Source: Xanthobacteraceae bacterium
Lineage (GTDB): Bacteria > Pseudomonadota > Alphaproteobacteria > Rhizobiales > Xanthobacteraceae
NCBI GenBank assembly: GCA_028290465.1
Contig: JAQGJU010000100.1
Location: forward strand, 1-28,449
Direction: 5' to 3'
Length of the DNA: 28,449 nucleotides
This document shows, piece after piece, positions 1 to 28,449 of the stretch (the first letter of the stretch is position 1; the number at the start of each line of letters is the position of its first letter). The position numbers and the translations under genes are program-made. The notes under the pieces were generated by a model, which made no database searches, was not told the origin of the DNA, and saw nothing but the letters and a program-made list of their open reading frames with translations.

Positions 1-1
1 C

Positions 2-616
2 AAGCCGCTGCCGCGCGCGGCCCGCAGCGCCGAACGCCGCGAGGCGATCCTGGACGCGGCGCTGGAGGAGTTCTCGGCGAGCGGCTACGCGGCGACGCGG
101 CTCGACGATGTCGCGCGCCGCGCCGACGTCGCCAAGGGCACCATCTATCTGCACTTCGCGGATAAAGAGTCCCTGTTTCAGGAACTGTTGCGCACCATGA
201 TGAGCCCGGTGCTCGGCGCCATCGCGGCCGCGCCAGATGCGAGGCTGCCGATGCGCGCCATCGCCGAGCGGTTCGTCGAGACCTTCGTGCACGAGATCTA
301 CAATACCCGCCGGCGCGACGTGATCCGGCTGATGCTCACCGAAGGTCATCGTTTTCCCGAACTCGCCGAATTCTATTATCTCGAGGTGCTGTCCAAGGCC
401 CTGGGCGGCGTGCGGGCCGTGTTGGCCCGGGCGGCCGAGCCCGGCAATGCGCGGCATGCCGCTCTGGTGGAGTTTCCGCAATTGCTGGTCGCGCCCGGTC
501 TGGTCGCGATCCTATGGAGCGGCCTATTCGAACGGTTTTCTCCACTCGACATCCAAGGCCTGATGCGAGCGCATCTCGATCTGTTGTTCGGTGCGGACGG
601 CGGGAGGCCGGCATGA
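2..616 (+). CDS. TetR/AcrR-family transcriptional regulator (5'-truncated by window edge)
   Basis: Frame 2 reads open from the window edge into track ORF 188..616. Its translation contains the TetR HTH signature RRQAILDAALEEFSASGYAATRLDDVARRADVAKGTIYLHFADKESLFQ. Its stop overlaps the start of the next gene (ATGA at 613-616). Confidence 0.85.
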   Translation, partial: KPLPRAARSAERREAILDAALEEFSASGYAATRLDDVARRADVAKGTIYLHFADKESLFQELLRTMMSPVLGAIAAAPDARLPMRAIAERFVETFVHEIYNTRRRDVIRLMLTEGHRFPELAEFYYLEVLSKALGGVRAVLARAAEPGNARHAALVEFPQLLVAPGLVAILWSGLFERFSPLDIQGLMRAHLDLLFGADGGRPA

Positions 617-1413
617 GACCGATGTCGCGGGCCAGCATTTTCGGCGTGCTCTTCCTGGTGCTGTTGGCAGGCTGCCAGGAGAAGCCGAAGACGCATCAGG
701 GCTGGGTCGAGGCCGATCTGGTGTTCGTCGGCCCCGATGAGGCGGGACGTATTCAGACCCTGGCCGTCAGTCAGGGCGACCGCGTCGAAAAGGACGCGCC
801 GCTGCTGTCGCTCGACGCGGACCTGCAAGATGCCGATGTCGTGTCGGCGACGGCCGCCTTCATCAATGCGCAGCAGACCTTCGATCGCCTGGAGAAATTG
901 GTCAAAACCGGCGCCGGCACGCAAAAGGATCTGGACGCCGCGCAGGCGACGTTGCGCGACACGCAGGCCCGGCTGAACGCCGCGAAGACGCGGCTGGCGC
1001 GCCGCAAGCTGGCAAGCCCGGTCAACGGCGCGGTCGAGCAGGTCTATTACCGTCCAGGCGAAATGGTCCCGGCCGGCAAGCCTGTATTGGCTTTGCTGCC
1101 GCCCGAGAATTTGAAAGTGCGCTTCTTCGTGCCGCAGGCACTGCTGCCGACGCTGTCCATCGGCGACGACATACAGGTGCGCTGCGATGGGTGCGCGGGC
1201 GATCTCACGGCTAAAGTTAGTTTCATCGCGCGCAGCGCCGAATACACGCCGCCGGTGATCTACAGTTTGGAAGAACGCGCCAAGCTGGTGTTCCTGATCG
1301 AGGCGCGGCCGAACAAGCCGGCCGCGTTGCGCGTCGGCCAGCCGGTCGACATCGCGCTTACGGCCAAAGAGACGCCTCCGAAGGAGCGATCTCCGCAGGA
1401 GACAAAGCCGTGA
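613..1413 (+). CDS. HlyD-family membrane-fusion/periplasmic adaptor lipoprotein
   Basis: This is the internal start of track ORF 514..1413 at ATG 613 (MRPMSRASIFGVLFLVLLAGCQ), preceded by GGGAGG. The signal peptide carries an L-A-G-C lipobox. Coiled-coil and barrel-sandwich regions are typical of HlyD_D23/YbhG-like adaptors. It is translationally coupled to both flanking genes. Confidence 0.85.
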   Translation: MRPMSRASIFGVLFLVLLAGCQEKPKTHQGWVEADLVFVGPDEAGRIQTLAVSQGDRVEKDAPLLSLDADLQDADVVSATAAFINAQQTFDRLEKLVKTGAGTQKDLDAAQATLRDTQARLNAAKTRLARRKLASPVNGAVEQVYYRPGEMVPAGKPVLALLPPENLKVRFFVPQALLPTLSIGDDIQVRCDGCAGDLTAKVSFIARSAEYTPPVIYSLEERAKLVFLIEARPNKPAALRVGQPVDIALTAKETPPKERSPQETKP

Positions 1414-2381
1414 CGGAGGCGCCAGACCTTGCGAAAGATGGCATCGCGAAGAATGACATCGCCATCGATGTGCACGGGCTGACCAAGAAGTTCGGCGCCC
1501 GCACCGTCGTGCGCGACCTGTCGATGCAGGTGCGGCGCGGTTCGATCTATGGATTTCTCGGGCCCAACGGGTCCGGCAAGACCACCACCATCCGCATGCT
1601 GTGCGGGCTGCTGACGCCCGATGCCGGCGAGGGCACCTGCCTCGGCTTTAACATCCGCACGCAGGCCGACAAGATCAAGCGCCGCGTCGGCTATATGACG
1701 CAGCGCTTCAGCCTGTACCAGGATCTCTCGGTGCGTGAGAATTTGGAATTCGTCGCGCGCATTTACGGCCTGCCGGATCCGGCAAATGCTGCGCGTGACA
1801 TGATCTCGCGGATCGGCCTGTCGGGCCGTGAGGCGCAACTCGCCGGCGAACTGTCGGGCGGCTGGAAGCAGCGCCTTGCGCTCGGCGCCTGCACGCTCCC
1901 CAGTCCGCAACTGCTGCTGCTCGACGAGCCGACCGCGGGCGTCGATCCGAAGGCGCGGCGCGAGTTCTGGAACGAGATTCATGCGCTGGCGGCCGATGGC
2001 CTCACCGTGCTGGTGTCGACCCATTACATGGACGAGGCCGAGCGCTGTCACGAGATCGCGTATATCGCTTATGGCGAATTGCTGGTGCATGGCACTGTGG
2101 ACGAGGTGATCGCGTCGGCGCATCTGGTGACCTACACGGTGAGCGCGAGCAACGGCGAAGGCTTGGCCAAGATCGCCGATGAACTCAACGGCCGGCCCGG
2201 CATCGACATGGTGGCGCCGTTCGGCAGCAGCCTGCATGTCGGCGGCCGCGATGCTTCGGCGTTGGAGGCCGCGCTGCAATCGTTTCGCGACCGGCCGGGC
2301 CTCGCAATCGAACCCGCCAAGCCGACGCTGGAAGACGTGTTCATCGACCTGATGACGCGGGCGCGGGACAACTTCCAATGA
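1410..2381 (+). CDS. ABC transporter ATP-binding protein (ABC-2 exporter type)
   Basis: Walker A GPNGSGKTT, ABC signature LSGGWKQRL, Walker B LLLLDEPT and H-loop STHYM are all present. The GTG start at 1410 overlaps the upstream stop (GTGA). Confidence 0.9.
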   Translation: MTEAPDLAKDGIAKNDIAIDVHGLTKKFGARTVVRDLSMQVRRGSIYGFLGPNGSGKTTTIRMLCGLLTPDAGEGTCLGFNIRTQADKIKRRVGYMTQRFSLYQDLSVRENLEFVARIYGLPDPANAARDMISRIGLSGREAQLAGELSGGWKQRLALGACTLPSPQLLLLDEPTAGVDPKARREFWNEIHALAADGLTVLVSTHYMDEAERCHEIAYIAYGELLVHGTVDEVIASAHLVTYTVSASNGEGLAKIADELNGRPGIDMVAPFGSSLHVGGRDASALEAALQSFRDRPGLAIEPAKPTLEDVFIDLMTRARDNFQ

Positions 2382-3538
2382 GCCGGATGCTGCCCATGGC
2401 CAAGGACCCGCCGCGCGACCGCGGTTCGTTCTGGCACCGTACCTGGGCGATGCTGGTCAAGGAGTTCATCCAGTTGCGCCGCGACCGCGTGTCGTTCGCC
2501 ATGATCGTGATGCTGCCGCTGATGCAGCTTCTTCTGTTCGGTTACGCCATCAACACCACGCCGCGCGATCTGCCGACCGCGGTGCTGCTGCAGGAGAACA
2601 GCGATCTCGGCCGCTCGATCCTGGCGGCACTGCGTAATACGCAATATTTTAAGATCACCCATCAGGTGACCAGCGAAGCCGAATTCGACAAGGTGCTGGC
2701 GTCGGGTCAGGTGCTGTTCGCGATCGAAATCCCGGCCGGGTTCGAGCGCGCGGTGCGGCGCGGCGAGCGGCCGGCGCTGCTGGTCGCGGCCGACGCGACA
2801 GATCCGGTGGCCGCCGGCTCGGCGATGGGCGCGCTCGGCCAGATCGTGCAGAGCGCGCTGGCGCATGACTACGGATTGCCCGAGGCGGCGGCGCCGCTGT
2901 TCGAATTCCGCGCGCATGCGCGCTACAATCCGGCGGGCGCGACCTATCTCAACATCGTGCCGGGTCTCGTCGGCACCATCCTGACGATGACCATGCTGAT
3001 CTTCACCGCGCTGTCGGTGACCCGCGAGATCGAACGCGGCACCATGGAAAGCCTGCTGGCGATGCCGATCACGCCGGTCGAGATCATGCTCGGCAAGATC
3101 GTGCCCTATGTGCTGGTCGGCTTCGTGCAGGCGGCGCTGATCATCGGCATCGGCGTCCTGTTGTTTGGGGTGCCGGTGATCGGCAGCCTTGGGCTTCTCG
3201 CATTGCTGTCGACGCTGTTCATCACGGCCAATCTGGCGATTGGCTATACATTTTCCACCATCGCCCAGAACCAGTTGCAGGCGATGCAGATGTCGATGAT
3301 GTTCTTCCTGCCGAACATCCTGCTGTCCGGCTTCATGTTCCCGTTCGCCGGCATGCCGGTCTGGGCGCAATGGATCGGCGAGGCGCTGCCGTTGACGCAT
3401 TATCTGCGCATCGTGCGGGCGATCATGCTGAAGGGCGCGACGCTGCCGGATCTGACCTATGATTCATTGGCGCTGGTCGGACTGACGCTGGTCGCGATGA
3501 CCATCGCGGTCTCGCGCTTTCGAAGGACGCTGGACTAG
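2378..3538 (+). CDS. ABC-2 family transporter permease
   Basis: The 386-aa product has a long N-terminal periplasmic loop followed by about six C-terminal TM helices, the typical ABC-2/YbhS-like topology. Its ATG overlaps the ATPase stop (ATGA at 2378..2381). Confidence 0.85.
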   Translation: MSRMLPMAKDPPRDRGSFWHRTWAMLVKEFIQLRRDRVSFAMIVMLPLMQLLLFGYAINTTPRDLPTAVLLQENSDLGRSILAALRNTQYFKITHQVTSEAEFDKVLASGQVLFAIEIPAGFERAVRRGERPALLVAADATDPVAAGSAMGALGQIVQSALAHDYGLPEAAAPLFEFRAHARYNPAGATYLNIVPGLVGTILTMTMLIFTALSVTREIERGTMESLLAMPITPVEIMLGKIVPYVLVGFVQAALIIGIGVLLFGVPVIGSLGLLALLSTLFITANLAIGYTFSTIAQNQLQAMQMSMMFFLPNILLSGFMFPFAGMPVWAQWIGEALPLTHYLRIVRAIMLKGATLPDLTYDSLALVGLTLVAMTIAVSRFRRTLD

Positions 3539-4311
3539 TTGGTCCGCGCGAGCAGGCACGGCGGCGCGCCGTGATTCTTTCGCACCATCGCCGAGAACGC
3601 GCTCGGTGAGGCATAGCCGACCGAACGCGCCGACGCCGCGACGCTGGCGCCGGTCGACAGCAAAGCCAGTCCCTCGATGGCCCGCAGATGCGCGCGCCAT
3701 TCGGCGAAACTTAAACCCGTCTCGGCCCGAAATAGCCGCGCCAGCGTACGCCGGCTGGCGCCGGCTTCCGCCGCCCAATGATCGAGATCGTGGTCGATGG
3801 CCGGTGCATCGAGCAGCGCGCGCACCACCCGCAGCACGCGCGTATCGCGCGGCATCGGCACTGACAGCGGCCGCTCGTGCATGTGGCGGAGTTCGGTCAG
3901 GATTAGCCGCGCGATCTGGCCGCCACGGCCGTCCTCGTCGTAGTCCGGCGGTTCTTCCAAGGCCGCGAGAATCAGCTCGCGCAGCAGCCCGCCGACCTCG
4001 ATGAAGGTCGGGCGCGCCGGCAGCCCTTCGCAGGCCGGTTCGTCGATATAGACCGTGCGCATTTCAACCGGGCTGCGCATCGCCACGCCATGCGGAAACC
4101 GCGACGGCAGCCACAGCGCGCGGGCCGGCGGCACGATCCAGGCGGCGTCTTGCGTCTCCACCCGCATGATGCCGGTGGCGGCGTACAGCAGTTGGCCGCG
4201 CCGGTGCATGTGAAACGGGATTTCCGCCCCAGCCACCCAGGATTTGGCCATCGCGGCCACCGGGCGTGGGGCGTCGTCCAGATTGCGGCGGTAGACGGCT
4301 TTTCTAGCCAT
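3535..4311 (-). CDS. AraC-family transcriptional regulator with N-terminal cupin domain
   Basis: The C-terminal AraC HTH reads RRTLARLFRAETGLSFAEWRAHLRAIEGLALL...SVGYASPSAFSAMVRK. The N-terminal cupin reads HMHRRGQLLYAATGIMRVET. The start is uncertain: ATGs at 4392, 4311 and 4251 all lack a clear SD. I chose 4311 because a 4392 start would leave only 12 bp to the divergent MFS gene. The stop overlaps the permease stop (CTAG at 3535-3538). Confidence 0.7.
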   Translation of the reverse strand: MARKAVYRRNLDDAPRPVAAMAKSWVAGAEIPFHMHRRGQLLYAATGIMRVETQDAAWIVPPARALWLPSRFPHGVAMRSPVEMRTVYIDEPACEGLPARPTFIEVGGLLRELILAALEEPPDYDEDGRGGQIARLILTELRHMHERPLSVPMPRDTRVLRVVRALLDAPAIDHDLDHWAAEAGASRRTLARLFRAETGLSFAEWRAHLRAIEGLALLSTGASVAASARSVGYASPSAFSAMVRKNHGAPPCLLARTN

Positions 4312-4404
4312 GTAGACGGTGGCCCGTTTGCGACGAAATTCGACTGAACATCGCAGATCGGCAAAGCTAGACTGCCCGGACGTTACAGACAAGCCGGTGA
4401 TTCA

Positions 4405-5640
4405 ATGACGACCTTGACCGACAGCGCGACCGACGCGGACGAGCAGGCACGGGTGCGTTCAATTGCGTTCCTGAACTGGGCGCATGCCATCGACCACTAT
4501 GTGATCCTGATCTTCCCGACTTTGGTGATCGGACTGCAGGTGATCTATGGCCGCTCCTATGCGGAGATGATCGCGCTCGGCACCGCGTCGTTCGTTGCGT
4601 TCGGCGTGTTCTCGCTGCCGGCCGGCTGGCTGGCCGACCGTTGGAGCCGGCGCAACATGATGGCGCTGTTTTACTTCGGCTGCGGCGGCTCGCTGGCATT
4701 GGCCGCGTTCGCACCCAATCTCATTCTGCTGGCCGCCGCGCTGTTTCTGTTGGGCGTGTTCGCGGCGATCTATCACCCGGTCGGCATGCCGATGCTGATC
4801 GCGGCCGCGACCAGCCGTGGCCGCACGCTGGCGTTCAACGGCGTGTGCGGCAATGTCGGCGCGGCGCTCGCGGCCGGCATCACGGCGGCGCTGGCGACGT
4901 GGTTCGGCTGGCGCGCAGCGTTCCTGGCGCCGGCAACGCTGTGCCTCGTAACCGGCGTATTGTATCTGCGCATGGTGCCGGATGACGGGCACAAGACCGC
5001 AAGCCGCAGCCAGCAGGCCGACGTGCCGCTCAGCATGCACGTGATGGCGACGATGTTCGGCCTGTTCATCGTGATCGCGCTGTCGGCCGGTCTCGTCTTC
5101 AACATCATTTCGGTGGCGCTGCCGAAGATCGTCGACGAACGGATCGGCGAGAACATGCCGCTGCTACTGGTCGGCGGCGTCGCCACCGCGGTGTTCCTGT
5201 GCGGCGCGCTGGCGCAGCTCGCGATGGGCCGGCTGGTCGAAAAATTTCCGCCGCACTGGTTATTCGCCGGCGTGGCGGCGCTGCAGTTCGCCGGCGTGTG
5301 GTGGGCGGCCCATACTGGCGGCCTGACGTTGCTGCTGGCGCTCGCCGTGTCGATGGCCGCGATCTACGGGCAGGTGACGGTGAACGACGTGGTGATCGCG
5401 CGCTACACCGCGGACGCCTGGCGCGGGCGCGTTTATGCCGTGCGCTATTTCCTCACCTTCGTGTCATCCGGCGCCGCCGTGTCGGCGATCGCGTTCCTGT
5501 ACAGCCGCGGCGGCTTCGATCTGGTGCTCGGAACCACGGCGTTCCTGGCGCTCGGCTTCGTGGTGGCGACCGCCGCCGTCGCGGTGCTGGTGACCGGCGT
5601 TGAAAAGCGCCGGGCGCGGAACTTGCAGGCGGTGGAGTAA
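4405..5640 (+). CDS. MFS transporter
   Basis: The 411-aa product has about 12 predicted TM helices. MFS-like motifs include GWLADRWSRR between TM2 and TM3. It is divergent from the AraC gene. Confidence 0.8.
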   Translation: MTTLTDSATDADEQARVRSIAFLNWAHAIDHYVILIFPTLVIGLQVIYGRSYAEMIALGTASFVAFGVFSLPAGWLADRWSRRNMMALFYFGCGGSLALAAFAPNLILLAAALFLLGVFAAIYHPVGMPMLIAAATSRGRTLAFNGVCGNVGAALAAGITAALATWFGWRAAFLAPATLCLVTGVLYLRMVPDDGHKTASRSQQADVPLSMHVMATMFGLFIVIALSAGLVFNIISVALPKIVDERIGENMPLLLVGGVATAVFLCGALAQLAMGRLVEKFPPHWLFAGVAALQFAGVWWAAHTGGLTLLLALAVSMAAIYGQVTVNDVVIARYTADAWRGRVYAVRYFLTFVSSGAAVSAIAFLYSRGGFDLVLGTTAFLALGFVVATAAVAVLVTGVEKRRARNLQAVE

Positions 5641-5652
5641 TTCTGAACGATA

Positions 5653-5678
5653 AATGCCCGGCCGAGGCGCCGGGCATT
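5653..5678. terminator. Perfect 10-bp-stem hairpin between convergent genes (candidate bidirectional intrinsic terminator)
   Basis: AATGCCCGGC-CGAGGC-GCCGGGCATT lies between the MFS stop (5640) and the DUF4142 stop (5719). A partial T-run follows on the minus-strand side only. Confidence 0.45.
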
Positions 5679-5718
5679 CGCTCGGGAGAACATCGCAGCC
5701 GATGATGCGCCCTTCGCG

Positions 5719-6243
5719 CTATTTCTTCAGGTCTTGCGCCATCTGAAGATGCTCTTTCAGATGCGGCAGATGCTTGCTGGCGAATGCCTTGAGCGCCGGA
5801 TTGTCGCCGCCATTGGCGTAGCGCTCGAACATGTTGACGGCGTCCTTGTGGGCGTCGATCTGATTGTCGTCATACATCTTGTCGAAGTCGCCGCCTTGCG
5901 CCGCTTTCAGCTTGTCGAGCTTGCTCTGGTGGGCGCTGTCCAGCGCCGCTGGGATTTCGGCCTTCACCTTGCCGCCCTGCACCAACGATTTCAGCTCGGT
6001 GGAGGTTTCGGTGTGATCCTTGATCATCTTGGCCGCGAAGGTCTTGCTCTTGGCGTCGGCGCGAGTGTTCGCCAGCTTGCTGGATTCGATCTCGAACATG
6101 TCGCTGATCGCCGCCTGCTTGACGAAATCCTCGGTCTTGGGAGCGATGCCCAATGTCGAATTGACGCCGGTCCGTTCTGGAACCGATTGGGCAAAGGCCG
6201 GGGTGGCCAATAACACGGCCGTTACAAAAACAAATTTGCGCAT
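5719..6243 (-). CDS. DUF4142-domain periplasmic protein
   Basis: A Sec signal peptide MRKFVFVTAVLLATPAFAQ is followed by two helical DUF4142-like repeats (KDHTETSTELKSL... and DAHKDAVNMFERYANGGDNPALKAFASKHLPHLKEHLQMAQ). I chose ATG 6243, which has GGAG 9 nt upstream. The track's 6255 codon is TTG. Confidence 0.7.
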   Translation of the reverse strand: MRKFVFVTAVLLATPAFAQSVPERTGVNSTLGIAPKTEDFVKQAAISDMFEIESSKLANTRADAKSKTFAAKMIKDHTETSTELKSLVQGGKVKAEIPAALDSAHQSKLDKLKAAQGGDFDKMYDDNQIDAHKDAVNMFERYANGGDNPALKAFASKHLPHLKEHLQMAQDLKK

Positions 6244-6415
6244 GGCACGCTCCAATGTGAGAGATCAGATGCCATTAGAATGCGCTACGCCGTCCGGCGT
6301 TCCATTGCACCGGTTGGCTCCGCATATTTTTTAGGCTCGGCTGCGCCGGCTATGTGAAATGCTACATGTCGTTTGGGTGCAACCGGGCACCCGCAGCATT
6401 GCCGCGTTATCGGCG

Positions 6416-6868
6416 CTAAAACAACTTCGGCACCAAATTCTCGACCTTGACGCCGGTGCGTTCGCTGACGATCTCTGCGATGCGCTTGCGGTGGCAATGG
6501 CCGACATCTCGCTCGAAGCACAGCAGGCAGACCTCGCGGCCGGACTTCACCAGCGCGGTCAGCTCGTCGAGTTGTTCCTGTGCCGGCGGCGTCGCGATGT
6601 GCTGTTCGTAAATCCGCCACAGCGTATCGAGGTCGCCCTTGCGGGCGGCGTCGCGGCCTTCCTTCGGCGTGCCGAGCGCCCGCAGATGGATGTACGCGAT
6701 GCCGGTCTCGTCGAGACCGGCGGCAAGCTGTCGCTTTGAAAAGCCGGGTCGGCGCGAGGCCGCGACCGCCCTTGTGTCGACCAGCAGTTCGACGCCGGCG
6801 CGCTTGAGCTCGCCCAGCACGGCGGCGGACGTAGCCTGCTCATAGCCGATGGTGCGCAGCACGGGCAT
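6416..6868 (-). CDS. DUF488-family protein
   Basis: MPVLRTIGYEQATSAAVLGELKRAGVELLVDTRAVAASRRPGFSKRQLAAGLDETGIAYIHLRALGTP matches the DUF488 (YeaO-like) N-terminal pattern TIGHS..L..G...LVDVR..P.SR.P.F. A CAGGAG RBS sits 8 nt upstream. Confidence 0.75.
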   Translation of the reverse strand: MPVLRTIGYEQATSAAVLGELKRAGVELLVDTRAVAASRRPGFSKRQLAAGLDETGIAYIHLRALGTPKEGRDAARKGDLDTLWRIYEQHIATPPAQEQLDELTALVKSGREVCLLCFERDVGHCHRKRIAEIVSERTGVKVENLVPKLF

Positions 6869-7027
6869 ACCGGTAAGCTCCTGAAGCCAGGGGACGTAAC
6901 CTAACTAGCTACCGTCGCGGGCATTTCAACACCACGCACGCGTTGGAACAAAATTAACCATATGCGGGTTACAAGAACCGATGCGGCGCTTCACGGCGTC
7001 GACGAAGTGCGACCACGATAGGAAACG

Positions 7028-7085
7028 GTGACGCCGGATGTACGCGCACCGTGACCCATTCGTGGTCGTTGTCGTTTGGGGCTCT
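7028..7085. repeat. Copy 1 of a ~55-nt imperfect direct repeat (GGTGACGCCGGATGTA core)
   Basis: GGTGACGCCGGATGTACGCGCACCGTGACCCATTCGTGGTCGTTGTCGTTTGGGG lies immediately 3' of the DUF72 stop. It shares an exact 16-mer plus extended similarity (CGTGGTC-TT-CG-TTT-GG) with the locus at 10733..10790. Confidence 0.45.
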
Positions 7086-7087
7086 GG

Positions 7088-7903
7088 TTAGTTCCCAACC
7101 CGCTCAATCATCGCCATCGCGGCGGCCGGCGCGCGTACTTTCCCTTCATGGATGAAGTAGGCGAACACGTCGCGCGGCGCGGCCTTCGGCTTGTTTTTCT
7201 CGTCGACCAGCGGCAGGTCGGCGGGCGCGCCGCCCTTCGCCCAGGCCTGTAGACGCTCCGCCCATTGGTCGAGCGCTTTCGGCTTGTAGCCGGTCTCGAC
7301 CGTGTCTTCGCCCTTTTGCAAGCGCGCATAGATGAAGTCGCCGGTGATATCCGGGATCGCCGGATAGGTCGCGTGCTCGGAGAACACCACCGGCACCTTG
7401 AACTCGCGGAGCAGCGCGATGAATTCCGGCGTACAGAAACTGTCGTGCCGCACTTCGACGACATGGCGCAGCGCGCGGCCATCCAGCTTTTGCGGCAGCA
7501 GTTCGAGGAATGCGCCGAAGTCGGCGGCGTCGAATTTCTTGGTCGGCATGAACTGCCACAGCACCGGGCCGAGCCGGTCCCCCAGCTCCAGCACGCCGGA
7601 ATCGTAGAAGCGCTTCACCGAGTCGCCGGCCTCGGCCAGCACTTTGCGGTTGGTGGCGAAGCGCGGACCCTTGAGCGAGAACACGAAGCCGTCCGGCACT
7701 TCGCTGGCCCATTTGCGGAAGCTCTCGGGCTTCTGCGAGCCGTAATACGTGCCGTTGACCTCGATCGAGGTCAGCTTGCTGGCCGCGTAGGTCAGCTCTT
7801 TCTTCTGCGCCAGGCCCTCGGGATAGAACACCCCGCGCCACGGCTCGAAGGTCCAGCCGCCGATGCCGACGCGGATATGCGCCGCAGCCTTTTTCGTGGT
7901 CAT
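7088..7903 (-). CDS. DUF72-family protein (YecE-like)
   Basis: MTTKKAAAHIRVGIGGWTFEPWRGVFYP matches the characteristic DUF72 N-terminus (G.SGW.Y..W...FYP). The 271-aa product is co-directional with the adjacent DUF488 gene. Confidence 0.8.
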   Translation of the reverse strand: MTTKKAAAHIRVGIGGWTFEPWRGVFYPEGLAQKKELTYAASKLTSIEVNGTYYGSQKPESFRKWASEVPDGFVFSLKGPRFATNRKVLAEAGDSVKRFYDSGVLELGDRLGPVLWQFMPTKKFDAADFGAFLELLPQKLDGRALRHVVEVRHDSFCTPEFIALLREFKVPVVFSEHATYPAIPDITGDFIYARLQKGEDTVETGYKPKALDQWAERLQAWAKGGAPADLPLVDEKNKPKAAPRDVFAYFIHEGKVRAPAAAMAMIERVGN

Positions 7904-8052
7904 GGCAGGACCTCGCGCGGCAATTGCGCTCGTACTGGCATCCGTTCCTGCATGGTGCTGTTAATCTCCCGTGAAGGTCCCATGAATAGCGTAACAGCCC
8001 TGTAGGTACCAGCAGGCCGGACCGTGCGTCCGGGCCTGGTTTGGGTTGTTGC

Positions 8053-8712
8053 ATGAATATCAGTCCCGTCAGCGCGAGTGCGTCCAGCCAGCTATTGCAG
8101 CGGGTGTTCAAGCAGGCTGACAGCGACGCCAGCGGCGGCATATCGAGCGCCGAACTGACCTCGGCGAGCGGTTCCGGCGCCTCATCGACCGATGTGACGG
8201 CCCTCTTCAAAAGCGCGGACAGCAGCAGCGACGGCCGGATTTCCGCCCCGGAACTCAAGTCGGCATTCGACAATATGTCGACCGAAATGCAGAGCGCCCT
8301 GATCAGCGCGCAGGAATCTGCCACGTCCGCAGCCGATACCCTGAAAGCCCTCGCCGAGAGCACGGCCGCCAATGCCGGCATGGCCGGCATGGTGAGCAAC
8401 GGAACGCCGGTTCAAGGCGAACCTCCTGCCCAAGGCGCGCCTCCGGCCCGCCCGGCGGGCGGCGGCGGCGGCGGTGGTGGTGGCAAGACGGAAGAGGCCG
8501 ATCCGGCCGACGCTAACGGCGACGGCGTCGTCACCGCGTCGGAGCAGGCCGCCTATGACAGCAGCCAAGGTGCGGGATCGACAACCAGCACGTCGACTAC
8601 CACCAGTGCCACCGACCAGGCCGACGCTACCGACAGCGCCAAGTCCGCAACAGCCGCTTTGGCAACAAAAGCACTGGCGACAAAAACCGCTTATGCGAGC
8701 CTGACGGCCTGA
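8053..8712 (+). CDS. Acidic low-complexity protein with three EF-hand Ca-binding loops
   Basis: Three canonical 12-residue EF-hand loops are present: DSDASGGISSAE, DSSSDGRISAPE and DANGDGVVTASE. The rest is S/A/T/G-rich, with a Gly9 tract encoded by (GGC)4(GGT)3GGC. The track start at 8041 is TTG, so the first ATG at 8053 is used. There is no N-terminal signal peptide. Confidence 0.6.
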   Translation: MNISPVSASASSQLLQRVFKQADSDASGGISSAELTSASGSGASSTDVTALFKSADSSSDGRISAPELKSAFDNMSTEMQSALISAQESATSAADTLKALAESTAANAGMAGMVSNGTPVQGEPPAQGAPPARPAGGGGGGGGGKTEEADPADANGDGVVTASEQAAYDSSQGAGSTTSTSTTTSATDQADATDSAKSATAALATKALATKTAYASLTA

Positions 8713-9005
8713 TCGGGGTCGCGTTGCCGTCTTGGTTGGCGATTCATCGCGAAATAAAACGCGGTGCATCATCATCACGACGGATATTTTCGTGCGCGGT
8801 TGGTGCGCGGCACTCATATTTAATTGCTTTTTCGCACACGGGCCGTTTGGCCTCTTGCGCTCAAGTTCCGTTTGCATCATAAGCCGCGTCCTTCGCGAGG
8901 CCATGTGTCCGGGCTCGATGAGACCCGGCTGGCGCGGGCCGCTCTGCGGCTTCGTGTTCCGCCAAACGGAGACGATCATGCTTATGCCAAGCATACGATC
9001 ACACT

Positions 9006-9081
9006 GCGAGGATAGCTCAGTGGTAGAGCAGATGACTTGTAATCATCGTGACGCGGGTTCGAATCCCGTTCCAACGCTCCG
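9006..9081 (+). tRNA. tRNA-Thr(UGU)-like gene with aberrant acceptor stem (possible pseudogene)
   Basis: The hand fold gives D-arm GCTC-AGTGGTA-GAGC, anticodon arm GATGA-CTTGTAA-TCATC (anticodon TGT) and T-arm GCGGG-TTCGAAT-CCCGT. However, the 5' acceptor GCGAGGA faces a 3' strand TCCAACGC. That gives six Watson-Crick pairs plus an A-A mismatch and a one-nucleotide bulge. I confirmed the bases through the overlapping track ORF translation (..NPVPTLRF..). Confidence 0.6.
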
Positions 9082-9401
9082 GTTCAGCCTGAAAAGCTGA
9101 CTCCCATTGCAGGGGACCGGACGCGCGCTTCAGTCGCGGTCCGGCCGACTTGCCGCAAGGCTCTTCGCTCGTACCAACACACTGTGAGACCGGCTCTGCG
9201 CCGGGGCGGATACCGCCTGCGCGGACGTCAGGCTCGCCGTTCGGCCGCGCGCTTCGGCGTGCGATCGCACGCGTGCGCCTGCCGTCCCGCGAGCTAAAGC
9301 CCTAGCCCGTCCGTCTGACAGGAAGCCGTGTCCGGTCACCCATCCTCGATCTGAAGCACGCTGTCCGCAATCCCGCGGCCGGCCAACGATGGAGATGTGT
9401 C

Positions 9402-10553
9402 ATGACCCGGCACCTGTTGATGCTGCGCGTGACGGTGAAGGACGGCCAGCGCGCCCTCCTGACGCGCAACGGACAGTTCGAGCGTGTGCTCGAGCCGGGC
9501 CGGCACCGTCTGTTCGACCCGGCGCATGCGCGTGCGGTCGAGGTGTACGACGTCGTCCGTGCCGAATTCCCGGCCGAGCGTCACGCCGTGCTGATGACGG
9601 CGAAGCCGCAGCTCGCGGCCGAGCTGTTCGAGGTGGTCGAGACGAAGGCGGATGAACTCGCCATCGTCAGCCTCGACGGCCGTCCGACGCATCTGATGGC
9701 GCCGTGGCAGAAGCGCGTGTTCTGGAAGGTCGCGACCCGTGTCGATGTCGAGCGCATCGATGTGGCGGTCGACCCGAAGGTGTCCGCGCGCCATCTGACG
9801 ATGATCGTGCGCGAGCGCAACACGCTCGCGGCCGAGCATGTTGTTGAGAACCACGAGGCCGGTCTGCTCTTCGTCGAGGGCCGTCTGGTCGAGCGGTTGG
9901 CGCCGGGCCGGCATGCGTTCTGGACGGTCGGCCGCAAGATCGAGGTCAAGCGCCTCGACCTGCGTCCTCAGGCGCTCGAGATCACGGCGCAGGAGATGCT
10001 GACCAAGGACCGCATCGCGCTGCGGGTGACGCTCACCGCGTTTCGCCGGATCGTCGATCCGGAGCGGGTGGTGAGCACGGTGCCGGACGTGGATGCTTGG
10101 CTGTACCGGTTGGTGCAGTTCGCGATCCGCGAGGCGGTCGCCGGCCGTACGCTCGACGAGGTGCTGGCGGCCCGCAACGTGCTCGACGCGGAGCTTCGCG
10201 CCTATGTGCGCGAGCGCATCGCGGAGACCGGCCTCGAGGTGACGGAGCTCGGCGTAAAGGATGTGATCCTGCCCGGCGAAATCCGCGAGCTCGTGAACAA
10301 GGTGGTGGAGGCGGAGCGGACGGCGAAGGCCAACCTGATCCGCCGCCAGGAAGAGACCGCGGCGACGCGTTCGCTTCTGAACACCGCCAAGCTGATGGAG
10401 GACAACCCGCTTCTCCTGCGGCTGAAGGAGCTCGAGTCGATCGAGCGGATGGTCGAGAAGGTCGGCCGCATCGATCTCCACGCCGGGGACGGCGCGGGCC
10501 TCGATGCGCTACTGACCGGCCTGGTGCGCGTCAAGGCGCCCCAGGCGGGCTGA
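9402..10553 (+). CDS. SPFH/band-7 (slipin-like) domain protein lacking an N-terminal TM helix
   Basis: An SPFH core (EITAQEMLTKDRIALRVTLTAFRRIVDPERVV...) is followed by a coiled-coil C-terminus (AERTAKANLIRRQEETAATRSLLNTAKLMEDNP). The motif G-x-F-E-R-V/L-L-E/A-P-G-R-H occurs at aa ~24-36 and again at ~160-172. A GGAG RBS is present. The 381-aa minus-strand ORF here is a shadow. Confidence 0.8.
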   Translation: MTRHLLMLRVTVKDGQRALLTRNGQFERVLEPGRHRLFDPAHARAVEVYDVVRAEFPAERHAVLMTAKPQLAAELFEVVETKADELAIVSLDGRPTHLMAPWQKRVFWKVATRVDVERIDVAVDPKVSARHLTMIVRERNTLAAEHVVENHEAGLLFVEGRLVERLAPGRHAFWTVGRKIEVKRLDLRPQALEITAQEMLTKDRIALRVTLTAFRRIVDPERVVSTVPDVDAWLYRLVQFAIREAVAGRTLDEVLAARNVLDAELRAYVRERIAETGLEVTELGVKDVILPGEIRELVNKVVEAERTAKANLIRRQEETAATRSLLNTAKLMEDNPLLLRLKELESIERMVEKVGRIDLHAGDGAGLDALLTGLVRVKAPQAG

Positions 10554-10732
10554 CACGAAGAGGGGTCGCCGCGCGGCGGCCCCTCATGCGTCACACGCGG
10601 TGTATGACAATCGAACTGGCGCCCGGGCCTCATGTCATCGACGTGTCATGTTGGTATGCGAAACACTGCGCGTCGACCGGTCCATGCACGCCCCCAGGCG
10701 CAGCCACCGGTCGCAGGCCACGATCTGACTCA

Positions 10733-10790
10733 GGTGACGCCGGATGTAAGCGCGCCTGTTTCAGGTGCGTGGTCTTTCGCGTTTAGGTAC
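10733..10790. repeat. Copy 2 of the ~55-nt imperfect direct repeat (GGTGACGCCGGATGTA core)
   Basis: GGTGACGCCGGATGTAAGCGCGCCTGTTTCAGGTGCGTGGTCTTTCGCGTTTAGG. I anchored the coordinates by the overlapping track ORF translation (..GDAGCKRACFRCVVFRV*). Confidence 0.45.
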
Positions 10791-10829
10791 TGACGTCGCG
10801 GTCATCAGGCCACTTGCAGCATTTGTTCC

Positions 10830-10941
10830 GTCATCCTGAGGCGCCCGGCGTAGCCGGGCCTCGAAGGATAGACGGCCCCGATTTGCAACGCCTCGGCTGT
10901 CATCCTTCGAGGCTCGCTTCGCTCGCACCTCTGGATGACGG
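10830..10941. repeat. REP/BIME-like nested-palindrome repeat, family A (GTCATCCTGAGG...CCTCGAAGGAT...GGATGAC)
   Basis: The terminal inverted repeats are GTCATCC and GGATGAC, and the internal inverted pair is CCTCGAAGGAT and ATCCTTCGAGG. Its 'ORF' (RHPEVRAKRASKDD...SFEARLRR) is the typical spurious translation of this Bradyrhizobiaceae repeat family. Confidence 0.6.
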
Positions 10942-10984
10942 ATTAATGCTTCGGCTCGACTTATATTTGCATCACCCAATAGCA

Positions 10985-11012
10985 AAAGGCCCGGGCTTGC
11001 GCCCGGGCCTTT
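10985..11012 (-). terminator. Rho-independent terminator of groEL
   Basis: On the minus strand, AAAGGCCCGGGC-GCAA-GCCCGGGCCTTTTGCTATT begins 28 nt after the groEL stop. It is a GC-rich 12-bp stem followed by a T-tract. Confidence 0.75.
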
Positions 11013-11040
11013 CTTATTCTCGACGTCGGGTCGAATGGAC

Positions 11041-13192
<2,152 letters not shown>

Positions 13193-13314
13193 GGAATCCT
13201 CCATAGTTTTCGGCGCAATGGTTGTTCGATGGGGCGAGGCGCCGGCTATATGCCGCGCACCGCTTGCCGGCACATAAGCCGGACCGTTTAGGCCACAAGG
13301 GGGCCGGCGCTGAT

Positions 13315-13340
13315 TTAGCACTCCTCGTCGCGAGTGCCAA
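13315..13340. promoter_or_regulatory. Degenerate CIRCE (HrcA operator)-like inverted repeat upstream of groES
   Basis: The minus-strand reading is TTGGCACTC-N8-GAGTGCTAA, against the consensus TTAGCACTC-N9-GAGTGCTAA. The left half has one mismatch and the spacer is 8 nt rather than 9, confirmed through the codons of an overlapping track ORF. It lies about 125 bp upstream of the groES ATG. Confidence 0.45.
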
Positions 13341-13676
13341 CAACGATTTTGCGGGCGCCGGTTTGGGACCGGCCTGGGCTACGCGAATGGGAGGATAAGC
13401 TCTTGTTTGCGCGTGATCTTTAGCAAATACAACGGCACAATTTTGGTGATCGTCGTTAACGGCGGTTCCATCCCAAACGGTCAAAAAATCGTGGTTCCGG
13501 TTCGCGGAACTTGGCGAGGCTGAGCCTCGTTTGCAAGGCATCCAGTACCGTACCCTAGTAGCAGCCCTTACGGGATGCTGCTAATGCCTTGAAATACAAC
13601 ACTTTCTTCATTTTTTGGGCTTGCAATGCCTACAGGTGTCCTCGGACGCTTGTCCGACAGAATGGAGGGCTTGGTT

Positions 13677-13946
13677 ATGGTGTCAGAAGACTTCCGCAAG
13701 CAGGTCGCAGGTTACGGCCTCACCACCGCGCACATCTATTACCGGCGCCCCGATCACCCCTGGCTGCTGCAAAGCTACGTCTGGCAGAATTACGATCTCT
13801 GCCCGAAATTCCCCGAACTGCAGCGCTTCCTGGAGTTCTGGAAGAGCAAGCTCGAGGGGCCGCTACACTCGGTGATGGTCGCGCACTCCAAGCTGATCAA
13901 GCCCGCCGAACTCAAGTCGCTCGACGGCGAATTCTACCTGAACTGA
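13677..13946 (+). CDS. usg: Usg-family protein
   Basis: MVSEDFRKQVAGYGLTTAHIYYRRPDHPWLLQSYVWQNYDLCPKFPELQRFLEFWKSKLEGPLHSVMVAHSKLIKPAELKSLDGEFYLN matches the alphaproteobacterial Usg family (PF06233-like) over its full ~90 aa. GGAGGG sits 8 nt upstream of ATG 13677. Confidence 0.8.
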   Translation: MVSEDFRKQVAGYGLTTAHIYYRRPDHPWLLQSYVWQNYDLCPKFPELQRFLEFWKSKLEGPLHSVMVAHSKLIKPAELKSLDGEFYLN

Positions 13947-13999
13947 GCGATGCCAGTCGTCGGAGAGTGCGCCGCCGCTCTGACCCGCTTTGTTCTCAG

Positions 14000-14086
14000 T
14001 CATGGCCGGGCTCGTCCCGGCCATCCACGTCTTGCTTATGGTCAGATCATGAAGACGTGGATGCCCGGCACAAGGCCGGGCATGAC
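14000..14086. repeat. REP/MITE-like palindromic repeat, family B (two inverted ~35-nt units GTCATGSCCGG...CATCCACGTCTT)
   Basis: GTCATGGCCGGGCTCGTCCCGGCCATCCACGTCTTG and, after a 17-nt spacer, AAGACGTGGATGCCCGGCACAAGGCCGGGCATGAC. Its translation (KTWMPGTRPGMT) is the typical spurious ORF of this repeat family. It sits between usg and the Bug/TctC gene. Confidence 0.6.
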
Positions 14087-14188
14087 GAACTTTGGCGAAC
14101 GCGCTGGTCGCGCCTGGACACATTCGGGCGGCGCGGCCATCCTCCCGACAACGCCGCGTCCACAAAAGCGGCGACCGGGAGGATGACG

Positions 14189-15160
14189 ATGCGAATTCAC
14201 ACCGCTCTTACGGCAGCGATCGGCTTCACGCTGGCGTTCGGGCCGGCGAATTCAAACGCTCAAGATAAATTCCCCTCGCATCCGATTGTGCTGTCGCATG
14301 GCTTCGGCGCCGGCGGCAATTCCGATACCGTCGCCCGGATCATCGCGCCGGTGCTGAGCGAGCGCCTCGGCCAGCAGGTGCTGGTCGAACCGCGCGTCGG
14401 CATGGGCGGTAATCTGGCAACCGACAAAACCGTCAAGGCGACGCCGGACGGCCACACGCTGGTGGTGCTGACCGGCGGCCACGCGGTGTCGGGCGCGCTG
14501 TACAAGACGCTGCCGTTCCATCCGGTCGACGATTTGCAGATGATCTCGACGCTGATCTATTTTCCGTTCGTGATTTCGGTGCGCAAGGATCATCCGTTTC
14601 AGAACCTCGGCGATCTGATCGCCGCCGCCAAGGCCAAGCCGAAGGCCATTACCTATTCGTCGGTCGGCATCGGCTCGACCCAGCACCTTGCGGGCGAGTT
14701 GCTGCAGTCCATGGCCGGCATCGAACTGGTGCATGTACCATATCGCGGCGGCATGGCGCCGGTCACCGATCTGCTGGGCGGGCGTATCGACGTGATGATC
14801 GACACGCTGACCGTCACCTCGCCGCAGATCGCGTCCGGCGGCGTGCGCGGCCTCGCGGTGACGAGTCCGAAGGAGTGGCCGAGCCTGCCGGGCATTCCGG
14901 CGGCGGCCGCCACCGTGCCGGACTACGATGTGCGCTCCTGGATGGGCGTCGCCACCACCAAAGGCGTGCCGGCCGACGTGCTGGCGCGGCTCAACGCGGA
15001 AATCCGCTACGCATTGGCGCAGCCGGTCGCTAAGGATCGGCTGGAGCAGATCGGCAACGAGGTCCGGGCCTCGACGCCCGACGAGATGCGCGCCCATGTG
15101 GCGGCGGAAGTCGCCAAATGGCAGAAGGTGGTGGCCGACGCCAACGTGCCGCAGCAGTAA
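14189..15160 (+). CDS. Bug-family (TctC-like) tripartite tricarboxylate transporter substrate-binding protein
   Basis: The product begins MRIHTALTAAIGFTLAFGPANSNAQDKFPSHPIVLSHGFGAGGNSDTVARIIAPVLSERLGQQV... and then shows the Bug-family fold pattern. I preferred ATG 14189 (GGGAGG 7 nt upstream) over 14183. The 600 nt of the track ORF upstream of that start is non-coding and repeat-derived. No tctA or tctB is adjacent, so this is an orphan Bug gene. Confidence 0.85.
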   Translation: MRIHTALTAAIGFTLAFGPANSNAQDKFPSHPIVLSHGFGAGGNSDTVARIIAPVLSERLGQQVLVEPRVGMGGNLATDKTVKATPDGHTLVVLTGGHAVSGALYKTLPFHPVDDLQMISTLIYFPFVISVRKDHPFQNLGDLIAAAKAKPKAITYSSVGIGSTQHLAGELLQSMAGIELVHVPYRGGMAPVTDLLGGRIDVMIDTLTVTSPQIASGGVRGLAVTSPKEWPSLPGIPAAAATVPDYDVRSWMGVATTKGVPADVLARLNAEIRYALAQPVAKDRLEQIGNEVRASTPDEMRAHVAAEVAKWQKVVADANVPQQ

Positions 15161-15163
15161 TCA

Positions 15164-16414
15164 TTAGCTCAACACGCCGACCATCGCGCCCATCAGGCAC
15201 GTCGCCAGCGTGCCCGAGACGATCGACTTGAAGCCGAGCGATACCACTTCGTCGCGGCGCTCGGGGCACATCGTCGCGAGGCCGCCGATCATGATGCCGA
15301 GTGATCCGAAATTGGCGAAGCCGCACAGTGCATACAGCATGATCAGCCGCGAGCGCGGATCGAGCGCGTCGGCAGGCAGTTTGGCCAATTCCACATAGGC
15401 GATGAACTCGTTCAGCACGGTCTTGATGCCCATCAGGCCGCCGGCCGTGACCGCCTGGCTCCACGGAATGCCCATCAGCCAGCACACCGGCGCCATCACG
15501 ATGCCGAGCGCGCGCTGCAACGTCACGGGTTCGCCCGCGACATTCGGAAACAGCCCGAGGATCGCGTTGGCGAGATGCGCCAGCGCGACGAATACGATCA
15601 GCATCGCCGTGATCGACAGCAGCAATTCCAGGCCGGACATCGTGCCGCGCACAACCGCGTCCATCGAACTCGCGGCGACCGGTTCGGGGTCGTCGAGTTC
15701 GCCTTCGGTATGCGCGCCCGCACTGTCCGGCACCATGATGCGGCTGATCAGGATCGCGGCCGGCGCGCCGATCACTGACGCGATGACGAAATGCGCGGCC
15801 GCATCGGGGATCAATGGGCCGACGATAGTTACGTAGATCACCAATACGGTGCCCGCGATGCCGGCCATGCCCCCCGTCATCACCACGAACAGTTCGCCAC
15901 GGCTCAGACGCGCGAGATACGGTTTGATGAACAGCGGCGCTTCGACCATGCCGACAAAGATATTGGCGGCGGTCGACAGGCCGACCGCGCCGCCGACGCC
16001 CATCGTGCGTTGCAGGGCGAACGAAAAACCGCGCACCACCGGTGGCAGGATGCGCCAGTAGAACAGCAGCGTGGTCAGCACGCTCATGATCAGCACGATC
16101 GGCAGTGCCTGGAACGCCAGCACAAAGGTGGCGCCTGGATCCTTGGCCTCGAACGGCAGAGCGCCGCCGCCGAGATAGCCGTAAACCAATGAAGTGCCGG
16201 CCCGCGTCGCCGCCGAGATCGCATCGACGGCGCCATTCACCGCTCCAAAAGCGGCCCGGACAGGGGGCACTTTGAGCAACAACACCGCGACCAGGAAGGT
16301 GACCAGCAGCCCGATGGCGGCGTGCCGCCACGACACCGCGCGGCGCTGCTCGCTGAATGCGAACGCGATGGCGATCAGCGCCAGCACGCCGAACGCCGAC
16401 TGAAGAATTTGCAT
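15164..16414 (-). CDS. NupC/CNT-family concentrative nucleoside transporter
   Basis: The 416-aa polytopic membrane protein carries CNT-family segments (GTSLVYGYLGGG..., FVAFQALPIVLIMSVL..., GFANFGSLGIMIGG). The overlapping 433-aa minus ORF is a shadow frame. Confidence 0.85.
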   Translation of the reverse strand: MQILQSAFGVLALIAIAFAFSEQRRAVSWRHAAIGLLVTFLVAVLLLKVPPVRAAFGAVNGAVDAISAATRAGTSLVYGYLGGGALPFEAKDPGATFVLAFQALPIVLIMSVLTTLLFYWRILPPVVRGFSFALQRTMGVGGAVGLSTAANIFVGMVEAPLFIKPYLARLSRGELFVVMTGGMAGIAGTVLVIYVTIVGPLIPDAAAHFVIASVIGAPAAILISRIMVPDSAGAHTEGELDDPEPVAASSMDAVVRGTMSGLELLLSITAMLIVFVALAHLANAILGLFPNVAGEPVTLQRALGIVMAPVCWLMGIPWSQAVTAGGLMGIKTVLNEFIAYVELAKLPADALDPRSRLIMLYALCGFANFGSLGIMIGGLATMCPERRDEVVSLGFKSIVSGTLATCLMGAMVGVLS

Positions 16415-16625
16415 GTTGCCCCGTGTCCCGAATCCCCGGCCCGGCAGTGTAGTCTGCCGCCGCGCGGCCCGTCTCGTTGGCCTATTTTGGTAGGTTCAAA
16501 CCGGTCGGGTGGTACGTGGTATTATGGGTCAAGGAACCAATTTGCCCGGATCGGATTGTAAATAAGGGTTCCGCATAGGAATAATTACCCTCAAAAGTTG
16601 ATTTCCCGGATTTCAGGAGTATCGC

Positions 16626-18638
16626 GTGGCCGAACGAGCGAATGAAGCAGACGCCGACGGCAAAGAGATCCCGGCAACCCCGGCCACACCTCCGGCCACC
16701 GCCACACCGCCGGCCACGGATGAGGGCGCCGAACCCAATGTTTCGCTGGACGATGCGGTCGCGGCGGAAATCGTTGAAACGCCGGACGATCTCGATCCCG
16801 ACGAGCGCGAAGAGCGTGACAAACTCAAGCGCCGCTATCTGCTGCGCCGGTTCTGGCACTCCGCGGTCGGGTTCTGGAAGCGCCGGGGCGACCGGCTGGC
16901 CTGGTTTCTGTCGATCGGTCTCGCGTTGCTGGTCGTGGCGACGGTCGGCGCGCAGTATGGCGTCAATCTCTGGAACAGGGCGATCTTCGACGCGCTGGAA
17001 AAGCGCGACGCGGCGACCGTCTTGTATGTGGCCGTGATCTTCGTGCCGCTGGCCGCGACCAGCATCGGTCTTGGTGTTCTGGGCGTCTACACGCGCATGT
17101 CGCTGCAGCGCCGCTGGCGTGCCTGGATGAGCCAGCATGTGCTTGATCGTTGGATCCGGAACGGGCGCTATTATCAGCTCAACCTGGTCAGCGGCGATCA
17201 CCAGAATCCGGAAGCCCGGCTGACCGAGGATCTGCGCATCTCGACCGACGCGCCGGTCGATTTCGCATTCGGCGTGACTAGCGCTGCGCTGTCGGCCGTG
17301 ACGTTTATCACGGTGCTGTGGACCATCGGCGGCGCGCTGACCTTCACGCTGTTCGGCACGACGATCACGGTCCCGGGATTTCTGGTGATCGCGGCGGTAC
17401 TGTACGCGGCGGTGGCCAGCGGCACCATGCTGGTGGTCGGCCGGCGCTTCGTCGCGGTGTCGGAAGCCAAGAACCAGGCGGAGGCGGAATATCGCTATGC
17501 GCTGACGCGTGTGCGTGAGAACGGCGAGAGCATCGCGCTGTTGGGCGGCGAGGAGGAAGAACGCGCCGACATCGACCGCTCGCTGGCCTCGGTGCTGCGG
17601 CAGTGGCGCAAACTCTGCATGCAGCACATGCGCACCACCGTGGTGTCGCAAGGCTCCGGCATCGTGGCGCCGGTCATTCCGCTCATTCTGTGCGCGCCGA
17701 AATTTCTCGACGGCTCGATGTCGCTCGGCGCCGTGATGCAGGCGGCGTCCGCGTTCACCATCGTGCAGGCGGCGTTCAACTGGCTGGTCGACAACTATCC
17801 CCGCATGGCCGACTGGAACGCGTCCGCCCGCCGCGTCTCGTCGCTGATGGTGTCGCTCGACGCGTTGGAGAAGGCCGAGACCGGCGAGGGCATGAACCGG
17901 ATCAAACGCGGCGAGACCACGCAAGGCGCGCTGCACCTGAAGGATCTCAGCGTCGCGCTGGATAACGGCACTGCCGTCGTCGACGACACCGATGTGATGA
18001 TTAAGGAGGGTGAGCGCGTTCTGGTCGCCGGGGAATCCGGTTCTGGCAAGAGCACGCTGGTGCGCGCCATCGCCGGCCTGTGGCCGTGGGGTGGCGGCGA
18101 GGTCAATGTCAAAACCGGGGCGCGGCTGTTTCTGCTGCCGCAGCGGCCTTACGTGCCGCTCGGCACCCTGCGCCGCGCCGTCGCCTATCCGGGCGCCGCC
18201 GAGGACTGGGATCTGGAGACGATCGCGGAGGCGCTGGACGCGGTCGGGCTCAAGCATCTCAAGGACCGGCTTGAGGAACAAGAAATCCCGTGGGACCAGA
18301 CCCTGTCGGGCGGCGAAAAGCAGCGCCTGACGGTAGCCCGCGTGCTGCTGCACAAGCCCGATATCATCGTGCTCGACGAAGCGACCGCCGCGCTCGATCC
18401 GCAAAGCCAGGATCATCTGATGCAACTGCTGTCCGAGCGTCTGGGCGAGGCGACCATCGTCAGCGTCGGCCATCGCCCGGAGCTGGAGCAATTCCACAGC
18501 CGCAAGCTGGTGCTCGAACGCAAGCGCGGCGGCGCCAAGCTGGTCAGCGACATCACGCTGACCCGCAAGCCCGGCAAGCCGAGGCTGATCCGGCGCTGGC
18601 TCGGGCCGAAAAAGAAAAAGAAGGCGGCGGCGAGCTAA
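16626..18638 (+). CDS. Fused TMD-NBD ABC half-transporter of the BacA/BclA/YddA/ABCD-related group
   Basis: It starts at a GTG with CAGGAG 7 nt upstream. A roughly 90-aa acidic Pro/Thr/Ala-rich N-terminal extension precedes a 6-TM domain. The C-terminal NBD has Walker A GESGSGKST, signature LSGGEKQRL and Walker B IIVLDEAT, followed by a polybasic tail KKKKKAAAS. The 671-aa antisense ORF is a shadow. Confidence 0.85.
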   Translation: MAERANEADADGKEIPATPATPPATATPPATDEGAEPNVSLDDAVAAEIVETPDDLDPDEREERDKLKRRYLLRRFWHSAVGFWKRRGDRLAWFLSIGLALLVVATVGAQYGVNLWNRAIFDALEKRDAATVLYVAVIFVPLAATSIGLGVLGVYTRMSLQRRWRAWMSQHVLDRWIRNGRYYQLNLVSGDHQNPEARLTEDLRISTDAPVDFAFGVTSAALSAVTFITVLWTIGGALTFTLFGTTITVPGFLVIAAVLYAAVASGTMLVVGRRFVAVSEAKNQAEAEYRYALTRVRENGESIALLGGEEEERADIDRSLASVLRQWRKLCMQHMRTTVVSQGSGIVAPVIPLILCAPKFLDGSMSLGAVMQAASAFTIVQAAFNWLVDNYPRMADWNASARRVSSLMVSLDALEKAETGEGMNRIKRGETTQGALHLKDLSVALDNGTAVVDDTDVMIKEGERVLVAGESGSGKSTLVRAIAGLWPWGGGEVNVKTGARLFLLPQRPYVPLGTLRRAVAYPGAAEDWDLETIAEALDAVGLKHLKDRLEEQEIPWDQTLSGGEKQRLTVARVLLHKPDIIVLDEATAALDPQSQDHLMQLLSERLGEATIVSVGHRPELEQFHSRKLVLERKRGGAKLVSDITLTRKPGKPRLIRRWLGPKKKKKAAAS

Positions 18639-18644
18639 GGCGCC

Positions 18645-18775
18645 TCTTCACCTCTCCCCGGTGGGGAGAGGTCGGCGAGCAAAGCGAGCCGGGTGAGGGG
18701 GGATCGCCTATCGAGAATCCTAGACACCCTCACCCCAACCCTCTTCCTAAAAGGGAGAGGGAGCGCTCAGCATTC
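18645..18775. repeat. REP-like repeat, family C (CTCTCCCCGGTGGGGAGAGGTCGGCGAGCAAAGCGAGCCGGGTGAGGGGG...)
   Basis: The hairpins are CTCTCCCC-GGTG-GGGAGAG and CCCTCTTCC-TAAAA-GGGAGAGGG. The GGCGAGCAAAGCGAGCCGGGTGAGGGG core is a recognisable Bradyrhizobiaceae repeat. It lies between the convergent ABC and SDR genes and probably doubles as terminator structure. Confidence 0.55.
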
Positions 18776-18803
18776 GTTGCATATTCAGAATTAGCCAGTC
18801 GCT

Positions 18804-19559
18804 CTACCCCCGCCCGACGAACGGCATCTTGGTCGCCATCACGGTCATGAACAGCACGTTGGAATCCAGCGACAGGCTGGCCATGTAGGCGACCGCCTTG
18901 CCGACGTCGGCGACGGCCATGCGCGGCTCCGCCGCCATCTGGCCGTTTGGCTGCAGCATGCCGCCGACCATGCGCTCGGTCAGCGGCGACACCGCGTTGC
19001 CGATGTCGATCTGGCCGCAGGCGATGTCGTAGGCGCGCCCGTCCAGCGATGTCGACTTGGTCAGGCCGGTGATGGCGTGCTTGGTGGCCGTGTAGGCGAT
19101 GGTGTTCGGGCGCGGCGTGTGCGCCGAGATCGAGCCGTTGTTGATGATGCGGCCGCCGCGCGGCGTCTGGTGCCGCATGATCCGGAAGGCTTCCTGCGTG
19201 CACAGGAATGAGCCGTTCAGATTGGTATCGACCGCGGCCTTCCACTTCTCGTACGGCAACTCGTCGATTGGCACCGCCGGCGCGCCGACGCCGGCATTGT
19301 TGAAAAGGAGATCCAGCCGGCCATAGGTGTCCTTGGTCTTCTTGAACAACGCGGCAATGGAGGCCGGATCGGTGATGTCGGTCGGCACCGCGAGCGTCTT
19401 GCCGCCCAGCCCCGTGGCCTGCTTGGCCACCGCGTCCAGGTTTTCCTGGCGCCGGCCGGCCAGCACCACGGTCCAGCCGTCGGCGACCAGCGCCAAGGCG
19501 GCGGCTTCGCCCACGCCTGAGCCCGCGCCGGTGACGATCGCGATTTTTTGTGGTGCCAT
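18804..19559 (-). CDS. SDR-family NAD(P)-dependent oxidoreductase
   Basis: Rossmann motif TGAGSGVG is followed by NNAG and the catalytic YTATKHA (YxxxK). A GGGGGAG RBS is present. Confidence 0.9.
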
Positions 19560-19657
19560 GTTCGCTCCCCCTGATGCTAATGCGGGCTAAACCCGATCCG
19601 GCGTCTTCGATAACGCGGCCGGCGGAGTGCGTCCAGGGAGGATGAAAGTAGGACGGC

Positions 19658-21919
19658 CTACCCGGCCAGCGACATCGGATCGCTGAGCACCGGCTGCGCC
19701 GACGCGACGCCGGATATGCGCAGGGTGATCTGCTCGGGCGCCACCGGGCGGCCGAAGCGATAGCCTTGCAGCGAATGCACGCCGGCGGCGCGCAGGAACA
19801 AATGCTGCTCGGCGGTCTCGACGCCTTCGGCCGTGACCTTCATGCGCAGGCCGCGGCCGAGGCTGACCACCGCATGGATGATGGCGGCCGCATCGGCGCC
19901 GCCTTCGATGCTGCGCACGAAGCTGCCGTCGATCTTCAGCTTGTCGAACGGGAAACGCCGCAGATACTGCAAGCTCGAATAGCCGGTGCCGAAATCGTCC
20001 AGCGCCAGCCGCACGCCGAGCGCCTTCAGGCGCAGCATCGCGGCCTCGGCGCTGTCGACATTGCCAAGCAGCGTGCTCTCGGTGACTTCAAGCTCCAGCA
20101 GGGTCGGATCGAAGCCGGTGTCGGCCAACGCCCGCTCCACCATCTCGACGAATTGCGGCCGGCGGAATTGCATCGGCGACACATTGACCGCCATGGTGAT
20201 GCCGGGCCACTGCCTGCCTTCGTGGCAGGCGCGGCGCAACACCCATTCGCCGAGATCGAAGATCAGCCCGCTATGTTCGGCGACCGGAATGAACTCGGCC
20301 GGCGACACTTCGCCGCGCAGCGGGTGGGTCCAGCGCGCCAGCGCCTCCAGGCCGATCACCCGCTCGCCGCTGGCATTGACCAGCGGCTGGTAGACGACAT
20401 GCAGCGCGTCGTTCTCCAGCGCCTCACGCAGGTCGTTTTCCAGGTGCTTGCGATGCGACAGGTCGGCGTCCATCGCGGCGTCGTAGATGCAGGCGCGGTT
20501 GCGGCCTTCGTTCTTCGCCCGGTACAGCGCCATGTCGGCATAGCGCATGATGTCGGCGGCGCTCTGCACGCGCTGATCGACGATGGCGATGCCGATGCTG
20601 GCACCGATCACGATGGTCTGGTCGTTGATCGCGTAGGGCGCACACAGCGCCGTGCGCATCCGGGTCGCGACGGTCTGCAATTCATTCGCGTCGAGATCGC
20701 CGGCCAGCAGCACCGCGAATTCGTCGCCGCCGAGCCGCGCCACCAGATCCTGGTCGGTGACCGTGCGGGCGAGGCGGAGCGTGACGTTGCGAATCAACTC
20801 GTCGCCGACCGGGTGGCCGAGCGTATCGTTGACGTCCTTGAAGTGATCGAGATCGATGTAGAACACCGAGGCGCCGGCTTCGCCGCGCCGTACTTCGTTG
20901 ATCACGCTTTCCAGCCGCTCGCCGAAATAGATGCGGTTGGGCAGGCCGCACAGCGGGTCGTGCAGCGCAAGGTGCCGCATGCGGTTTTCGCCGGCCGCGA
21001 TGGTGGCGGCGGTGCGCCGCATATAGCGCAGCACCAGGCCGACCAGCAGCATGAAGCCGCCGATCGCCACGGTGATGAACGGCACGATGCTGGCGACGAT
21101 TTCGCTGCCGGTGCGGGTCGGCGTCCAGGCGAACCGGCTGATCGGCAGGCCATGGCCGTCGACGACTTCATAGGCGAAGTCGCCGGACGGCAGATCGCCA
21201 TCCGCGACCTGCCGGAGGTTATGCAGTTGCAGACGGGTCGCGATGCCGGTCAGCACGTCTTCATCGATGAAGCGTACCACCAGCACGGCCGGTGCTGTTT
21301 TGTCGGTGCCGTCCGACGGCGCGGTGACGGCGACCGCGGCGACGATCGCCGGGCGGCCGACGAAGTTCTGCACCAGTGCGACGTGGGCGCGCGGCTTGCC
21401 GAGGCCGCCGGGCGCGGCCGCGATGCGGATGGTGCCGGTCGGCGCGGTTGCGGTGCGGCCGCGCAGATAGTCGAGCATGGGATCGAGGCTGGGGCGCACC
21501 GAGGCAAACAGGTCCGGCTCGATATTGCTGCGGCCGAGCCGCGCGTAGATCAGATGGTCCTGCGGATCGGCCACGAACACGTAGTCGTGGTCGAAATAGT
21601 TCTGCAGCCAGCGCCCGACGTTTTGTTGGACATAATCGCGATTGAAGCTGGTGCGGATATTGTCAACCGAAGCCGCCGTGGTGGCGACGCTTTCGACCTG
21701 CCGCAGCACGCCGGCGGCCTGCTCGGCGATCGCCTTGGTGAACAGTTGCTCCTCATGGGCCAGCGCGACCTGATCGGCGCGTTGCGCCGAGGTCAGCACG
21801 GCCACCACGATGCACGTAATCGCAAGCGCCACGATCACGCAGACCGGCGCTACGACGCTCAGGCGGGTCCGGTCCCACTCGAAGGGCCGACGCTTATCGC
21901 CGAGGGGCGAACTTGCCAC
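19658..21919 (-). CDS. Membrane-anchored sensor diguanylate cyclase/phosphodiesterase (periplasmic domain-GGDEF-EAL)
   Basis: TM1 (aa ~20-45), a ~220-aa periplasmic domain, TM2 (IVASIVPFITVAIGGFMLLVGLVL), then a GGDEF domain (RLGGDEFAV) and an EAL domain (EALARW, DDFGTGYSS, KIDGSFV). It has a GTG start. The 734-aa plus ORF is an antisense shadow. Confidence 0.9.
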   Translation of the reverse strand: MASSPLGDKRRPFEWDRTRLSVVAPVCVIVALAITCIVVAVLTSAQRADQVALAHEEQLFTKAIAEQAAGVLRQVESVATTAASVDNIRTSFNRDYVQQNVGRWLQNYFDHDYVFVADPQDHLIYARLGRSNIEPDLFASVRPSLDPMLDYLRGRTATAPTGTIRIAAAPGGLGKPRAHVALVQNFVGRPAIVAAVAVTAPSDGTDKTAPAVLVVRFIDEDVLTGIATRLQLHNLRQVADGDLPSGDFAYEVVDGHGLPISRFAWTPTRTGSEIVASIVPFITVAIGGFMLLVGLVLRYMRRTAATIAAGENRMRHLALHDPLCGLPNRIYFGERLESVINEVRRGEAGASVFYIDLDHFKDVNDTLGHPVGDELIRNVTLRLARTVTDQDLVARLGGDEFAVLLAGDLDANELQTVATRMRTALCAPYAINDQTIVIGASIGIAIVDQRVQSAADIMRYADMALYRAKNEGRNRACIYDAAMDADLSHRKHLENDLREALENDALHVVYQPLVNASGERVIGLEALARWTHPLRGEVSPAEFIPVAEHSGLIFDLGEWVLRRACHEGRQWPGITMAVNVSPMQFRRPQFVEMVERALADTGFDPTLLELEVTESTLLGNVDSAEAAMLRLKALGVRLALDDFGTGYSSLQYLRRFPFDKLKIDGSFVRSIEGGADAAAIIHAVVSLGRGLRMKVTAEGVETAEQHLFLRAAGVHSLQGYRFGRPVAPEQITLRISGVASAQPVLSDPMSLAG

Positions 21920-22144
21920 GGCCCGTACCTCCCCCTTTTGGATTGCGTTCGCGTGGAGGTGGCAAGGTAGTTCACAAAAATTGCAAATAACTTGCCGGAA
22001 TCGAAGACTGCCCCCATTTGCGCCAACATGTACGCGTTTTACCGCGTGGGGTTAATCAGGAGTTAAGAAGCCGGGCCGGCGCTGTGCGCGCTTTCCCGCT
22101 AAGCGTGGCGAGGGGAAGAAGCGACGCTTCGATCCATACCGCTC

Positions 22145-22897
22145 TCAGCCGCCCGTCGCGGTGCCATAGGGCGGGCGCGGAATAGCAATGTGGGCGGCGC
22201 GCAGCGCGGCCGACCAGCGCTCGCGCAGATCGCGGAAATACGGCTCGTCCGGCTCGATGCGATAGGCCAATTCGGCGTCGCAGGCGTCGCGCCGCACCAC
22301 CAGCACGTCGAGCGGCATGCCGACGCTCAGGTTCGACCGCATGGTAGAGTCCACCGAGATCAACCCGATCTTGAGCGCGTCATACAGATCGATGCCATAA
22401 TGGATGGCGCGATCCAGCACCGGCTTGCCGTATTTGTGCTCGCCGATCTGCAGATAGGGCGTGTCGGTGGTGCATTCGATGAAGTTGCCGGCCGCATAGA
22501 CCATGAACAGCCGCAGCTTGCCGCCTTTGACCTGACCGCCGAACAGGAACGCGACATCGAACTTCACGTCGGACGCGGCGAACGCCTTGCCCTCGCTGTC
22601 ATAGATGCTGCGGATCGCGCTGCCGAGCCGCTGCGCCGCCTGGAACATGGTCGGCGCATTCATCAGGGTTTCGAGTTCGCCGGTTTCCGGATTCGGCACG
22701 CCCTCGGTCAGCATGCTGACCACGGTCTGGCTGATCGATAGGTTGCCCGAGGAGGCGATCGCCATGATGCGTTCGCCCGGATTGTTGAACACATGCAGCT
22801 TGCGGAACGTAGCGATGTTGTCGACGCCCGCATTGGTGCGGGTGTCGGCGATCATCACCAGCCCGTCGCGGACCAGAATTCCGCAGCAATAGGTCAT
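22145..22897 (-). CDS. Anbu (ancestral beta-subunit) proteasome-type peptidase
   Basis: The N-terminus MTYCCGILVRDGLVMIADTRTNAGVDNIATF has the Anbu/HslV-like Ntn-hydrolase start, with Thr2 as nucleophile after Met removal. The 250-aa product has an AAGGAG RBS. Confidence 0.85.
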   Translation of the reverse strand: MTYCCGILVRDGLVMIADTRTNAGVDNIATFRKLHVFNNPGERIMAIASSGNLSISQTVVSMLTEGVPNPETGELETLMNAPTMFQAAQRLGSAIRSIYDSEGKAFAASDVKFDVAFLFGGQVKGGKLRLFMVYAAGNFIECTTDTPYLQIGEHKYGKPVLDRAIHYGIDLYDALKIGLISVDSTMRSNLSVGMPLDVLVVRRDACDAELAYRIEPDEPYFRDLRERWSAALRAAHIAIPRPPYGTATGG

Positions 22898-22954
22898 CGG
22901 TCCGCTCCTTGGGATCCCGGCCGACCCGCAGCGGATCGGGGCGGTCCATCCCTG

Positions 22955-23030
22955 TAACTAGCGGGGCAGTTATAGCGAGGCCCGGAAGGGGGCGGCAATG
23001 GCAGGGCATGGCCCCGGGGCAGTTATCCGG
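22955..23030. promoter_or_regulatory. Candidate operator: two direct GGGGCAGTTAT 11-mers, 53 bp apart, in the Anbu/secreted-protein divergent promoter
   Basis: GGGGCAGTTAT occurs at 22963..22973 and 23016..23026, both anchored by overlapping ORF-track codons. The first copy is embedded in the inverted repeat TAACT-N8-AGTTA. Confidence 0.35.
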
Positions 23031-23180
23031 CCCTTTGCGCGCCGGGGGCAATGCCGACACCCGATACCGACGCGGCAAAGGCGGCTGAAGGTACCACCCG
23101 GCCGGCCATCAGCGGCGATACGACGCTCTCTTAACCGGCACGGCTTACGGTAAATAAAGGCTGATTCGGCACGCTTCACC

Positions 23181-24380
23181 ATGGACTTAACAATGCAAAG
23201 AGCGCTCGCATCGGTTCCCGGCCGTACGCTGTTACTGGCGCTGTTGTTGGGCGCGCCCGGCCTCGCACTCGCGGCCCCCGGTCCGCGGTTGGCGCAGACG
23301 GCACCGGTCGATATGGACGCCGCGCTGGCACAGTATCAGCAGCAGATGGCGGCCTATACGGCGGCCCGCGAAGCCTATGAAGAGGTCGCGGGGCCGTATT
23401 GGGCGGCGATTACCGAAAAGCGCCGGCTGCGCGTCGCCAAGCGCCGCGACCGCCAGCCGGTCGACTTCGACGATTATGTGCTGACGCAGCCGCCGACCTA
23501 CACGGGCCCGAAGCGGCCGGTCGATCCGCTGGCGCGGCCCGAAGAGGCGCCGCAGCGGGCTTATGTGCCGGTGGTGGCCGATTTCCTGGAAGCCGCCGCG
23601 ACCCATTACAAATTCGTGCCGCAGCGCCCGCGCGACGAGTTGGAATACAAACGCGCCTATGCGCAGGCCGCCGCGGCGGCCGGCCTGACCCGCGATCAGA
23701 TCGTGCGCGTCTATGTGTTCGAATGCGGCGGCAACGGCAAATACGATTTGCAGGCCGGGCTGGAATACCGGGCCGACGCGCGGGCAATCAGCTCCGCGCT
23801 CGGCTATAATCAGTTGCTGCACATCAACAGCGTGTCGCTGCTCGCCGAGCGCGGCGACGGTATCCTCAAATCGCTGCACGCCAAGGCGGCACGGCTGACG
23901 GGTGCCGACAAGACCAAGCTCGAGCACAAGATCGCCATCGTGAAGCGAATGATTACGGCGAGTCGCACCGTGCCGCGGCAATGGAGCCAGCACGAAAAGC
24001 TCGCCAAGACGCCGCAAGGCTATGGCATGCATGCGCTGGTGCTGGACGTCGATGTCGGGCCGCTGCTGCAGACGCAGAAGCTGCTCGACTCGGTGGTGTT
24101 CGCGCAGCGCCATGGGATGGAACGTCCGCTGACGGCCGCCGAACTGGAAATGATGAATCTCACCGGCGACGGCAACGGCATCGACATGGTGATGATGCCG
24201 GCCGAGATGCGAACTCAGGTGCCGACGTCGAATTTCTTCCAGCGCAACGGCTATGAGCGCAATCCGGTGGCGATCCGCAACAATACGGTGGCCAAGCTGC
24301 TGGCCGCCACGGATGCCAAGATGGATCGTGAGACCAATGCGCCGGGCGCCAAGGATCTGGCGGCGGCCTATCCGCGATAA
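23181..24380 (+). CDS. Hypothetical secreted protein (signal peptide; no confident family assignment)
   Basis: The 399-aa product has an N-terminal Sec signal (LLLALLLGAPGLALAAP). An internal segment VYVFECGGNGKYDLQAGL...SALGYNQLLHINSVSLL is faintly reminiscent of lysozyme-like folds but is not assignable. The 425-aa antisense ORF is a shadow. Confidence 0.55.
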   Translation: MDLTMQRALASVPGRTLLLALLLGAPGLALAAPGPRLAQTAPVDMDAALAQYQQQMAAYTAAREAYEEVAGPYWAAITEKRRLRVAKRRDRQPVDFDDYVLTQPPTYTGPKRPVDPLARPEEAPQRAYVPVVADFLEAAATHYKFVPQRPRDELEYKRAYAQAAAAAGLTRDQIVRVYVFECGGNGKYDLQAGLEYRADARAISSALGYNQLLHINSVSLLAERGDGILKSLHAKAARLTGADKTKLEHKIAIVKRMITASRTVPRQWSQHEKLAKTPQGYGMHALVLDVDVGPLLQTQKLLDSVVFAQRHGMERPLTAAELEMMNLTGDGNGIDMVMMPAEMRTQVPTSNFFQRNGYERNPVAIRNNTVAKLLAATDAKMDRETNAPGAKDLAAAYPR

Positions 24381-24507
24381 CCTGTCCTCCTTGAAGACGG
24401 TGTGAAGGGCCTCCCGAAACGCTTTGCCTTGGCGTAGCGTTCGTGCAACGTCGCGCCGCAGCTGCGTGACAGCCATTCGCATAAGCGAAGGCGCTGGGGA
24501 GGGTCGC

Positions 24508-25563
24508 ATGAGGTTTCTGAAGGCCGTTGCTTTTTTATGTGCGCTGACCGGTTCAGCCGGCGCGGCCGACTATCCGGCGCCGAAGCAGGGTGACTGGATC
24601 GCCCGCGATTTCAAATTCCAGACCGGCGAGGTGATGCCGGAGCTTCGCCTGCACTACACGACCATTGGCGAGCCGACCGGACAGCCGGTGCTGATCCTGC
24701 ACGGCACCGCCGGCTCCGGCGCCAGCATGCTGACAACGGCCTTCGCGGGCGAACTGTTCGGCCCCGGCCAGCCGCTCGACGCGGCCAAACATTACATCAT
24801 CCTTCCGGACGCGATCGGCGCCGGCAAATCGTCGAAACCGTCCGACGGCATGCGGGCGAAGTTTCCGAAATATAATTATGACGACATGGTCGCGGCGCAG
24901 TACCGGCTGGTCAAGGAAGGCCTGGGCGTGCGGCACTTACGTCTGGTGCTCGGCAATTCGATGGGCGGCATGCATACGTGGGCCTGGGGCGCGAAATATC
25001 CGGAGTTCATGGATGCGCTGGCCCCGATGGCGTCGCAGCCGACCGCGATGGCCAGCCGCAACTGGATGATGCGGCGAATGATGATCGACGCGGTGCGCAA
25101 CGATCCGGCCTGGAACAATGGCGACTACACCGCGCAGCCGACCGCGTTTCGCGTCGCCAATACATTCTACGGCATCGCCGCCAATGGCGGCACGCTGGCC
25201 TATCAGAAACTGGCGCCGACGCGCGCAGCCGCCGACAAGCTGCTCAACGACCGTCTGTCAGCGCCCTTTAACGCCGACGCCAACGACTTTCTCTATCAGT
25301 GGGAATCGTCCAGCGACTACGACGCGTCGCCCGGATTGGAGCGCATTCAGGCCGCGCTGCTGGCCATCAATGCGGCCGACGACGAGCGCAATCCGCCGGA
25401 AACCGGCATCATGGAGCGCGGATTGAAACGCGTGAAGAATGGCAGACTGCTGCTGATCCCGGCCAGCGAAGATACGCGCGGCCACGGCACCACCGGCAAC
25501 GCGAAGTTTTATGCGAAGCCGTTGGGCGAGTGGCTGGCGGGCGTGCCGGCGAAGGGGATGTGA
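24508..25563 (+). CDS. Secreted alpha/beta-hydrolase (MetX/homoserine-acetyltransferase-like fold)
   Basis: ATG 24508 follows a GGGGAGGG RBS. The signal peptide is MRFLKAVAFLCALTGSAGA. The nucleophile elbow GNSMGGMHTW and the HGTAGSGASM oxyanion region are present. Confidence 0.8.
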   Translation: MRFLKAVAFLCALTGSAGAADYPAPKQGDWIARDFKFQTGEVMPELRLHYTTIGEPTGQPVLILHGTAGSGASMLTTAFAGELFGPGQPLDAAKHYIILPDAIGAGKSSKPSDGMRAKFPKYNYDDMVAAQYRLVKEGLGVRHLRLVLGNSMGGMHTWAWGAKYPEFMDALAPMASQPTAMASRNWMMRRMMIDAVRNDPAWNNGDYTAQPTAFRVANTFYGIAANGGTLAYQKLAPTRAAADKLLNDRLSAPFNADANDFLYQWESSSDYDASPGLERIQAALLAINAADDERNPPETGIMERGLKRVKNGRLLLIPASEDTRGHGTTGNAKFYAKPLGEWLAGVPAKGM

Positions 25564-25575
25564 GGCGAAGAAGCC

Positions 25576-26406
25576 TCAACTCTGCGTCTGTCGCCCGGCC
25601 TGATCGACCTGCACGGCGATCGACATGGTCTCGGCGCCGCCGCCATAGCGGGTGCCGCGCACCGGCGCCGCGCCGAGATAATCCAGCCCGATCGCGACAC
25701 GCACGTGGGCATCGGTGGCGCACATGCCGTTGGTCGGATCGAACGCGATCCAGCCGTAATCCGTCACAAAGGCTTCGGCCCAGGCGTGGCCGGCTTCCTG
25801 CGCGGTGACGCCATCGGCGCGGTGGAAATACCCGCCGACGTATCTGGCCGGCACCCCCAGGGTGCGGGCGACGGCGAGGAAAATATGCGTCGCATCCTGG
25901 CAGACGCCGCGCTTGAGCGTGAAGGCTTCGGCCGCCGTGGTGCCGGAATTGGTCGGATCGGTATCGTAGGTGATGTCGTCGTGCAGGCGGTCCATCAGCG
26001 TATGCATCAGGCCGAGCGTCTCGGCGCTGTCGGGCAACGCGCGCAGTTCCTCGGCGAACGCGGTAATGCCCGGGTCGGGCATCGTCAGCGGCGTCTCGCG
26101 CAGGAACAGGCTCGGCGGAAAGCGTTCGACCGCGCCCTTGACGAACCCGTTGGTGTCCTGGGTTTCGACCTCGCCATCGACCCGCACGCTCAGCGTGGAG
26201 AACGGCCCGTCGGCCGTGAAGGCATGCGAGATATTGCCGAAGGCGTCTTCATGCTCGTCGAGCCGGCAATCCTGCGACACGTCCACGCGCCAGTCGATCA
26301 CGAACTGACCGTCATGGTTGCGCGGCGTCAGCCGTAGATTCTGGATCACGCCGTTCGGCGGCTGGTCATAGTTATAGACCGTCTCGTGCGAGATGCGGAT
26401 ACGCAT
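25576..26406 (-). CDS. Transglutaminase-like cysteine protease-fold protein (Bact_transglu_N + TGase core)
   Basis: It begins MRIRISHETVYNYDQPP, the Bact_transglu_N start. The core carries a candidate Cys/His/Asp triad in RGVCQDATH, GHAWAEAF and FDPTNG. An AGGAG RBS is present. Confidence 0.85.
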   Translation of the reverse strand: MRIRISHETVYNYDQPPNGVIQNLRLTPRNHDGQFVIDWRVDVSQDCRLDEHEDAFGNISHAFTADGPFSTLSVRVDGEVETQDTNGFVKGAVERFPPSLFLRETPLTMPDPGITAFAEELRALPDSAETLGLMHTLMDRLHDDITYDTDPTNSGTTAAEAFTLKRGVCQDATHIFLAVARTLGVPARYVGGYFHRADGVTAQEAGHAWAEAFVTDYGWIAFDPTNGMCATDAHVRVAIGLDYLGAAPVRGTRYGGGAETMSIAVQVDQAGRQTQS

Positions 26407-26511
26407 CGGCTCCTCGTCATCCTGTCGGACCGGATGCGACGGCGCCGCGCGATCCCGTCAGCCATTGATCCCGAACGCGTCCGCCTTGTCCATGGGGGGG
26501 CCAGGGCAGGA

Positions 26512-27453
26512 TTAAAGCAGATATTGCTGGGTGATGGCAGCACCGAGGCGGTTGTTGTCGGCGACGAATTCGCTGATGAATTCGTGCAACCCGTGCTGGA
26601 AAATCTCGTCCATGCGGCTGTTTTGCAGCCTTGTGCGGATCGCCCGGGCTTGGCGCTGGGCCGGGCCCTGGCGGCCATAGGCTCTGGCGATTTCGTCCAG
26701 GAACCGGACCTGGTTCTCGAAACAGGATGCCAGCGAGCGCGGCATCTGCTCGTTGAGCATCAACAGATCGGCAATCAGCCACGGCTTCAGGCTGTCGCGA
26801 TAGACCCAGTGATAGGCGGTGAGCGCCGACACCGAGCGCAGGATCGCGGCCCATTGGAAATAGTCGAGCGGTCCGCCGACCTGTTCGTCGGCCGGCAGCA
26901 GCATGTGGTATTTCACGTCGAGGATGCGGGCGGTGTTGTCGGCCCGCTCCATGTAGACGCCGAGCCGGGAGAACCAGTAGGCGTCGTTGCGCAGCATGGT
27001 CCGGTAAGCCGAGCCGTCGAAGCGCAGCGAGATTTCCTGCACCCAGCGCAAAAAATTGGCGAACTCCTCGCGCGAGGTCGGACCGTTGCCGAAGCGTTTG
27101 AGTTCGATCCAGGCGCCGTTGATGGCGTCCCACATCTCGGAGGTGAGCGCGGTGCGGACCGCGCGCGCATTGGTGCGCGCCGCCTCGATGCAGGAGCGGA
27201 TCGAGGACGGGTTCTCGCTCGAGAAGGCGAGAAAATCGGTGACGGTTTCCTCAGTGGCTTCGTCGTGCACCGCCGCGAACGCGGCCGCGCAGCCGGCGGT
27301 CGCGACCGCGGATTCCCATTCATTCGACGAGCCCACATAGGCCAGCGGCAGCGCGGTGAGGCGTTGCGTCGCTTCCAGGATGCGCGCGAGATATTCGGCG
27401 CGCTCCACGTAGCGCGCGAGCCAGTACAGATTATCGGCGGTGCGCGAAAGCAT
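26512..27453 (-). CDS. Alpha-E domain protein (DUF403)
   Basis: MLSRTADNLYWLARYVERAEYLARILEATQRL is the canonical Alpha-E N-terminus. The 313-aa all-helical protein is invariably partnered with circularly permuted ATP-grasp proteins. Confidence 0.85.
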   Translation of the reverse strand: MLSRTADNLYWLARYVERAEYLARILEATQRLTALPLAYVGSSNEWESAVATAGCAAAFAAVHDEATEETVTDFLAFSSENPSSIRSCIEAARTNARAVRTALTSEMWDAINGAWIELKRFGNGPTSREEFANFLRWVQEISLRFDGSAYRTMLRNDAYWFSRLGVYMERADNTARILDVKYHMLLPADEQVGGPLDYFQWAAILRSVSALTAYHWVYRDSLKPWLIADLLMLNEQMPRSLASCFENQVRFLDEIARAYGRQGPAQRQARAIRTRLQNSRMDEIFQHGLHEFISEFVADNNRLGAAITQQYLL

Positions 27454-27499
27454 GCGGGTTACGCTATCAAATACGGGTTGCGGTGGAAGTTAAGCACGG

Positions 27500-28449
27500 T
27501 CATGTGTCCAACACCCACGTGTCCTTGGTGCCGCCGCCCTGGCTGGAATTGACCACCAGCGAGCCTTTCTTCAGCGCCACGCGGGTGAGGCCGCCGGGCA
27601 CGATCCTGACTTTGTCGCGGCCGGTGAGCACGAACGGCCGCAGATCGACATGGCGCGGCGCGACGCCTTCGTCGACACAGGTCGGACAGGTCGACAGCGC
27701 CAGCGTCGGCTGGGCGATGAAGTTCTTCGGATCGGATTTCAGCTTGGCCCGGAACGCGGCGATGGTGGCCTTGTCGGCCTTCGGGCCGATCAGCATGCCG
27801 TAGCCGCCGGAGCCGTGCACTTCCTTGACGACCAGTTCTTCGAGATGATCGAGCACGTACGAAAGATGCTCGGGCTCGCGGCAGCGCCAGGTCGGCACGT
27901 TCTTCAGAATCGGCTCCTCGCCGAGATAGAATTTCACGATCTGCGGCATGTAGCTGTAGACGGCCTTGTCGTCCGCGATGCCGGTGCCGACCGCGTTGGC
28001 GAGCGTCACGTTGCCGGCCTGATAGGCCGACATGATGCCGGGCACGCCCAGAATAGAATCCGGCCGGAACGCCAGCGGATCGAGGAAGTCGTCATCGACG
28101 CGGCGATAGATCACGTCGACGCGCGACGGCCCCTGCGTGGTCCGCATGTAGACCACGTCGTCCTTGACGAACAGGTCGCGGCCCTCGACCAGTTCGATGC
28201 CGAGCTTGTCGGCCAGGAACGAGTGCTCGTAATAGGCCGAGTTGTGAACTCCCGGGGTCAGCAGCACGACGATCGGCTCGGCGCTGGCGGTCGTCGGCGC
28301 CACCGATTTCAACGTCGCCAGCAGGTCGTCGGTATAATTCTCCACCGGCGCGACCCGGTGGCGGGCAAACAGTTCCGGAAACAGCCGCAGCATGATCTCC
28401 CGGTTCTCCAGCATGTAGGAGACGCCGGAGGGCGTGCGGGCATTGTCCT
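27500..28449 (-). CDS. Circularly permuted ATP-grasp type 2 (DUF404/DUF407) protein, C-terminal ~315 aa (N-terminus beyond window)
   Basis: The minus-strand frame reads open to the window edge. The C-terminal region (...[42 protein letters not shown]...[11 protein letters not shown]) matches CP_ATPgrasp_2. It sits 46 bp upstream of Alpha-E on the same strand. Confidence 0.8.

Follow-up and report, generated by a model that had tools for sequence, protein, structure and literature searches.

Two repeats near the DUF72 and SPFH genes of a Xanthobacteraceae bacterium are probably the 3' hairpins of paralogous small RNA genes

The closest described relatives of the RNA analyzed here are the αr35-type sRNAs. 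SmrB35 (ar35 in Rfam, SmelB053 in RFM) is a verified 139-nt primary transcript in S. meliloti (PMC2780559). In SmelB053 the loop motif GGAUGUA of hairpin 2 is the signature of a multi-copy family, for which a decoy role has been proposed (PMC3927594). The module called 'αr35b' has a wider occurrence than the full-length sRNA (PMC3346310). The SmelB053-type module has been found 33 times in 3' UTRs, 29 times behind a csp gene (Reinkensmeier et al., 2011). A precedent for general-stress sRNAs in Alphaproteobacteria is provided by GsrN-type sRNAs (Tien et al., 2018).

The window analyzed here is the whole stretch of 28,449 nucleotides from a Xanthobacteraceae bacterium (contig JAQGJU010000100.1). 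An initial annotation had described imperfect direct repeats of about 55 nt around a 3.7 kb segment, sharing an exact 16-mer, and had suggested att-like boundaries of an old integrated element or, alternatively, a small RNA or cis-element, not yet characterised, that is present twice. The 16-mer GGTGACGCCGGATGTA indeed has exactly two occurrences, 7027-7042 and 10733-10748, which lie on the + strand; the first copy starts one position earlier than had been given (7027, not 7028). No further match was found in the window when up to three mismatches were allowed. The longer similarity is also real but reaches further 5' than had been seen, covering 7012-7081 and 10718-10787, with 52 of the 72 aligned columns identical (72%). 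It takes in CCACGAT upstream and CGTGGTC downstream of the 16-mer, and these two motifs pair with each other. As had been noted, the first copy adjoins DUF72, whose stop codon (7088-7090) lies 3 nt beyond copy A, and the second 16-mer lies 180 nt past the end of the SPFH gene. We consider it likely, with a probability of about three in four, that the window carries two paralogous + strand genes for a structured small RNA about 110 nt long and that the repeats correspond to the conserved 3' hairpin of each. The features are listed in Table 1.

Table 1. Features of the two putative sRNA genes and their flanking genes in the window
Feature	Position	Strand	Basis or remark
Promoter region of copy A	6945..6970	+	GGAAC 6945-6949, GGTT 6967-6970
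sRNA gene copy A	6958..7085	+	Full R1 match, -10 box included
Predicted copy A RNA	~6972 to ~7083	+	Inferred
Copy A hairpin 1 (variable 5' hairpin)	6978..7005	+	R1 alignment
Copy A hairpin 2	7009..7069	+	Fold -39.3 kcal/mol, z = -3.0
Copy A U-rich tail GUUGUCGUUUGGGG	7070..7083	+	Inferred 3' end; conserved homolog tail, terminator-like matches
DUF72 gene	7088..7903	-	Pfam PF01904, E 2e-61; convergent with copy A
SPFH/Band 7 gene	9402..10553	+	Pfam PF01145; directly upstream of copy B
sRNA gene copy B (more diverged paralog)	10660..10792	+	R1 match
Copy B 5' hairpin, stem CGACCGGU/ACCGGUCG, 24-nt loop	10674..10713	+	R1 alignment
Copy B hairpin 2	10715..10775	+	Fold -39.5 kcal/mol, z = -2.9 (z = -1.3 on the - strand)
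Copy B tail UUUCGCGUUUAGG	10776-10788	+	Directly after hairpin 2

A covariance model, R1, was trained on 55 homologs from other genomes, with the window sequences left out. R1 matched copy A over model positions 1-125 with 77 bits (E 3.7e-20) and copy B with 52.2 bits (E 3.7e-13). With filters off, no further copy was found in the 28-kb window, the next-best match having an E value of 0.017, and the pair is far beyond chance. Second copies in other genomes score 45-69 bits, and copy B falls in this range. The model, the covariation and the copies in relatives back the small RNA alternative of the initial annotation. Each copy corresponds to an RNA of about 110 nt with two hairpins and a U-rich tail, and the repeat forms the second, 3' hairpin. 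The family consensus consists of a variable 5' hairpin and a long 3' hairpin with a nearly invariant 20-nt apex, in which U-G and a bulged A are followed by three pairs and by the loop CGGAUGUAC of 9 nt. Because the homologs were collected with the 16-mer itself, its constancy in first copies owes something to ascertainment; only ar35, copy B and the second copies support it independently.

In the alignment of the 55 homologs, 90% of cells were paired and 11 pairs showed double changes; the covariation score was reached by none of 500 shuffles. A further alignment of 33 covariance-model matches, in which both window copies and the divergent second copies are represented and which is biased towards the model's own structure, had 94.9% of cells paired, against 30-44% in slid controls, with double changes in 17 of 27 pairs. 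Across the family, two-sided changes were seen at 10 of the 10 pairs of the 5' hairpin, and the outer stem of hairpin 2 covaries. G-U pairs were frequent in the 33-match alignment, where two pairs had them in 12 and 10 of the sequences, respectively. Together with the U-rich tail on the + strand and with the R1 scores, which reach 77 and 52 bits on + but no more than 19 bits on -, these G-U pairs place the RNA on the + strand.

In copy A, hairpin 2 consists of the outer stem GCGACCACGA/UCGUGGUCGU around the apex GGUG-A-CGC[CGGAUGUAC]GCG-CACC (7027-7050). The apex of copy B is GGUG-A-CGC[CGGAUGUAA]GCG-CGCC, so that the U-A pair of copy A is U-G in copy B; it is C-G in the second copies of other genomes. 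Homolog tails carry a conserved CGUU-N4-UUUU after the stem. Terminator-like matches from a simple scanner were inner sub-hairpins only. The long hairpin, with a strong stem of -39 kcal/mol, probably also ends transcription, but in the tails GUUGUCGUUU or CGUUAGCAUUUUU the U-run begins about 5 nt past the stem, and the efficiency of termination is therefore uncertain.

The promoters of the family were also compared. An RpoD-type motif, CTTGC[GA]-N17-19-[CT]AT.T, ending 55-65 nt upstream of the 16-mer, was present in 55 of 71 homologs, whereas 1.4 were expected. No complete RpoD-type promoter was found at either window copy: at copy A the -35 element, CTTGCG in homologs, reads CACGCG, and only the -10 is kept. 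The region upstream of copy A has instead an EcfG-like motif, GGAAC-N17-GGTT, with one mismatch to the consensus GGAAC-N16-17-CGTT; the motif overlaps a -10-like CATAT at 6959-6963, and the closest promoter to it is that of homolog L010. The strict form GGAAC-N16-17-[CG]GTT occurred in 11 of the 71 sequences including copy A (0.19 expected), and EcfG-like motifs overall in 11-13 of the 71 family members, copy A among them. This motif suggests that copy A is under a stress-type (EcfG-like) promoter. Upstream of copy B, no promoter motif was recognised. Copy B may have lost a promoter of its own, its RNA then arising as the 3' part of the SPFH mRNA, for which it may serve as 3' UTR or terminator.

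Comparison with Rfam pointed to ar35. The ar35 model (RF02346) aligned to 7029-7049 of copy A with 15.2 bits, far below its gathering threshold of 45 bits, and was the top sub-threshold match both there and on homolog L014 (17.1 bits); true ar35 loci score 83-127 bits, and no match to copy B was obtained at E<=10. Conversely, the top R1 match in each of three true ar35 loci was the apex UGAC-NN-CGGAUGUAC-NN-GCA with two compensatory pairs. Copy A is identical to the GGAUGUA hairpin 2 over U-G-A-C..CGGAUGUAC..G-C-A, with two compensatory pairs, the two inner apex pairs being swapped (C-G/A-U versus G-C/C-G), and the copy B loop CGGAUGUAA agrees with the ar35 loop at 8 of 9 bases. Both are sRNAs of Hyphomicrobiales, 110-140 nt long, chromosomal or plasmid-borne, often in more than one copy, with an RpoD-type promoter motif (in the new family, in most homologs), a variable 5' hairpin and a hairpin apex of U-G, a bulged A, three pairs and an identical 9-nt loop. 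However, the new family has two hairpins rather than three and lacks the separate GC-rich terminator (ar35 positions 104-143), and its outer stem GGCCACG/CGUGGCC, 5' hairpin and promoter are unrelated in sequence. It also occurs in Xanthobacteraceae and Methylobacteriaceae, in MFS...groESL synteny, whereas ar35 belongs to Rhizobiaceae and Brucellaceae. The RNA appears to be distantly related to αr35/SmrB35 and shares the apex module with its hairpin 2. This link rests on a 20-nt module, which could in principle have arisen by convergence.

Other systems resemble this RNA in part. The 'αr35b' module (del Val et al., 2012) and the SmelB053-like modules of csp 3' UTRs likewise combine a widespread hairpin 2 with a variable or missing 5' hairpin, and sometimes form the 3' end of an mRNA, as copy B possibly does behind SPFH; compared by description, they consist of hairpin 2 plus a separate terminator hairpin 3, which the window RNA does not have, and most of them follow csp genes. 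Copy A and 10-12 homologs fit the EcfG consensus of GsrN-type sRNAs (Tien et al., 2018), but no sequence or structural similarity to GsrN and no C-rich 5' loop were found in the window RNA, and most homologs have an RpoD-type promoter. AbcR1/AbcR2 (αr15) are also neighbouring same-strand paralogs that share a conserved functional module and have diverged elsewhere; they lie in tandem in a single intergenic region, whereas the window copies are separated by the opposite-strand DUF72 and three more features. BjsR3, a Northern-validated sRNA of Bradyrhizobium with a widely conserved terminator stem-loop, is not the same RNA: loci with the BjsR3 probe sequence had no R1 match, and the plain terminator at the BjsR3 3' end is unrelated.

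Soil alphaproteobacteria conserve the RNA, and it is widespread in Hyphomicrobiales. Scanning one genome per species with the 16-mer gave at least 120 loci, and about 72 of the matches listed had the same extended architecture; among these, all loci with an informative taxonomic label were from Hyphomicrobiales or uncultured alphaproteobacteria. Carriers include Xanthobacteraceae as defined by GTDB, Pseudolabrys, Pseudorhodoplanes, Methylobacterium (among them M. adhaesivum DSM 17169 and M. soli YIM 48816) and Bosea (among them B. rubneri). The gene lies in the MFS...groESL neighbourhood, in one orientation and usually as a single copy, in at least 35 species-level genomes. Eight of these have two same-strand copies flanking DUF72, and their second copies have a different loop and a different 5' hairpin. 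Because the copies had already diverged in these eight genomes, the duplication is old.

It is highly improbable that an old integrated element with DUF72, SPFH, the EF-hand protein and the tRNA-like element as its cargo left the repeats as att-like boundaries or as scars of recombination. Direct repeats do surround 3.7 kb with a degenerate tRNA-like element, and gene content in this neighbourhood differs between relatives. However, most relatives have the repeat as a resident single-copy gene, at this place and in this orientation, for a conserved and structured RNA with a promoter. DUF72, SPFH and the tRNA or tRNA-like element lie on either side of that single copy in relatives, so that the segment between the repeats does not behave as an indel, and the island interpretation is not supported. 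The tRNA-like element is internal to the segment and is conserved upstream of SPFH in relatives, and the strong divergence of the second copies in the eight genomes argues against a recent target duplication. No integrase or mobility gene was identified among the ORFs in 5.7-13.3 kb, where Pfam was run on the eight called genes only. A dispersed, possibly mobile repeat of the REP or MITE kind, present twice in the window by chance, is very unlikely as well. Relatives of the module are multi-copy in Rhizobiaceae, with up to four places per replicon and on many plasmids, and have been reported beside mobile elements (PMC3927594), and in Methylobacterium the RNA is found on two contigs in each of two genomes (L080/L120, L090/L114) and on four plasmids. 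Against this, only two copies were found in 28 kb with filters off, most 8-kb homolog loci hold one copy (one or two per locus, in conserved context), and the Mb-scale contigs (5.0 Mb, L014; 3.1 Mb, L041) have one match each among the matches listed; position and orientation are conserved, and terminal inverted repeats and target duplications were not seen.

Cis-acting 3'-end modules of neighbouring genes, serving as terminator or 3'-UTR stabiliser, are an unlikely explanation, under which copy B would be the 3' UTR of SPFH. Copy B starts 107 nt past the SPFH stop codon on the same strand, with no promoter motif of its own and no terminator-like site between 10553 and its start; the order SPFH(+) then sRNA(+) recurs in six relatives (L014, L043, L113, L116, L029 and L053), and the known 3'-UTR versions consist of SmelB053-type SL2+SL3. 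However, copy A, which is antisense to the DUF72-DUF488 spacer, and most homologs have no same-strand gene upstream, the fixed-distance promoter is present in most homologs, and the covarying 5' hairpin would be needless for a mere terminator. The SPFH-adjacent copy retains its own promoter in L014, L113 and L116, and no csp gene was found upstream on the same strand in any locus examined. It is almost certainly not the case that the repeat encodes a small peptide starting at the loop AUG. In several homologs the frame runs AUG UAC GCG CAC ... to a stop within about 10 codons, but copy B reads AUG UAA, the variable region differs in length by numbers not divisible by three, the stop lacks conservation, codons are altered in second copies, and the AUG lies inside a conserved hairpin loop without a Shine-Dalgarno sequence.

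Read as the product of paralogous sRNA genes, the RNA would be an independently transcribed, trans-acting riboregulator with the invariant apical loop as its working surface. The loop may dock a protein, so that the RNA would act as a sponge or decoy for a factor that binds or degrades RNA, a role like the one suggested for SmelB053; alternatively, it may be a base-pairing or kissing-loop seed. In a target search, the complement of the loop was not enriched in 556 kb of related loci, and the single 10-nt complement in the neighbouring DUF488 gene was not conserved. A more speculative proposal, which we regard as tentative and rather improbable, treats the hairpin with the bulged A and the loop CGGAUGUAC as an ancient module of the whole order that docks one specific factor of the cell, for instance a component of the RNA decay or cold/heat-shock machinery, the module being placed in αr35 sRNAs, in csp 3' UTRs and in the two-hairpin sRNA family next to groESL. 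If this were true, the free-standing sRNAs would be stress-induced decoys that titrate the factor, some of them, like copy A, under EcfG control, and the paralog loops (GUAC versus GAAC/GUAA) would give two specificities.

The direct repeats of the initial annotation were analyzed within their gene neighborhood. The 16-nt sequence GGTGACGCCGGATGTA was found exactly twice in the window, at 7027-7042 and 10733-10748, both on the plus strand, which confirms the initial observation, and no other match was obtained when up to 3 mismatches were allowed. The extended similarity is also real, but the ~55 nt first given to it is too short: it runs from CCACGAT (7013 and 10719) to a GTTT tail (~7081 and 10787), with 52 of 72 aligned columns identical, while identity upstream of CCACGAT is only ~50%. 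Pfam searches returned the neighboring genes as they had been described. These genes are listed below together with copy A and copy B, the two segments that hold the repeats.

Features of the window around the two RNA gene copies
Feature	Position	Strand	Evidence or remark
MFS transporter	4405-5640	+	Pfam
DUF4142	5719-6255	-	Pfam
DUF488	6416-6868	-	Pfam
Copy A	6958-7085	+	covariance model R1
DUF72	7088-7903	-	Pfam; directly after copy A
EF-hand protein	8041-8712	+	Pfam
tRNA-like element	9010-9072	+	Rfam tRNA, 54.8 bits, model positions 5-66
SPFH/Band 7	9402-10553	+	Pfam; followed by copy B
Copy B	10660-10792	+	covariance model R1
GroEL	11041-12690	-	Pfam; next after copy B
GroES	12875-13192	-	Pfam

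Other palindromic elements were observed nearby. In the stretch from copy B to the groEL terminator, two adjacent palindromic units at 10817-10925 (+), of the form GTCATCC(T)GAGG...CCTCGAAGGAT(A)GAC, look by eye like a dispersed REP-type element of the lineage. The longest inverted repeat of the window, at 13999-14086 (35-nt arms, 86% complementary, 18-nt gap; GTCATGGCCGGGC...GCCCGGCATGAC), is likely to be a further palindrome of the REP-like kind. Immediately beyond groEL, at 10977-11044 (-), a strong bidirectional terminator hairpin matched the Bradyrhizobiaceae sRNA BjrC68 below threshold (30.6 bits; gathering threshold 39), mostly through the terminator half.

Folding and covariation showed that both copies are genes for a conserved, structured RNA on the plus strand, so that the small RNA, offered initially as an alternative, is the reading upheld. 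The CCACGA and UCGUGG segments common to both copies pair with each other, and the plus-strand fold of each copy, at -39.3 and -39.5 kcal/mol with z about -3, is a long hairpin around GGUG-A-CGC[CGGAUGUAC]GCG-CACC with a U-rich tail behind it. Alignment of family loci showed a second, more variable hairpin upstream of the conserved one. The two-hairpin structure was evaluated on 55 homologs, which also served to train the covariance model R1, with no window sequences included. In these homologs 90% of the cells were paired, 11 pairs had changed on both sides, and the covariation score was reached by none of 500 shuffles. When applied to the window, R1 recovered copy A with 77 bits (E 4e-20) and copy B with 52 bits (E 4e-13); the best matches beyond these were the reverse strand of copy A (18.9 bits) and then 14.6 bits at 21520-21610. 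The latter, a weak full-length match on the plus strand (E 0.017) within long ORFs, was treated as noise. An alignment of 33 model hits, among them both copies of the window and the diverged second copies from other genomes, was fitted to R1 and hence biased towards its structure; it had 94.9% of cells pairing and double changes at 17 of 27 pairs, against 30-44% paired in slid controls. Three features fix plus as the transcribed strand: G-U pairs are frequent, the tail is U-rich, and the two strands score asymmetrically. A minus-strand RNA was excluded, as R1 gave it at most 19 bits, the fold of copy B was weaker and the U-tail was absent. A small ORF was excluded as well: in copy B it would read AUG UAA, and neither frame nor stop is conserved.

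The distribution of the RNA was investigated by scanning the exact 16-mer across one genome per bacterial species, which yielded at least 120 loci. Among the loci listed, ~48 were chance matches in unrelated phyla, without flanking similarity, and ~72 shared the extended architecture, with the consensus (G/A)CGRCCACGR - N8-16 - GGTGACGCCGGATGTAMGCGCRCC - N8-16 - CGTGGYCGTT - N4 - TTTT. All listed members with an informative taxonomic label belonged to the Hyphomicrobiales or to uncultured Alphaproteobacteria, and they included Xanthobacteraceae MAGs, Pseudolabrys, Pseudorhodoplanes, Rhodoplanes, Beijerinckiaceae, Methylobacterium and Bosea. Methylobacterium genomes carried at least two copies on different contigs (loci L080/L120 in Methylobacterium nigriterrae, L090/L114 in M. 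soli), and four Methylobacterium plasmids (hits H21-H24) each carried one member; the family is not bound to the groESL neighborhood in Methylobacterium.

The repeats had also been read as att-like ends of an old integrated element bracketing a defective tRNA. Gene orders were determined by tblastn of window proteins against oriented loci, combined with R1 hits. The RNA gene was found between the MFS transporter gene (+) and groEL-groES (-), in the same orientation, in at least 35 species-level genomes, for example in the order MFS, sRNA, GroEL. Among relatives, DUF488, DUF72 and SPFH may each be missing or lie on either side of the gene: MFS, SPFH, sRNA, GroEL-GroES (L014, L043, L113 and L116, the last two being the closest relatives among the loci listed); MFS, DUF488, sRNA, SPFH (L012, L045, L061); DUF488, sRNA, DUF72 (L030, L095, L040); and DUF72, sRNA, GroEL (L005, L062). 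These orders showed that the segment between the repeats is not an indel with the repeats as its limits, and Pfam identified no integrase among the eight called genes. Two same-strand copies around DUF72 (-) were present in at least eight genomes (L011, L027, L053, L058, L071, L088, L094, L102). The second copies in these eight had clearly diverged, with mostly CGGAUGAAC as the loop, a different 5' hairpin, and a GGCG/CGCC stem where the first copies have GGUG/CACC. Copy A, which lies directly 3' of DUF72, is of the first type by both position and sequence, and copy B occupies the groEL-proximal slot and has GCGCGCC in common with the second type. With its conserved place and orientation and its diverged second copies, the repeat is therefore a resident, old, duplicated gene and not an insertion boundary, and the island reading was rejected.

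The tRNA-like element upstream of SPFH was examined in the same way. It has the anticodon loop CUUGUAA (UGU/Thr-type), its acceptor stem pairs by eye at only 3 of 7 positions, and ARAGORN called no tRNA at this site; the match to Rfam tRNA covers only model positions 5-66. A tRNA, a tandem tRNA pair or an acceptor-truncated tRNA-like element was found some hundreds of bases 5' of SPFH in all nine relatives examined (L014 2498-2641; L113 4496-4636; L029 5711-5857; L053 3688-3833; L012 1863-1935; L045 6554-6625; L061 853-915; L043 3675-3745; L116 7891-7955), where full-length tRNAs scored up to 70 bits. This distance to SPFH was checked for L014. Because it is conserved in relatives, the element looks like another resident, a decaying tRNA gene, rather than island cargo.

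We compared the family with known sRNAs. A first Rfam pass on the region, at gathering thresholds and at E<=10, gave nothing at the repeats, and searches of the literature for the literal family sequence gave irrelevant matches only. In small-window scans the best sub-threshold match was ar35 (RF02346; gathering threshold 45), with 17.1 bits for L014 and 15.2 bits for copy A; copy B had no ar35 match. For the ar35 family, Northern blots and RACE established a 139-nt primary transcript of SmrB35 (= Smr35B = SmelB053) from S. meliloti pSymB; log-phase cells express it, luteolin induces it ~4-fold, and it was undetected in nodules (PMC2780559). The family is multi-copy, with a variable or missing hairpin 1, a hairpin 2 with the loop motif GGAUGUA and a terminator hairpin 3; a similar hairpin 2+3 module lies in 33 3' UTRs, of which 29 follow cold-shock genes, and SmelB053 was proposed to act as a decoy for RNA-degradation complexes, but its function "remains unclear" there (PMC3927594). 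A wider sub-module was named αr35b but not displayed (del Val et al., PMC3346310), and a 2020 review lists no function for the family and RpoD/RpoH1/2 as promoter type (PMC7143759). The listed ar35 members are Rhizobiaceae and one Ochrobactrum.

Three true ar35 genes (83-127 bits to ar35) were fetched from Rhizobium and Ensifer plasmids, and in all three the top R1 match was exactly the apex of hairpin 2. This 20-nt tip reads UGAC-CA-CGGAUGUAC-UG-GCA in ar35 and UGAC-GC-CGGAUGUAC-GC-GCA in the window family: the two share the 9-nt loop, the bulged A and the outer pairs, and differ at the two inner pairs by a compensatory swap. Outside the apex nothing could be aligned, and ar35 ends in a separate third hairpin, the terminator, whereas the window family has two hairpins. 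Because it lies below the ar35 threshold and has no third hairpin, the window family was not filed as ar35; we treat it as a putatively related two-hairpin variant that shares the ar35 apex module. The sRNA family is widespread and, as such, absent from Rfam. Only two of the loci listed have a csp gene, neither of them upstream on the same strand. BjsR3 of B. japonicum was tested because its "terminator stem-loop is conserved in Rhizobiales", and it proved to be a different RNA: the Bradyrhizobium-like metagenome contigs fetched for its probe (L124-L128) contain BjsR3, which ends in a plain terminator, AACGCCGCCC...GGGCGGCGUUUUU, and they hold no family member within ~50 kb.

A promoter-like motif, CTTGC[GA]-N17-19-[CT]AT.T, was present in 55 of 71 family sequences among the loci listed (1.4 expected from shuffles), with its -10 box ending 55-65 nt before the 16-mer. 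The -35 element of copy A is CACGCG, not CTTGCG, but this copy carries an EcfG-like GGAAC (6945-6949)-N17-GGTT (6967-6970). At the homologous place, the strict form GGAAC-N16-17-[CG]GTT was found in 11 of the 71 listed members (0.19 expected by shuffling), namely copy A, L006, L010, L018, L021, L054, L055, L061, L062, L083 and L106, and a relaxed form in 13. In those 11 it overlaps the RpoD-like promoter, which suggests that in some lineages the control of the family by sigma factors may be dual or switched; as a lead, copy A would be driven by an EcfG-like stress promoter, and GsrN is a precedent for an EcfG-dependent sRNA. For copy B, there was no recognizable promoter motif upstream and no terminator between SPFH and the copy. 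This copy may be produced as the 3' end of SPFH, in parallel with the published 3'-UTR versions of the ar35 hairpin module.

The RNA would act as an independently transcribed, trans-acting sRNA with the invariant apex as its functional surface. The bulged A and closing pairs are kept across families with different stems, which argues, from sequence comparison, that recognition of a shaped hairpin (protein docking or decoy) may be favored at least as much as a linear pairing seed. The loop complement occurred at chance level in the window, and 556 kb of related loci held 13 sites against ~12 expected per 8-mer, with no recurrent site. GGATGTACGC recurs at 6688-6697 (+) inside the DUF488 CDS (-), giving DUF488 mRNA a perfect 10-nt loop complement; as a target this site was rejected, since the complement is not conserved in eight orthologs and is probably due to chance. 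Copy A, which is antisense to the DUF72-DUF488 spacer, could also act there in cis. The SELEX consensus of CsrA is RUACARGGAUGU. To our knowledge, CsrA is generally absent from this order, and CsrA-type binding to the GGA loop was set aside, the site being single.

The finding is an sRNA and not a new kind of system. It puts two unannotated sRNA genes of the window in the place of a mobile-element reading, and provides a working covariance model with about 80 members for a conserved sRNA family of Xanthobacteraceae, Methylobacteriaceae and Bosea outside Rfam. The EcfG-like promoter in a subset of members is a testable regulatory lead. The GGAUGUA hairpin of αr35/SmelB053, enigmatic since 2007, is extended to new lineages and a new architecture. 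We infer that the 20-nt module is the conserved functional core of the family; as the only part common to both architectures, the apex is the obvious target for pull-down and mutagenesis.

Follow-up and report, generated by a model that had tools for sequence, protein, structure and literature searches.

Does an apparent tRNA gene whose acceptor strands fail to pair record a decaying tRNA, the passage of a mobile element, or a structure retained for some use outside translation? This question is posed by a tRNA-Thr(UGU)-like sequence in a 28,449-nt contig from a Xanthobacteraceae bacterium (JAQGJU010000100.1; hereafter, the window, meaning the whole of this stretch). The original prediction offered three readings of the sequence: a tRNA pseudogene, an integration or excision scar at a tRNA 3′ end, and a tRNA-like structural element, of which only the last survives the analysis presented here. 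In our assessment, the "broken tRNA-Thr" is probably a non-decoding, tRNA-shaped module within the ~450-nt leader of a soluble slipin gene, where it likely serves as a handle recognized by protein.

A tRNA-like element with an incomplete acceptor stem

The locus comprises the tRNA-like element and two flanking open reading frames (ORFs):

8041-8712: EF-hand ORF, acidic and of low complexity, with a single strong EF-hand match; directly upstream of the leader described below
9006-9077, + strand: tRNA-like module 2 (b7a-tRNA type), a cloverleaf scoring 86.9 bits against the family covariance model
9402-10553, + strand: Band-7/SPFH slipin ORF, 383 aa; Pfam Band_7, 5.9e-33

The bases at 9006-9081 (GCGAGGA TA GCTC AGTGGTA GAGC A GATGA CTTGTAA TCATC GTGAC GCGGG TTCGAAT CCCGT TCC AA CGC TCCG) bear out the canonical arms and the anticodon TGT originally read there. 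The D stem is formed by 9015-9018/9026-9029, the anticodon stem by 9031-9035/9043-9047, enclosing the loop CUUGUAA with the triplet UGU at 9038-9040, and the T stem by 9053-9057/9065-9069 with a G-U closing pair; all three arms are canonical. The acceptor defect is equally genuine. The 5′ strand GCGAGGA faces a 3′ strand reading UCCAACGC, so that two 3-bp helices (GGA/UCC and GCG/CGC) form on either side of an A that faces AA. CCA is absent 3′ of the acceptor, and UCCG is found there instead.

ARAGORN, which had been suggested as a check on the pseudogene reading, called 0 tRNA and 0 tmRNA genes across the whole 28-kb window. The Rfam tRNA model RF00005 matches 9010-9072 with 54.8 bits (E=2e-9), far above chance; the match is local, spanning model positions 5-66 of 71, and therefore excludes the outer acceptor. 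No Rfam family other than tRNA matched, either at gathering thresholds or at E≤10 across 8700-9420. Rfam having returned tRNA only, we ruled out tmRNA, Y RNA-like RNAs, Bradyrhizobium sRNA families, and riboswitches; for tmRNA, the absence of any ARAGORN gene in the window adds to the sole Rfam match being tRNA.

The element accompanies slipin genes

We searched one genome per species from 185,579 species with a DNA pattern describing the tRNA-like body, in which the triplet and the variable loop were left free. This pattern occurs in 43 places, which belong to Bradyrhizobium, Xanthobacteraceae, Pseudolabrys, Methylopila, Hyphomicrobiales metagenome-assembled genomes (MAGs), and one gammaproteobacterium, Dokdonella. 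At each of the 42 places that could be assessed, the core is followed on its own strand by a slipin homologue that starts 376-434 nt further downstream. The 43rd (L037) was left out because its stored stretch stops before any gene could appear, and at one of the 42 (L041) the slipin match covers part of the gene only. The Dokdonella slipin next to the tRNA-like element is only 36% identical. Among the 42 pattern matches with checkable context, we found no ordinary tRNA gene with this body located away from a slipin gene.

The reverse search used the slipin protein alone. It fetched 80 metagenomic loci, 63 of them with at least 560 nt of upstream sequence, and the tRNA-like element is present in 61 of these 63. 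In relatives fetched through slipin, the intergenic region 5′ of the gene carries this tRNA-like element too, its acceptor just as incomplete; the Rfam tRNA match in their elements covers positions 5-66 only, or 1-71 with mismatches in L008. Two near-identical metagenomic contigs, L078 and L104, retain the leader domains A and B described below and an intact slipin gene, and have lost both of the tRNA-like modules found in other leaders (L078:1140-1260 and L104:706-826), indicating that the module is dispensable in at least one lineage. At a separate locus, five tRNA-like model matches cluster upstream of the leader (L115:1-675, - strand); these probably represent normal tRNA genes that have nothing to do with the element.

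Selection maintains the tRNA fold

A covariance model was built from 23 diverse members, and 70 elements, fetched via the slipin protein together with Dokdonella L012, which came from the DNA pattern, were aligned. Pairing was counted over 69 distinct sequences:

D stem: 100% of cells paired; invariant
Anticodon stem: 99.4% paired; 4 of 5 pairs changed on both sides
T stem: 99.7% paired; 2 of 5 pairs changed on both sides
Inner acceptor GGA/UCC: 99.5% paired; nearly invariant
Outer acceptor (three pairs): 46.9% paired; not maintained

The pseudogene first proposed for this locus is contradicted by stems that are 99-100% paired over these sequences, with compensatory double changes in 6 of the 10 pairs of the anticodon and T stems. 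None of 500 shuffles reached the observed pairing values, and slid registers drop to 31-52% paired. The tRNA elbow, formed by GG of the D loop and UUCGAAU of the T loop, is essentially fixed across the family.

The anticodon loop is far from fixed. Sixty-six unique sequences contain 22 different triplets and 38 different loop 7-mers; some loops are 6 nt long, and position 33 is not always U. Close orthologues carry UGU, GUU, AUG, UUU, GCU, and others, and the variable loop and the 5′ flank have about the same entropy as positions 34-36. Because the triplet is free among orthologues, "Thr(UGU)" is an accident of the window lineage, and the tRNA-Thr(UGU) label initially attached to the locus is incidental. 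The "broken acceptor" is a family trait, since orthologues conserve its incompleteness: relatives carry the same non-canonical arrangement of GGA/UCC plus the trailer A(A/G)CGCUCCG, an outcome of the orthologue comparison that counts against a pseudogene. This 3′ trailer (9073-9081 in the window) is conserved even where no 5′ strand is able to pair with it, and it survives in L078 and L104 despite the loss of both tRNA-like modules. The 3′ end of domain A, the CGCUUCAG loop, and the Shine-Dalgarno sequence were inspected by eye as partners for the trailer, and no covariation was seen.

Judged from the alignment, then, what selection preserves is the set of L-shape determinants: the T loop UUCGAAU, the D stem and its GG-containing loop, and the stems of the anticodon and T arms. 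The features on which charging and decoding of a genuine tRNA depend, namely an anticodon that does not vary and an acceptor of 7 bp with CCA, have been released from selection.

The module belongs to a covarying leader

Conservation extends well beyond the tRNA-like element, running from just 3′ of a promoter-like motif to ~9335. The parts of this region and the slipin translation signal are:

8854-8883, + strand: promoter-like motif, -35 CTTGCG at 8854-8859 and -10 CATAAG at 8878-8883
8890-8972, + strand: leader domain A, a closing helix CCUUCG/CGGAG around two hairpins
8974-9000, + strand: module 1, in the window a plain hairpin, GAUCAUGCUU..AAGCAU..GAUC
9078-9335, + strand: leader domain B, a hairpin UCAGCC..GCUGA at 9084-9100 plus a multi-helix rod
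9391-9394, + strand: Shine-Dalgarno GGAG of slipin, read from the sequence and conserved in the alignment

A CTTGC-N17/18-CTATTAG/CATAAG motif stands directly 5′ of the conserved block in relatives too, as seen in their sequences and in the alignment. A strict consensus promoter scanner made no call at 8854-8883 or elsewhere, so the promoter is a putative one, proposed solely from the conserved motif; transcription would start at ~8889-8891, where conservation begins. No terminator-like site was found between the tRNA-like element and the slipin Shine-Dalgarno, the sole matches lying inside or upstream of domain A. The conserved RNA is most likely, in the window lineage, the 5′ leader of the slipin mRNA. 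The minimum free energy of the 512-nt leader lies below that of shuffles (z=-3.08).

Domain A, whose hairpins are GUCCGGGCUC..CCCGGC and GGCGCGGGCCGC..GCGGC..CGUGUUCCGCC, was detected with an nhmmer profile in 63 of 63 protein-anchored loci with enough upstream sequence. Canonical pairing in its RNAalifold helices runs at 91-98%, and double changes affect 12 pairs. Domain B is likewise present in 63/63 protein-anchored loci, with numerous compensatory changes in its alifold helices. A long-range helix between ~9116-9131 and 9321-9335 (CCGGACGCGCGCUUC / GGAAGCCGUGUCCGG) closes the rod, and one of its pairs turns from A-U to G-C in eight sequences. Three related segments of this domain, CCGGACGCG, CGCGGUCCGG, and CGUGUCCGG (9116-9145, 9321-9335), can form either a local hairpin or the long-range helix and could be a mutually exclusive structural switch. 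Domains A and B, ~340 nt of conserved, covarying non-coding sequence, match nothing in Rfam, and in combination with the tRNA-like modules they have the look of a large structured RNA or leader that has yet to be described.

Module 1 is the most changeable part of the leader. In most Bradyrhizobium loci it is a second tRNA-like structure with a full acceptor and a shrunken anticodon loop, and it fits the full tRNA model (1-71) in both Bradyrhizobium and Xanthomonadales; ARAGORN labels the Bradyrhizobium version tRNA-Phe or "tRNA-???." The hairpin in the window takes the place of this first tRNA-like of most relatives and aligns with its D arm; L008, L015, L016, L023, and L052 also have a hairpin here, and L081 has nothing. 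Outer GCG/CGC pairs occur in module 2 of 20/30 loci without a tRNA-like module 1 compared with 4/40 loci with one, an association confounded by phylogeny. One long acceptor-like stem per leader may be preferred.

In Xanthomonadales, the leader parts follow the same order as in alphaproteobacteria. The upstream domain gives a weak match to domain A at the right place (E=0.018), the downstream domain is closed by GGAAACGCCCC/GGGGCGUUUCC, and no sequence homology between alpha- and gammaproteobacterial domain B was found. The equivalence of the flanking domains across the two classes consequently rests on the order of parts and on visual comparison.

The adjoining gene encodes a soluble SPFH protein in a conserved neighborhood

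The two genes first described as flanking the element, one for an acidic EF-hand protein (8041-8712) and one for an SPFH protein free of transmembrane segments (9402-10553), were confirmed. Homologues of the latter carry the name "slipin family protein," and its identity to those from Bradyrhizobium and related MAGs is 83-86%. With a Kyte-Doolittle 19-residue mean of at most 0.9, the slipin shows no transmembrane segment. An AF2 model (pLDDT 71, pTM 0.40) places an N-terminal beta-rich region before the SPFH domain and a long C-terminal helix. Foldseek searches with this model returned the stomatin, HflK/C, prohibitin, erlin, and flotillin cages, as well as major vault protein (MVP) over ~480 columns (E about 1e-9). 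At the level of fold, and given a model of moderate confidence, the slipin is compatible with a soluble oligomeric scaffold.

The gene order slipin-groEL-groES-usg is syntenic in Bradyrhizobium and related MAGs, and the window contains no direct or inverted repeat of the tRNA 3′ part. These two results leave the earlier suggestion of an accessory region unsupported and speak against an integration or excision scar. The EF-hand gene is not kept in relatives, which have GIY-YIG, DUF488, MFS, or DUF72 genes at that position. In one MAG, the slipin gene is followed not by groESL but by Uma2, cyclase, and 1135-aa TIR-domain genes, a defense-like neighborhood (L009:5220-9152).

Two further sequence features were observed downstream of the slipin gene. 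The first lies upstream of groES (12875-13321, - strand):

13314-13339, - strand: CIRCE-like inverted repeat TTGGCACTC-N8-GAGTGCTAA, seen by eye

A CIRCE search with the canonical 9-nt spacer gave no match, the visible variant having an 8-nt spacer; the repeat suggests that this groESL copy may be under HrcA control. The second is a 35-nt inverted repeat at 13999-14086 (86% complementary, 18-nt spacer) inside ORF 13589-15160. Since the TctC-domain match of this ORF starts only at residue 248, the repeat may be intergenic, and it may be a REP-like palindromic element.

RtcB linkage in relatives and membership in the b7a-tRNA class

A tRNA-like RNA encoded beside Band-7 genes has been predicted before. 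The passage of Wang et al. 2018 (bioRxiv 10.1101/312249) that deals with it, citing Burroughs & Aravind 2016, states that b7a-tRNA "strongly resembles an authentic tRNA" and is found beside a Band-7 protein and RtcB. According to the same passage (bioRxiv 10.1101/312249), b7a-tRNA occasionally swaps places with YrlA/Rsr in RtcB operons, is associated with RtcB "in certain bacteria," which makes the association typical rather than obligatory, and was "not validated experimentally." We found no later experimental work on b7a-tRNA in the literature searched, and no Rfam family exists for it. The 2016 abstract of Burroughs and Aravind reportedly puts forward two candidate cofactors that would scaffold RNA-repair systems, SPFH/Band-7 modules and "a novel tRNA-like molecule."

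The element in the window is a member of this known, purely predicted class. It folds into a cloverleaf with D, anticodon, and T arms, and it ends at 9077, with the Band-7/SPFH ORF starting at 9402 on the same strand. The remaining hallmark, linkage to the RNA ligase RtcB or an RNA-repair operon, is found in relatives and not in the window: tblastn detected no RtcB in the 28 kb, and nothing else there is recognizable as RNA repair. The repair link is therefore borrowed from relatives. In Luteimonas and related loci (L053-L055), tandem tRNA-like modules are followed by slipin and then immediately by RtcB, and L056 has the tRNA-like modules and slipin without RtcB. In these Xanthomonadales loci, which were fetched through the slipin protein, the first of the tandem modules matches tRNA model positions 1-71 and the second 4-67. 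In several Bradyrhizobium loci (L010, L019, L020 [38-1357], and L045), RtcB is encoded on the strand of the leader, ~3 kb upstream of it, and a Tlde1-domain gene sits between the two. At another locus, RtcB is found ~1 kb downstream of slipin (L026:6657-7646).

Our element thus shares with b7a-tRNA a tRNA-like, non-coding nature and a place next to a Band-7/SPFH gene, and in relatives it lies directly beside RtcB. It differs in that the window lacks RtcB, that it is one module of a ~450-nt covarying leader with domains A and B, and that its upstream sister module has shrunk to a hairpin in the window. The tandem modules, truncated acceptor, free triplet, deletion variants, and ~450-nt leader are additions of the present analysis, and may or may not appear in the 2016 paper.

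Comparison with other tRNA-like RNAs

One point of reference is YrlA, a Y RNA that mimics tRNA and whose gene accompanies those of Rsr/Ro60 and RtcB (Chen et al. 2014; Wang et al. 2018). Both RNAs have an L-shape like that of tRNA, conserve the D and T arms, lack a free CCA end, are non-decoding, and are linked to RtcB. YrlA, however, resembles a circularly permuted tRNA: its acceptor is a closed stem-loop, and its "anticodon stem" is made by the two ends of the RNA and runs on into the Ro-binding stem. The window element instead follows the normal 5′-acceptor-D-anticodon-T-acceptor-3′ order with a closed 7-nt anticodon loop, and its partner gene is Band-7 rather than Rsr, with EF-hand and Band_7 genes as neighbors. 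We rejected a YrlA or Y RNA identity on the basis of this standard arm order and of the lack of any other Rfam match in 8700-9420 at E≤10.

Like the mascRNA of MALAT1 and operon-embedded tRNAs, the element is a tRNA-like structure inside what would be a longer transcript, and the degenerate anticodon loop of module 1 in relatives resembles that of mascRNA. The anticodon arm of module 2, in contrast, is fully conserved, and most members lack the outer acceptor that RNase P needs to recognize its substrate. The vault particle (MVP plus vault RNA) similarly pairs an SPFH-fold, cage-type protein with a small structured RNA, a resemblance that holds at the level of fold only and comes from the moderate-confidence slipin model.

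Possible roles of the tRNA-shaped module

Our favored interpretation is backed here by the selected tRNA fold, the loss of charging and decoding features, the slipin linkage, the structured leader, and the RtcB linkage in relatives. What we infer for this organism is that the RNA is transcribed, how it is processed, which protein acts as its partner, and a connection with RNA repair. The leader RNA would be transcribed from the promoter-like motif at ~8854-8883 and read through, with no terminator intervening, into the slipin gene. Its tRNA shape would be the handle by which a protein partner recognizes the RNA, in cis or after processing. Candidate partners are the cognate slipin oligomer acting as a scaffold, RtcB, RNase P, and tRNA-modification enzymes; such a role would resemble that of Y RNA/YrlA with Ro60/Rsr in RtcB operons.

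A broader reading is possible, and we hold it tentatively. It takes b7a-tRNA to be a domain of a ~450-600-nt modular RNA, conserved from Alpha- to Gammaproteobacteria, that would form a vault-like or Ro/Y-like ribonucleoprotein (RNP) in which an MVP-like slipin shows tRNA-shaped handles to RtcB or tRNA-handling enzymes, or that would act as a cis sensor of tRNA damage. The order of parts in this large RNA may be domain A, tRNA-like 1, tRNA-like 2, and domain B closed by the long-range helix.

It appears unlikely that the modules are a cis signal for processing or stability, that is, RNase P/RNase Z punctuation that sets the 5′ end of the slipin mRNA with no trans RNA and no RNP. MALAT1 mascRNA and the tRNAs of the tufB operon are precedents for tRNA-type processing marks, and the co-orientation of the element with slipin, its fixed distance from the start codon, and the lack of a terminator between them would suit this role. 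So would two further observations: in most leaders, one module or more has an extended acceptor-like stem, and module 2 tends to have GCG/CGC outer pairs where module 1 has been lost, although the latter association (20/30 versus 4/40) is confounded by phylogeny. A processing mark would leave unexplained the conserved, covarying anticodon arm, the ~340 nt of domains A and B, and the swap with Y RNA/Rsr in RtcB operons reported in the b7a-tRNA passage of bioRxiv 10.1101/312249.

We see a slim chance that the tRNA-like module is a decoy or sensor. In such a scheme, anticodon nucleases or RNA-damaging toxins would cut the module, the leader would refold, slipin (and RtcB) would be switched on, and the triplets would track the attackers. 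The hypervariable anticodon loop on conserved stems fits this proposal, as do the RtcB linkage in relatives and the repeated CCGGAC / GUCCGG of domain B, which permit alternative pairings as a local hairpin or a long-range helix. However, entropy at positions 34-36 is about that of other unpaired, unconstrained positions, so neutral drift suffices to account for the triplets without diversifying selection, and a loop of 6 nt would make a poor imitation of what a nuclease cuts.

A decaying tRNA-Thr pseudogene, or a scar of mobile element integration or excision at a tRNA 3′ end, would account for the broken acceptor, the missing CCA and ARAGORN call, and upstream neighbors that vary by lineage, yet is highly improbable: it is refuted by conservation and covariation, the architecture being shared by Alpha- and Gammaproteobacteria and always beside slipin, the stems being kept by compensatory changes, and no bona fide tRNA gene with this body occurring away from slipin among the 42 checkable matches. 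Virtually no credence attaches to a functional, chargeable tRNA-Thr(UGU) with an unusual acceptor stem, for which the Rfam score of 54.8 bits and the ARAGORN call of tRNA-Thr(tgt) on the L008 orthologue could be cited, against a triplet that varies among close orthologues, some 6-nt loops, an outer acceptor unpaired in most members, and the lack of a conserved CCA or usable discriminator context. A canonical elongator tRNA-Thr was rejected outright, there being no 7-bp acceptor with CCA, no conserved anticodon, and a variable U33.

Implications

Understood as a non-decoding module of a slipin leader, the element bears on genome annotation. ARAGORN calls leader modules of relatives tRNA-Phe(gaa), tRNA-Thr(tgt), and "tRNA-???" (L002:3523-3593, L008:3487-3560, and L009:3525-3593, respectively), and such elements are thus likely mis-annotated as tRNA genes in public genomes. 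Calling them tRNA-Thr, tRNA-Phe, or pseudo-tRNA miscounts tRNA sets and wrongly suggests islands.

The finding also bears on b7a-tRNA, which is predicted to act alongside SPFH proteins in RNA repair. Its Bradyrhizobium/Xanthobacteraceae version comes with culturable, genetically tractable hosts and a unit that would run from promoter, as proposed from the conserved motif, to gene, along with natural variants in which module 1 is lost, both modules are lost, or the acceptor is extended. Together, these make it testable what binds the tRNA shape and whether a cytoplasmic SPFH cage is an RNP.

Follow-up and report, generated by a model that had tools for sequence, protein, structure and literature searches.

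Derived separation of the Anbu gene from its operon partners by two antisense genes in an uncultured Xanthobacteraceae bacterium

This study analyzed a 28,449-nt stretch of DNA (hereafter, the window) from an uncultured Xanthobacteraceae MAG, and four genes of the Anbu operon were identified on its minus strand, encoding a CP-ATP-grasp, an Alpha-E protein, a transglutaminase (TGase)-like protein, and Anbu. The canonical order and the common strand are kept. The spacers measure 46 bp between the ATP-grasp and Alpha-E genes and 105 bp between the Alpha-E and TGase-like genes; the contiguity of the canonical operon is broken between the TGase stop and Anbu, where 2,678 bp with two antisense genes separates them. 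An initial annotation of this DNA had given the same coordinates, short spacers, and co-direction, and it had correctly placed Anbu 2.7 kb away but had omitted the two plus-strand genes within the gap. With 2.66 kb of antisense genes separating Anbu from the TGase-like gene, a simple four-gene operon is impossible here.

Pfam searches (ATP-grasp, Alpha-E, and TGase) and PDB searches (Anbu and TGase) bore out the four family assignments of that annotation. The first operon gene, which encodes a COG2308-type amidoligase (27500..>28449, minus strand), runs past the contig end, so that only its 3' part, the C-terminal approximately 316 codons, is available; this part matched CP_ATPgrasp_2 at profile positions 87-374 of 374 (E 2.1e-131; 438.8 bits, cutoff 32). 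A full-length orthologue of 472 aa is present in the genome L081 (3729-5147; nucleotide identity 92%). The Alpha-E gene (COG2307; 26512..27453, minus strand; 313 aa) matched PF04168 over the entire profile (1-294 of 294; E 4.9e-95, 319 bits), and its product carries ER motifs at residues 17-18 and 169-170. The TGase-like protein, a predicted papain-fold Cys-His-Asp enzyme (25576..26406, minus strand; 276 aa), scored above the cutoffs of both Transglut_core (E 8e-23) and Bact_transglu_N (E 9.6e-22) and matched PDB 3isr (E 1.2e-12). Its suspected catalytic triad was located at Cys169 (GVCQD), His207 (GHAWAE), and Asp223 (AFDPT), in a register that agrees with 3isr.

Anbu, the ancestral beta-subunit and a proteasome-like Ntn hydrolase, is encoded at 22145..22897 (minus strand; 250 aa). 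Its only PDB matches at E<=0.01 were five solved Anbu chains, namely 5nyf, 5nyj, and 5nyw (Hyphomicrobium/Pseudomonas-type), 5lox, and the designed consensus 5loy, all aligned over the full length with E values from 4.5e-79 to 1.2e-63. The Pfam Proteasome family was also matched (E 2.3e-05), and the archaeal beta-subunit model, whose cutoff is 224 bits, scored just 26. As had been noted earlier, the protein begins with MTYC and thus with the Thr nucleophile; together with Asp18 and Lys33, this corresponds to the Thr1/Asp17/Lys32 set shared with the solved structures once the Met is removed, and there is no propeptide. The MTYC/D18/K33 set was retained in all 82 Anbu orthologues, and Thr1 directly after the initiator Met, with Asp17 and Lys32/33, is a known feature of Anbu (PMC6376114). 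Comparison of Anbu with its L081 counterpart revealed no nonsynonymous and 16 synonymous differences, the dN/dS against the genome L084 was 0.086, and the ATP-grasp, Alpha-E, and TGase genes yielded values of 0.01-0.14. This purifying selection on all four genes indicates that all of them stay functional.

The gap is occupied by two plus-strand genes whose products are secreted proteins. The product of the one nearer Anbu (23181..24380), a member of a large protein family, had no match to any Pfam entry, SLT included, and is predicted to adopt a lysozyme/lytic-transglycosylase fold. Its sequence identity to family 1 lytic transglycosylases and phage phiKZ gp144 is about 15%, and it differs from them in a long helix at the N-terminus and in several-fold features beyond the common core, namely additional helices. 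The second gene (24508..25563; 351 aa) encodes an alpha/beta hydrolase of the PRK06489 family with a MetX-like fold (NCBIfam NF005071, E 2.3e-169; Pfam Abhydrolase_1, E 9.3e-17). Downstream of Anbu lies a CHASE4-GGDEF-EAL gene (19658..21919, minus strand; all three domains by Pfam), a conserved neighbor reported here as genomic context, which adjoins Anbu in 72 of 82 loci, those lacking the ligase trio (ATP-grasp, Alpha-E, and TGase genes) included. Anbu is therefore flanked by this gene and an inserted secreted-protein gene, and no AAA+ ATPase gene adjoins it.

The arrangement was compared with that in 80 related species-level Xanthobacteraceae genomes (Anbu identity 77-84%). Most of these relatives have contiguous ATP-grasp, Alpha-E, TGase, and Anbu genes, with a median TGase|Anbu spacer of 90 bp and a median ATP-grasp|Alpha-E spacer of 13.5 bp that contains no gene in any of them. 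In comparisons with all relatives, homology at the DNA level is lost at 25572-25648, the TGase stop, and resumes at 22897-22915, the Anbu ribosome-binding site. The left breakpoint falls at the convergent junction (25561..25578), where the stops of the TGase and hydrolase genes lie 12 bp apart, and the right one at approximately 22911-22916, within the 283 bp between Anbu and the divergent gene that precedes it (22898..23180, read on the minus strand). No homologue of either inserted gene was found within 10 kb on either side of Anbu in the 80 relatives. These findings indicate that the split is a derived insertion, which answers the reservation in the initial annotation that it might be the ancestral state.

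We further analyzed the signals that might drive the two parts of the locus. The operon start lies beyond the window, and its promoter was thus observed in relatives: in all 64 examinable loci and in L084, a sigma-54 element (TGGCNC-N5-TTGCW) precedes the ATP-grasp start by 39-127 bp, and a sigma-54 -24/-12 element also precedes the ATP-grasp gene in L081. In 52 of 63 loci, compared with 1.9 in shuffles, the dyad GCCYAAAANNTRRGCA precedes the -24 element by 49-97 bp, a count obtained on the same sequences from which the motif had been derived post hoc. Just 3 of 82 Anbu upstream regions contained the sigma-54 element, and no match was found upstream of Anbu in the split lineage, the window included. 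Regarding the ribosome-binding site and promoter that had been ascribed to Anbu, the former is present (AAGGAG, 22910-22905, 7 nt 5' of the ATG), but a strict sigma-70 consensus scan revealed no promoter upstream of the gene; what exists is a sigma-70-like block, TTGCCG (22998-22993)-N18-TATAAC (22974-22969). The window, L081, L082, and the more diverged L084 all carry this block unchanged, between flanks that contain substitutions and indels. Nevertheless, it is a simple pattern match, other blocks of the 283-bp spacer are conserved as well as it is, and the conserved blocks could instead serve the divergent gene 23181..24380. Because the sigma-54 site lies upstream of the ATP-grasp gene only, two antisense genes intervene, and the sigma-70-like block is conserved, the sequence favors an independent expression of Anbu, which is plausible.

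On the basis of these results, we consider, with a probability of roughly 0.85, that the locus is a known, ancestrally contiguous Anbu operon interrupted by a stepwise two-gene insertion, that Anbu is most likely expressed from its own promoter, and that all four genes are functional. The window is a MAG contig, and a chimeric assembly could in principle mimic such a split. The same arrangement was, however, found in L081 (nucleotide identity 92-97%) and in L082 and L083 (99.5-99.7%), and the more diverged L084 carries the first inserted gene only, the alpha/beta hydrolase gene not being found at its TGase-Anbu position. Since four other contigs of the lineage, assembled independently from different samples, share the split, and with the GC content uniform across the insertion junctions, misassembly was rejected as a highly improbable explanation. 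The reverse polarity, in which separation would be ancestral for the clade and contiguity derived, was likewise rejected and has a negligible chance of being correct: nothing was found in its favor, and it is contradicted by contiguity in distant phyla as well as in most of the 80 relatives, by the absence of the inserted genes from all the relatives' loci, by the homology breakpoints, and by the intermediate state of L084. A persisting co-transcription, in which a sigma-54 transcript would pass the TGase stop, run antisense across the inserted genes into Anbu, and leave the regulation unchanged, appears unlikely. The TGase/hydrolase junction contains a weak hairpin (TGAGGC-ttcttc-GCCTCA) with a 6-bp stem and no T-run, and a terminator scan revealed no terminator-like site after the TGase gene, so that read-through from this gene is possible; few intrinsic terminators occur anywhere in this GC-rich window (6 found, 4.8 expected). 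Against this, such a transcript would have to extend through 2.7 kb antisense to two convergently transcribed genes, L081 has gained an additional 117-bp palindromic repeat at the same junction, and a promoter-like block is conserved upstream of Anbu.

A different question is whether Anbu is functionally tied to the ligase trio at all in this family or acts, for example, as a stand-alone peptidase. In L013, L053, L054, and L074, a MoCF/CinA-like gene, the ancestral left neighbor, immediately precedes an intact Anbu, which indicates that the trio is cleanly missing from the locus, and in L051 and L057, other genes stand in its place. Anbu retains MTYC/D18/K33 and a normal identity in all of these trio-less loci. 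Separate insertions at the TGase|Anbu junction were found in L022, L031, and L077/L080, bringing the totals for the clade to at least four independent insertions and at least four clean trio losses, and no complex of Anbu with the remaining proteins of the operon was recovered in published pull-downs. However, the four genes occur together in most relatives, their association is conserved across phyla, the split lineage retains all four under constraint, and the trio could lie elsewhere in genomes with a trio-less Anbu locus. We therefore regard a weak or absent functional linkage as doubtful.

The families, order, and strand of the window genes are those of the canonical operon of P. putida (PP_2688-PP_2685) and Yersinia bercovieri (COG2308, COG2307, COG1305, and Anbu), whose four-gene order has been described and whose ATP-grasp protein hydrolyzes ATP, Pi being released by the Y. 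bercovieri homologue (PMC6376114). In contrast to these contiguous operons, the window has 2.66 kb of antisense genes before Anbu, and its first gene is cut by the contig end. The initial annotation described the system as defined by comparative genomics only, which was an overstatement because Anbu crystal structures, negative activity assays, the ATPase activity, and induction by nitrogen limitation have been published (PMC5666114, PMC6376114, PMC8050072). An open-ring or helical dodecameric assembly, of the kind addressed by SAXS, EM, or crystallography (PMC5666114), is a defining trait of Anbu, and neither peptidase activity in vitro nor stable complexes of the operon proteins have been detected (PMC6376114); peptidase activity of the window Anbu is likewise putative. 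In P. putida, the operon is induced by nitrogen limitation and the PP_2688 promoter is nitrogen-responsive, whereas the promoter of PP_2685 (Anbu) is constitutive although the operon is contiguous (PMC8050072). The sigma-54-type ATP-grasp promoter in the window's relatives fits this induction, and an RpoN site has been predicted upstream of a CP_ATPgrasp_1 gene of Bradyrhizobium DOA9 (PMC13207237). Valas and Bourne already noted in 2008 that Anbu can lie outside the operon, away from the other three genes as in the window, and predicted that a separated Anbu remains in the same regulon (PMC3235984). A separated and independently expressed Anbu is thus not new. Unlike the 2008 cases, the split in the window can be dated to one lineage, where its origin is a stepwise insertion, and contrary to the same-regulon prediction, Anbu here has no sigma-54 site in front of it.

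The proposed course of events starts from an ancestor in which, as the relatives show, the four genes were contiguous and were read from a sigma-54 promoter that preceded the ATP-grasp gene and was itself preceded by the conserved dyad. The short TGase-Anbu spacer was then replaced stepwise, the lytic-transglycosylase-fold gene arriving first and the alpha/beta hydrolase gene second, both on the opposite strand, and the insertion physically cut Anbu off from the sigma-54 promoter. Anbu would then most likely be read from a sigma-70-type promoter of its own in the new 283-bp upstream region. The protein families and the literature suggest that when nitrogen is limiting, ATP-grasp and Alpha-E would together use ATP to form an amide bond (peptide or isopeptide) on a protein or peptide substrate. 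The ligase product would then be processed, removed, or degraded by the TGase-like enzyme with its Cys-His-Asp triad and by Anbu, the Thr1 hydrolase. The Pup-proteasome of actinobacteria, comprising the PafA ligase, Dop, and the 20S proteasome, is a model for such a "tag then process" mechanism. By analogy, an ATP-dependent carboxylate-amine ligase would be encoded beside a proteasome-family Thr1 hydrolase in both systems; the ligase fold differs, being GS-like in PafA and CP-ATP-grasp in the Anbu operon, and the window locus has neither a Pup-like tag gene nor an AAA+ ATPase gene. To our knowledge, tagging has been demonstrated for no Anbu operon.

These findings identify the locus as an unremarkable example of the Anbu operon already described, in which the two-gene insertion is a minor local rearrangement rather than a new system. 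The split had been proposed as useful for dissecting the system, an advantage that falls away because the organism is an uncultured MAG. A broader and improbable reading is that in the Pseudolabrys/Pseudorhodoplanes/Rhodoplanes group, Anbu has been repeatedly uncoupled from the trio and may perform a ligase-independent job, possibly in c-di-GMP signaling, with ATP-grasp and Alpha-E as the obligate core. This reading draws on the insertions and trio losses, on the constant presence of a CHASE4-GGDEF-EAL gene beside the intact Anbu, and on the ATP-grasp and Alpha-E genes being separated in no case. The window thus holds a trivial variant of an established system, from an uncultured organism of a soil-bacterium lineage, and in this split lineage, a constitutive Anbu would be combined with a nitrogen-regulated ligase module.

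The four genes of the Anbu operon were located on the minus strand of the window. Pfam profile searches identified the CP-ATP-grasp gene (27500..>28449; CP_ATPgrasp_2, E 2.1e-131, profile positions 87-374), which runs off the contig end and is represented by its 3' 950 bp; the Alpha-E gene (26512..27453, 313 codons; Alpha-E, E 4.9e-95, full length); and the transglutaminase-like (TGase) gene (25576..26406, 276 codons; Bact_transglu_N, E 9.6e-22, and Transglut_core, E 8e-23). The 250-codon Anbu gene (22145..22897) was identified through a PDB search, in which its product matched, over its full length, Anbu chains only (5loy, 5nyj, 5nyf, 5nyw, and 5lox; E 4.5e-79 to 1.2e-63). These searches confirmed the identities and all coordinates proposed for the four genes in the initial annotation. 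The spacers measure 46 bp between ATP-grasp and Alpha-E, 105 bp between Alpha-E and TGase, and 2,678 bp between TGase and Anbu. The Anbu protein carries an N-terminal MTYC together with Asp18 and Lys33, which are the counterparts of the Thr1/Asp17/Lys32(33) set known for Anbu (PMC6376114), and its gene has, as had been claimed, its own ribosome-binding site (AAGGAG, 7 nt ahead of the ATG). Cys169, His207, and Asp223 of the TGase-like protein align in register with 3isr, and the Alpha-E protein contains the ER motif twice.

Two genes on the plus strand, and thus antisense to the operon, occupy the 2.7-kb gap between TGase and Anbu. The gene at 23181..24380 encodes a 399-aa protein with a signal-peptide-like N-terminus, for which no match was found in Pfam or NCBIfam and Foldseek by itself returned no significant match. 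The family of this protein comprises more than 7,900 homologues. The protein exhibits an invariant Glu181 within an FE.GG motif and was modeled from a 32-sequence alignment with a confident fold (pLDDT 82); homologues with 61-68% identity are located in unrelated neighbourhoods. The gene at 24508..25563 encodes an alpha/beta hydrolase of the PRK06489 family (NCBIfam, E 2.3e-169) with a signal peptide. Export is predicted for both products, and a partnership with the cytoplasmic Anbu system is thus not obvious for either.

We compared this arrangement with 80 related loci obtained by scanning with the Anbu protein at one genome per species (77-84% identity; all Xanthobacteraceae, comprising Pseudorhodoplanes, Pseudolabrys, Rhodoplanes, and other MAGs). 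A tblastn search with all window proteins revealed that ATP-grasp, Alpha-E, TGase, Anbu, and a CHASE4-GGDEF-EAL gene are contiguous in most of these loci; the TGase|Anbu spacer of the relatives has a median of 90 bp, and no homologue of either inserted gene was detected by tblastn within 10 kb on either side in any of the 80. The matches listed by the Anbu homologue search were relatives with 78-96% identity, among which there was no Bradyrhizobium or more distant context. DNA homology between the window and every relative ends at the TGase stop codon (25572-25648) and restarts at 22897-22915, just upstream of the Anbu ribosome-binding site. The contiguity in relatives, the absence of the inserted genes, and these breakpoints together identify the split as a lineage-specific insertion of approximately 2.66 kb that replaced a short ancestral spacer. 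A repeat search revealed neither direct nor inverted repeats at the edges of the insertion and no trace of an IS element; ARAGORN called no tRNA, and the insert has no GC anomaly.

A misassembly could produce such a split on a single contig, but the same arrangement was found in independent assemblies of the same lineage, which rules out this explanation. The contigs of L081, L082, and L083, which originate from different JGI samples, encode an identical Anbu protein. The locus L081 carries both inserted genes and has 92-97% DNA identity to the window, L082 and L083 have 99.5-99.7%, and the more diverged relative L084 (Anbu 96% identical at the amino acid level) is likewise split. In L084, the TGase-Anbu gap holds only the first of the two inserted genes, the lysozyme-like one, and a Uma2-family gene (L084 10158-10706) lies between Alpha-E and TGase, which shows that the arrangement was built in steps. 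The converse possibility, that separation is the ancestral state, is ruled out by the contiguity in relatives, the homology breakpoints, and the stepwise L084 arrangement. The separation of Anbu from the cluster reported in the initial annotation was therefore borne out by synteny, and the comparisons show the split to be a genuine, derived feature that has become fixed in a small lineage.

Since the split, all four genes have stayed under purifying selection, given the low dN/dS values and the lack of amino acid replacements in Anbu. The Anbu genes of the window and L081 differ by 16 synonymous and 0 nonsynonymous substitutions, the dN/dS of the window Anbu against L084 is 0.086, and the values for the ATP-grasp, Alpha-E, and TGase genes are 0.01-0.14. 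The TGase-like protein has 51-71% identity to its relatives, versus 83-92% for ATP-grasp, 72-85% for Alpha-E, and 77-84% for Anbu; judged from these alignments, it diverges much faster than its operon partners.

To locate sigma-54 elements, we used the pattern TGGCNC-N5-TTGCW with at most 2 mismatches and obligatory GG and GC. The ATP-grasp start codon of L081 is preceded by a -24/-12 element, TGGCGCGGGGCTTGCT, at a distance of 76 bp. In every one of the 64 loci with sufficient upstream DNA, as well as in L084, such an element precedes the ATP-grasp gene by 39-127 bp, whereas the control regions contained it in 3 of 82 cases (upstream of Anbu) and 8 of 72 cases (upstream of GGDEF-EAL). The only sigma-54-like site near Anbu in the window has 2 mismatches and is located upstream of GGDEF-EAL (CGGCAAGTTATTTGCA, 21982-21997, minus strand), with similar sites in only those 8 of 72 relatives. 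In 52 of 63 loci, the -24 element is preceded at 49-97 bp by a 16-nt dyad, GCCYAAAANNTRRGCA, compared with 1.9 in shuffles, a contrast that is inflated because the pattern was derived from the same sequences. The dyad and the sigma-54 element of L081 are positioned at about 3583-3598 and 3653-3668, respectively, in DNA outside the window. Upstream of the sigma-54 sites, neither of the canonical NtrC palindromes GCAC-N9-GTGC and TGCA-N9-TGCA was found. The dyad is a candidate site for an NtrC-like enhancer-binding protein of the Anbu operon in this clade. The combination of sigma-54 promoter and upstream dyad appears universal in this clade.

The claim that Anbu has its own promoter was only partly upheld. 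The 283-bp divergent spacer upstream of Anbu contains a conserved sigma-70-like block, TTGCCG-N18-TATAAC (22998..22969), which is invariant across the split lineage while adjacent positions carry substitutions and indels; however, a sigma-70 consensus scan of 21800..28449 found no operon-strand promoter upstream of Anbu. We consider this block a candidate promoter only, because it did not pass the strict scan and other blocks of the spacer are equally conserved. According to the pattern search, the window, L081, and L084 all lack a sigma-54 element upstream of Anbu. Terminator-like sites in 21800..28449 occurred at chance level. The TGase and hydrolase stop codons are 12 bp apart with a 6-bp hairpin that has no T-run, and read-through from TGase into Anbu is thus possible. 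Independent transcription of Anbu would nevertheless be the most likely consequence of the split. A precedent for separate expression of Anbu exists in the contiguous operon of P. putida, where DNA upstream of Anbu drives constitutive, nitrogen-independent expression and the ATP-grasp promoter is nitrogen-responsive (PMC8050072).

The operon was also interrupted in other relatives. At the TGase|Anbu junction, L022 contains a 402-aa ORF, L031 a CxxC protein gene, and L077 and L080 an ABC substrate-binding protein gene; at the Alpha-E|TGase junction, inserted genes were found in L027 and L055 (prfC), L056, and L084 (Uma2). The prfC gene (release factor 3) is antisense in L027 and L055, and apparently forms two ORFs in L055. 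The ATP-grasp|Alpha-E spacer, with a median of 13.5 bp, never contains a gene. In four loci (L013, L053, L054, and L074; Anbu at 10001 or 5000 in locus coordinates), the MoCF/CinA-like gene, the ancestral left neighbour, lies directly upstream of an intact Anbu and the trio of ATP-grasp, Alpha-E, and TGase genes is absent at the locus; in L051 and L057, the position of the trio is occupied by other genes. L013 has a sigma-54-like site, AGGCACGCGGGTTGCT, 101 bp upstream of Anbu, the remnant expected from a clean deletion of the trio that retained the operon promoter. MTYC/D18/K33 is retained in all 82 Anbu copies. These arrangements indicate that the operon has been broken repeatedly in this family. 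The CHASE4-GGDEF-EAL gene downstream of Anbu (19658-21919, minus strand) follows it in 72 of 82 loci, including loci without the trio, and this adjacency is probably inherited synteny.

Several further elements were observed. A tRNA-like sequence at 9003-9079 (plus strand) matched the Rfam tRNA model with 54.8 bits at 9010-9072 (model positions 5-66 of 71); it has the anticodon loop CTTGTAA (would be Thr-TGT) and a 5' acceptor arm GCGAGGA with no complementary 3' arm, received no ARAGORN call, and may be a tRNA-Thr pseudogene or an integration-site remnant. A palindromic intergenic repeat of approximately 117 bp (GTCATCCTGAGG...CCTCGAAGGAT) is present once in the window (10828-10944) and in L081 at 7193-7309 and 2665-2775, including the TGase|hydrolase junction. 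A second GC-rich element (L081 5148-5296) fills the ATP-grasp|Alpha-E spacer of L081, which is 155 bp versus 46 bp in the window. Positions 13999-14086 of the window contain a 35-nt inverted repeat.

The four-gene operon, its conserved order, and hypotheses on its role, namely peptide ligation or tagging plus processing, or nitrogen-starvation proteolysis, have been published (PMC3235984, PMC5666114, PMC6376114), and no newer literature resolving its function was found. The system had been described as defined only by comparative genomics, which is inaccurate: Anbu structures have been solved, no Anbu peptidase activity and no stable complex among the operon proteins were found, and the ATP-grasp protein hydrolyses ATP (PMC6376114). 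In P. putida, the operon ranks among the genes with the strongest induction under nitrogen limitation (PMC3235984, note added in proof; PMC8050072, Table 2), and an RpoN site has been predicted upstream of a CP_ATPgrasp_1 gene of Bradyrhizobium DOA9 (PMC13207237); the sigma-54 element of this clade fits both findings. Valas and Bourne had noted that Anbu sometimes lies outside the operon (PMC3235984).

The locus thus represents a known system with a slightly altered gene order. It adds little, since the system, its gene order, the nitrogen/sigma-54 link, and cases of separated Anbu genes have already been described in the literature and the sequence comes from the MAG of an uncultured host. 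We do not share the view that the split is useful for dissecting the system; Anbu function is no more tractable here than in existing model organisms. The 80 relatives nevertheless yield some modest constraints that can be tested: ATP-grasp and Alpha-E always stay together, insertions are tolerated at the TGase|Anbu and Alpha-E|TGase junctions, and several species retain Anbu at a locus that lacks the trio. A less likely reading is that Anbu in this clade works independently of the ligase module.
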